Shown here: piece by piece, positions 1 through 64,000 of the stretch | How the letters are laid out: every line of letters begins with the position of its first letter | How positions within the stretch are numbered: the stretch's first letter is position 1 | Assembly: GCA_904063045.1 (NCBI GenBank) | Contig: CAJFCJ010000038.1 | Location: 38,315-102,314 of the forward strand | Direction: 5' to 3' | Origin: Dimorphilus gyrociliatus | Lineage: Eukaryota > Animalia > Annelida | DNA length: 64,000 bases | The notes under the pieces: generated by a model | What the model was told of the DNA's origin: nothing | The model's input: only the letters and a program-made list of their open reading frames with translations | The model's database searches: none | Position numbers and translations under genes: made by a program

Positions 1-360
1 CAAAAGCAATTTAGATTTGGAAAAATATCAAGAAATTCTTGATAAATCTTTCCTAGAAAATTACAATAGGAACAAGTATTTATGCAGGATGATACTTTAA
101 GGTATCTAGATGAAAACAAGATAAGGCACTTGCAAGACTGGCCAGCCCAGAGTCCTGACCTAAATCCTATTGAAAATTTATGGTCATACCTAAAAGGAAG
201 GGTTGGTAAACACATGTGTACAAATGTAGATGATCTATGGAGGGTAACACAGCAAGATTTTGACAATATTCCAACTGGATATGTTGAAAAATTGTTTAAT
301 AGTTTTAGAAAGAGGCTACAGCTGTGTTTTTTCAATAAGGGTGGTCATACCAAGTATTAA
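1..360 (+). mobile_element. Degenerate Tc1/mariner transposase, C-terminal part
   Basis: DWPAQSPDLNPIENLW motif and terminal ...NKGGHTKY. The upstream frame reads LDLEKYQEILDK, joined by a frameshift near 78. The segment after QD (normally NAxxH...) is deleted. Confidence 0.85.
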
Positions 361-587
361 AAAGGTTTCAAAGTATTATTACTATATTATCCTTACCAAC
401 TAAGTAACAATTTACAGTTGAATTTCAATGACAAAACTCTATTACTATAAGTTAATTATTATATATTTTTATGTAAATATCAATTTTGCAGGTAAAACAC
501 TTGCTTCTTTTAGTATTAAATGTTCCATATTAAGAATATTGTTTAGATGACAAATATAGGATGAATGTGAACATTATGTTTGTTTAG

Positions 588-694
588 AATCCTGCCAAAG
601 TTTTAATGCTTGCTTACACAATAAAGGCTGGTACGATAATGGAATTTGCAAATGTCAACATCCGTGCAATAGTAGAATATGCAATTCAGATTAA
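588..694 (+). pseudogene. Orphan EGF-like exon (SCQSFNACLHNKGWYDNGICKCQHPCNSRICNSD*)
   Basis: Preceded by a tttgtttag acceptor; Cys spacing is EGF-like with one Cys replaced by Trp; no upstream exon identified. Confidence 0.3.
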
Positions 695-875
695 TTACTA
701 TTTCTTTTTGAATATTTATAGCTTCCATTAATGAAGATGATAAAAATGAAAACTGGTATGTGTTAAGAAATTATGAGAAAACAAAATATAAAAGATTCAA
801 TTGCTCTTGTATTTTTCAAATCAGGTATTCATATAATAAATATATATTGACTAAAATGATCTTTAGATTGGTGAG

Positions 876-2798
876 TTAGAATTTTAGTATTTTTGATGGA
901 AATTGATATTTTACTTTTTTCTGATTGGCTTTAGTCATTTGACACTTGGTAAAGTCAATCTTTAGTAATGTATTTATAGACCCTTCTAGACCTCTACATA
1001 TAGCTTTCCATCCTCTCTTTATATTTGTATTATCTGACAGGAGAACCTTTGTTATTTGTGAACAATTCTGTAATAAATTTCCAATAATTTCACATATAGA
1101 ATCATCTACATTGCAAGCTTGAAAGCCAATAATTTTTAAAGCATGAGATGACCTTTCTAGACCTTCACATATTTTAAAAATTCCATTTTTACCATTATAA
1201 TTCCAGCCAATATGCAACTCTTCAATATTTTGACAATCCATTAAAAATTCTCCTATACAAATAAACATTTTCTCATCTAATTGACAATCTTCAAAACATA
1301 AAATCTTGAGTGTTGCAGATGAATTTCTAACTGCATTACATATTTCAAATATTTCACTTTCATTCCATTCATTGACCTCAAAGAATATAGCTTCTAGTTT
1401 GATACATAGTTTTAATAGGTCCACAAGATTCCTACAATAATTAGAATCAATATTACCATTAGCAATATCTAAAATCGTTAATGATAATGATGATTTTTGA
1501 AGTGTTTTAAAAATACTGTCCAATTCCAAATCTTGATTATAACTAAGGTATATTCTTTCAATATTTTGACATTTTTTCAATAAATTTACCAAACAATTTC
1601 TAACATTTTCATTTAAATTACATTTTTCTATGTCAATAATCTGTAAAGTTTTGCATGATTTTTCCAATCCTTCACATATTTTTTTAAATCCATTTCCCAT
1701 GTTACAATTTTCCTTTAGATAAATATTTTGAATTTGACAACATTTTGCCAATAAATTGCCAATATGTACACACATGTTTTCAGTTAGACAACATCCTTCA
1801 AGGTCAATCTCTTTTAATGTAGTTGAAGAATATTCAAGACCTTTTACAATACTCAATAGACCATCTTCTCTAATATCAGGGTTTCCTTGTAGACAGAGTT
1901 CTTCTACCGTACAAGAGCTTTTTAAAAGATTCCCCAAGGCAATAGCCATATTTTCATTCAATTGACAAAAATTTAAATATATATATTTTAAATGTTTACT
2001 AGATTTTAAGAGTCCGTCAAAAATTTCAAGTAAACCATAACCTAACATTCTATTTTTTTCCAGAAATATTCCATTAATTTGTGAACAATTTTCTAATAAA
2101 TTTTTCAAACCATAACAAACACTTTCATCTAAATTGCAGTTTTTTAATGGAATGAATGTTATACTTGAACAAGATATTTGAAGACCTTCACAAATATTTA
2201 ATAATCCCTTACCCATATTTACATTTTCACCAAGATTAATTTTTTCAATTTTTGAACATTTAAATAATAAGTCTCTTATTAAATTACATTTTTTCTCATT
2301 CAAATTACAATTATACAAACTGATCTTTTTCAAAGTATTTGCAGATAGCTCAAGTCCTTTACAAATACTATGTAATCCTTTTCCCATATTCGGATTTCCT
2401 CCAATATAAATTTCTTCAAGTACAGTAAAATTTGACAACATTTTACCAAATTTTTCACAAGTATCTTTATCAAAATTACAACCAGTAATATCAATGTATT
2501 TTAAAGTTTTGGAAGATTGTTGAAGTTCTTTAATAATTATTAATAAATTGCTCTCAATACCTTGACTTTCCGATAGATTAACCTGTTCAATTTTACAGCA
2601 ATGACTAAATAGTTGAGCAATACTTAAGCAATTCTCCTTATCCAAATTATAACCTTGGAAATTAATTGATTTCAAGGTATTAGAAGAATTTTGAAGTACT
2701 TGAAAAATTCTTGTATATCCATTAGGCAATTTTTTCAACTTGATACCCTTACTTTTAGATGCCATTTTGTTTGAGATATCAACACCTATAATTCCCAT
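876..2798 (-). CDS. Intronless RNI-like leucine-rich-repeat protein, 640 aa, LRR-only
   Basis: Open 640-aa ORF made of 57-aa double-LRR units (xSxxTLKxIxLxxCNLxExxCxxxxxLLxxCxxIExIxLxxNxxMG). Confidence 0.9.
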   Translation of the reverse strand: MGIIGVDISNKMASKSKGIKLKKLPNGYTRIFQVLQNSSNTLKSINFQGYNLDKENCLSIAQLFSHCCKIEQVNLSESQGIESNLLIIIKELQQSSKTLKYIDITGCNFDKDTCEKFGKMLSNFTVLEEIYIGGNPNMGKGLHSICKGLELSANTLKKISLYNCNLNEKKCNLIRDLLFKCSKIEKINLGENVNMGKGLLNICEGLQISCSSITFIPLKNCNLDESVCYGLKNLLENCSQINGIFLEKNRMLGYGLLEIFDGLLKSSKHLKYIYLNFCQLNENMAIALGNLLKSSCTVEELCLQGNPDIREDGLLSIVKGLEYSSTTLKEIDLEGCCLTENMCVHIGNLLAKCCQIQNIYLKENCNMGNGFKKICEGLEKSCKTLQIIDIEKCNLNENVRNCLVNLLKKCQNIERIYLSYNQDLELDSIFKTLQKSSLSLTILDIANGNIDSNYCRNLVDLLKLCIKLEAIFFEVNEWNESEIFEICNAVRNSSATLKILCFEDCQLDEKMFICIGEFLMDCQNIEELHIGWNYNGKNGIFKICEGLERSSHALKIIGFQACNVDDSICEIIGNLLQNCSQITKVLLSDNTNIKRGWKAICRGLEGSINTLLKIDFTKCQMTKANQKKVKYQFPSKILKF

Positions 2799-3165
2799 TC
2801 GATATTGACTTTTTGTTTAGTAATATTAGGCTTGTAGCTATGAACATGAGTTTAGAATTGTACAATACTAGTAAGGCCAGTTGGATATTGATCTAAAGTT
2901 TATATTGACTACAGAGTAGCAACGATGGATTTATACAAGTGTTATGACAATAAATGATTTTTATAAAAGTTGCAGAAATTAAAATACCATAAGATCATTC
3001 AACATTTTTCTGACGTAAATATCCATTAAATCCTCCATTGAGTCTGATAGAGAAATATTGTCATCTTGACAATCAAATGTAATTGATGTTGTTGTTTTGA
3101 AAATCTGAATATACAGCATTATCTGTGAGGATATCCTGTTATCCTCTTTACTAATCTAGAATGTA

Positions 3166-3601
3166 GGCATTGGGAGAAAACGGTCTGGTAGGCTAAAGTT
3201 TACGGTAAGGAAAAGGTGACAGATTTTGCAAAAAATAAAAATAGGTGTATGCCTTAAAACAATTCATCAAGGGGCTGAAAAGAAAATGTGAAGTTTAAAC
3301 AGTTAGAAAAAGAGCGGATTTCATGGCAAATAATCGCACCAAAATAAAAAAAATTCTATAACATCAAACAATCAGCGATAACCTAGATGATGTTTAAATG
3401 GACAGGAAGTACATCTTTCCGCAAAAACATGGTGGTTATAATACTGCAAGAAGAACTAAGAGTCTTTAGGTTGAATGGCATCAATCCTTTTGATTGTTCG
3501 GCAAAGAACCCCAGCCTAAATTGGATTGAGAACAATTTCAATCTGAGGATGAACATCTTAGGATGTTTTTTTCCCACCCTAGGACGTTTCTTCCCGACCC
3601 C
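3166..3601. mobile_element. MITE-like element with MULE-type termini
   Basis: Left end GGCATTGGGAGAAAACGG versus right end (reverse complement) GGGGTCGGGAAGAAACGTCC, with a second subterminal repeat GGGAAAAAAACATCC. Resembles the ends of the MULEs at 27.4 and 40.3 kb. No clean TSD. Confidence 0.5.
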
Positions 3602-4097
3602 AGATTTTGTTAGTGTAGTAAAAAAGAATAATTTAGGGACCATAAATAAAATGGATATGAACATGGATGATATATACAAATTATGTTTTATTAATCTTTC
3701 AAAAAGTAATATTATACTTGACCCTTCTATGAATAATGAAAAAAACATTGAAAAGTGTATAAATGGATTAATTGACATCATTCCTGCTAAATTAGAGACT
3801 AATGAATTACAACTTTATCATTTATCATTTCAGGAATACTTTTCAGCTAAATATCTAATAAAAGAGTTTGAGAACAAATCTAAACAAATAATTTGGATAT
3901 TGAAAACTTCATTAAATGAGGAGAAAACTTTGAATGAAGTGTTTAAAGAAAACAACAATTTAAGGATATATAATACTTTATATTTTGTTCAACAATATTC
4001 TCAATCAATATTTCAAAGTATTCTACTCTCTTCTCCAATTGCACAACAAATTTTTGATTGTAGTGAAAATGTAGAAAAGTATTTATCCAATGGGTGA
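3602..4097 (+). pseudogene. NLR relic: NACHT winged-helix/HD2 region
   Basis: LYHLSFQEYFSAKYL matches the NACHT-associated FxHLSFQEYFAA motif. No P-loop is present and the frame stops at 4097. Confidence 0.7.
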
Positions 4098-5606
4098 GAA
4101 AACAACAAGGAGATTAATTTAAAAAATGAACATTTAAATTATACTATACTTAGCCTATTAATAAAATTCAGAGGAAATCAAAATGTACTAAAATAAAAAC
4201 ATTAATATTAGAAAATCTTACTGATATACGTCTATATCTAGAGTTTTGTGGAATGGATTTAAGGTGATATGTGATAAACTCAAATCCCTTAAATATTTAT
4301 TATGTTAGATAATAAATTTTGATTTGCTCCATGAGTGCGTTCTTTGCTCCTCTTTATAAATGATTTTCCTTGATGACAATTTTTTGCAAGACATCTATAC
4401 TTTTGACCAGTTGTCTTCCAACCCTAATTACTTGAAAGTTATTATTCACAATTTCTTGGAATATGTCAATGATCCCATTCTCGGTTATTTTAGTATCATT
4501 TGCATTTGAATATGTTAGACCATCTTCATCCATGTTAACTTCATTTTCAGCATTATCCGTTGCATCTCTCTCTTCTATTTTGTATTATCTAGTCCTGTCA
4601 TTTGTAGAAGAGATTGTCTTTCTCAAGATCCAGACAGACTAATTTCCTCAAATCTGAAAGAAAATAATTATATATTTTCAATTGACCAGATGAATTAAAT
4701 ATTCTTGTGGATGATATATTTTTCATAAAGAAGCTCATTACATTGAAAATTTGCCAAATTTTCTTTTTTGTCTTCCATAAACTGTAAGTTTGAATTTTTT
4801 ACATTTTATGGCCATATTTGAAAGTATGGAGATTGGAAATGTAAAATTTAATATTTGAAAAGCAGTGAATAAGTTTGAAGTATCATATGATTGCAATCTA
4901 ACCAATATGAAGAGCATTGAAAATTTAATTACTTTTTTAACATTTATTCCTATCCATTTATCATAATTCCATGACTAGGAGCTAGTCTATATTTCTATTT
5001 TTTAAATTATTAATTGAAAACTCAATTGGGTAAGAAAACATTCTTATTGACTTGTGTATATCAAATATATTTATTCTACTTTCATTCAGCCTGAAAAACT
5101 GGTCTCGCTTCTTCTTTTTGCCATTGAAACCTTCACAGTGTTACTTGGTAAATTGACTTTGTTTCTATTTGTGTAATGATAAGTATTTATTAAAAGCTAT
5201 TTAAAACTGGATTAGAGTTTTTTCTATCAAGGTAGCCATAACTTTTAAAAGATGCACTTTTTTTGAAAATATAGCAAGATATTGAGCTCATGGTTCAATA
5301 AATTTTGAAAATATATTCTATAATTAGCAAAAACACTATTTTAGATTTGAAAAACCACAACAATTTTAATAAAGGAAAGACAAATAACATACTGAAAACT
5401 AGTATATAAAAAAAAGAAAACTGGTATACTTTTTGCAATTGTTAATTTTTATTTTTATAGTTGATATTTATATTCTTTTTATTTAGGTTATGAGTATTTT
5501 TCATAGTACTATTGACGTTTTCCATGACCCCCCTATTTTTACCATTTTTATCCTTGTGCTGAATTCTTATATTGTATTAAATTATAAGAGAAATTCAGAA
5601 ATTTCA

Positions 5607-5939
5607 TCAAGATATCACACACATTCTGGATTGTTTTTTATGAAATTCTTTTACGGCCTTCTGCATTTGTCTTAATTCGTTGTCATACTTCTCCAACAGT
5701 TTCTCATCTTCTCTATCTGAAGCTTTTCTTTTTTCATTAATTATTTTCATTAGCTCTTGATGTGATTTTTTCAAACTATCCAACTGTTTTTGATAACCAT
5801 AATTCATTAATTTATCATGCATTTCTATAGCTGCGATTTCGTTTTGACACATAGCAACAAGTTCAATTTCTCGTCTAACTATTTGATTTTCCCTTTCCTT
5901 GATTTCCATCATTTCCTTCATTAGAAAACTCTCAGACAT
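5607..5939 (-). CDS. Coiled-coil ORF ending in CaaX (KKQSRMCVIS*); probably a terminal exon or truncated gene
   Basis: E/K/Q/M-rich heptad sequence with a C-terminal CVIS. An in-frame TAG lies shortly upstream of the ATG. Confidence 0.5.
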   Translation of the reverse strand: MSESFLMKEMMEIKERENQIVRREIELVAMCQNEIAAIEMHDKLMNYGYQKQLDSLKKSHQELMKIINEKRKASDREDEKLLEKYDNELRQMQKAVKEFHKKQSRMCVIS

Positions 5940-6989
5940 TTTAATTCTTTTGGTCTAATACCACTCCACAGAGATTGAGAAATAATCTTTCATTCAGGCA
6001 GTGTTTCGTTACGAACCTATGTAATTCTATTCAATTATTATTTTATTCTTCCTATATAACTAAATGTTTTATATCTCGATTCTCCAAAAGGTATGACTCA
6101 CACATTTGTTCGTGTATATAGTTACTGTTTGAGTATTACTCATTGGTAAAATGGTGGAAGAAATGTTTTGAACTATACAATTACTAGAATCTTCTTTATC
6201 AGAGTGATAATCAAGGTAGATATATTGAAAATATATTGATTTATTTCAGGAATATTTAAAAAAATACAATAATGATGGATTGCAGGTGGTTAAAAACAGG
6301 AAAGATGTTTTTTTAGAAGGTGCAGATGGCACTGTATTAACCATAGTAGGATGGTTGTAGTTGAAAAATAGAACCTACTCACCACAGGCACTAAAGTAAA
6401 CAGTTCTGAGAGGAGTTCTTGCCCAAGAAGAGAAAAAATGATCCTTTGCTGACATTGTTGAATCAATTCCCATTTTATTTGCATAGATAATATGTTTGTC
6501 ATGCTGGGTAAGTGTATCCTGGATGAAATCCAAAACTTGAAGGAACTATTGATTTTTTTCCCAACATCTTCCCTTATTCCAAGTTGTAGTAACTCTGTTA
6601 GTCCTTTTATCAGACTGGGATAGGTCTACTTTCATCCTAATGGCAGACATGTATAAACATTGTGTATTGTGTGTACAATACTGCTGATTAGTAAATCAAA
6701 TCTTAACTTTGATTTAAAGCATAATTCCTATTTAATTCAACTGCTTCTAGTTTAAATTCATAAATTTAAAGATTAATAAACAGTAATATCAATGCTAGGT
6801 TGCAAATAGCGCTATTCTGTAGATAATTTAATGGAATATATTGCTGCGCACTGTATATGCCAGTGTATTAAAATGCAATTAGAACTAATAATAATAAAAT
6901 GTGGAGGGATTCCATAATCGATTGAATGAGAACTAAAGACCAAATTCCTCATTCTATTACTAAATAGATTATTGATGTTAGAGCCTGTA

Positions 6990-7190
6990 GATTAGATGAA
7001 GAACAATGCACAAAGTTATTAAGTCTTCTGAAAAAATGTTCAAAAATTGAAATGATAAATTTATCAGATAATTTTTTAGTGGAAATGGAATTTTTGAGAT
7101 TTTTGAAATATGTGAGAAACCACCAAAAATGTTAAAGTTTCTTTATGCGAATGATTCTTGTTTTTCATCAATTGATCAAAATCAAATATA
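6990..7190 (+). pseudogene. LRR fragment of the local RNI-like family
   Basis: EEQCTKLLSLLKKCSKIEMINLSDN, then a frameshift to GNGIFEIFEICE. Confidence 0.7.
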
Positions 7191-7207
7191 ATTGTCTATC
7201 TGTAGGC

Positions 7208-7600
7208 CTATTTTATCCCAAACATCCACTTTTGAAATGCAATGCCAGCAGGTTGAAATTTTGAAATCCTATCTTTGTGCACATTTTTATAAACTGAAAT
7301 ATTATGACTAATCCAAAGAAAGAATGCGGCTGCACCTGTACTGGCTTCTTTTACTTGTAAATTTATTGAAGATATTATCTGATTAGCCCTGAGTACAATA
7401 CTAGGGTGCAATTTTAATTTTATACATCTCTGATCCAGTTAAAGAATTCTGTACTGTAAACTTCTGATTGATTTTAGGTTGTCCATCAATTTGTTTGCCT
7501 TTGACAGTTCATTATTTAATGAATAGCAAATTGGTTTTATTGATGCTATCTTTAAAATTGAGTTCAATGCATCATAATCCATATCATCAACTGCTTTTCG
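7208..7600 (-). pseudogene. Relic resembling a dynein-stalk (MT)-like domain protein
   Basis: Reads ...SIRSLQYRIL*LDQRCI...ANQIISSINLQVKEASTGAAAFFLWI, with one in-frame stop and an apparent internal deletion. Similarity recognised by eye only. Confidence 0.3.
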
Positions 7601-8132
7601 ACGTTTTTAAAATGAATGAAAATTATCTGAAAATCTTAAACTCATTTTTAAAAATAGACTTTGTTTACCAATTGTAATTGGGAACAACTCGGTTATTCGA
7701 TAGAGATGGGAATAATGAAGGTGTGTTTTTGAGTCTTCAATGTAAAGTATTTGTTTTTATAATAAAAGCTGTTGTCATTGGTTACCTATAATAATATTTT
7801 GAGTTAGGAATGGGTTAGGAAATTTTTTAAGCAATTAATCTGTAATTAGGCAAGTTCAAACCAACGGTTAGCAACACTGAAGTACATGAAACAGGGTACG
7901 GTGTTGGGTTAGGGTTAAGTAAAACCACCAAACTATGGTTGTTTTCAACAACATCCCTATTATTTGAATACATTTTTGAATACTAAATATCTGGCATGAA
8001 CATAATTGAATATTTTTTTAACATTGCTTCCAAATGTAATTGTATAATTATTTCAATCTGCGTTTTATTTAAACTAGATTCAATTTCAATCAAAGTTTGA
8101 TTTAAACCAGTTTGAACCAAACCAGAAAATAA

Positions 8133-8927
8133 CTATTGCATTGTACAAACACTTGACTTTTCTTTTTCTATTGCTTCTCTTCTCTTCCGCATCTCTGTGA
8201 GAAAATTCTCTTGCTGTTCTCTTTTACTTCTTCTTTTATCCTCCATAGCTTCAGTTGTCTCTAGTAATCTCTGGCTAGCCTGTTCTGCTATCCTGTGTAA
8301 ATGTTGAAAATGTTGTTGTGTCTCCAATTCGCGCGTCATCTGCAGTTCTCTCAATTTATGACCAAGTTTAATGGCTGTCGCAATTTTAAACTGCTGTTTA
8401 CTTTCCTCTATCATAGTTTCTAATTGTTTCCTAAAAACCATTTTCGCCATATCTTGCATTTGTCTACGCTCTTTTCTCCATGATAGTAAGTCTAGATTGT
8501 TTTCTTCATTTTCATCTTCTTCTTTTTCTTCAATTCTGAAAGGAGCCTTTGATATCTTTTTTTTCATTGTTGAAATATTACAAAAAGGATGGCTTTTTTC
8601 AATGCATTCAGAGCAAAGATCTTCTTGTTCATGCTTATTGCAATAAAATATGGCCTCTCTCTTATGGTAAACACAGCTTTTTTTTATGACCATTATATTT
8701 CTTTCATCAAAATAGAATGGCCTTTTTAAATATTCTATTTTCTTTACTTCTATTTGTTTACATGTAGGACAAGTCAATGGATCTGGAAGTCCAACCAAAC
8801 AATCCTTGCAAAATATATGCCGACATTCAAGCACCCTTGGGTTATTGCTCAACCATGATTCTAGACAAACAGCACATCTGACATCATCCTCCTGAAAAAC
8901 GAGTAGTTCAGATTTCTGATTACTCAT
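8133..8927 (-). CDS. Intronless RING-B-box-coiled-coil (TRIM/RBCC-like) protein ending in CaaX (SSVCTMQ*), 264 aa from MSNQK
   Basis: C3HC4 RING (CAVC...CRHIFCKDC...CPTC), B-box (CVYH...CNKH...CSEC...H), acidic linker, long coiled coil, terminal CTMQ. Confidence 0.88.
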   Translation of the reverse strand: MSNQKSELLVFQEDDVRCAVCLESWLSNNPRVLECRHIFCKDCLVGLPDPLTCPTCKQIEVKKIEYLKRPFYFDERNIMVIKKSCVYHKREAIFYCNKHEQEDLCSECIEKSHPFCNISTMKKKISKAPFRIEEKEEDENEENNLDLLSWRKERRQMQDMAKMVFRKQLETMIEESKQQFKIATAIKLGHKLRELQMTRELETQQHFQHLHRIAEQASQRLLETTEAMEDKRRSKREQQENFLTEMRKRREAIEKEKSSVCTMQ

Positions 8928-9779
8928 ATCAATTAGAAAGCAAAAGCAAAGAGCAGCAGTCACTCAAATTATCTGTTTCTGTTTGCTTTAGTGCCCATGG
9001 TGAGTTGGTTCTATTTTTCCATTATAACCATCTCACTATGGTTAATACAGTGCCATCTGCACAGTACAACACTGGTTGAATACTACTTATCTATTGTAAG
9101 ATACAGCTGACGAATGTATGTGTACAACTACCCCACCCCTTTAAGACGTTTCTCTCAAGTCCTATAGTTGTTATAGATGTGAATGAATTCTCAAAAATTA
9201 TATGAACATCTGCAGCAGGATCAATCATAAATATTAGATATATTAGTAATATATGAGCCCTTGACTCATAAATGTTCATTTCGATTTGGCAAGTTTAATA
9301 GAAATTCTTTCCACTCAAGATTATACTCTCTATCTTTATACTTCATTTCGAATATTTCATTTGGTTTTTTTTTCATTCTTTTGAAAATATATCTGGAATT
9401 TTTAATCAAATCATTTATATAATTGAAATGAAAAGATAAATATAAACTGCAATAATTTGTTCGAAATTGGGAACCATTTGAAAACTAGTCATATTACAGT
9501 TGTCACTATTAAAATTGCAGTAGAATAGATAATTAATTAGATGGTAAAAGAAAATTTGAACTTTGAGCTTCTAAAAAACTATGAATTGTTTTCTACTCAG
9601 AAAGAGTCATATATTCTCATTCAACAGATTTTGTGGAATATCTCAAAAGAGATTAGTCTTTTCTTTTGGTGATGTGCTTGCAAAAATAAGAGTTAATATT
9701 GATGGAAGAAAAAAGATATTACTGCCATCGAATGTGGCTGTAGATTATCATCTTCACAATGTTGGCAGATTTTGAATAT

Positions 9780-10280
9780 TCATGATCTAATCTCAATCAA
9801 AGCACATTTGAAGCGATGGCTAAATTTTTTATGTCATGTCAACAATTAGTTAGGGTTGATTTAAGTGGAAATGAAGAAATTGGATCATCCATTCAAGATA
9901 TATGCAATGGTTTGTTGTACTCTAAAAATATTCTTGAAAAGCTTTACCTAAAAGATTGCAATTTAAATGAGGAATAGTGCCACATTTTGGGTCATTTTTT
10001 AAAAGAGTGTCCTAATATTTCTACCTTGGTGTTAGACAATAACACCAATATGGGTAATGGTTTAAAAACCATTTGCCAGAGTTTAAAACAATCACATGTA
10101 TCACTGTTGATGTTTTTCTCAGAAAATTGCAATCTTAATTCTCAGCAAGGTGAGTGGCTGGATAATTTGAGGAAAGATACCCATAAGACTTTTTGGTTCT
10201 TCATTAATGGTAATAGTAACATTGGTCATAATTTACCAAATGTTTTTAACTTGCCAATACCAATAAAATTACGAAAATAA
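9780..10280 (+). pseudogene. LRR pseudogene
   Basis: VDLSGNEEIGSSIQDICNGLLYSKNILEKLYLKDCNLNEE*CHILGHFLKECPNI..., with an in-frame TAG near 9975. Confidence 0.85.
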
Positions 10281-10469
10281 CAATGTTCTTGTGTGGTTTT
10301 TCAGAATAATTAAAAATTCATATTTAATAAAAAGAAATTGAAATATTAGTCATAATACTCAAGTGTGGGTGAACCTAAAAGGCTTTACTTGGATCAATAC
10401 TTTATTGAATTGGTAACTGATTGCAGAGGATGAGTACTCTTTTGACAAACCAGAAATTTCTACAATTAA

Positions 10470-10605
10470 AATAGAAAAAAGTAAAATTTCCCAACATTTT
10501 GCTCTGTTCTTCATTCAAGTTACACCAAGACAAGTGGAGATTCTTTAATATATTTTGATGACTGTTCAAATCCTTTGCAATGTCGAAAATTTCATTTCCT
10601 ATCTG
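10470..10605 (-). pseudogene. Single LRR module fragment
   Basis: IGNEIFDIAKDLNSHQNILKNLHLSWCNLNEEQSKMLGNF; its 5' side is cut exactly where the repeat at 10608 begins. Confidence 0.7.
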
Positions 10606-10607
10606 TT

Positions 10608-10851
10608 GTACAACTTTGGTTATATTTTACATGCTTGAACTCTACTATTTTATGCAACTTATACAACATGTACATCTTAAAACCTATACAAGAAAATGCT
10701 ATAAAATTGGCCAAACATAAGTCTGATTAGTCAGCTTGAAGGCTCATCTTTAATTACCAATAAAGGTTTGGCCAAGTTATAATTTAATTAACCTTCCTAA
10801 ATGTTCAACCTTGTAACATCCTCTTACTAAACATAAATATGAACTACACAT
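10608..10851 (+). repeat. About 245-bp dispersed repeat, copy 1 (copy 2 at 30183-30421)
   Basis: Colinear high identity, e.g. acatgcttgaactcta, ttggccaaac...gtttggccaag, aaatatgaactacacat. Confidence 0.9.
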
Positions 10852-11662
10852 TTCGGCAACTGTAAAGTGATGATTGGATGTCAGAGGCAAACCTCAAAAG
10901 TATATAAATCCTCACTATTCTCATTTGGCATGCAGCTTCCATCTGGACCCATGGACCTGGGAAAATCATCTGGAAACAACCTCCACTGGAACCATCCATC
11001 TACTCCTCAACATTAGAAGACAGTTTGGTAATTTGGCAACCTGCTATTACGAACTATCTACTCTGCTATTGAATTCTCATATTGTTACTTGCTTAAGTAT
11101 TATTATTGTGAATAAACCATTTTAATTTAAACATTTGTTTAAAGGTTCGAGTAGAACCAGTATTGTTATAACTTGCAAACGCATAGATTTTGCCAGCAAG
11201 AGCAGTACACTGTTTATTAAAACTTGACTTTTTAATCCTCCAATAAATTGTACATCATTCATTTTTTAAAGTTCAAATTCTGTTTTTATATAGCTATAGG
11301 GGACATTTTCTGTTGATTCTGTATTTTACTATAATAACAAGAAAATATTCAAAATTTATGACATATATGTTGGTTTTTAACTTTTTACAGGTATAAAGTT
11401 AAAACTACAGAGAGATTAAGAGAAATCATCTTCTAACAAAGTAAATTTATATAATTGTACTTACCTGCTGGGGGTTGTAGGTAAGTACTGGTCCAAATAG
11501 AACCGAATTAGGAGTAAGCCACTTGGAAGTGAGATGTAGAATTGAGGGAGGATGAATAAGGTACAAAATCGTAAGAATATTATAACTGTATTCTAAAGTA
11601 ATACTAGACCTGTTCAATAAAAGGGTTGATTCAGGATTGAATACCTGTTATTACCTACACCC

Positions 11663-11984
11663 TGCTTTCATACAATTCCTTATCAGTTGTTTATGCTTTA
11701 GCTGTCAACAACAAGGGTCTAACCCAAGATAACGATTGTTCACAACAAACACAGCTTTGTGTAGCTGAAACCTCAGGGTTAGTTATTACATCACATTTAT
11801 GTAAATAAACACTTGTTGTTTTCAATGTGTTTGGTTATGTAACATCTTATCCTGTGCCTATAAAAGGGGTTGATTATGGCAGTTCGGTACCATCTACCCT
11901 GGAGGCAACATCTACTTCAACACTTGTACTATATAGCAAGTATTATTTATATAAACTCTATTAAGTATTGGTCATAATAGCTCA
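11663..11984 (+). promoter_or_regulatory. Repeated TATA-exon-donor cassette, copy A
   Basis: CCTATAAAAGGGG (TATA at 11859-11865), then ggcagttcggtaccatctaccc..., then a GCAAGT donor variant at 11936. Homologous to 30922-31287 and 37190-37400. Confidence 0.6.
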
Positions 11985-12008
11985 TTTTTAAAAGGAAAAG
12001 CTTTTTCT

Positions 12009-12530
12009 TTGGAAAATTCGCAAAATAAATGTTCAAATGTGGAGAACATTAATTTGGCATCAAATTATTTTAATAAGTTATCATTGCAACAAATAATTTG
12101 TCAATTAGAATCTTCTTGTAATACATTACAAAAGATTGACATAAATCACTGTAAAATGAACACAATTAACACATTAAAGAAGATTGATATTGGTCAATAA
12201 AATTTAAAGGAGGAAAATACTTATTATTTGAACAAGTTATTGGAAAAGCATTCACATTTAAGCAACATTAAATTATCATCAAATAAAATTTTTCAGAAAT
12301 ATGTGAAGAAATAGAAGCCTTATCAAATGCATTAAAGACATTAATGTTGATCACTACAATCTAAATGAAGGAAAAGCATACTTTTTGAGAAAATTATTGA
12401 AAAAGTGTTCCCATATAAGAAACATTAATTTGTTATTAAATGGTTTCACGAATATATCACTCGGAGAAATATGAAATGGATTAGTGTCATCTTCAAACAC
12501 ACTAAAAGATGTTGATGTCAGAAATTGACT
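12009..12530 (+). pseudogene. LRR pseudogene
   Basis: KCSNVENINLASN...ESSCNTLQKIDINHC...LLKKCSHIRNINL...NGLVSSSNTLKDVDV, with stops and frameshifts. Confidence 0.8.
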
Positions 12531-12769
12531 ATGAATTTCTGAATGGTTGCCATGATAATATTTTAAAAGATTCCTCTCAGGCAAAAAATGGCGAAAATAA
12601 ACAATGTGTTAATAAAATTGATAATGAAAGATTATCTTATTTTCATTTACGCATTTTACCAATTAAAACCTATGTGTGCACATACAAGAATTTAAGAAAC
12701 AGTTTTCAAACTGACACTACTCAAATGTATTAAAAATTTTTTAAAATATCGGAAATAATCTGGTAGATT

Positions 12770-13500
12770 TTGACAATGGGCTACTATTTAATTCAACTGT
12801 TCTTCATTAAAATCACACCAAAATGCTGATATACATTCTAATGTATTTTTTATGTGGATGAGCCCATCAAAAATGACTGAAAATCCATTTCCCATATTTC
12901 TATTACCATCTAAACTTAATACTTTGATGTTAGAACAACATTTTAATAATTTTGCCCAACATTTACAACTTTCCTCATTTAAATCACAATTTTGCAATAG
13001 AAATAAATTCTAAAGTCTTTTTAGAGTGAAGAAGTTGATCACAAATATCTGAAATTGAATTTAACAAATTTGGATATCCATATAAATCATTTATTTTTAT
13101 CTTAATACAATTTGACAATAATTAACCAGATTTTTGCCATCATTTTCATTCAAATCATATTTGCCAATTGATATCACTTCTAATGTATTTTTAGATCCAA
13201 TAAGACCATTGCAAATATCTGAAAATACATTTTTAATTTCCAAATCTCCACACAAATATATTTCTTTTATTTTGCAGCAATTTTTCAACAAGTCTGCTAA
13301 ACATTTACCTTTTTCCTCGTTTAAATTACAATCTCCAATATCAATTTTCTCTAAATTCTTTTTTGAATGATTAAGAGCATTTAAAACATTTAAAAGTGAA
13401 TTGATCATTTTTTAATTCCCATGCTATTCATGCTGAACGAAATATGGGCTTCTTTAGGGTTTTTATAAATGGTTTCCTCTAATGATGCCAAACACCTCAG
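12770..13500 (-). pseudogene. LRR pseudogene, convergent with 12009-12530
   Basis: ORFs 13097-13408 and 12788-12997 (KNLEKIDIGDCNLNEEKGKCLADLLKNCCKIKEI; NCDLNEESCKCWAKLLKCCSNIKVLSLDGNRNMG) are separated by frameshifts. Confidence 0.85.
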
Positions 13501-14119
13501 TCGTCTATGTCCTTCCTCTACACAAGATATGATAAAGGAAAGAAAATATTTTGTTGAAAGAAAAATTTTCTCTATAAATTTCGATTAGCCACTGCCTCTT
13601 TTAAGAAAACAGTTGTGACTTTGCCAAAAGGTATAAAAGACGCCTATTGTCAATGCATTGGGAGACATCTTCTAAAATGACAGATCGATATAGTTTTATT
13701 GAGTGGTAAGAGTAGACCAATTAGAGTTTTTGCTTAACAATTTCTAAGAGGCCTAGAGGTCACAAAAGGCATGGACAATCTGGCTGTTGGCAGGGAGCAG
13801 GGTCCTAGCAATTTTTCTAGTTGTTAAACAAGCTAGTCAAGACCTAATTACTCAGGATGAATGAAACCAATTAAAAGTGGAACAATTTTTAGAACTTTCA
13901 ATTGTGTTAAAACGTTACTTTGCATTGTTCAAATTGAAATTGTGAACTCTTAAACTCTTAGGAAAGTATATAAACCATACAAATTTAACAGTTGTTAGCT
14001 TAGTTTTCTAACCGCTTGCTTAGGAATAAAAGCTCAGAATATTCAATACATATCTTATTTGGAAAATACTGGCTTTTTGTTGACAGTTTGATATAAAACT
14101 TTGGACAAATATCATTCAT

Positions 14120-14830
14120 TTGCTTATAGTTGTGGACGAACTTGAGGTTCTATTTGGACCAGTACTTTGGCGTAATAGTAATTAGTACCTTTTTTAAAGT
14201 TTTTTTTAACCCTAACCCTATTAAGTTGCTAACTTTCTTGATCAGGATACAAGTTCTATATTATAAAAAGAAAATCTAAACGATTTTTTTATATTAACAT
14301 AAAAAGAACTAAAAAAAAAACGTTTTTGTTTAAAAGCATTTTTTTTCGATAGATAGCCCAGATTCATCATCCTGCTGATGCTCAATTGCTGAAAAGTAGA
14401 TAAAGATGTAAAATTGGCACCCCCCCAGCCACGCTGAATTTTGCTTTTCAGGTTCAGCAAAAGCATCAATTTACATTGTAGGTGGCACTAATGATTCTAA
14501 ATCTTTCTTCTGTCTCTCAGCAATACCTGGGAACATGATATTACCTCTAGTCAATAATGTATTAGCATAGAGGATTTTTCTGTAAACAAAGGCCAAAAAG
14601 GTTTACCAAGCTTTTTCAAATAGTATCATAATTGAATAAAAAAAAATAAATGAAATCACCTGATGTCAACTTTACATCTCTAGTATCACTAGGCTTAACA
14701 AATGTAATTTTGGTAGAGATAAATCAACAAAACACGAGTATTTTGCCCAAAGAATATATATTGAGTAAATGAGTTGCTAGTTCTAACAAGTAAGTTTAAA
14801 CAATTAGCTAATGGTTAACTGTCAACTGTA
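14120..14830. repeat. Two pieces of a repeat also present at 25520-25700, flanking the actin relic
   Basis: 14120-14175 matches 25645-25700 directly (gtggacgaa...ggttctattt...agtactttgg). 14690-14830 matches 25520-25645 inverted (aatgtaattttggtaga...aatcaacaaaa...ttgag(t/c)aaatgagtt). Confidence 0.65.
14330..14595 (-). pseudogene. Divergent actin/actin-like pseudogene, C-terminal about 88 aa
   Basis: RKILYANTLLTRGNIMFPGIAERQKKDLESLVPPTM*IDAFAEPEKQNSAWLGG / ANFTSLSTFQQLSIS / QDDESGLSIEKKCF* aligns to actin [28 protein letters not shown]...[39 protein letters not shown]. One stop and two frameshifts. Confidence 0.88.
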
Positions 14831-15069
14831 GGGTTTGTATACTCTTTCAAAGGTTGATAGTTCACCAATTCCTTTGTTCACAAAATCAAAAGTGACATTT
14901 CAGTCAAAGAAAAGTTGTTACTTCTAGAAAATTGCATAAGATGTAACAATTTTTATAGGACAAGTTGATCATTTACAAAGACATAAGCATTTTACAATGG
15001 CTAGTTTTATTTTTTATTTTAACAATAATATTTAATTACTTGAGTTAATAAGATAAAGCCTACATATAT

Positions 15070-16225
15070 CTATTAGTGCTGTCATCTTTCATTTGGCTGT
15101 GCTACTGGTGCTCTGACAGACAATGATTTTAATTACTTAACATTCTCTATAAACAATTGTGAAATTTGCATGAAAAGTATCAAGGACACATTTATCTGCT
15201 TGAGATGTAATGATGGTTTCTATCAACCTGTAATGCTTGTGTTAATAGATGTAGCTTCTGTATTGATGGTTCAACTTGCATACATAATGGCTGTAAACAA
15301 GGATTTATCAGACATAGAACTAATGGAGAATGTCTATAGAGTACCGGAACAGGTGTTGTGAGGTGTTCCTACATGGATGCTACTTTAGATGTACTTATTC
15401 CAGAGATTTGTCAGACTGATTATAGTCTGAACACAGATGTAATTCCATCAGTTTGCAATAGTTTGTATTCTATGTCTAAAAAATAATAGAAATTATCATT
15501 TACAAATTAATTTTTTCCATATTTTTTATATAGAATGTGATCCAAACTGCAAAATCTGTAATACTAATAAAAAGGATAAATGCAATTCTGGACAGTGTAA
15601 TGATGGCTAGTTTTTGGATGTCACTGATCAAAAATGTTACAAAAACAAACAGGGATGTTTAATTTTGTCCAAAACTAATGGAAAAATTTTAAGGGCATCC
15701 TGCAATACAGTTACATCTGTCCTGTCAGATGGAGAATGTAAAACTTGTCCTGCTGGCTGTTCTCGATGTTCTTTCAATAGTCAAGATAGCAAGTTCACTT
15801 ACAATTCATTCTTGGATCCATTCTATAGAACTGTTGATTCTATAGAATATCTGTTGTCCATGTCCACTGGGACGTAAATCATGTACTGTTCATCCTGTCT
15901 TCCCACTTCAAACATGTTCAAATTATGAAAATTCGCTTGTATGTAAAACCTATTCCAAAAAATTTAACTTAAATATTGATAATTGTGGTTGCTGCCCTGA
16001 CAATTGTCCTCAATACGCCTACAATGGCAAATATAATTGCACAACATTTGGTGATAGATACGCAAAAGCTTTTGATGGAAGTTGCATTTCTTGTATTGCA
16101 AGCTCAGATAAGAGGACAATATATACAAAAGGTAGAATAAATCAGTTCTCTCTCCAAACTAATGAAACTTGTAAGCTATGCTCAGAAGCTGCTTTTGCAA
16201 ATTGCACAATATGTGGTTCAACTCC
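15070..16225 (+). pseudogene. Partial pseudogene paralog of the Cys-rich gene (end of exon 9 plus exon 10)
   Basis: Aligns to 22050-23310 including the shared intron (acceptor tatag|aatgtgatccaaactgcaaa at 15532). Contains stops and frameshifts. Confidence 0.85.
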
Positions 16226-17875
16226 AATTAATGTCAACTTGAAAATTGTAGAAAATGAAGATTATTTAATGAATGAAGACATGGTTATGAATGGTGTTGA
16301 GATTGCATGGGTTAAAATTGGATCAAATAATGAGATTGTAAATACTTTTTGTATGGACAATAAAATGCAAGTGATCAAAGTGAATGCCTCTTAGAGAGGC
16401 GTATAATATTTGCGCTTTTGTTGCATTGAGTAAACTTCTTGAAAAGAATGGTATTAATAAATCTCCCACTGATCTTCAAACTCAGCCTGCTAAATATGTC
16501 TTGATGAATCCTGATCATCACTCTCAAATGTTTGCAGTGTGTGAGAAATCACCATCCTAACATCTGTAATGATATATTGTGGTGCTCAGTTGCTTCAGCA
16601 TCAAATAACTTTTAGGCCTTTTGCCAAAAATTACTCAATGACATATTTAGGATAAATACCTTTATTTTACTAACAAAATTTTATTTTTGATAACATGACA
16701 ATACCCTACATTTTTTGTTGTCAACATACCAATCAAGGGATTAGACTTGTTTTGCTAATGCTTAAAGCATAGCAAAGCTAAACTGTAATGTAGTAACTAA
16801 CATTTACTTGTCAATCAACTGTTTTAAAAGATCTAGTTTTTCTTTAGAACATTAGATTTATAAGATTATTTTTCGCTTGGAGTACGGAATTGCGGACAGT
16901 TCCGTCTAAAATTATTTCGCAGCTTTCTCACTATGTTTTGGATACATTCACTCTCTTTTATACCTTTGCTAGTGTCCCTTAACTGGGTGCTTGACTGTGC
17001 TCATTCGTGGTGCCACGTTTGTTCCACATTGTTCTCTATCTACTGTCCTAGCTATGGCTAAGTCAAGCTCTCCCTTTAAGTGATGCTAACATACTGACAT
17101 ACATTCACTGACTCACACTAGCAAACACAGAGTATAACATTCTGTTCATTAGACATTTAAGTTATTGCGTTTGTTTTCTTAAGTAGATTTTAAGTAGTAC
17201 TGGTATAGGTTCTGTAGAGTAGTAGTTTTAAGCCTAAAATATCATGAAAGTTTTATCATTTTGTACTGATTCTGCTTTTATCTTAAAGTTGTATTTCTTA
17301 ATATGGTGGAGGACTGTATCCGAATAAATCACCTGATTTATTATCACATTGTTTAGTTTTCTCTAATCCACAAACATTCTTGGCCTAAATTCCGTCTTTC
17401 TTATGTCAACAATTGGTGGAATTCAATTGCTCTAATTGCTCTTGCTTGGTTGAATGACTTTATTTTTTTAAATTTTCATAAGCAAACAACTGTGTTTTAA
17501 TCTTCTCATTGCAATAAAGGTTCAATGCAATTTTAATAGCAATATTTCTAATGTTGTCGTCAATTAGGACAAAACCGTTTTTTAATCCATACATTGTTAA
17601 ATAATCTCTTAAGATATTTCTTCTTGGACAAATGAGAAGAATAGAACTAAATGAAAGAAATAATCTCCTTTTGTAAATTGAATAATGGAATAATTACTGT
17701 TTACAGTATTAACTGAGGATTATAAAAAAGGAGCTAATTTTTTGGTTGGTAAATTCAGGTCTTTGACATTGGTAAAATTCAATCTATATTTAATAGTATT
17801 ATCTTGATCAGACATATATTTAAGATCTTTAACTTTACCTGTATCAATCATTTCCTCTTACATATCATAATAATA

Positions 17876-20800
17876 ATGAACTTTTTCATTATTGCCCTGC
17901 TGCTCACTCTGGCCTATCAATGTAAGTTTATAGATTTTATTCATAAATTATATTCTCTCAAGTAAACAATAGCTATAAATTAAATATCAATAATAGATTC
18001 AAGATCGGCTACAGTACCAAACAATGATGTTTATAATTGTGAAGTTGGACAATCTCGAACTAGAACAACAACATGTGGAATTTGCTCTAGTGGAAGAATT
18101 CCTTCTTCAGATCAACTTAAATGTTTTGGTGAGTTTATAGAATGAAATAAAAAGGCATGCACAAAAAACAACATATGACAGTTAATCTTGACAAAAACAG
18201 AATGCCCCAAATTCTGCTCAAAAGGAAAATGTTCACTAAAAACTGATGTATCAAATGAAAATGATGCAACAATATGCTCTCAATGCATTGACAACTATTT
18301 TTTGGACAGTGGAAAATGCTCAGGTATTTTGACAACAGTTCATTTTACCTTTCAAAATACTTATTTATTTATAATTTAATCTGATTGAAGAATGCTCAAC
18401 TGGATGTAGAAACTGTACAAGTGCAACAGCTTGTCTTGACTGTTACTCTAACTATGCAATAAATGATGTAACTAAGCAATGCATACCTTGCCCATCGAAC
18501 TGTGTTAAATGCAGTTGGAACTCTTTAACTTCAAAAGCTGATTGCAAAAGTTGTGAGGATAGATTTGTAAAGAAAGACACTGGATGTATATGTAAATATA
18601 TATTTATTTTGAAGTTTTTTATACATTTATACATTAATAATATTCTCTATCAGCTTGTCTATCTTACTGCAAATCTTGCAGTTATAACAAAGATACTGGT
18701 GTCAGTTGTAGCTCTTGCGATACAAATGCTTATAAAGAAACAATAAATAATATTAATACATGCAAATTATGCTCAACTGCAATTTCTGGTTGTAAAAAGT
18801 GTGTTGATAAAGATACATGTACAGAATGTATTTCTAAAGCCTATGCTCTTTCATCATCAAAAAAATGTGAGAAATGTAGTTCAATTCATTCAGCATGTGT
18901 TGAATGTGATGCTAGTAATGGAATCAATAAATGTAAAACCTGTAAAAGTGATTATTATCTAAAAGATGGTTCCTGTTCCGCCTGTCCAAGAAACTGTGAC
19001 ACTTGTCAAGAAACTAATAACATTGTAAAATGCACAAAATGTAAAGTTGACTATTCAGTAGTTGATCCAAAGAGATGCGATAGATGTCCAGAAAATTGTC
19101 TAGAATGTCAAGTTTCTGGTAGTAAACTGGTATGTAAATCTGGCAGATGTGCATCAAAATATGCTCTCAACTCTGACAACTTGTGCTCAAAGTGTCCTGA
19201 TAATTGTAATGCCTGTTCTTGGAGTTCATCAAATTCTAGGACAGAATGCAGTGGAACAGATGCAAGTCATTCATGTGTTGAAAATGAAGGTGGAAAATCA
19301 TGGGGAAGGAAAAGTGATGGAAAATGTATAGGTCAGTCAAATTACTTTATCCCAAATTTATAATTCATTGATATTAATGTTTTTTGACACAGCTTGTCCT
19401 GGAAATTGTTTAAAATGTTATTTCAAATCTTCTTCTGCATCTTCACCAATTTGTTATGCTTCAAAATGTCAAAAAGGATTTGCTTTTGATGATGATACTG
19501 GAAGTTGTGTTTCCTGTCCTTCTGGATGTGACTACTGTAAAAAGAGAGGTTCTATTTTAACATGCTTAAAATGTAGTGAAAAATATGCACCTAAATATAA
19601 TGCAAATAGTGGAGCCATTGATTCTTGTATGTCATGTTCAATTTCGAACTGTGACTATTGTGAAGTGATTGGTGACAAAGTGGAATGTCGAAGATCTCCT
19701 TGTGCCTCCAAAGCAGTCAATTCAAATAACAAAAAGTTTTCATTTTCAAGTAAAACTTGTGCTACAAGTTGTCCTACTGATTCAATGTGTGCAGCCAAAA
19801 AAGTGAATGATGAAAATGAAGCCTGTTTTTGTAGATCTTGTCCTTCAGGAAGTGTTGTAATTCTAGCTGGAATAAATGCTGGAGTGTGTAAAAATTGTGG
19901 AACAGATTGCGAAGACTGTCAACTAACTGCAGATAAGAGAGATGTTGAATGTAAAACATGTAAAGGTTCAAAACAATTTGTATCAGTAGAAGTAGGTGGC
20001 AGTATGATAAAAGGATGTTATGGTATTTATATTAGATTGAAGTCTTTCTAGAGTAAAACTATGAAAATACTGTATAATATTTGACAGACTGTGATATTGC
20101 CAGGCCTCAGTGTAAAACATTTCAACTTGATGGAAGTACTTGTAGATGTAAATCAGGTGAATGTATTGGTGATATAACTTTATCACCATTTATTACTGTT
20201 TTGCAAGAAACTACAGGAAGTCAAAGGTGCAAAGGTAATATATACAGTATAGAGGCAATTGATGTCTAATAATGTTTTTATTGCATTTTACAGCTTGTGC
20301 TGAGGCAATTCCAAATTCTTTTTTTTGTCAGGGAACATATGCATCAAGTGTTATTTCACTTTGCAAGTATCCATATTTGCCATTTGATGAAGTAACATGC
20401 TCACGTATGTTTATATTTGTTATTTTAACTTCAAATTTCCAATAAAATGTCTATTAATCATTTCATGTAGCAATTGTTACTGGCTGTAAGAAAAGTATAA
20501 TTTCACCAAGTTTGCCATTTGGACAGATAGGTTGTTTTGAATGCACTAAGGGATATTACTTGGAATCAGTAAATTGTATATCATGCCCTTCTGGTTGTTC
20601 TGATTGTATAAAACCAACTGGCCAACCAATAATATGTATAGCTTGTACTGATCCAACAAAAAGTGGTATTGACTGTAAAACACCAACATCTACGTGTACC
20701 TCTCCAGTGCCCAATTGTGACACAAAATGGGCAACAGTTGTTGACCCAGCAACTGATGGAGATTGCAAATGTATTAAGTGCTCTGCTACATTTGCAATTG

Positions 20801-23800
20801 GAACAGCTGTTCCAAATACAGGTGATCAAATTGGAGATTGTGTTGCTGCTAGTCCAGCCACTCCCATAACTGATTGCGAACAACATTTTAATGGTGCTTC
20901 CCTGGAGTGCAAAAGATGTATTAATGATAAAATATTAGACGCAAATGTTTGTCATCCAGGAATAATTGGCTGCAAAGAAAATTATTCTGCATCTGATCCT
21001 ATGGGTGGCCCTGTACGATGTGCTTTTTCTGACACAAACAAAATATTAGCTTCTCATCTCACCACATTAGTTACAGTTGCTCCAGAAGCAAGAGCAACAT
21101 CCAATTGCATAATATATTATCCCACACAACCCATGCCTACCCCAGCAAATGCTGGCCGATGTTCAAATTGTAATCCTGGATATATTTTAGATTTTTCTCC
21201 AACAAAATATGACTGTATAGCATGTACTGTTGCTTCATTAGATCATTGTGCATATGCTGTATCTTCAGGAGGTGTATGTATGTGTGGAAGATGTACTGCT
21301 GATGGAGCAGGAAAGGTATACCACAAACATCCTATATTGACAGGATGTACCCAAAATGATGAGATTCCTAACTGTGCTACTCATACATTAAAACTTAAAA
21401 ATGGTGATTACATAGTAGCCTGTGCTGAATGTACAGCTCCAAATATTTTAGCTGAAGATGGATTGTCATGCATAGCTTGTTCAAAACCTTGTACTGGAGG
21501 AATGAAAGTAGTTGCTGCTGGTTCAACAACATGCACATGTAATTGTGATGCTGTTGGATTCTTAAATAGCAATGGAGATGATTGCATTTCTTGTACAACA
21601 GCTGGCAAAACTGGTTGTTCAGAGGTACATCTGAATGGAGCAACATGTGAGTGCAAAACATGCAATGCAAATTTTGTTTTGAATGCTGATAAATCAGCAT
21701 GTGTTGCTTGTAACACTGGTCCTGGTGGTGCAACTGCCAACTGTAAAAATTGCAACTTAGCTACTTCTCCTGTTAATCAAGTATCAGCTTGCTCTGACTG
21801 TGACAGTGGATATGCATTGCTCACATCTTCAACTCCAGGAACAAATCCTTCATGTATGCAATGTGGTACAGGATGCACAACATGTACAATAGATACATCT
21901 GGTGCTTCTGCTACAACTGATAATAAATGTTCTGTTTGTTCTTCTGGTTATACATTGAATAATATTGGGCTTTGTATTCAATGTCCACAGTCACCAGAGG
22001 TGTGCTCTGATTGTAGAATTGATCCTGATGATCAGACAAGAGCACTATGTCTCACATTTGGATGTCAATCTGGGGGTCTGAGAGATATTGATTTTAAATG
22101 TGATACATGCACTTCCCTGACAGGTTGTGATATTTGTATTAAACAAATTGGTGAAAATCTAAAATGTTTGAAATGTAACTCTGGATATTATATGGATAAT
22201 AGTGATGCTTGTCAACAATGCCAATCTGGATGTGATTTCTGTCTGGATGGCACCACATGCATACCAAATGGCTGTAATGAAGGCTACATCAGACATAGAA
22301 CAGAAGGAACTTGCATACTTTGTACAGGAAGCGGAGTTTCAAGATGTGCATATCAAACACCAACAACTGACACCCTTATACCAAAGATATGCAGAACAGG
22401 ATATAAATTAAACAGTGCTATTTCACCTGCAACATGTGAAAGTATAAAGATATTTCTTTCTAATTATTATCTCTCTCTCTATCCCCCTTTCTATTATAGA
22501 TGAAGTTTAACACACAAATTACATTTTTTTAGAATGTGATCCAAATTGTAAAAGTTGCGAAACAAATGGAAAAGATAAATGTGATTCCGGACAATGTAAT
22601 TCTGGTTATTTCCTTGATTCAAGTAATCAAAAATGTTACAAGAATAAAGTTGGTTGTCTGACATCTGTTAGAAGTAATGAAAAGATAATATGCTCATCTT
22701 GTAATACAGCAACTTCAATACTTTTGAATGGCGAATGTAAAACATGCCCTACTGGTTGTAGTGGATGTTCATTTGATGCTGCAACAAACAAATTTACTTG
22801 TTCATCTTGCATTGGAAAATATTATAAAACATCAGATAATTTATGTTCCCCTTGTCCAACTGGTTGCAGTGTCTGTTCTCTCAATGGAGCATCAGTTGAA
22901 TGTACAAGTTGTCTTGCAACATATGGTTTAAAAGGATCTTTATGCCAATTATGTGGTATTGGAGAATGTCAAACATGTTCTGTTCCATCAAGTGAAAGTG
23001 GTCTTGTTTGTTTAACATGTTCAAATAAGTTTTATTTGAACAGCAATGATTGTGGTCACTGTCCGAAATTCTGTAAAGAATGTTCATATAATCAAAAATA
23101 CAAATGTACAAAGTGTTATAACAGATATGCCAAGGCATCAGATGGAACATGTGTGCCATGTCCATCAAATTGTGAAACATGTACAGCCAATGCAGATAAG
23201 ACAACAAGGTGTACCAAATGCATATCAAATACTTATTCACTAAAACATGATGGAACTTGTTTACTATGTTCAGATGCTGCATTTGCTAATTGTGCAACTT
23301 GTGGACCAACTCCATCAAGTGGAAAAGCAAAATGTCATAGTTGTAGTGGAGGATTCACTTTACAAGATGATGAATTAGCTTGTCTTCCATGTTCAATAAC
23401 TGGATGTGAATTGTGTGCACATGGTCAAACTTGTTCAAAGTGTAAATCAGGATTCTATCTTTTCAACTTCAACAGAGAATGCGCAAGTAGGTTTGATTAA
23501 AAAATTTAATGCATTTGTTCAACACATTGTCATTTCATTCTAGGAAAATGTTTTGAATGTAAGGGAAATAAGGCAGACTGTGGAAATGATTTATCTGGAA
23601 TTCAGAATTCAACTGATAAAGTAAAAGTTATTGATTGTGGAATTGGTGACTGTTGGGCTTATAGAACAGAAGTTTCAGGAACAATAACATTTGCAAGAGG
23701 ATGTTCAAATAAAACTTGCACATTGTCTAATGAGAATGAAAATTGTAAAACAATTGAAGGAAATAAAGAATGCAAAAAGTGTTGTAAAGGAGAAAAATGT

Positions 23801-23911
23801 AACACTTGGGCATTGGATGGTAAAGCAGGGGTTGTTCGTCTTGTTTCAACAACTACTTTACTTGTATTATGCAATGCTTTTATCTTTTGGGCCAGGATGG
23901 CCAAACTATAA
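17876..23911 (+). CDS. Secreted, probably GPI-anchored Cys-rich protein of about 1,790 aa: signal peptide, dozens of furin-like CxxC repeats, Ly6/uPAR domain, hydrophobic tail
   Basis: 11 exons starting near 17876, 17997, 18200, 18391, 18653, 19392, 20089, 20293, 20471, 22532, 23544; phase-1 GT-AG introns at every junction read. N-terminus MNFFIIALLLTLAYQ; last exon KCFEC...RGC...CKKCCKGEKCN followed by AGVVRLVSTTTLLVLCNAFIFW. Length is a hand sum. Confidence 0.88.
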
Positions 23912-24343
23912 ACTATTCATACAACAGGGTAATAGCAGTAGGTAAAAATGTTAGAAGATTTCATTGGAGATGTTTGCTGTTCAATTTTTAATTTGAATTT
24001 CCAGACAATCTTCTCATGTAATTGAATGTTGTAGAATGATTTTTCTTGTATTGTAATTGTAATACCAAGTCAACATGAAAAAAAACTACTGTGTATTACA
24101 GTCTAGCATTTCTTTAGCTCACCAGTTAATCAATACAAAAAGTCTCTAACAAATACATTTTAACCTTACCTATATTTTACAAATCTCAGAGTGATCAATT
24201 ATAAAAGAATTACTATTTAAGACAATTTGAATAGTCCCTGAGATAAACAAATTTAATGCTTCCAAAAAGATTATAAATCTCCTGGATAGAGTGATATTTA
24301 GTAGCGAATGGCTGAATTTTATCACAAGCAGGTAATTTTTCTG

Positions 24344-24548
24344 GGGTCAGCAGAAAATATCCACAAATGAGAAATTTCCAGACAAAAATTTGGATTGAGA
24401 AATGGTTAGGCAAAAAAAACAGCAACTGATCTGAACTTAGGAGTGTCTCCTCTCAGGGTTAGGGGTAATGGAAAAGGTTAGGTATAGTGAAGGACTGGAT
24501 TAGAGTTAAGGTAAAAGCACTCATTTTTGGATGTTTTCTGTTGCATCC
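24344..24548. mobile_element. About 205-bp MITE with TTAGGG-like internal motifs
   Basis: TIR gggtcagcagaaaatatccacaa versus ttttggatgttttctgttgcatcc; colinear with 26117-26322. Confidence 0.75.
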
Positions 24549-24699
24549 ATTTTGTTTTTATAATAGAATGTATCATCTTTTCAGGTAGGAGAAACAATAA
24601 TCAGATAATTGATTATGTTTTAGCCTTTGTCAACATTAGTTTTCAGTCAGTTATGAAGCAACTATGCCTGAGAAATCTATATTCAACTGCAAAACTCTA

Positions 24700-24955
24700 T
24701 TTGGAGAGATGAAGATTGTTGTGTGTGGATTTGCAGAAATGGCAGAATTCACTTGGTTAATTGTCCTAACCTTTTGCAAAAGTGGTTGGTGTTTACCAAA
24801 TTATGATCTGACATCTGATAATCTTTGCTGTAAATGCATTTTAAATTGTAATTTTTGCCAATTGCATTCAGCAAATTCTAGAACTGAATAAAGTGGAACA
24901 AGTATGAGCCATACTTGTTTTGAAAAGCAAAATGGAAAGTCTTGGGGACAATTGG
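24700..24955 (+). pseudogene. Second broken paralog of the Cys-rich gene (3' end of exon 5)
   Basis: Aligns to 19070-19320 (...aattctagaactgaa...ggaaagtcttgggga versus aattctaggacagaa...ggaaaatcatgggga). Confidence 0.7.
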
Positions 24956-25081
24956 TAAAATAACAATTTATATGTTATTTTATGAATTAAAAACAGTCCA
25001 AATTGACAGCATTTCCTTATAATTGTGTGCACTTAGATATAGTGATATATCAATACTTAGACTTTAGATATAAGGGTACAT

Positions 25082-25237
25082 TAGAAAGACTTATATTTTA
25101 GAGGAATTAGACTGGTGCAACTATAGAAATACTTATATTTCATAGGAATTATAGTGGTGGAACTTTAGATAGACTTTTATTTTGTAGTGTTAGCTTTTAG
25201 TAGTTTAGAAAGAACTCTATTTTGTAAGAAATAGACT
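25082..25237. repeat. Degenerate minisatellite, about 42-bp unit, about 4 copies
   Basis: tagaaagacttatattttagaggaattagactggtgcaacta / tagaaatacttatatttcataggaattatagtggtggaactt / tagatagacttttattttg... / tagaaagaactctattttg... Confidence 0.7.
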
Positions 25238-26116
25238 CTTTGACTGTAACAGATGGTGGCTACTTGGGAATTAACAAAGGAACAAAGAACATGGAAAAGA
25301 TGCATGTCAAATGTCAGATGCTGATGAGGCAGGCCTGTTTGCTGTGATACATGTTTGGCATGTGTCCCTAATCTTAGGATTATATTTTATATGTGTGATA
25401 TAACAAGTCTTTCATATTTTTGTTACATGAGAATTATGAGACCATCAGATTTCAACTTTGTAATCCTTTGACCACTTGAACCCAAGCTTGGGAAATGTAT
25501 AAAAGGAAATGCATTTCCCTAGCTTGTCAGTTCAGTTCTTTAACTGTTAACTGGTTGTAGAAACTCATTTGCTCAATAAATATTATTTAAATGAAATACT
25601 GGGATTTTGTTGATTAATTTCTACCAAAATTACATTTCTTAAGACTACTTGTGGACGAATTTGAAAGGTTCTATTTGTTTGAGTACTTTGGTAAGTTAAT
25701 AAATGATTGAAAAGGACGAATACTGTTCTGAAGAAGCAGAAATTCCTACAATTACAATACAACAAAGTACAAATTGTGATAAATGATATTTAAAAACACC
25801 AATTGATTTATTTGGTGTTTTTTATCATTTAAGAATTTTTACAAATTTTTAACATATAAAGTAAATGACAGGAATATTGGAACACCTCAAATGTTTATTG
25901 GCCAAATATTAAAAATCTTTTTCATTATGAAAAAAGATAATTTTTTTTATTTTTTCAGTATTTAGTAATAGGTTAAACTTGCAATTTTATATAAATTTCT
26001 TAAAAATAGCAGTTAGGTAAGTTTTTACATACTTTTTTTTATAGGAATTACCATAATTTTCTTATTTTATTTTCTTATTTGACCACATGACATGTTTATT
26101 GAAATAATTTTAAATA

Positions 26117-26322
26117 GGATCAACAGAAAATGGCCCCAAGTAGGATATTTGAAGGCAACTTTTTGGGTTGAGAAATGGTTAAGAGGAAAAAGGCATCTAT
26201 TGATTTCTAGTTAGGAGGGTCCTATCTAAGGCTTAGGGGAAATGGATATGGTTAAGGATACTTAGGTGATGGTTTAGGGTTAGGGTAAAACCATGCTTTT
26301 GGGGCCGTTTTCTGTCGCATCC
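26117..26322. mobile_element. 206-bp MITE with TTAGGG-like internal motifs
   Basis: TIR GGAT-CAACAGAAAATGGCCCCAA versus reverse complement GGATGCGACAGAAAACGGCCCCAA; internal ggtttagggttagggtaaaa. Confidence 0.8.
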
Positions 26323-26344
26323 ATGTTATTTTTTATCTATTTTT

Positions 26345-27320
26345 GTATGTGCCACCCTCTCTTTCTATACATTGGCTTATTCTACAGCCCATTCCCTAAT
26401 ATAAACTTGGCAATAAGAGTGGATTTCTGTTGATAACCTCATAGCAGCATTTCTTAATCTTTTCCCACAGTTCATCCTCTGCCTCAAACTATGGGCCATC
26501 ATACACCATTGTCCTGGTCAGGTGTCGCATGTTTTCTATTGGGCTGAGATCAGTTCTCCTTGCTGGTCAATCAATGGGTTTGATGTTATTGTTTTTAAAG
26601 GCTTTTTTTTCATTTTTCTTGAGGTGTGACAGCCAGCATTGTCTTGGTGGAAGATTTACTGCCTGCCCATTTTTGCCTCAATTTTTTCTATGACAGGCAG
26701 AACATCTTCCACAATGAAGGAGCTATAGTTTTCAGCATTCAGCTTTCTGCTTATCCTCCAGAGTTCAAATATGCCATCAGAGGATATCAACCCCCACACC
26801 AATACTCCACCTCTCCCCATATTTTTCATCACCCTGAAGTCCTTTTCACTATTGCTGGTCCAAGTCCTAAAATCATCAGGTCCACTTAGCTAAAAATAGC
26901 CTTAGCAGTAAAAATAACCCTAGATCAGTCTAGATTTTTGCTAATAATTTTGAGGCAATATTTTTTTCTGCATTTACAATCTTAAGAGGTGAAATCAGTT
27001 CTTTGTCTGACTCTTTTGTATTTGAAATTTTGTCTTTTCAGTTCTCTCTGAATTGTTCTGTTGCTTACATCTACTTCTAATTCCTTTAATATCTTTGCTG
27101 CTGTCACTCTTTGCTTGTTATCTTCCAGTTTCTTCACAATCCTTTTCATCCTGGCTATCTCTCTGTTGGAAAGCTTCTTTGGACTGCTCCTATTGTCTTC
27201 TGGCTGCTTATTCTTCAGGATGTTGCTTACTGATGATGGTGCCTTTCCTAAAACTCTTGCTGCTCCCCTTAATTTCCCTATTTCACTATGTTTCTTGATT
27301 ACAGTAATTTTTAATATTCA
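26345..27320 (-). mobile_element. Near-full-length decayed Tc1-like (DD34E) transposase
   Basis: HTH region (ARVLGKAPSSVSNILK...VSNRTIQRELK), GGVLVWGLIS, FHQDNAGCH, ID*PARRTDLSPIEN, ...CIEREGGT. 34 residues between D and E once a frameshift in an A-run is corrected; several stops. Confidence 0.88.
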
Positions 27321-27422
27321 ATAACTAATTAACTTAACTTAAAACAGAAAAAAAGCTGAAAAAATTTTTGTTTGAGACATCTATTTGAATGTCAAACCAG
27401 ATGTCAACTCAATGTTTCAATA

Positions 27423-30005
27423 GAATTATGGAGAAAACATCCACTATGTGAAGAAAATATTAAAAAATACTTTTTCAAATTTAAATTATTATTGATTTTG
27501 AGATATATCCAATATATTCCCATAATGCAATCACTTTTGGTAGTCATTTTGATATCCAGACAGGAAACAGTTCAGGGATCTTCTATGTTTTTCATGGAAA
27601 GTGAATATTGTGCACATTTCATCTACAATTTTTCAGAATTTTTTGCAGTTTGAAATATATTTCACTATTGAAAACCATCAGACAAAACACAAACTTTAGA
27701 ATTGATATCAGTAAGTTATAGAATATTGTGTTGAAATGATTTATTTCTAAATTAGCTTTATTTTTATAGCAGCCATTTTGTTTATCATTGTTGTTGATTG
27801 TTTAATTTTTAAATTTAAACAGTTGGTTATTAAAAGAGATTCCAAATTGAACATGGCACCAATTTGTTACTTTTATGAAGAGAGAATATATGGAAGACAG
27901 AATCATGAGAAATGTCAGCTTTGCTGTCATTTATTTAAAATACACAAGAAATGTTTGGAATATAAAGGTCTGTTTAAGTTTTTTGTCACTATCCTTACAA
28001 ATATGCTTTTATGTTTTTTCACAGATCAATCATTTTATTGTAACATTTGCTGTGACATATCAATGAAGAAATGCATTGTTACACTGCAAAGGCTACCTTC
28101 TAGTGCATATGTTAATGAAAAAATAAGTCAAACACCAAATTTTCATACAGTAAATAATAGAAATGAGCAAACTATTGTTTGTGAAAATCATTGTGGAAAT
28201 TCAAGTGGAAATGATACAAATGGCAGTATTATGGAATCAAACAATGTTTTAGTTGAAGATCTTCCAGCTCAACATAATAATATGATGGAAGTTTCATTTA
28301 TAGTTTCTCCAAAATCAGATTGTGAGAAAGAAAGTTATTCATTTAAAATCTTAAAGGGAATGAGCCAGAAAGGAAAAGATTTGCTACTTTTCAACAATTT
28401 CTGCTACAATATTAAAGAAAAAAGAAACAAGACAACATTCTGGATATGCAGTGTTAGGAACAAAAGAAACAAATGTTCAGCAACAGATAGTCAGCATGGG
28501 AACAGTTTTTATCCTGGAAAGTTATCCCATTCTCATGAAAGAGTACCTGATCTGGAAAAAAAAATAATGATTAGGAATGAACTAAAAAATGCTTGTAATA
28601 AAGATATCAGTAGTTCAGGAAAACATTTAGCTGAAGATGTTCTGGTGAAACATTATAGTTCTAGTGAAGTTATTCCATCTCTAGATAATTGTACAAGACT
28701 GGCAAACTGGACAAGAAAGAAGTTTAGACCAGCTGAACCTCAAAGTATTCACTTCAACTTGGCTAAAACTTTTATTCCTGATGATTTTTTACAAATGGAT
28801 ATACAAATGGAGAATGATAGAATACTAATATTTTCAACTACAAAGCAAATTGAATTATTATCTAAAGGCAAAATATGGTTTATGGATGGCACATTTAAAT
28901 GTGTGAAAGACCCTTTTTATCAACTTTTTTCTGTTCATGCATTTATAAAAAAAAATGGAGAAATAAAACAAATTCCATTGGCTTTTGCTTTTATGCAATC
29001 CAAGAGAAAGATAGCCTACAAGAAATTATTTAAGGTACAATAATTTTGCATTTTAAATTGAATAATCTAATTTGTTAAATTAACAGGCAATACAAGATTT
29101 AACAAATGGGCATAGCCCCAAAAAAGTTGTTGTAGACTTTGAAAAAGCTATTTGGAAAGCACCATCATTCACTTATCCTGAAGCAAACATTAAAGGGTGT
29201 GTTTTTCACTGGACACAGGCAATATACAGAAAGATTCAAGTAATACTTTAATTTAGCATTTGAGCTCTAGATAGAACTGACATATTTATTTCCAGGAATT
29301 AGGATTATGTAAGATGCACAAGGAGAAAAAAGCTGAATATAGAATCATGAAGAAATTAATGGCATTACCATTCCTGCCCTCTGATCTGATAGAACCAACA
29401 TTTAAGACTATTAAAGAAATAAGTCCTATTGAAATGAAGTCTCTATTGGAGTATGTTGAGACACAATGGATAAATGGATTTTATAAACCAGAGGTATGGT
29501 CTGTATAAGGACAAATAATGGTCTTGAAGGCTGGCATCACAGGCTTAACAAGAATCTTTGCTGTAACACTGCATTCTATTTGCTTTTAGATGAACTGAAA
29601 AAAGAAGCTGATCTGATAAAGCTATATAAAAAATTACTGAGTGAAAAGAAAATTTGTAGACAGCAAAGAAAAGCATATCAGAATATTCAAAGCAAAATAT
29701 TCAGCTTATGGGAACAATTTGAAATTGCCTCAATTACCTCCCTGGACTTACTTGATAAAGCTTCTGACATTTATTCACCAGTTTGAAATACCTTTATTCT
29801 TGAATGTTGTTACACTGTTGTCAATCATTCCTGTTATAATTCTTGTTTTTACTTAATCAATATATTAATATTTAAATATTTGTAATTCTTATTATTCATT
29901 TTTTACCGTCAAATTGCCTAAAAACTCCATCTATCAAATATCTTATATCTTACTTGGAAGTTCTATAGTGGACGTTTTCTCCAGTGGATGTTTTCTCCTG
30001 TACCC
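27423..30005 (+). mobile_element. MULE DNA transposon E1 (PHD-FLYWCH-DDE), defective
   Basis: Flanked by gtttcaata (27414-27422) and atttcaata (30006-30014), a 9-bp TSD with 1 mismatch. TIR repeat GGAGAAAAC(A/G)TCCACT at both ends. Confidence 0.85.
27853..29786 (+). pseudogene. E1 transposase, 4 exons (introns 27968-28024, 29035-29086, 29240-29295)
   Basis: FMDGTF, VVVDFE, GCVFH and RTNNGLEGWH motifs. Frameshift near 29505 (WSV*); second PHD Cys changed to Tyr (CYFY). Confidence 0.88.
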
Positions 30006-30182
30006 ATTTCAATAAACATGTTATGCAGCCAAATAAAGGAAAAACTTATGAAAATTATTAAAATGTTTTACTAATAATGTTCACAAAATATTATCATTTT
30101 CTTAAATTTTTTCAATATTATGTCAATTTAACTCTTTTTCTATATAAATGTCGACAAAAAATACTAATTTGCAGCAGACATT

Positions 30183-30421
30183 ACAACTTTGGTTATACTT
30201 TACATGCTTGAACTCTATTATTTTATGCAACTTATACATGTACCTTGTAAAACCTATGTCAGAAAATGCTATAACATTGGCCAAACACAGGTCTGATTAG
30301 TCAGCTTGAACACTCATCTTTAATTACCAGTTAACGTTTGGCCAAGTTATAATTCAATTGACCTTCCTAAATGTTGAACCTTGTAAGATCCTGTTACTAA
30401 AGTTAAATATGAACTACACAT
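30183..30421 (+). repeat. About 240-bp dispersed repeat, copy 2
   Basis: Direct copy of 10608-10851. Confidence 0.9.
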
Positions 30422-30921
30422 AAAATTATGACATTTGGTTTTTTCCCTCTTATAGAGATGGATAAAAGTATCTATAGCATCCATTTTGTTAATGAAATTG
30501 TCCAGATAGAGTTATATTTTTGCAGCTTGTCATTTGTTTAATTTTAACACTTATTATAAATACAATTTTCTGATCAATTGACCTAGTTTTAATTAAGTAT
30601 CTCAAGACATTCTTTCCCAATTTTAGGCAGTCCCTGATATGGAAAAATTGTCTTATGTATATTAGTTTTCTTGTTAAGCCTATAAACTGTAATAAATGCT
30701 AGTCATGTTGATCTGAAACTGAAGGTTTTTATAGCTCTTATACATAATGTAATTTGAAGAAAAAAAGGATATAAAACAATGGTTGTTAATGATCCAATTC
30801 ATCATAAAACTGAAGATTTTCCAATAATACATTATAAATAACTTACAAAAATTGTTGAATATAGTCAGTGTACACTTATGAACTATAGTTTATAGATATT
30901 TTATGAATAATACTTACTATA

Positions 30922-31287
30922 TGCTTTTATACAATTCCTGATCAGTTGTTTATGCCTTGGCTGTCAACAACAAGGGTCTAACCCCAGATAAGGATTGTTC
31001 ACAACAAACAGGGTCAAGGGTTATCATATTATGCAATAGTGATGTAAACAACAACAACTTTGTGTAGGTTACCCCTCAAGGGTCAATTCTTACATCATAT
31101 TTATGTAAATAAACACTTGTTGTTGTCAACATGTGTGTTATGTAACATCTTATCATTTGCCTATAAAAGGGGTTGATTCTGGCAGTTCGGTACCATCTAC
31201 CCTAGAGGCAACATCTACTTCAACACTTCTACTATATAGTAAGTATCATTTATAAAATATCTATAAACTATAGTTCATAAGTGTACA
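30922..31287 (+). promoter_or_regulatory. Repeated TATA-exon-donor cassette, copy B
   Basis: TATAAAA at 31162-31168 and GTAAGT at 31239-31244, about 130 bp upstream of the signal-peptide ATG at 31376. Confidence 0.65.
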
Positions 31288-31752
31288 TTTGATATAATTT
31301 TAAATTAATTCCAATGTTAAAAAAAATTGTCAATAAAGGAAACAAGAAAAACCTGTCTATATCATTTTTGGAATCATGTTTCAATGGAAATGTCTCTTTT
31401 TCCTTCTATATTCAATTTACTTGAAAAGAACATTTTCAGGTCGAGATGGTAAAAAATTGAAAATATAATTTTGTCTTTCTTTTTTATTAATCAAAATTGA
31501 AATTAACAAGAAATTTTCTATTTAAACAGTTTGTTTTAATGAGATAACTCCTGATATAGGACTTTATTATGGTGATCTATCAGAAGTATTCAGTCAAACA
31601 CTTAGTTCTTGTAAACAGCTTTGTATTGATAATTCCCAGTGCAGGTTAATTTATTACTTTGTACAAATTTTGGTTTGAAATTTTCAAATTTTTAGATTGA
31701 TCAATTTTATGAAAGACAATCAACATTGTATTCTAAAAGCATGCACTAAATA

Positions 31753-34172
31753 GGGGCCAGGACATTTCGGCCCAGGACATTTCAGCCCACTTTTTGGACA
31801 TTTCGGCCCACTTTGGGACATTTCGGCCCAGGACATTTCAGCCCACTTTAGGACATTTCGGCCCAGGACATTTTGGCCCACTTTAGGACATTTTGGCCCA
31901 TTTTAGAGCATTAATATTCAAGAATATAACTTTCCATTTTATGATGGATTATGTTTATTTTTTCAATAAGAAAGGAAACAATTTCAAAACAGTAAAAGAA
32001 TGATATAACATACAATAACAAAAATGCAGAGTAAGAAATGTTAACTTTTAAAAAATATTTAAATGTACAAGTCCATCCAATAATTCATCCAAACTCAGTT
32101 CTCTTTCTTCAAATTTACTCCACAACTGAAATATTTTGAATTGTAAATCTTGATACTTCTTCTTTTGTATCTTTCTTAACTTTTTCTCAGACAATAACTT
32201 TTCAAAGATTGCTACTAACTCAGCTTCTCTTCTTAATTCTTTTATGAGGGAATACAAGTTCTCATCCATGTTCAAGTTTTTGTTAAGCCTGGAATGCCAT
32301 GCCTCAACATGATTGTTTGTTCTCACAGCCAATTGATAGACAGACCAGAATTTAGGAGGCCAAATGCTGCTTTTAATAAATGTTTCTTCAATATAATCAA
32401 GCAAATCTGAAAAGAATTTCTTTTCACAAAGTTCTTCTTTTATTTGAAAAAACTTTTGTTCAATAAATTTTGCTGGAAGATAGGCCAAACACATCAATTT
32501 TTGTAACATTTTCCCTTTATATTCATTTTCTTTATAATCATTAATGTATCCAAGTTTCTAACAAAAAATTTTCTATGAATATTTAATTGTTTGCAGTATT
32601 GTTTAATCTACCTGAATGTTTCTCAAAATTGCTTGCTTGAAATGAAAAGAGCATCCTTGAAGGTCAGAATTAGGAAACTGGTCTTTAAGTGCCATCCATA
32701 TAGCCTTTTCAAAATCAAGAACACATTTCCTGGGTGTTTTATCATTCAGTAATTTTCTTATCTCCTGTGTTCATTTATAAGGAGTTAAATTAAAAGTGAA
32801 TATCATACTGAAAAATTTCAAACCTGAAGAACAGCAATATAGCAGTTTTTCTTTTTGCTACTCATCAGAACATAAGTCAATGGAACCTGCTGATATTCAT
32901 CATGTTTTTTCAAGAATCCATGAATTGAAAAGAGTTGATAAAATGGATCTCTAACAACTTTAAAAGTTGCATCAATGAAACAAATTTTACAACATTCAAG
33001 TAATTCTATTTGATGATTTGTACCAAATATAATACATCGATTTTTCTTTTCTTTTATATCTTTCAATAAGAAATCCATTGGAATTTCATCTAGATTTATT
33101 TCAAAGTGTAAATCTCTAGGATGCTTTGGTCTTCTATTCTCTTTATGGAAGCTTTTCTTCTTAGTGATTCTAATTCTGGTAAGTCTTCAATATTATCTTT
33201 AAATTTAAGAATAATATCTTCTGCTATTCTTTTACCAGTTTTGTCATTGTCACAATTTGCCATTTCTTTCAAATCCATTCTTGATTGAAGAACATTTTCC
33301 AGATTTTTATACAACTTATGAAGATGGTTTCCATTTTTTACAATGAAATTTGATCCTTTTTGTATTATGTATGCAGGACAAGAATTTTTAGCATATCTTT
33401 GAGTACATCTCCAGGTAATTTAACTCTCAGTTTTTCTTTTCATGGAATACAAACAATTTTTGTGTAGAAGTAAGTCTTTACCTTTGGTACTTCCACCAAC
33501 AACAATTTTGAATTCATCTGTTTCAGTTTCCATAATGTTACACTGCTCATCCATCTCAAATGAAGTTTCATCACTGATGTCAACTTTCATATCTCTCATA
33601 TCTTGCCTATTATCAGGAAGATTCACCTCTTTTTCAATATTTGATGATTCAGTTGAATTAAAGTCAAAAGAGAGTCTCAGCTGTCAAAAATAATTTAGAG
33701 TGAGATATTAATATTTTTTAAGCATTGAAATTACCTGATATGTGTTGTTTTCACTTGCATAATCCATTGAAGATTCCATATCAATATCACTTTCTTGAAG
33801 AATTTCACTCTGATGATAATTATCTATTTTCCACACCTCAATCCACACTTCCAACAATTTTTCAAATTCATGCTGTGGTTTCTATCAAAACTAGGATGAA
33901 ATGCAAGAAAACAAATATACCCTCTACTTTTTTCACAACAGGAAAAGGAAATTGCAAAAAATAGTAAAATATACTTTTGAAAAAAAGAAAACTGGTAATA
34001 TGAAAATGTTTCAAATTTTTTGAATGATTTATATATATATATATATATATGTGGAACTGCAATTGAAAATTACATGTTTTTTCTTGTTATTTTTCTAACA
34101 TGGGGTGAAATATTTTGGGCGGAAATGTTCCAAAGTGGGCCGAAATGTCCTGGCCCGAAATGTCACTGCACC
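31753..34172 (-). mobile_element. MULE DNA transposon E2 (FLYWCH-DDE), defective
   Basis: TSD cactaaata at 31744-31752 and 34173-34181 (an 8-bp reading is also possible). TIRs are built from GGACATTTCGGCCC repeats, about 9 on the left and about 4 on the right. Confidence 0.92.
32048..33880 (-). pseudogene. E2 transposase with introns (32765-32823, 32558-32611, and about 33682-33735)
   Basis: FIDATF, LDFEK, GCSFH and RTNNHVEAWH motifs; nonsense at 33420 (KTES*ITWRC) and a frameshift near 33145. Confidence 0.88.
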
Positions 34173-34789
34173 CACTAAATACCATTAATTAGTCAATGCA
34201 TCAGCATGTATTGTTTTCAAAAACTATGGACCAAAAGATGATATATGTGGTAATTGATTGGATGTTTGCTTTGAAAACTTAATTATGTCAACATCAAAGA
34301 AATAATCACCTTTTTTTTATAGATACAGTTGTAAACCCTGAAAAATGTTCTCCTACTTTGGAAAAAGAATGTGCTCCCAGTTTAGTAACAAGTGTCAAAT
34401 ATGCAGAGTTTGGATGTTGTTATGTTAATGGAAAGTGTTTTTATGACAATACAGCAGTTATAGGCTTTAATCAGGTAGCCGCAATTGGAGCTTTTACAAC
34501 ATTTCCAGATGTACATAGTGCAATAAGTTTGAAAGATTGTGGAAGAATTTGCTTATCTCAAGCTGATTCTGTGTGCTTCTCCTTTGATTTTACCAGTACA
34601 GTTTGTAAGCTTAGCAGCACTGAGTGTTCATATAGTGCTGGTTCTTTGACAATTTCAGTTTACAGAAGGATTGGTTACAGGCCACTAATGTGTTACAATT
34701 CAAATTGTGGAAGTACAGACAAATTTAAGAAAAAAAATTTGAAAGAATGTAGTACAACTTGTAAAGACGGTATGTTAATAAGAAGATAA

Positions 34790-35385
34790 ATGATATTTCA
34801 CATTTTCAATGTTTAAGTGTTTAAATCAATATAACAACATTGCATTTTTAACTTTGAAAGCAATACAGATATATATTTTATAAACTTTTTTTTCTTTCTT
34901 TGACCTTTTGCCAATGTTTAAATTTTCACCAGAGACAAGGGTTAGGTTATGATTTGGGTAAAAAACACATGCTTTTGCAGATGTTTTCTGTTCCATGCAA
35001 AGTTGATGACCTAAGCTTCTAGTAGAAATTGGATATTCTCTGTTGGAAATGGGGGAGTAACCAGTCTTTAAATAAGTTAGATATTAGTCTGGCTGATATT
35101 ATTACTATATGCTGAAAAGGTTTTCCACAGAAGAATCCAGAATAGAAAGTTTAAAAACTTTAAAATGATACAAAAAAATTAAAAGAAACATATTTTTTCA
35201 GTGAGTTTGGTTAAAAATTTTTGAGTTGTTACATGGTTTATCTTATCAATTGCGATATTCTTTCATGATTTAATACATCTTTAATGTTTATAAGTAAACA
35301 TTGCTGAGATTGTCGTTTTTGATATTGTCCCCAAATCAATTTATCATCATTAATTCTTATACCAACATTATTTTCATTATTTTGA
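34790..35385 (+). repeat. Segmental duplication, copy 1 (copy 2 at 46490-47445)
   Basis: Colinear blocks such as agagacaagggtta, gagtaaccagtctttaaata and catcattaattcttataccaacattattttcatta. Copy 2 carries two extra inserts. Confidence 0.88.
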
Positions 35386-36350
35386 ATTTTTTGAAAAATT
35401 TCAAAATTCATATTTCCCACTTCTCCAATAAGTCCTCCAATATTTGAATAATCACTGTTTATTGGCCTATCAATAATGATATTCAGATATTCTCTTTGGA
35501 ATGAATTTTGAAATTTTTCAATACTAAGAGAAAATAGATTTTGATTAGAAATAACAACTTTATGTTTATGTTATTGCACAATGTACATTCCAATTTTTTG
35601 TTCATTATAAGAATTATGACCATTGAGTGAGCAAATTGGAATATTATCAACAAATAGGCCTTTTGTAGTTGTTGTCATATTGATGATATTGGAATAGAGA
35701 TTGATTTCATGCATATAATAATCATCGAGTAATTTTCCAGAAATTTCAATTTTCTCCTTTTCAAATTCAATAATTTGAATTCTTTGATCAGATTTACCAA
35801 CAATATCATAACAAATTAAATTAGTAGTTTGAGATTGTTGATCATAGATCAGTTGAGAAAAATGCGGATCGCCATTTACTAAACTTTGTTGAGTTGCTTT
35901 AAAGATAAAACTATATTCATATGTAAAAATGCCTGGAATTCTGTCTATAGAACAATTTGCAGTAAATATTGCCTCATAATTCAATGGTGTAGAGTAATCA
36001 GCCTCCATTGTAAAATCAAATGATGAACCTTTTGAACAAACCACGCTATAATAAACATATATACTCTTTCTATAAACTTTTTTTCCCTACCTAGGCCTAA
36101 AGTTCCAGAATCAGCACCAGTTAAAACAATATGATTAAATTTTTCTTCAACAAAAAGCTATCATTAAAAATCATTTGAATTATTTAATATTGCGTTGGTT
36201 GATTGTTTATGAAAAAAATGTAATTACGAGCATTCTGCAGTATGAATATGATCACCACCATCAAAAATAAAAGTAAAGTTTGTCTGTTCTTTGTTATAAG
36301 GAGGATCAATGTAACTTAAAAAATAGAGCATAGGAAAAAATCCATCAACT
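35238..36350 (-). pseudogene. 3' part of a gene with an ITIH-C-terminal/VWD-like GDPHF domain
   Basis: LVNGDPHFSQLI...ICYDIVGKSDQRIQII...LLDDYYMHEI...GGLIGEVG; a single TAA at 35571-35573 interrupts an otherwise open last exon. Confidence 0.7.
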
Positions 36351-37189
36351 AAATAAAAAAAAGTTAATTTATATAATATACAATTTTATTTATGAGTGAA
36401 AACTGGTAATAACAATTGATTAGACGGCTTTTATCACAATTGCGAAAAAGTATTTTCTGTTTGTATATCTCTTCAGAATTATCATATTTGCATTCCAAAT
36501 AACCTGTAAATTGATCATCAAGAGGAATTTCACCAGGAAGGGATTTTTGAGGAAAGAAATTTCCAGGAATGATGTTTCCAAAAAGGAAATCCTCTCGAAA
36601 AACTGTAACATTATTTCCCCAAATGTTTGGATTACTCAATCTTAAATTGAGGATCTACATTTTCATCAGTCTGTAACAGACTTCCATTAATCCGTTCCTG
36701 ACCCTAGAAATGCCCCAAATCCTACCTTGAAGTTCTATCACAACTCCATGCCAACTGTTTGTTATAGTATGGTGGTCAGTTCACACAGATCAATTTCGGC
36801 CTGTTTTTCTGATAACCAGTATATATATATTCACACAGAAAAGATTGTTTGTTTGTAGTTTTTTGCTAAGGAAATAGACAATTAATTGTGTGTGTTTTTT
36901 TGCTTTTATAAAAAAGTACATAATGGATTTATTAATGATTTATTTATTATTCATTCATTCAATATCAAGGTAATTAATTAGAACAAAAGAAGTTAGTGGA
37001 GAAGTAGGGAGAAAAAGTTTTCACTTCTGTTCCACTGCAACAAAACTTGTATGATTTCTGAGAAAAATTTTCTTGAATTTTTCAATTTCTTTGTGCTTGA
37101 ATTAGAGTTTATCATCGCTCCCATAATAAGCCAAAAGGGCCATTTTTAATAGTCGCTCCGCCTTCTTAAGGTTCTCAAGAGGAATATAT

Positions 37190-37400
37190 GAATAGTACTT
37201 ACTATATAGTGGAAGTGTTGAAGTAGATATTGCCCATAGGGTAGATGGTACCCAACTACAAGAATCAACCCCTTTTATAGGCAAAGGATAAGATGTTAGA
37301 TAACCAAACATGTTGAAAAGAACAGCAAGTATTCATTTACATAAATATGATGTAACAATTGACCCTTAAGAGTTTGCCTATACAAAACTGTTGTTGTTTT
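37190..37400 (-). promoter_or_regulatory. Repeated TATA-exon-donor cassette, copy C (inverted, 5'-truncated)
   Basis: Minus-strand TATAAAA at 37279-37273 and GTAAGT at 37202-37197; sequence matches copies A and B. Confidence 0.6.
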
Positions 37401-37409
37401 TAAAAAGAG

Positions 37410-37640
37410 GAGTCATTTGAAAGTAATGCTAGTCAAAAAGACAATTCCACTGATGATTTTATTTCAAAATTTTACCAAATGGCAGTGAAAAAAGTAAACA
37501 TCTTCTCATCTACAAAGGATAAACATTTATCATAAAAATGAAAAGAAAAGCAGCCACAATTTGGACCTGTTCAGTTTGTAACAAAAATAGAAAGTATTCT
37601 GCAAGTATCTACCAAAAAGGACCCTATTTTGTAATTGGTA
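37410..37640 (+). mobile_element. FLYWCH fragment of a fourth MULE
   Basis: KHLLIYKG*TFIIKMKRKAATIWTCSVCNKNRKYSASIYQKG is homologous to the FLYWCH domains of E1 and E3. Confidence 0.7.
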
Positions 37641-38356
37641 AAATGAAAACACAAACATTCACCATTGAGTCTCTCAAAACCTAAGTGTTCCTCTTGCAGA
37701 GCTGCTATTGAAGGATCTGTAATTGTCAATACAGATTTGGATAACTTACACCTTTATTTTGGAAATCATCACTAAACTTTTCTGTATTCCGATTTTTTTT
37801 GTCATTCTGAATTGTAAATTTCAGCCTACATTTTTTTTTCTAAAAATGTTTCCAAATACAGTGTCAATAGAAAAAATCTCTATTTAGCGCCCTCTTTTGA
37901 GCGATAACATAACAATAGCTATACTTCTGGATATTCTTCAATGATTTTCTTCTAAACAAACTCTTCATTAGTAAACCAGAATTTTTAGTTATTTCTTTCA
38001 GTAAACAATAATCCGGCATTATTAATGTTGGATGTTGACAAAGTTTTATCAAATAAAAGGAAAAGTAGGAATTTGTTTAAAACAATCGTATGATCTTTTG
38101 CAGAAATGCTGCAAAATTGTTAAGATTTTTAGTTTAAATGAACAGTTGCAGGCTTATTTATCTAAAATCAACAATACTCAATCTAAGTTACAATACAAAA
38201 TAGTATGCGTATTTAAAAAGCTTTAGAAAGTAGTCATTTATTGATATTAGTAAAATTAGACCTATAAAAACATTATTTAATAATCATATCTGAGGTGATT
38301 CTCCTCAAGAAATGAGTGAAAAAGTTTTACTAAATGCTATATATCTCAATAATTGA

Positions 38357-39670
38357 TCAATTAATGCTTTTAAAAAAGAAACGAGATAATTGAAGAGGTT
38401 TCAAAATATCATCAACATCCATTAATCAACAGTGTTTTCCACTTCTTTCAACTTTTCTTGCAAAAGTCAAATTGTTATCAATTCCAATTGTTCCTATTTC
38501 TGAAATGCTGTTCTCAGAGTTTGATTGAACATTTGAGTAGAATTTAAATTGTTTTTTGCCAATATGACCCAAAAGCCCACCCATTTCCTCATAATCTTTT
38601 GGAACAAATTTAAAGCTGACATCTAAATGCAATTGCTCTATAGAATGTCTTGTCCTTGCAATTATAATTTCTATAGGAGTTTCTTGTAAAACTGTTATGA
38701 ATATTTGGCTAGAAAATATTGCATATGTAAAAAATTCTGAATGAATTATTAATCTTTTTGAATTTTCCATCCAATTCAGTTGTGTTCTATTGTGAATGAT
38801 AATTGAATTCATTGATACAGTTACATTACCAACAAGGGATTTAATAATAATTCTATGCATGTAATAATCATCTTTAAGCTGACCATAAATTTCAACTCCA
38901 ATCTTTGAATATTCAACTATTTTTAGATAGCTATTAGGTTTACCAGTAACATCGTAACAGATAGGCCTATCCATAGAGTGTAGGCTATCAAATACAATTT
39001 GTTTAAAATAAGGATCTTTAGAAGCTGTTGCCCATGGATCAGCACTAGGAATAAAATATACTGGAATATTGGCAGAAGTTTGGTAATCAGACAAATTACA
39101 GTTTATTTTTAATAGCTGAGTCAGCAAAATTGAATTGAGTAACTGTAATTGGTATGTTATTGTTATCAATTGTAATGTTGGAAGTAGTGTCTATAGTTGC
39201 TTTACTAGAATCAATAACAGAAGCACTAAAAGAATAGTAAGATAAACAACTTTGATTGGTCAAAAACTGCTGAATACAAATTATTTACTTGCAAGTTCCT
39301 TGGTGCGAATTACAATTAAGCATAACTATTGTGGAAGATTGTTGCACATTGGAAACTATTATTCCAAAAAGACATATAGAAAGGGAAGAATCATTTGGAT
39401 CTGAAATGAAAGAAAATTTAAAAATAGACATGTTAAGGAAGAATTAATTATCTGTCTCTGATCACCTTCTTGGAGAAAGAGTGTTTTTAATTCAAAAGAC
39501 GCAGAATCCGAACCATCGACACAGTTAAATGAAGAAACAAATGTGAAATTATTTCCCCCACTGCCTAAAACAGTGTCAGGTATATTTATATATACATATG
39601 GTTCAACATTATCAACAAGTACACTGTATTCAGGTATTGAAGATCCATCATATCCCTTAGCATTTAACCT
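38357..39670 (-). pseudogene. Second GDPHF-type (ITIH-C/VWD-like) paralog with upstream beta-sandwich-like exons
   Basis: SKDPYFKQI...ICYDVTGKPNSYLKIVE...LKDDYYMHRI...GGLLGHIG; premature TGA at 38426; upstream exon LNAKGYDGSSIPEYSVLVD...; stops in the 39170-39400 exon. Confidence 0.68.
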
Positions 39671-40260
39671 AAAACAGATTGTTTTAAGTTACCTTAACTT
39701 TAATAAACTTTCAAAATAGACATTACTCATACGTAAATTTTATCTCATATTATTATATCCTTTTTCTCAGTAAAATTAAACAAAGTGATAAGTTTGCCAA
39801 CACTTTTGAAGGGACATTTAAACAATTGTAAACAAGTTTTAGATAGAATTTCACCAGTTCATTAAATTATTTTGAGATGCTGTTCACACACAATTGAAGA
39901 AACTGAGTATGATGTATAAAATTTAGAGTGGTTGGCATCCATTCTACAATTTTAACAAAACAACTCAAAATAAGAAAACTTCAATATTAGGCTTATTGGA
40001 ATGTAACTTGTATGGGAATATTAGGAATATAGGTTGAGATTAGGTCTAAACTCTTTACTAAGAATTGATCATATGCTTTAGAATTAAATTTAGAAATTGC
40101 TCCCACAATTCTGCCTTTGTTACTCTTTAAATAGATAGGTGGGCTAGGATAATAACTATTAGGTTGGCAATGATAATAGTCCTTGCCACACCCTAATAAA
40201 GAATGTCATTCTTGTTATTAGGTTAGATAGTGGTATTGTTATAGGTTATGTATAGTAATA

Positions 40261-42990
40261 GAGTTGGGGTGCGAACGTACCTGGGTGTGAACGTACCCGG
40301 GTGCGAACGTACCCTGGGCGGGTGCGAACGTACCCAGGTACGTTCGCACCCTATTTTTATATTTATTTTATTTTTGAATTTTTGAATAAAAGATTTAGCT
40401 ATAAATCTAAAAGTATGTATTTAAAAGACTAAATATTATACTAAAAAACAATAAAGCTTGACAAATGATATTTATGCTGGAGAGTAGATATGGGATGTCT
40501 GCATTAATAGATCAATTGATGTCAATTTGTTCAACTTGAAATCATCCCATAAATCAAAAATTTTCTTTTGGATGTCAATATACTTTTTCTTTTGATGTTT
40601 GTAAATCCTTTTTTCTGACAGTAATTTCTCATAAACTGCAATCAACTCAGACTCTTTTTTTAGCTCATCAACCAGCATGTAAAAAGAACCTTTAGCAGGC
40701 AGCTTACTATTCATTCTTTGATGCCATCCTTCACAATCATTATTGGTCCTAATAGACAAACCAAAAACTGACCAGTTATTTGGTTTCCATAATTTATTTT
40801 TGATCCAGTTTGTTTGGAAGTATTGCAGCAGGTCCAAAAATCTATTTTTTTCACAAAGTTCTGCATTTATGCTGTCAAATGTTGGTTGAATAATATGTGC
40901 TGGCAAGAATGGCAGAGCCATCAATTTTCTGAAATCTTTCCAATCATTTCCTTTTTCTTTGTATTTCTTTACATAGCCAAGAGCCTATTCAATAATATAA
41001 GTTATTTAATAGATAATGTTATATATATTTGAATGTAACTGACTTGTATTTTCCTGTATACTGCTTGTGTGAAATGAAATACACAACCTTGAAATTCAGT
41101 GAGGGGATATACTTTTGATAATGCTTTCCATAGTCCTTTTTCAAAATCCATTGTAATTCTTTTTGGATGAAAATCATTGATAAGATTGTTGATATGCTAC
41201 AAAAAAGCAACTTTATTTATCATCACTTTTGAAGAGATAATATGAAATATTTACTTGAAATGCTTGTAAGTATGCTTTGGTATGCTTTGAAGTCAGAAAA
41301 ATAAAAACAAGAGGAACTTGCTTCATATCACCACTCTTCTTAACAAATGAGTGAATAGTGACAAGTTGATAAAATGGTTCTTTTACAATCTTGAAAGTAC
41401 CATCAATGTACCAACAGTTGGATTTTGATAATAAATTCAGCTGATGGTTTGTTGCAAAGATTAAAATTCTTTCTCCATTTTCACAAATATCTTTCTGCAA
41501 AAATTCATCAGGCAAAAATGTTTCATCTAAATTAAAGTTGTACACTTTAGGTTCCACTGGCCTAAACTTTTGTCTATTTGAGTTTGCCATTCTCTTCAAA
41601 TAGTTGATATCCGGAAGACAAGTTGCATTGGGTTCATAGGATAGAAGAACTTTTTCAGCAATGCTTCTTCCAGATGTTTGATTATCACTTCTGCAAACAA
41701 TTTTCAAATCTGTTTTCACTTTAATATCCACTTCTAAATTCTTTTTTCTGTTGTGATTATGTTCCAAATTGCCTTTGAGAAATAAATTTCCATTTTGTCT
41801 TATTCTGGCCACACATCTTTTCTTCTTACTTCTCACACTGCACACCCAAATAGTACTTGATGGTGTTTTATGTTTAACAACAAAAGAATATCCATCATTC
41901 AGTAAAATGTCATGTCCCTTTCTACTTCCTCCTTTTACAATCTCAAAATCACTTTTTGTGGATGATTCACAATATTCTTCAGCATTCTCTTCAACTTCCT
42001 CCAAAGAGTCTAGGTCCATTGATTGGCATTCTGAAAGAACATGATTTTCATCCTCCAATATTGATTCCTCAACTGCAGCAATCTTATTTCTTTCATCAAT
42101 AAAGCTTTCTTCAGAATTTACTTTGAATTGATGAATTTCCAGATTAGTTAACTTCTTGAGCATGACAGTACATTTTCTTTTGTTACAAGGTTTGCAAATT
42201 GGTATGTTATGTGTTTCTATAAGAATATGTTAAAAAATATAATTACATGAAAGCTGATTAAAGAGTTACATACCTGTGCATTTCCTATGAATAAGATTCT
42301 TACAAAGGCTGCATTTCAAATATTTTTGCCTTCCATAAATTGTTGAATGACAATTGTGACATTTGAAAGCCATTTTTTAATCTTCAATCAAATGTAGATG
42401 GTTATCTAAAAATATTTCCAGTTATCAATAAATTTCCTTTCCAAATATTCAAAATGGCTGAAATTTTATTTATGAAAAATATTCAGCTTTTTCACAATTG
42501 AAGATAGTATATTACATCAAAATATCATGAATCAACAATCTCAATGATTAGATATAAATACTCACTTCTGTTGAAGCTTCCAAGAAGAACTTTGTCCAAA
42601 TTTATTCAGTAAATATAGCTTTACTTTTGCAAGGATAAATATTCCAAGTGAAAGTTTATTTAATAAAACTATCACTATTAAAATGGCTGCTATTTCACTT
42701 TCAACAACATTTTCTTTTAAAGTAGTAATTTAATATTGATGGGATATGTATTCTATTTAATATCTGCATTCTATCAAATCAATATATTAACAAATATATA
42801 ATGAAGGAACAGAAGGAAAAAAGGGTGTCAATGTACATGTTTATTCAAAAATTCAAAAATAAAATAAATATAAAAATAGGGTGCGAACGTACCCAGGTAC
42901 GTTCGCACCCGCCCAGGGTACGTTCGCACCCGCCCAGGGTACGTTCGCACCCGGGTACGTTCGCACCCAGGTACGTTCACACCCGACCCC
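40261..42990 (-). mobile_element. MULE DNA transposon E3 (PHD-FLYWCH-DDE), apparently intact, 2730 bp
   Basis: Perfect 9-bp TSD atagtaata (40252-40260 and 42991-42999). TIRs of about 140-150 bp made of GGGTGCGAACGTACC repeats plus a shared AT-rich inner arm (ctatttttatatttattttatttttgaatttttgaataaa). Confidence 0.95.
40472..42373 (-). CDS. E3 transposase, 575 aa after splicing; exons 42373-42274, 42216-41255, 41196-41044, 40984-40472
   Basis: Exon lengths 100+962+153+513 = 1728 nt with no stop. PHD (CHNC...CSLC...HRKC...CKPC), FLYWCH (WVCSVR...C...H.H), YIDGTF, MDFE, GCVFH, RTNNDCEGWH. Introns of 57, 58 and 59 nt, all GT-AG. Confidence 0.92.
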
Positions 42991-43329
42991 ATAGTAATAT
43001 AGTTTATGCATAAAGTATTATGAAAGTTGTTCACTAGGTACAGCGGAAAAGATGAATAGGAGAAGTAAAGAGCTGTTGTACACACAGTTGTATGATGAAA
43101 TACAAAAAGGAGATGAGAAGGTTTTGATGGCTATAGAGGTGCATTGAGATTCCTAAGGTTTAAAACATATTGCAATCAAAACAAGTGTAGCAATGTAGTA
43201 GGTGAACAGCTGAGAGCAGCATCAAGACTATCAATAAAAGATATGGCAGAGAAAGAATTAATTCAAAAATTGACCTCATGATGATGGCGAAGTGTAAAAA
43301 GACACATAAGGTGCGGAACGCAAAATTAC

Positions 43330-43590
43330 CATTGATGGGAGAGTATTGAAGGCCCTGGAATATCCAGAGGTCGCCACAGTCAATCAAAGGGCGACAACAA
43401 GCGAAGAAAGGACGAAATGGCAGTGCCTAAAAGACATAAGCATATCAGAACTGAACATCAATCAGTCAATCTACTGATAGGATGCGATTACATTGACTTA
43501 ATAGCTCCAAGAACTATATTAGAAGGAAGCATTGACAAACCTACTGTCATACATTCTAAGTTAGGATGGTCTATAGTGATTTCTGAGAGA
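43330..43590 (+). mobile_element. BEL/Pao LTR-retrotransposon relic (protease-adjacent region)
   Basis: KWQCLKDISISEL / (frameshift) VNLLIGCDYIDLIAPRTILEGSIDKPTVIHSKLGWSI matches the Pao pattern W.HL.DI...LLIG.D...G....P.A..T.LGW. Confidence 0.72.
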
Positions 43591-43803
43591 AAGTTTCTTG
43601 AATTTTGCAATTTCTATACGTTTGAATTCAGTTTGTCTTATGTCCAAAAAGAAACCAAATTCCTATTCTCAATACAAACTTTATTGTTTTCAATTTGGTA
43701 GCAAAAAGACAAACCTTTCCCTTTTTACCTTAACTTAGGAATTAACATACATGCAATAGATGACAAAAATTGATGTGGAGAAAGTTAGGCCTAAATTCAC
43801 AGA

Positions 43804-45579
43804 TTAACTGTAATTAATTTTTAAAACTGAGAAGTGTCTTTCATTTCCATAGTGCACAAAAATTTCTTCCAAATGCTCAAATTCTTTGTACAACTGTTCC
43901 AAGAAAACTTGATGGTATGATGAAACGGAATAATCCAAGATATTTAGAATTGTCAAAGTAGATGTTAATAATTTCAAACTGTTTAAAATAGATTCAAATT
44001 TGTGTCCCAAAGTATCAATTTCACCAAAAGAAATACAAGTTAAGCTGTTACATTTATCCAAAAAGAGATGGAAATATATATCATCAGTTGGCATACAACA
44101 ACCTAGAAAATTAGCTGATTTCAATGAATTTCCAGAAATAGTTAGTCCTTCAAAAACACTAGCTAATCCATTTCTAATATGCCTATTAAAGCTTGTATCA
44201 ATACTTTCAAGATTTCTACATTTTTTTAACAATTCACCCAAACTTTCACAACTACTATCATTAAGTGAACAATGGGAAAAGTTTAATGATTTTAAATGTG
44301 TTGCTGATACTTCTAATCCAGCAAAAAGTTGCTGATAGTTAATTTCCAAATTTTGGTAAGACAAGTCAAATTTTTCAATATTTTCGATTGATAATTTTGA
44401 ATTCAATAAACTCTGACAGAAAGTTTTAAAGTGACTGTTTGAAATGTTGATATTTGAAAGTGACAATGTTTTTAGCTTGCAACAAGATTCCAGGAGTAAA
44501 ATTAAATCTTCCCATTGGTTATCACCTAGAATTGACTGTGATAGGTTAATTTCCTCCAAGTGTTTTGAACTGGAAATTGCATATTTTAAAATATTTCCAT
44601 TCAAAATGTTCATATTCCTTAAACTGAGTGATTTCAACAATTTACATTTCTTTATAAAATTTTCAAGAGGATCATTGAATTTTGTGTTATATTTATACTG
44701 AAAATTGAGAATTAATAGACTATCTATTGAGGATTCCAGAGAGGAGAAAATCTTATGAACATTCAACCATTTGTCACTATTTTCCTGTAAAGATAATGAG
44801 AATTCCTCCAAATGCCTGCATTCTTTCAGAAAAGATGCCAAAGCAAATGCTTCTCTTTTGTCTATCATTGTCAGCTGAAGAGTAAAACTTTTAAGAGATT
44901 CTCCAGAATTTTTTAAATTTTCAAAGATTTTGTTGAAGAATTGAAATTTCTTTTTGTAAAATAGGTTATTTACTGAAATGTTGACACTTTCCAATGAATG
45001 CAATGATTTTAAACCAGAAATTATCCATTTAAAGTTCATTACTTTATCTGAAGCAGTAAAAATCAATTCAAGCTTTCTAAGAATTCTACAAGAACTCTTT
45101 AAGAGTAATTGGAGGATTTTTAAATCTTTTGATGTTGTAAAATTATGTATAAATTTAATTGACTTTAATCCAGAAAAGTTGATTGGGTTGAATTTGGATT
45201 TCTTCATTTTTTTATAGTCAAATGAGCACTGATCAATTGTTGAATGTTCAACAGACTTTGAGAAGGATACATCAATGTAAAAGCTTGGAATGTTTTCAAT
45301 TATTAAAGTTGAAATAGGATGATTCTCCAGAAAGCTAAAATCAAAAATATTCTTAAACTTTTCAATAGTAATATAGACATATGATAATTTTATAATGTCA
45401 CTTTTGAATATTTCCAAATCTCTGTTTGAAAATGGTTTTTTATCCAAAATTGAATATTTAAATAGAACATCACCAAGTTTTGTGGGCATTGTTAATTTGT
45501 ACTTTTTACACAACATACTTTGAAGATAGAGATCTGATTTGACAGTTCTAAAAGCAAGTTTCTTCAGAGAAATTACCAT
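43804..45579 (-). CDS. Intronless LRR protein, 591 aa, with an N-terminal ZYG11/ZER1-like BC-box/cullin-box region
   Basis: N-terminus ISLKKLAFRTV...MPTKLGDVLFKY...DLEIFKSDIIKLSYVYI. The C-terminal half has the same RNI-type LRRs (LKSLNFSHCSLNDSSCESLGELLKKCRNLESIDTSFN). Confidence 0.85.
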   Translation of the reverse strand: MVISLKKLAFRTVKSDLYLQSMLCKKYKLTMPTKLGDVLFKYSILDKKPFSNRDLEIFKSDIIKLSYVYITIEKFKNIFDFSFLENHPISTLIIENIPSFYIDVSFSKSVEHSTIDQCSFDYKKMKKSKFNPINFSGLKSIKFIHNFTTSKDLKILQLLLKSSCRILRKLELIFTASDKVMNFKWIISGLKSLHSLESVNISVNNLFYKKKFQFFNKIFENLKNSGESLKSFTLQLTMIDKREAFALASFLKECRHLEEFSLSLQENSDKWLNVHKIFSSLESSIDSLLILNFQYKYNTKFNDPLENFIKKCKLLKSLSLRNMNILNGNILKYAISSSKHLEEINLSQSILGDNQWEDLILLLESCCKLKTLSLSNINISNSHFKTFCQSLLNSKLSIENIEKFDLSYQNLEINYQQLFAGLEVSATHLKSLNFSHCSLNDSSCESLGELLKKCRNLESIDTSFNRHIRNGLASVFEGLTISGNSLKSANFLGCCMPTDDIYFHLFLDKCNSLTCISFGEIDTLGHKFESILNSLKLLTSTLTILNILDYSVSSYHQVFLEQLYKEFEHLEEIFVHYGNERHFSVLKINYS

Positions 45580-45829
45580 AATGTAAGTCTTTAATAGAAC
45601 AATTTAGGGTTGATAGAATACATTCAGAGTGCCAACTGAACATTAGAGCTATTGAAAATGTTTAAGGTTAGGGTAAACCCAAAATTTTATCTGCATTTTC
45701 CAGCATATCCAAAAAAATGCTTAATAAATAAAACACTAAGAATCGCCATTTTTTGCTTATCTACTATGGATAGCCCATTTGGACTAGAAACATTTTTGAT
45801 AAGATTTCAGATGCATACGATCCTATAGT

Positions 45830-46474
45830 GACAGCTACTTAAAAATAATAATGCACTGGTGGAGAACTTGGGAGTTGAGGAATAAAGAGAAAGAATTAAA
45901 AATTTTTCTCTTTTTATCCTTAAACAAAATCTTTTAACCTGAAGGATGGGAACATGGGACCTCACTATATCTGATAACTGTAATTTCCTTTCAGATACAA
46001 AAAGACTATTAGCATTTACACACTCTTGTGTTAATGGTCCAATTTTCAATGATGCAAATAATCCAAAAGATGAAAAGATAAATAAAATCACTGGTTTGGA
46101 GGAAAATAACACTTGTATAGATAGATGTAACAATTGAAAAAGAATTCAATTTTAGAATAACTTGGCCATCTGTATATCGAAACAATAAATCATTTACAAT
46201 TGAAATTAAAGGGCAAAATTTTGGTAGATGAATTGAAATTAAAAATTCCTTTCCATCCATTGGAATTTTGGTTTTTGTACCTTCAGAATATCAGAAAGAT
46301 CCAATTTTTAAGGGTTCATTCTATGGTTCTCAACTAACTGATGGTGATAATGAAACAAGTTGTAAATATTTGTGTGTATGTAATTTAAACTATTGCCAAT
46401 CAGTCTATATAAAGGGAATGACCAATGACAATGCAAATATGAAAACATGTCACTATAGTGTTACACCAGTCTAA
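45830..46474 (+). pseudogene. Decayed terminal exon of a secreted Cys-containing protein
   Basis: HSCVNGPIFNDANNP...CIDRCNN*...SCKYLCVCNLNYCQSVYI...* has several stops. It is followed by the sequence that directly follows the PAN gene at 34790, suggesting it is that family's last exon. Confidence 0.5.
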
Positions 46475-46489
46475 TGGCAATCTAAACAA

Positions 46490-47445
46490 TATAATCAAAA
46501 TGACATTTCACATTTTCAAGGTTTAAAATTTTAAGTTTTAATTCAACCTTCACATTGATTTTATTTCAAAATACAAAAGCCACTAACTGTTGTAATAATT
46601 AATGTCTGGTGTTAGGATCTAATAATCTGGCAAGTAGAACAGTTTGTCATGGAATTCACCTTCCCAACATCTCTAATGAACAATAAACAAGAGCCAAACA
46701 GTAAAGGTTAATAGTTAGGTTGTAAGGAAGAAAATTGAAATCAATATAACAACACATTTTCAACTTTGAAATCAATAGATACATATTTTATATACTTTTT
46801 TTTCTTCCTTTTGACCTTTACCCAATGTTTAAATTTTCATGCTCATAACAATATTAATGGATCAGCTAAAGTTAGTATGGTCCTAAATTGATATTTCAAT
46901 CCTCTTAGGCCTATCAATATAATCTCAATTTTACAAGAGTTTAAATAATTGCAAGAGCAGAGACAAGGGTTATGTTATGATTGGTGTAAAAAAAAACATA
47001 CTTTTATGGATGTTTTCTGTCACATTCTAAGTTGATAACCTAGCTTCTAATAATTGTTCAAGAAATTAGATATTGTTAGTTGGGAAGGGGAGAGTAACCA
47101 GTCTTTAAATAGGTTAGATATTACACTGGCTGACATTACTATCATATTCTGCAAAGGTCTTCCACAGAAAAATTCAGAATAGAATGTTTAAAACCTTTAA
47201 AATTATGACATAAAATAAATAAAAAACATTGTTTTTCTGTTATGTAAATCTTTAATTTGATTAAAAATTTTTGAATTATTACATTATTTATCTTAGCAAT
47301 TGTGATATTCCTCCATTAATTAATACATTTTTAATGTTTATAAGTAAACATTGTTGAGTTTGGTGTATTTGATATACATATATACAGTATTTGTCCCGAA
47401 ACCAATTTGTCATCATTAATTCTTATACCAACATTATTTTCATTA
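46490..47445 (+). repeat. Segmental duplication, copy 2, including the 3' tip of the GDPHF-domain gene on the minus strand
   Basis: Aligns to 34790-35385 with inserts at about 46540-46735 and 46841-46960. Confidence 0.85.
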
Positions 47446-47873
47446 GCAAATTTTCAAAAAACTTGATTTTCTCCCCTTGATTTTCTTTTGTCATATGTCA
47501 TCTTGGTTTTTTCTGACTTACCTGGTCTGTTCTCAAGTAACAAAAATATGAAAGTCTGGTATAATAACACAAAAGTGTAAAAGAAATTTGATAAATTTTA
47601 AAACATATTCAACGGGACTGTCTAAATTTGGAATGGAGACAACTGCTTTTACAGAATGACCATAATATCATTATTTAGTTGTTGTTTGTCTTTTTCGGTT
47701 CCTACATCTCTTCTTGTTTCTTGTTTTGTTGTTGTAGGAAAATAGAATTATTAAATGTTTATACCTGCATGTGCACGCAATCATTTTGGTTTATATATGT
47801 TGAAAGTATTGTGCATACGTTGAGCACAATGCTATTGTTAAGCATTCATATTAAATAGCATTGAGTTAAGGCT

Positions 47874-49796
47874 ATGCTTTTCTACCAAGCATCTATATTG
47901 AACTTGCGCACTGAGGTTACTGTAGAAGTATACCCATTTTATAACCACAAGTTCACACAATTTAGAAACATGTTTAAATGTTGTTCAAAATTGGAAAAAA
48001 CAATCGACTATGGTTACGTTGAGATCATAGTAAAAGGATTTTCAAAAATATGTGATAAACTCACTTATTCGTCGAATACTCTAAAATGCATTGGTTTTAG
48101 TAATTGCAGTTTAAATGAAAGTCAATTAAGAGATATTGGAATGATGCTGATGAATTGTTCTAATTTGGAGAGCATTGATTTTAAAAATGTTCAGAAAATG
48201 GACAAGGGATCATTTGAAATATATAATGGACTCTGTCATTCATCAAATACTTTAAAAGAAATTAACTTTGGTGGTTGCAATCTAACTGAATATCAATCTA
48301 CTCAAATTGGAAATATGCTAGCACATTGTTCTAAATTAGAAATTGTCAAGTTGAGTTGCAATACAAAAATGGAAAATGGATTACTAGAAATATGTAAAGG
48401 ACTTATTTATTCATCAAATACTTTAAAAGAAATTGATTTAAGAGATTGCAATCTAAATGAAAGTAAATCCATACAAGTGGGAAAATTGCTGGAACATTGT
48501 TCCAAATTAGAAATAATCAACTTTAGTTACAATAATTATGTTGAAAATGAAGAACTAAAAATGAATAATAGAGTCTTTTCTTCTAAATTTCGGAGCATTA
48601 GTTTTTATAATAAATGTAAAATGACAAGTGGATTATATGAAATTTGTGATGGACTCAGTCATTCATCAAATACTTTAAAAGAAATTAATTTCAGAGGTTG
48701 CAATCTAGCTGAAAATGAATCCATAAAAATAGGAAATATGCTGACACTTTGTTCTCAATTAGAAATAATCAACATTGGGGAAAATAAAAATATGGGAAGT
48801 GGATTACTAGAGATTTGTAATGGACTTATTTATTCATCAAATACTTTGAAAGAAATTGATTTTAGTGATTGTGACCTAAATCAAATTCAAGCTACACAAA
48901 TAGCTAATATGCTGAAACATTGTTCTAAATTGGAAATAATTAACTTTAGTTACAATAAAGATATGAGTAGAGGACTAATAAACATATGTAATGAACTCAT
49001 TCATTCATCAAACACTCTAAAACACATTGATTTTAGTAGTTGTGATCTAACTGAAAGTCAATCAGGAAAAATTGGAATCATGCTGAAAAATTGTTCCAGA
49101 TTGGAGATCATTAATTTTAATAGTAATGCGAGTATGCAATACGAAGTATTCCTAATATGTGATGGACTCAGTCATTCATCAAATACTTTAAAAACAATTA
49201 ACTTTGGTGGTTGCAATCTAACTGAAAATCAATCTACACAAATTGGAAATACATTGAGAAATTGTTCAAAACTAGAAGCAATTAAGTTTAGTCACAATGA
49301 AAATATGGGAAGTGGAGTATTAGAAATATGTAATGGACTCATCCATTCATCAAATACTCTAAAACATATTGACTTTAGTTATTGTGATCTATCCGTAAAT
49401 GAATTGAAAGAAATTGGAATCATGCTGAAACATTTTTCCAAATTGGAGATCATTAATTTCAAAAATAATCAAGAAATGAGAAATGCATTATTTGAAATAT
49501 GTGATGGACTCAGTCATTCATCAAATTCTTTGAAGGGCATTGTTTTATCCAATTGTAATATCACAGAAAATCAATGCAGAATTATTGCAAATATGCTAAA
49601 ATTATGTACTAAATTAGAATATATTCACTTGTGGAATGAAGATGTGGGAAGTGGAATACTAATGATTTTAGATGCACTCCTATGTTCATCAAATACTTTA
49701 AGGGATATTTTGTTTTCAAGGTTTGGTGAGACTGAAGAACAAATTACTGAAATAAAAAATTTTCTAAAGCATTTTCCAAAAATTTATTCCAACTGA
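47874..49796 (+). CDS. Intronless RNI-like LRR-only protein (640 aa; alternative start at ATG 47970)
   Basis: About 10 tandem 57-aa units, each starting (H/Y)SSNTLK, with nucleotide-level similarity between units. Confidence 0.92.
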   Translation: MLFYQASILNLRTEVTVEVYPFYNHKFTQFRNMFKCCSKLEKTIDYGYVEIIVKGFSKICDKLTYSSNTLKCIGFSNCSLNESQLRDIGMMLMNCSNLESIDFKNVQKMDKGSFEIYNGLCHSSNTLKEINFGGCNLTEYQSTQIGNMLAHCSKLEIVKLSCNTKMENGLLEICKGLIYSSNTLKEIDLRDCNLNESKSIQVGKLLEHCSKLEIINFSYNNYVENEELKMNNRVFSSKFRSISFYNKCKMTSGLYEICDGLSHSSNTLKEINFRGCNLAENESIKIGNMLTLCSQLEIINIGENKNMGSGLLEICNGLIYSSNTLKEIDFSDCDLNQIQATQIANMLKHCSKLEIINFSYNKDMSRGLINICNELIHSSNTLKHIDFSSCDLTESQSGKIGIMLKNCSRLEIINFNSNASMQYEVFLICDGLSHSSNTLKTINFGGCNLTENQSTQIGNTLRNCSKLEAIKFSHNENMGSGVLEICNGLIHSSNTLKHIDFSYCDLSVNELKEIGIMLKHFSKLEIINFKNNQEMRNALFEICDGLSHSSNSLKGIVLSNCNITENQCRIIANMLKLCTKLEYIHLWNEDVGSGILMILDALLCSSNTLRDILFSRFGETEEQITEIKNFLKHFPKIYSN

Positions 49797-50855
49797 TGTA
49801 TCTTTTCTGTGTTTTGTGTAATTATAAAAAGTTCATTTTTTATTTTAATAATTGATTGTCTGGTGTATGACTTAGTTATTGAGAAATACTTACAGTCCCA
49901 ACAAAAACTCTTGCTCCATTGTTTTACAATTCAATTTAATTCATTTCATCCATTCTGTGGAAATAGATTAAGCATTGCTGATTTTGGATCCTTGAATAGT
50001 TACCTTTTTGAAACCTTACACCTAACTTTGCTGTTACATTTAGAATTGAAAATATTGAAAGATGAAAGAAAAATGTATATCTTTATCCATTTTAAACTTT
50101 TTTTAAGTAATCAGAGTATAAAAGGTCTTTTTTTGGCAAATGATTCTGTTCTATTCTATTGTTGTTTTGTCTTTTAAGAATTAATTAGAAAATTACCACA
50201 AAGAAATTACGAAATACTTTTTATTGACCTAATGAGGAAGAAAAAATACTTCAAAAAATAATACCTGTGTAGTAGTTGACATTTTACTGAAAATGGGCAT
50301 AAACTATATTACAGATTTTGTGTCTCTCTCTTTTCCAAATATAAAATAGACAATATTTTCAATATGATAAAAATTTCACTTGATTTCTATTATTACAAAT
50401 GAGATACTAAGTGATTGCTGCCGTGGTTCAAAGGCAATTTGGGACTGGTTAAACGCACCAACTTTATTGTAGTAAAAAATTTGCAGAAGGTGTGTCCAGT
50501 TTTTCTCTGGAATTTTGTTTATTTTAAGGCTAGATTGTAGAAAAAACCCCGCACAGACACATACCATTCCAAAAATCAATAATCCTTGATTTGCAAAAAT
50601 TTACTTCCTTGTCAATTGATATAAAGAAAAATCTTATAGATTATATGACCAAAGAAGAAATTTCAGTAAAATATATTATTGATTTGTAGTTGATATTCAA
50701 ATTGCCTTAATAAATATGAATGACTAATATAAATATACTGTATATATAGAAAAAAATCATTTACTCACAGATTCTTTGTCAGTGGTTGATTGCGTAACTT
50801 CCTTTTTAACAATTTAACCGATAAACTAAAACTATCCTTGTTTTCTCTTTACAAA

Positions 50856-53800
50856 ATGATTAAAAACTATTATCATTTCTTCCTTCTTTTCATTCTACAA
50901 TTTAATATTTTTTTCTCATTTTCGTTAAAAATAACACCGTCTTCTTACAAGGACAAAGATTTAGTTCTTGAAGAAGGACAACACGTCATTGATGGTACTA
51001 TAAGACCAAAATCTTTAAAGATTGTTCCAGGTGCCAGATTATTATTCAATAAGGAAAATAGTCGAATTGTAGTTACAAATGGAATAGTTGATATTGTTGG
51101 AAGAGAAGAGAAGAAAATCATTTTGGAAAGAGATCCAAAATATCAGACATCTTTAATCCAAATTCCAAATCATGATGAAAACTTTTACGGTAAATTTTAA
51201 AATATATTTCACTCCAGCAGCAGCAGTTTTCAGTATTTATCAATTTTCCGCAATTAGATGATGCTACATCATTCATTCCAACATTCTACAATACGGAAAG
51301 AAAATCCTACGAACCGTTCGCCTATATTGATAATTACAATTATACAAATTTTAAAAATGTATGTCTTTATAAAAGTATCTCTCTTTAATATTTTTTTGTT
51401 TTTATTTCTTAAATTGCAGTTGCTCTGCAAACATTTCGGATATTATAACCATGACAACAATCATAATCATTACAAATCTACAAATTCCTCAAGTAATGTT
51501 GTAAAATTGGATTGCAATTCTACAAAACAAGATTTAAATGATTGTAATTTTCAAAGTAAGTTGAAAGAATAAATTTTTTCAAATATTTACAAAACAAAAA
51601 CAACATTTCTTTAATAGATTACAATGGTAAAGAGAATTATCATTATTTTAAATTGAAATGTCAAGGTCATCGAATTGGTCTTGGTATATTTATTGGTAAT
51701 TCTTCAGAGGCAAATGTAAAGAATATTGACAGTAGGGAGATTTCAATACACATTGCCGATTCGAATGTTCAATCAATTCAGTTTGTTTGATAAATTATGT
51801 TTTTTTGTTGTTGATGTAAATCTGTTTTTAAATAGGAATGTGAATATAGTAGGAGTAAAAGAATCGAATCCCTCCTTTTATCTCGTGAATCGGCTTATTA
51901 ATGAATATGACTATCAAATAGAGAATATCAACGTTGAAGATTCAATTGGTAATGGAATTATTTTAGATTCCCACAATCGTCTATCCGTTGAGAATATCAA
52001 GTCAAAAAGTAAGTGTTTTGTCAAATTTGCATACATAATGATAATCTCTCTTCCTCCTTCTCATTGAAGACAATAGTCAAAATGGTTTGGTGTTAATGTC
52101 AACTGGCAGAATGAAAGATGTTTTCAGTGATGATACTACTCCTACAAAGAATCTATGCTCTTTAACTTGTAGCTATTGTACAAATTTTGTATATCCAATG
52201 ATTTTGACAGCTGGCTCTAGATGTTCAAGGTCATTTGTAGCGAAAGCAAACCAAGGAGAAGTTTTAGAAGTAGTTGTATCAGTTAAAGGAACAATGGATC
52301 AAATGTTTATAAAGGACAATGCCAATAAATTTTCAACAATCCTTCAAGATTACTTTAGAACAAAAGTAACTGATGTTCTTAAGTATATATCGTCCAATGA
52401 AAATATGGAATTCAAATATGATACTGGACGGTTTGGAGAGATCAAAATTTATATCAATTCAGTGAAGAGAGGTAAAAAATTTTGAAGATGAGACAAAAAA
52501 AAAATGCGTCTAATTTTTTCTTTTTTATCCTTTTTAGAAAGTAAATTACAACAATTAAAAAATGGTTTCATATCTGAGAATAGAAAAGATGGGATTCAAA
52601 TTTTGAATAATTACTATTTGTTATCTATTGATAATTTTCAAATATTAAATAATAATGAAAAAGGCGTCTACGCCTATTTTCCACCTTCAGAGATAATTTT
52701 TCAAAATTGCAGTATTCATTCAAACAATTTCGGAATTGAATTTATTGCTTTAACTGGCGTAATTAAAACTTTAAATAGTAGAATATTTTCGAATAATGTA
52801 AATGGAATAAATATGAGGAAAACTGATAGAAATATTGACACATTTATTCAATTAACTGCCAGTAATTGTCAATTTAAAAATCATTCGAATGGAAATGGAA
52901 TTGAAACAACTAATGACGTTAATCTATATCTTTATAATAATCAATTTATAGATAATGGTATTGATATTCGGCAAAATATACTAGAATTCAAAACTGACTT
53001 CTTATTGGATGGTAACCAATTTCTGAATAGAATTAATGATGGTAGCGTCTATAGAATTGTCTTGTATGATGTATACTATTTAAACATTCGTAATAATATT
53101 ATTGATGGTATAAAAGGTCCTTTTCTCTATCATCATCATGGTGATTTTTACTATGCAGACACTAATTTCCTTTTCTGGAATAATACTATTGAAAATTCAA
53201 TTAGTGAAAAACCTTTACTACATTTACATCTGTTGAGTCGGAAAAGTTCTGTTGAAATTATGAATAATCAATTCAAAAATAATTCGGGTCTTATAGAGAG
53301 TGTACCGCAAAATTTTCCAGATTATGAATTATCAGTTATTAAAATTTATAGTACTAAACCGGTTAAGATTGTAGAGAATATATTCAATAATCCAAAGTTT
53401 AGTCGAGAAGTAGCCATCTCTCCACATAGAGCTCCACCTATTGATTGTACAAAAAATTTTTGGGGTTCTTCCAAAAATTTCATCCATGAAAGAATTCTCT
53501 CAAAGCAAACGGTTGATGGTTATAGATATTTCAATCTGTTTCCTTATTATATCAATGTAAACAAAACTGAAGAAAGCAGTTCAGTTGTTCAGCTACCATT
53601 TACTGATGGAATACTGGGTGGAGATGTTGTCAATAATGGAACAACAGCAACAACGATTAAAGCTGGAAAATACATTTTGAAAAGTAGTCTTAGAATAACG
53701 CAAGGATCTTGGTTAAGAATTGAAGAAGGTGTAACAATTGATGTTTGGCCTTCATGCGGTGTTCAAGTATACGGAAAACTCGATATATTAGGAACACAAG

Positions 53801-56800
53801 CGGAAAGTATCATTTTCAAAACAGTATCGACAAGTAGTCGTAGCGATACGAATTTAACTATGGATTTTAATAATGAAATATCTTATAATCATTTGGGACA
53901 AATTTACCCAATTTGCGGTGATGGCAATATTCATAGTTCAACCAGAGCAGCAATTTGTCTATCATTGGGATATAGTCCGCAATATACGGCTTTAAGAGGA
54001 AGCTATAAAGGTAGTTTTAAGGCAATTACGCATACAAATTGCAATAGATTAGATTTAAGTAAATGTCACGTGATCATGAAAACATGTTCGTATCATTTGA
54101 GAATGCAATGTCATCCAATTAAATGGAGTGGTATTGGCTATTTAAAAAATTCTCTACCAAGTACAATTAGTGGATTTACCTTACAAGATACGGGATCGCT
54201 CAAATATTCCCTATACATAGATTTATTAAAAGAAAATCTAACAAACATTCGAATTAGAACAAATACATTTTTTTCTCTGCAAATTCTAAACTTTTATGGA
54301 AATGACGAATATCTTCTCGACAATATTGACATTGCCTCTCCAATTGGTTCAGATACTAAGTTTTTCATAAATCATAGAGGAAATTTAAAAATAACAAATT
54401 CGAATATAATTAATAATGGAATGCAGTTAAGACACGTAAAAATTGGTAAAAATGATTATGATTTCAATAGAGATGAAAAAGTCATCTCTGGAGCAAATTG
54501 TCATCAATCGTTGTTTGTTGAAGAAGGTCAATTGTTGATTTTATTTTTTGATGATTATGGATTATTTGTAAAATGCCTTTTACAATTTCATACCGTCGTT
54601 TCGTCGTCTCTCCAATTTTCAATTTATAAGACAAACAGACACGTTAGGACTGATGATTGGTTTGTTGAAGATTATTTGGGAAAACATCAACTGAATGGTG
54701 ATAGATTGGACTATTTAGTTGAAGATAATCAGGCTAACGTTACAGTAAATCCAAAATTTCGTTGGTCTGACAGACAAGCTTCTGTCTACATTCTGATTGA
54801 AAGTATTCCAATTGGTCGGCGCCATTTTATAAAAAATTCTCAATTATCAATTAAATTTGAAAATGTATTCTTTAATTATGAGGAAACATTAGCTATACAT
54901 TATGAAAATTCATTCAAACCCATCATAACTGAAATATCAATTAACAATTGCAGTTTTGAAGGAAAAAAAATTGCAGTGTATATTACTTCTAATGTTTTGC
55001 AGAATACTAAATTATTTGTTTATAATTCCAATTTTACTGGTATGACAAGAGCAGTAAATTTATATATGGTGAAATTCCAAGAATTTCAAACTGATATTCA
55101 CAAATGTAATTTCAATAGAGCGACACCTTTTCATTTCTTTGTTGGTCTTATCAACAATAAATTGATGAACAATTATTCAGTATCCTTCCAGGATAATGTA
55201 GTATTATCAATGAACAGGGATGCAATCTTTTGGCGACCAATTGTAAATTCATATTCAACAATGAAAGATGGTTTTGAAAATATGATTACATCATCAATTC
55301 TTATAAAAAACAATCATTTTCTGCAAATGAATTGTCTTAGAGAAGAAGAAGTTATTAGTTTAACCAACTTTGGATATATTCAAATCTTTGGTAATACATT
55401 CGAAAGTATCAGATCCTGTTCAAAAATTATTTATCTTCTTGGTACTGATGGAGATATTGAAATTTCTAAAAATAGATTTCAAGATATAACAACAACGACT
55501 TCAACATTAGTTCTTTCGCATAGTCGCTATTCTAAAGAAATTAGTGATGATGTGGCCATAATAGATAATGATTTTACGAATATAAATTCAAAGGAAATTG
55601 TAAAATCTTGGTTAATTGCAAAACGATTACTTTTGATAAAAGGAAATTCGATTAAAAATTGTTGGGTTAGTGACATGTTGGTTAATTTTTGGGCATCTGG
55701 AAAATTATTGAATGATGAGGCGAAATTTTTAGAAAATAAACTGGTAAACAATACTGGTGGATTGTATAGTTTATTATTAGCTGGAGATTCTTTGCCAAGG
55801 ATCTCTAGTAATATTTTCAATAATCCTCAATTCAAATACGAATTATATAATCTCATTGAATGTCCAATGGGCAGAGTTAACGAATGTAATATTAATGCTA
55901 AAAGTAACTTTTGGGGTACAGCTTATCCATACAACAGAATCTATTCTAGTGAACAAAACGGCCATAGAGCCAGAATGAATATTTCGCCATTCTATAAAAC
56001 AATAGAAATGGAACAGCTGGAACAAATTGAAAAACCAAAACTGAATCCTAAATCCTTTTCCGGTTTTATAGATAAACCATACGAGGTAAAGGAAAATCTT
56101 ATTCTAACCGGAAATGTTGTATTCGACAGGAATGTAACTATCCATCCAGGTGTTGAAATCACTTTGAGGAATAGTTTTGATACAATAGTATTTCGGGACA
56201 GAGTGGTTGCCATAGGAACGTTGAAAAAACCAATTATCTTTAGTAGCAGACAACAATTGAAAACGTTGAGATTGTACAATAATTATTTACAAATTAAAAA
56301 GAATGATAATTGGTTTTATATGAAATTTGCTGATAAAGCAAGTTTATGGCATGAAAATAGGATTATTTGTAGTTATTTTGGTTATGATTATCATTTAGGT
56401 AAGTCTCTCTCTCTCTCTCTTTTCCTTTCTTATTAAGTTTTCTCTTTTACAGGTGTAAATCATGGCAAGTCTTATTCATCAGTTGCACGCAGTTCAACGA
56501 TTGTCAATTGTGAAAGTTGGATGGACAATTTAGAAGATTGTTTCAATTCCAGTAGAACAATAGCATCATCAATTTTACGTTACTTACCAAAATTTTATTG
56601 TCATAGAAAATTGAATAGAAATGGAATATTTCTATTCAATGCAAAACAACAAAGTATTTTTCAATATATAGAATTTAATACAGTTGGATTGTCGTCCATT
56701 TCCGGTCCTGCTCCAAAAATGAAAAATATCGTATGGTCGAATCAAATAACAGCTTTAACAATTATCGATAGTTACAATTTAAAAACATGGGAAGGTAGCC

Positions 56801-59800
56801 AATTTAGCGTTAAAGACGCAGAAGAAAATGGAATGTATTTTGGCAATAGCAATCACGAAATGCATATTTCTCTATCAAAATTTTCAAACGTTAAAAATGG
56901 AATTGTTTGGAAAGAATTCAAGGAAACTGAAATGTTTGATTGGTTAGATTCAGAGATTTTATTGGAAAGACTATGGAATCCATTTTCATTCTGTTCAGCT
57001 GAAGAAAAGTATCAGTTGAAAGCTGATACAATGGGTTATTGGTTTAATCATCAATTTAACTCTTTTAAAAATTATATAGGTTGTACAGCAGTATTCGAAT
57101 GTCCTAAGGGTTATCAAATTGAAATTAGAGCAATCTGTTCAAACTGTTATGTAAATCATGATGAAATTTTAAAAGTATATGATTGGCAAAGTTCAGATTT
57201 ACTTTCAACTTTCTTCACCAAAGATAAGGTTTGATTGATGTCTGCTCTTCTCCCCTTTTAAATCAATACCTTTTTTAAACAGATATTCAAATTTTTATCA
57301 GTAAAAAGAACAATTAAATTGATAACTTACTTTTATACGAATAGACCGAACATTTTCAGAATTATTGTTCAAGCTGTAAAAGTTCCTGGTACAGTTTTTT
57401 TTTTCAATATTTGCATTAAGCGATTTCAATAATATTGTATTAATCTCTTATTGTCAGCCCGATATTGCGATTTTGAAGAATCATTTTGCACGTGGAAAAA
57501 CTCACAACTATCTATTGGAGATAATCCTCTCAATAATCCATTTGTAAGAATTATTGGATATAATGCAACAAGTATACAAGCTAAGAGAGCAGATGTTGAC
57601 TTTCCCCAAAGTCAACTTGGCCACTATCTAGGATATTTCACACAAAAAAATAGGAGATGCTATACGTGCACTACACTAGAACATGAACAAGTTTTGCTAG
57701 CTGATGAATATTTCAACCAGAACGATAAAGTTTGCTTTATAACTCTATACGCCTACATGATACAGTATGACAGAGTAAAACATTTAAAAATCTACGCTCA
57801 ATCCGACAATAGAACGGAATTGGTGGAAAGTGTTGCTTGCGGAAGTTCTTGGAAGTTTTACAGAGTATCTTTAGCCAAGTATATTGGTAAAAGATTCCGA
57901 ATTTTAATAGCAACAATACTAGAGAGTTCTTGTATTGGAATAGTTGGAATTGATAGAATTGTTTACGAATATTGTCCATCGGAAAAATCCGCAAATCAAT
58001 TGACAATTACAAATACAATATTTAACAATTGTACTGTTAAATGTATTGATATTATGAACAACGATCAGGATAGACACAATACAATTTGGTTAGATAAAAT
58101 GTCATTCAATCAAATGACAAACAACGTTGACAAACTAATTCAAATTCATCTTCAAAGCGCTTATATTCTACTAAGAAATTTAAATATTCCATATTTAAAA
58201 GAAACAACGGCAGTTGATGTGATTTTTCATTCAAAATTCCATTCAAGAATTTCCAATTTAGTTTTCACTCAGAATTCAATAATGGAAAGTGAAAATTCAA
58301 TAATATTGACTGCAATTAATAAAGGAGTTAACAAGGCTACTGCACTGGTTCAAAAATGTTCTATTGAAAACAATTCTGGGTCAAAACGTCTCTTTATTCT
58401 CGAAAATTTCCAATCAAATTTTACAAGAAATTTCCTTTATAAAAATCTATTGGAAAATGAATTACTTAGTTTAAAAAATTGTAAACTCTTACCAGTTTTC
58501 ATTACGTCATGTTCATTCTATTATAACATAGCTAGAGATACTACTGTTGGTATTGTTCATGCAATCGAATCGTATTCAATCGATATTCAACAAAGTATCT
58601 TCTATAATCCAAATACAGATTATGATTTTTCAATTTCAACTGCAAAAGATGATTTAATCTTTGGAGATCTTGGTAATAATTGGTGGAATACTGCAATTAC
58701 ATCAAATGTTTTAAAAAGAATTTTAGATGGTCGAATTATAAATAATGTTGCAATTATGAATGTTTTACCATTGCTACAATCGGAACCAAAGGAAATTTCA
58801 ACATCTAAAACGTGTCCAGTAGCTTGGAAATTCATTTCCAGTGGTTGTTTTTACATACATTTTGGAGCTGGTTCAATTAGACAAGCCAACGATCATTGTA
58901 AATCTAATACAGCCTATCTCCTATCTGACAACTACTTGAAATCTTCTTCCAGTTTGCTTAATGAACTTTTATATACAGATTTGGATGGTAAAGAAAAAAT
59001 CAGTGATATTTGGACAAGAGACTCGATTCCCCTTGATAATGAGGTTAGACCTTGGATTTGTCGTAAAGGCACATTTGGTATTTGTCCAAATAATTGTAGG
59101 GGAAGGGGAATCTGTAGTGGAACAATATGTATTTGTAATTCGGGATGGGAAGGTACCGATTGTTCTATATTCAATTGTAATCATGTTTCCAACTGTTCGG
59201 CTGTGATAGCGAGAGGTTCATGCATTGGACCAAACACTTGTAAATGCAATGATGGATGGAGAGGCGATAATTGTGCGATTTCCTCTTGTTCAAGGTACTT
59301 TTCTTGCGATCAATGTACACTGAAAAAGGGTTGCGGTTGGTGTGATTCAACTCAAAAATGCTTACCCGGAAATGAATATAAACCATACTTTTCCTGTCCT
59401 AATTGGTTTTATAGAAATTGTATATCAATCTCGAACAAAAATTGTTCAAGGGAGATTGAAATTGTTGCCTGTAATGATACAATTTGTAAAAATCCTTCAA
59501 AGGATACAAAAGGTGTTTGTCAAGAGTGCAACGATCTTAAATATTGCTTTGATAACGAACAATCTGGTTGCGCAACCTGGAATGAGACAAGATGTAAGGG
59601 AGGGGTTCCCCAGCCGGATCTGTCTCGAATAGAGAGACAAGATTTTTACGAATTGAAGGATAATGTTATCAAGATACCACCGACCACAAAGATATTTAGA
59701 TGTTTTACAAAGGAGAAACTGTCGAATGAAGATGACACTGAAGAAGATTACGAAATTCTTCTTATTCCAACTTATCAAAGATTGTTGAGTAGTGGACAAA

Positions 59801-62800
59801 TTATATTGAGTACTCAGGCAAGAGGAATAATGCATAGAGTGCTTAAAGTATGGAGAACATCTGCAAAATATTTAGGAATTTTAGTAAAATTCGCCAATCC
59901 TCTAGATATTTTTAAATACGCTCATAGCCGTTTCGAATCGAATGATAACATCATACAAAATCCAAAATCAATAGATAATTCTCCAACGGAAGAGGAAATG
60001 GATGAATTTCTCCAATCAAATCAAACATATCTGGAATTAGATTCAATGACAAACATTCTGAAATGTACAGGTGATGAATACAAATATAATGAAGAAACAA
60101 TTTGGTCCTATAATATCCTGACTAAATCCACTAATCCCAGTCTTGTGAAAGATCAATTGCTATTGGTCAGTAAACCGCAAGGATATTTAGAACAAGTTAC
60201 AAAGTTTAGAAGGAGTGACGCTGATGTTTTTATCGAAACTAAATTGTACGAATGCTCTCAAGGACTAAGCACAAATGATGTAAATCGTTTAGATTCTATA
60301 ATTGATATTGAACCAGAAATGGAATGCGATACTGGTGATAGTATGAACGGTCTACATTATAAACAAAGGGATAATTTTAAGAAAGTATTAACAATTGGAG
60401 ATTTAGTTGTTGGAAGAAGTGCTCTACCATCTTTAGGTTTTGTATTAGAATTGAAATCATTAAGGAATGGTTGGAGGCAAATTGAAGTTTTAGATCTTGG
60501 ATCAATATCGGCCAATTTAAATTCGTTCGACTACAATAGATCCAATTTAACAAAAGTTGTTAGAAAGAAAAGATCAATGTTCACAAAGGGATTAAGTAAG
60601 AGATTATCTTCCGGTTTCTCTATAAGTGTTAAAGTGAGTATATTTTTAACAAAAAATACATTGAGATGAGTTTATTCAATCTTCCCTCTCTATTCCAGGG
60701 AGGCGGAGGAAGTGTTCAAGTATCTGGAAAATTAAGTCTATCAGCCGCAATAAATTTCGAATTGAAGATATCTCATCAAGATTTTGCTGTTGAGAGGGCA
60801 AAACTCACTGCAGATGGACGATTTACAATTAACAGCAACATTCAAGCATCGTTTAACGGAGAGTATACCAGTTCTTTGTATGAGAAAGTTTCAACAATAA
60901 TTCGAAGAAGGAATATACCAATATCTATTCCAATTTATTTGATACCTGTACCTGGAAAAATAGGAATAGGACCTTTCAAAGTTGGTCCAGTCACTGGTAG
61001 CGTTGCGGCTAAAGCAGATTTTTCAGGAAATACCAACAACTATATAGGATATAACGCAGGCGTGCGTTATAATCGAGGATTAGGTGCTAATAAAATTGGT
61101 AGAGGAGCTTATAAAGGTTCAGGAGGAGGTGGTCTTGGTGGAAGTTGGTCAGCAGCTACCTCTATCACTGTAGGAACATCGGGAGCTGTAAAATTTACCT
61201 GGCCTAGTGTAGGCTTAGGTGAAAAATTGAATTTAATTCGAAAGATTTATAAAAAGATCAAAGGAAATAGGGGAAGAAGAAGAAGAAGAAGAGGAATTGT
61301 CAAATCATTATTAGGGAAACTGCAAAGTATTCCACTAAAATCATTTTTCATTAGGTTTTTTACTTTTTTTTTATTTTTAAGAAACAAAATTTGATTTTAA
61401 ATTCAAATTATCTTTGGAAAGTTCAATTGAATTGCAATTAAATCAAGATATCGTATTTCGTCTAGGATTTTGTGATACTACTCATTGCACTGATCCAGAT
61501 ACTCCAAATAGTGCTGGTGTTTACTTTGGAAATTCAAATCTAATTGGAACTTATAGTCTTCTTTTTATTCAACTTTCATCAAACACACCAATTTCAACTG
61601 GTTTATCTCCAATTTTCAAGTGAACTTTTTAAATCTAAAAAAAAAAGAGAGATATTGATGATGACAAATTGATTTGGTTTTTTTTTTCAGACACTGTTTC
61701 AGCCTACCAAAGGATTGGAAGATTTCGCAAAAGTGTTGTATTTGTAAAAAGGAGAATGGAAAATATGGAATGGGTATTCCTTCTGAAAAATATAAAGCTT
61801 GCTTATGTCCTTGCATCTGCAAAGGAGAGAAGAAAGAAAGCAGTTGGAAGTTGCCTGATAAAGAGTGCTCTTGTTGCCAGGATGGATCTAGGAAACCATT
61901 GGATAAACCAGATTTTAAGTGTCCTTGCAAATGTCCTGATAAAAGTGAATCGATAATGGAAAAAGATGGCTGCAAGTGTCCAAAATGTGATAAATGTCCT
62001 GATGGATCAATTGTTTCTCGAGCACCTGATGGATCTTGTCCTTGTAAGAACAACTGTGGTGTCAACTCCGTATGTACGCCTCAAAGAAAGGGGCGTAATT
62101 GTGATCAACCATTCTGTCCACCTGATAACACTTGTAGTGGTAGAGGCGTATGTAAAGCATCTGGAAAGTGTGGAGCAAGCTGCATTTGTAATAGACGCTT
62201 TACAGGACAGTCTTGTGAAAGAATGTTACCCAGAGCTATGTGGGGAGATCCTCACTTGGAAACATTTGATGGTAGATCATTTGATTACTTTGGTATTGGA
62301 CAATTTTGGGGATGTAAATCCAGATCTTTGGCATACCAATATAGATTTTTTGGATACAAAGGAACATCATTCATAGGTCAAATGGCTATAAAAGTTGGTC
62401 AGATATCAGTGTTAACTATAACAACCAATGGAAAAAGTTCACCAAATGATTTACCAACTTTAAGGTTAGATGGAAATATTCAAATCGATTTGGAAAATGA
62501 TAAGAATCTATTGTTCGATAATGAAACAATTCGTATGGATATATCATCTACTTTGAAATCCAATGGTGATGATAATCCAACTGTTCTATTAGTATCAATT
62601 AACTATGCCCATGGTGAATCCCTGCTTGTTGCAGCATCATTTAGTCCTAAAATGAAACGTCAATATTTAAGTGTAACAGTTGGTCCTATTGTAAAACTTT
62701 TCAATAGAACATCTGGTTTATGCGGTTTTATGAATGATGATCCTTCCGATGATTTAATGGGACCGGATGGTACAAATTATACATCTTTTATCGAATTTAC

Positions 62801-64000
62801 AGAATCATGGAGGATACCATTGACTATAAGAGATGATGGAGGTTTAGCCAATTCATGGTCCAGTTCATTATCCAATTTTCACAAAGACGATTCTATAGAT
62901 CAATCTTACAACGATCCTACTCACAAACCACTCTATTCTATTAAAGATTTTCCCAAAGAACGAGTAACTAAAGCAAAAGAGATTTGTTCAATTGGAAAAA
63001 GCAGTCAAATTGTACAAGATCAATGTATTACTGATATTGTTATGACTAATGATGAAAGTTTAGGTAAACAAATTAGTTTACAATCGACACTTTGCCCAAA
63101 TCAATGTTCTCATAGAGGAAATTGTGTAAATGGAACTTGTATTTGTATTAAAGATTGGTCTGGATTGAGCTGTGATTATGGAAAGTGTGGAAAATGTGAT
63201 AATGGCAATTGTTTAGATGGATTTTGTAAATGCGAACCTGGATTTATAGGAAGTTCTTGCAATGAGACTGCAGAATGCAAAGGAAACTGCTCATCAAATG
63301 GTAAATGTATTGACACGAATGTTTGCAAATGTAACGATGGTTGGATATCGGCCAATTGTTCAGAGGAAGCTATATGCAATGAAGGATGCTCAAATAGAGG
63401 AGTCTGCATCGATCACAATGTTTGTAAATGTAATATTGGCTTTGGTGGAAAGAATTGTTCAATCTACACTTGTGAAAATTGGAATAAATGCTCTGGAAAT
63501 GGTTTGTGTGTTGAGCCTGGAAATTGTGCTTGCTTTAAAGGTTGGAAAGGTTTGTCATGTTCACAACCAATTTGTAGAGATGATTGTTCCTCCAATGGAG
63601 AGTGTATTCAGCCTGATGTTTGCAAATGTTACAAAGGGTTTGTGGGTGATTTTTGCAGTGAAGTAATAGCTTGTCCAAAGCAGAATAACTGTTATGGAAA
63701 TGGAATTTGTATTGGAGATGATCAGTGTACTTGTGACATTGGTTATAAATCTGAAAATTGCTCACAACCAGTGTGTGATAACAGCTGTGAACCAAATGGA
63801 GTTTGTGATTCACCGAATAGATGCAAATGTAAAAATGGCTTTGCAGGAGATGATTGTTCATTATTCTCATGTGAGAAATTGTCATTTTGTTCAGGTCATG
63901 GCAAATGCCAACAATTTGATAATTGTTTGTGCGATGAAAACTGGTATGGAGATTCTTGTAATATTCCAGGTTGTAGCGGCGTTGCGGATTGTTCAAAGAA
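50856..64000 (+). CDS. Giant multi-exon secreted protein, Bark-beetle/Anakonda-like (repeated beta-helix, SRCR, CUB modules) plus MAM, C-type lectin, EGF, PSI, Cys-Pro-Cys repeats, VWD and EGF array; 3'-incomplete
   Basis: Signal peptide MIKNYYHFFLLFILQFNIFFSFS. Large exons in ORFs 52504-56436, 56521-57234, 57451-60669 and 60666-61394. Motifs: NFWG/NWW after beta-helices, LCKHFGY / ICLSLGY / ICSYFGY (SRCR), YCDFEESFCTW (MAM), CPVAWKFISSGCFY (CTL), SCDQCTLKKGCGWC (PSI), GDPHLETFDG (VWD). Confidence 0.88.
61691..64000 (+). CDS. Large exon of the giant gene missing from the ORF track (frame runs off the window)
   Basis: After acceptor ttttcag, the frame starting at 61692 reads HCFSLPKDW...CPCKCPDKSESIMEKDGCKCPKCDKCPDGS...MWGDPHLETFDG. 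Hand-translated without stops to about 62260; the VWD/EGF pattern continues to the window end. Confidence 0.85.

Follow-up and report, generated by a model that had tools for sequence, protein, structure and literature searches.

A very young, probably autonomous Mutator-like element of the Phantom/Muta kind in the annelid Dimorphilus gyrociliatus

Does the segment at 40261-42990 of this window (the whole stretch of Dimorphilus gyrociliatus DNA that was analysed, 64 kb) represent a transposon that could still move, and is its transposase controlled in an unusual way? The first-pass annotation proposed a young, intact and apparently autonomous element whose activity could be gated by splicing and steered by chromatin reading. 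We conclude that the segment is very probably a single copy of an autonomous and very young Mutator-like element (MULE), of the Phantom/Muta kind found in animals, and the family may still be mobile. The regulatory ideas, splicing gating and chromatin reading, remain speculation.

Read on the minus strand, the segment is a complete MULE of 2.7 kb, and the perfect 9-bp target site duplication (TSD) and long terminal inverted repeats (TIRs) first recorded for it were both recovered. The TIRs are ~130-150 bp long and made up of a 15-nt motif, GGGTGCGAACGTACC, which occurs 11 times in the 64-kb window, always within the two ends of the element (0 expected by chance). Their arms (40267-40390 and 42840-42984; inverted-repeat pairs I1 and I2) are 96-98% complementary and differ by a single 21-nt subrepeat indel. 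The ends comprise:

40252-40260, no strand: left copy of the TSD, ATAGTAATA; the same 9-mer lies at 42991-42999.
40261-40390, no strand: TIR at the 3' end of the gene, with GGGTGCGAACGTACC four times in direct and once in inverted orientation, followed by an AT-rich part (TRF period 16).
42840-42990, no strand: TIR at the 5' end of the gene, with six copies of GGGTGCGAACGTACC, one 21-nt unit more than the other TIR (TRF).
42991-42999, no strand: right copy of the TSD, ATAGTAATA, matching the left 9-mer exactly.

Because the number of TIR subrepeats differs from copy to copy, element length ranges from 2706 to 2793 bp among the copies. TRF found no tandem arrays outside the TIRs and no minisatellite before the 3' TIR.

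The stop-free 575-aa ORF that the annotation obtained by removing three introns of 57-59 nt also holds. Four coding exons total 1728 nt (575 aa plus TAA), and the three coding introns (42273-42217, 41254-41197 and 41043-40985) are all GT..AG. As 64 GT-AG combinations hold the frame open in silico, the splice model is not unique on this ground. Transcript evidence comes from assembled Logan contigs of two runs, X1 (RNA) and X2; the latter was taken as RNA by inference, its sample type not being on record. The contigs add an intron in the 5'UTR that the annotation had missed, with moderate support because the shorter side of each of its joints is 30 letters only. The gene is laid out as follows:

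42566-42839, minus strand: 5' non-coding exon, upstream end provisional; X2 contigs cover 42594-42839, and joints leave at 42566 (donor AA/GTGAGT).
42406-42565, minus strand: 5'UTR intron, 160 nt; two joints with CT..AC ends and one common donor (depths 16.3 and 19.4).
42458-42565, minus strand: 5'UTR intron with the alternative acceptor, 108 nt; same donor after 42566, acceptors at 42405 or 42457.
42274-42373, minus strand: coding exon 1, with the ATG at 42373; residues 1-33 plus one nt, holding the first six zinc ligands of a C4HC3 finger.
42217-42273, minus strand: intron 1, 57 nt, phase 1, GTATGT..TTATAG, dividing the C4HC3 finger.
41255-42216, minus strand: coding exon 2, 962 nt; last two Cys of the finger, acidic linker, FLYWCH, and the start of the DDE domain with D305.
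41197-41254, minus strand: intron 2, 58 nt, phase 0; X2 joint 41196 to 41255 at depth 110.9, and a 17-nt loose end in X1 equal to 41255-41271.
41044-41196, minus strand: coding exon 3, 153 nt, with D371 and C392xxH395.
40985-41043, minus strand: intron 3, 59 nt, phase 0; joint in X1 (0 mismatches) and X2 (depth 152).
40472-40984, minus strand: coding exon 4, 513 nt including TAA, with W476, E490 (codon 40730-40732) and a C-terminal helical region.

A 219-nt metatranscriptome contig of X1 matches with 0 mismatches and spans exons 4, 3 and 2 with introns 3 and 2 spliced out. X2, which covers the element only (flanking depth 0), has the same joints, and these RNA-derived joints fall exactly at predicted introns 2 and 3. 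Only contigs of diverged relatives show intron 1 removed (net -57 in X2; net -58 in X1, where the joint is 1 nt off the splice model), and all genomic copies keep this intron. Processed, intronless genomic copies were rejected as the source of the joints, as the joined exon-exon junction is absent from all 30 genomic loci examined. The element is transcribed and normally spliced. Intronless homologues align without a break over the exon 2/exon 3 and exon 3/exon 4 junctions. Compared with a subfamily 81% identical to the element, exon mismatches favour the third codon position (41/38/93 in exon 2); the introns are 56-74% identical, with indels that are not multiples of three. Exons were put together solely for checks of reading frame, length and the places of the motifs, and for a comparison of 30-mer junctions with the 30 loci; database searches took the exons one at a time.

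The predicted transposase opens with a PHD-like C4HC3 finger at its N terminus, followed by an acidic linker, the FLYWCH finger and the DDE domain. Per-exon Pfam profile searches agree with the FLYWCH and MULE modules initially named. FLYWCH scores 30.7 bits (gathering cut-off 23.6). The MULE profile is divided between exon 2 (13.7 bits, profile positions 2-50, the first half of the profile) and exon 3 (27.6 bits, equal to the cut-off, positions 63-98). Transposase_mut scores 20 bits on exon 3, and exon 4 alone matched no Pfam family at E <= 1. The two domains lie at:

41753-41926, minus strand: FLYWCH zinc finger (WRKY-GCM1 fold), DNA-binding, exon-2 residues 97-154 (Pfam).
40730-41413, minus strand: DDE catalytic domain, exons 2-4 (Pfam, alignment).

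Alignment places the catalytic residues in the exons originally proposed: D305 (IDGT) in exon 2, D371 (DFE) with C392..H395 in exon 3, and E490 (NNDCEGWH) with W476 in exon 4. They occupy three exons because two introns fall inside the DDE domain. The spacing is 66 residues for D-D and 119 for D-E, W lies 14 residues ahead of E, and C392xxH395 is 21 aa past D371; D, D, CxxH, W and E are kept in all aligned relatives. MULEs are defined by (C/D)xxH 15-45 aa past the second D and by a Trp ahead of the E (PMC5499845). The element shows the hallmarks of the Mutator superfamily: a 9-bp TSD (within 8-10 bp), long TIRs with subrepeats, and DDE with (C/D)xxH and Trp.

The exact 575-aa protein is absent from a collection of 5.8 billion proteins, in which the best match is 39% identical; the nearest named matches come from an anchovy, a scallop, a coral and an aphid, all of them FLYWCH-MULE proteins. 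The closest known systems are Phantom/Muta elements (Muta1 and Muta5 of Aedes aegypti; Marquez & Pritham 2010; PMC6446971), a likeness drawn from shared features. In Aedes, Muta families show TSDs of 8-9 bp, TIRs >100 bp, subterminal repeats of 9-15 bp, two to three exons, both FLYWCH and DDE, and copies that are identical; activity in yeast is known for Muta1 (PMC5225508, PMC5499845). Phantom/Muta elements and the present one have in common TSDs in the 8-10-bp range, TIRs >100 bp with subterminal tandem repeats, FLYWCH N-terminal to a DDE domain with (C/D)xxH and a conserved Trp, few short introns in the transposase gene, and several identical copies alongside deletion derivatives. The catalytic residues of Muta1 (D214/D283/W401/E419; PMC5499845) have comparable spacing (D-D 69 versus 66 here, W-E 18 versus 14 here). 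Unlike Phantom/Muta, the present element has an extra N-terminal PHD-like C4HC3 finger, an annelid host, three coding introns plus a 5'UTR intron, and few or no MITE-like derivatives with its TIRs.

Two other comparisons are informative. Rehavkus is a Repbase group of MULE-related elements from arthropods and annelids (PMC6446971), whose descriptions place a minisatellite ahead of the 3' TIR and mention no FLYWCH; here TRF gives TIR subrepeats only, FLYWCH is present, and the protein scores on Pfam MULE and has FLYWCH-MULE proteins as relatives. As to the PHD finger of Rehavkus, the C4HC3 spacing is present here, with exon 1 alone under the Pfam PHD cut-off. Uncharacterised PHD_Pygo-FLYWCH-MULE proteins, P0004 (ENA assembly ERZ25766962) and P0014 (coral Montipora foliosa), have the same module order and are 36-39% identical to the element protein over FLYWCH and DDE. 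Unlike the present gene, P0004 and another relative, P0002, are each one uninterrupted ORF and so lack introns 2 and 3. The combination of a PHD-like finger with FLYWCH and DDE deserves to be noted, though it is found beyond this genome.

The single gene of the element, with one non-coding and four coding exons, encodes the 575-aa PHD-like/FLYWCH/DDE transposase. By analogy with Muta1, the protein would bind the 15-nt repeats that lie subterminally in the TIRs of ~130-150 bp, and the element would be excised through flanking hairpins and reinserted with a 9-bp staggered cut.

The first reading had proposed a search for copies and polymorphic empty sites across the genome. The copies are there: at least 16 are full-length, each with its own, different perfect 9-bp TSD, and their mean pairwise difference is 0.09%. 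Given 16 different flanks, assembly duplicates are unlikely. Among 18 near-full-length copies, 11 encode the identical 575-aa model, two have one missense change and five are broken; exon 2 is identical at 19 loci. Internal-deletion derivatives, as expected from abortive gap repair, are also present. No empty site and no insertion polymorphism turned up: the 361-nt left flank is single-copy in the genome, which leaves no paralogous empty site, and the coverage of both runs stops short of the element flanks. Few or no members of a MITE family with the same TIRs were detected, as the TIR search gave essentially the ends of the known copies (counts are lower bounds). The copy at 40261-42990 is not special, being one of many near-identical family members, and hundreds of other MULE genes occur in the same genome. 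MULEs and very recent TE bursts have been reported for D. gyrociliatus (PMC7854359). Near-identical copies, distinct TSDs, deletion derivatives and spliced transcripts bear out the initial view of a young, intact, apparently autonomous element. As the element is transcribed and spliced and its copies are near-identical, it probably moved very recently, and the family appears to have amplified very recently in this genome.

The family could instead look intact and be no longer mobile, silenced or subtly defective, its burst over. TEs of this genome are reported in closed-chromatin islands (PMC7854359), and, of the 18 near-full-length copies, five are broken by now. Identical copies of Muta5 occur in Aedes, yet this element showed no movement in yeast (PMC5225508); by that analogy, identical copies are no proof of current activity. 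We consider this reading possible, though doubtful: spliced transcripts exist, eleven ORFs are identical and divergence is 0.09%, the same features that make the family a realistic live-transposon candidate in a 78-Mb annelid genome with <5% TEs. Activity is known for very few animal MULEs, with Muta1 as the worked example. The young family could offer a transgenesis or mutagenesis tool for a spiralian model and a clean system in which to study how compact genomes cope with a burst of TEs.

A further possibility concerns the N-terminal finger, which might, as the annotation suggested, read a chromatin mark and steer integration, either to active promoters or to TE-rich closed chromatin. The C4HC3 spacing that the annotation saw split by intron 1 is present at residues 5-44. 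The exon 1 half alone scores 13.5 bits for PHD, 17.6 for PHD_4 and 18.9 for C1_1, all under the Pfam cut-offs, with C1 domains slightly above PHD; its best PDB matches are PKC C1 domains (E 0.07, not significant). The finger nevertheless has a homologue at the N terminus of P0004 (36% identity, pairwise E 1e-5), a Pygopus-type PHD finger (PDB Pygo1/2 E 3e-6; precomputed PF27108). By sequence, then, it is PHD-like and homologous to the Pygopus-type PHD fingers of relatives. The K4me cage of Pygo1 is formed by Y341, D352 and W366 (PMC2726290). Chained alignments, made without a structure, put Phe here for Y341, Gly for D352 and Leu for W366, and the last loop has 8 residues versus 21. In those relatives the finger still has the cage Trp and a long last loop, and its match to Pygo PHD is significant; neither is true of the finger here.

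One point in favour of steering is where the copies lie. At least 7 of the 16 copies lie <=1.5 kb from another, diverged MULE, above our chance expectation if ~6% of the genome is near a MULE; one copy is nested in a MULE, one in a satellite, and three have another repeat in common. Selection against genic insertions, local hopping (four copies are on contig C112) or the assembly of repeats into small contigs would explain such TE-island clustering equally well. PHD-like fingers in transposases can also bind DNA, as does the piggyBac cysteine-rich domain. With the cage Trp and Asp gone and the copies mostly in TE-rich DNA, not at promoters, we find steering by chromatin unsupported and, in either form, improbable. 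A more specific version, slightly less probable still, is that a degenerate Pygo-type PHD finger tethers the transposase to TE-island chromatin (unmethylated H3K4 or another closed-chromatin mark), steering copies to 'safe havens'. If true, tethering would explain why at least 11 of the 16 young copies adjoin other repeats or are embedded in them, in an animal whose genome is very compact.

Splicing could gate activity in the manner of the Drosophila P element, with one intron kept in the soma and full-length transposase made only in the germline. The P element transposase gene is also split by short introns, and retention of a P element intron would give a truncated protein that still has a DNA-binding domain. 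Introns here interrupt the finger and the DDE domain, so that retention of any one would truncate the protein, and the alternative 5'UTR acceptors would suit such control. Minor retained forms are compatible with the data, which are assembled contigs of two runs. Still, the assembled forms are the spliced ones, whose joints have 48-66 letters on their shorter side. At 57-59 nt and with canonical sites, the coding introns are near the median of 66 bp in D. gyrociliatus, whose splicing machinery is geared to short introns (PMC7854359). The window contains two further MULE families (39-56% protein identity) with introns 2 and 3 at the same positions, which marks these introns as inherited structure. 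Removed in the bulk contigs, host-sized and shared in position with other families, the introns appear to be ordinary constitutive ones, short like those of the host. The P element belongs to another superfamily, and nothing resembling its regulatory element was seen here; spliced forms prevail among the contigs, and nothing in them points to regulated retention. Gating by splicing, as first suggested, is therefore unsupported and very improbable.

Finally, purifying selection on the reading frame between subfamilies, together with splicing and expression, might recall a MULE-derived domesticated host gene, a reading with almost no probability that we reject on copy structure, the gene being multi-copy, with TIRs and an individual TSD bounding every copy and with deletion derivatives present.

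The MULE element is one of many copies in its genome; as an animal MULE that is probably still live, it holds moderate interest. The follow-up confirmed the observation in the first-pass annotation and added many further copies, support from RNA and an additional intron. Its features, and two diverged neighbors in the window, are as follows:

40261-42990, gene on minus strand: MULE element, 2730 bp
40252-40260 and 42991-42999: target-site duplication (TSD) ATAGTAATA, perfect 9-bp direct repeat flanking the element
42406-42565, alternative 42458-42565, minus: 5'UTR intron, joints in run X2
42373-42274, minus: exon 1, 100 nt
42273-42217, minus: intron 1, 57 nt
42216-41255, minus: exon 2, 962 nt
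41254-41197, minus: intron 2, 58 nt
41196-41044, minus: exon 3, 153 nt
41043-40985, minus: intron 3, 59 nt
40984-40472, minus: exon 4, 513 nt
27853-29783, plus, and 32060-33602, minus: two other diverged FLYWCH-MULE genes, 39-56% protein identity to the element

We recovered the perfect TSD and long terminal inverted repeats (TIRs) described initially; the inverted repeats are about 130 and 151 bp long and 96-98% complementary, and differ in length by one 21-nt unit. In the 64-kb window, the 15-nt motif GGGTGCGAACGTACC has 11 occurrences, all of them in the element's two ends (0 in shuffles). Each TIR contains a tandem array of four or five copies and, at its inner edge, a single inverted one.

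The genome-wide search for copies suggested in the first-pass annotation covered 77.9 Mb in 349 contigs and identified 18 near-full-length copies at 99-100% identity, besides truncated and internally deleted ones. Sixteen have both ends and their own perfect 9-bp TSD; these TSDs are all different and 80% A+T. The mean pairwise difference in the internal region of the 16 is only 0.09%, and subrepeat number sets the length of copies (2706-2793 bp). The 575-aa model is encoded without any change by 11 copies; two others carry a single missense change, and a further five are disrupted by a frameshift or stop. An identical exon 2 is found at 19 loci. The proposal of a young autonomous element is well supported. 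Searching the genome with the TIRs yielded little besides the ends of known copies, and therefore indicates no large MITE family.

For the gene model, we tried every possible combination of GT..AG sites near the three frame breaks. The three-intron model proposed earlier, with a 575-aa product followed by a TAA stop, was recovered and its sites have the best consensus. Because 64 combinations keep the frame open, the open frame by itself is little proof. Three independent lines of evidence support the model: RNA contigs, homologues, and a diverged subfamily.

In a marine metatranscriptome run (X1), a 219-nt contig with 0 mismatches covers 40936-40983 and 41043-41196, with intron 3 removed, and continues with 17 letters equal to 41255-41271, so that intron 2 is removed too. 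In a second run (X2), joints occur at 40983 to 41043 (depth 152) and 41196 to 41255 (depth 111), each bounded by CT..AC. X2 is of unrecorded kind; we infer that it is a transcriptome because coverage is confined to the element (depth 0 in both flanks) and alternative 5'UTR joints are present. Joined exon junctions were found at 0 of 30 genomic loci, and unspliced boundaries at 20-25. For intron 1, diverged relatives supply the only contigs in which it is removed: in X2, 34 diverged letters stand in place of 29+5 exonic letters, so that the sequence is shorter by exactly 57 nt, and an X1 contig of low depth and 96% identity is shorter by 58 nt. The 5'UTR intron, missing from the first-pass account, has one strong donor (AA/GTGAGT, after 42566) and two acceptors (42405 or 42457), and therefore places the transcript start in or near the 5' TIR. 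Counting the 5'UTR exon, the transposase gene has at least five exons. The idea that splicing gates activity was not supported. Over 41863-42340, a related-subfamily contig in X2 reaches depth 485, versus 110-150 for contigs of the exact family; a sister family may be more strongly expressed, although contig depth reflects expression poorly.

Two related FLYWCH-MULE database proteins, P0002 and P0004, are each encoded by one uninterrupted ORF and align across the exon 2/3 and 3/4 junctions without gap or overlap. The diverged subfamily (locus L029) is 81% identical to the element, with exons 82-88% and introns just 56-74% identical. Exon mismatches show third-position bias (41/38/93, 6/3/12 and 17/7/35 by codon position). 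The sole internal exon indel is 9 nt, discounting a 55-nt exon 4 gap where locus L029 ends; intron indels are 1 and 2 nt.

Domain and homology searches were conducted exon by exon, with joining used only for frame and position checks. Exon 2 encodes a FLYWCH domain (30.7 bits; Pfam cut-off 23.6). Exons 2 and 3 share the MULE profile, with positions 2-50 matched in exon 2 (13.7 bits) and positions 63-98 in exon 3 (27.6 bits). Alignment with seven relatives revealed conserved W-x-DGTF (D305), DFE (D371), GCxFH (C392, H395), W476, and RTNNxxEGWH (E490). D305, D371 and E490 are the DDE triad, with C392 and H395 the (C/D)xxH motif and W476 the conserved Trp; their counterparts have been shown to matter in Muta1 (PMC5499845). 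As first noted, the triad residues lie in exons 2, 3 and 4, because two introns fall inside the DDE domain.

The N-terminal finger (residues 5-44) has the pattern C-x2-C-x12-C-x2-C-x4-H-x2-C-x8-C-x2-C. The C4HC3 spacing of the intron-split PHD originally described thus holds, with intron 1 after the sixth ligand, but exon 1 alone falls below every Pfam cut-off (C1_1 18.9, PHD_4 17.6, PHD 13.5 bits), and its top PDB matches, PKC C1 domains, are not significant (E 0.07). The finger is homologous to that of P0004 (36% identity, pairwise E 1e-5), which is a Pygopus-type PHD (Pygo1/2 PHD structures, E 3e-6; precomputed PF27108 PHD_Pygo match); its last loop has 8 residues versus 21 in P0004. Judged by sequence, it is a derived PHD-like cross-brace finger. 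The K4me2 cage of human Pygo1 comprises W366, Y341 and D352 (PMC2726290), and a chained alignment places Leu, Phe and Gly, respectively, at these positions in the element. The sequence thus lends no support to methyl-lysine reading. In P0002 (L032, ENA ERZ25766962), a PHD_Pygo finger is annotated as its own 67-aa ORF (2776-2979) that stops 21 nt before the 575-aa FLYWCH-MULE ORF (3001-4728); the gap may mark an intron or break where intron 1 splits the element's finger.

The closest described elements are animal Phantom/Muta MULEs, with 8-9-bp TSDs, TIRs >100 bp with 9-15-bp subterminal repeats, FLYWCH and DDE domains, 2-3 exons and copies that are identical; one of them, Muta1, has activity in yeast (PMC5225508, PMC5499845, PMC6446971). 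Rehavkus elements, found in annelids or arthropods, have a 9-bp TSD and a PHD finger. They overlap with the element in host group and probably in the finger, but their description includes a minisatellite ahead of the 3' TIR, which the element lacks. A 2006 paper noted PHD fingers at the C-terminus of WRKY/GCM1-type MULE transposases (PMC1702500). We found no published description of the N-terminal PHD-FLYWCH-DDE order in the literature; it does occur in database proteins of a coral and of a eukaryote represented in a metagenome assembly.

A different, diverged MULE is present within 1.5 kb of at least 7 of the 16 copies. One copy (L008, G000:C47:57655-63381) is nested in another, diverged MULE gene, whose exons 1-3 it separates from exon 4. 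Another (L016, G000:C112:75773-81472) sits in a satellite array, both 1.5-kb flanks consisting of one tandem repeat whose self-similarity is 92-97% at several offsets; a further repeat is common to three copies. Contig C112 carries four copies within 56 kb (23933-26634, 34735-36923, 69888-70998, 77273-79972) and other MULE families (3163-3912, 8786-9631), a pattern of either local hopping or a TE island. The D. gyrociliatus genome is described as having TE islands in closed chromatin (PMC7854359), and the copy locations fit these. The locations fit targeting, selection or local hopping alike, and argue against promoter targeting. With the cage residues also replaced, the proposed steering by histone reading was not supported.

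DNA transposons of D. gyrociliatus are Mariner and MULE, and its TEs are old or very recent bursts (PMC7854359). Searching with the exon 2 protein gave 785 first-look candidates, of which 125 were scored (all E < 1e-55). Several hundred further FLYWCH-MULE genes of many families are present, several with identical copies (for example, nine loci share an open frame of 398 aa). Of the mobile DNA in this small genome, MULEs appear to be a large and recently active share. Intron 2 and 3 positions are common to the element and both other window families. The 27853-29783 gene has a frameshift near 29505, and a FLYWCH-like fragment lies at 37463-37648 (plus strand).
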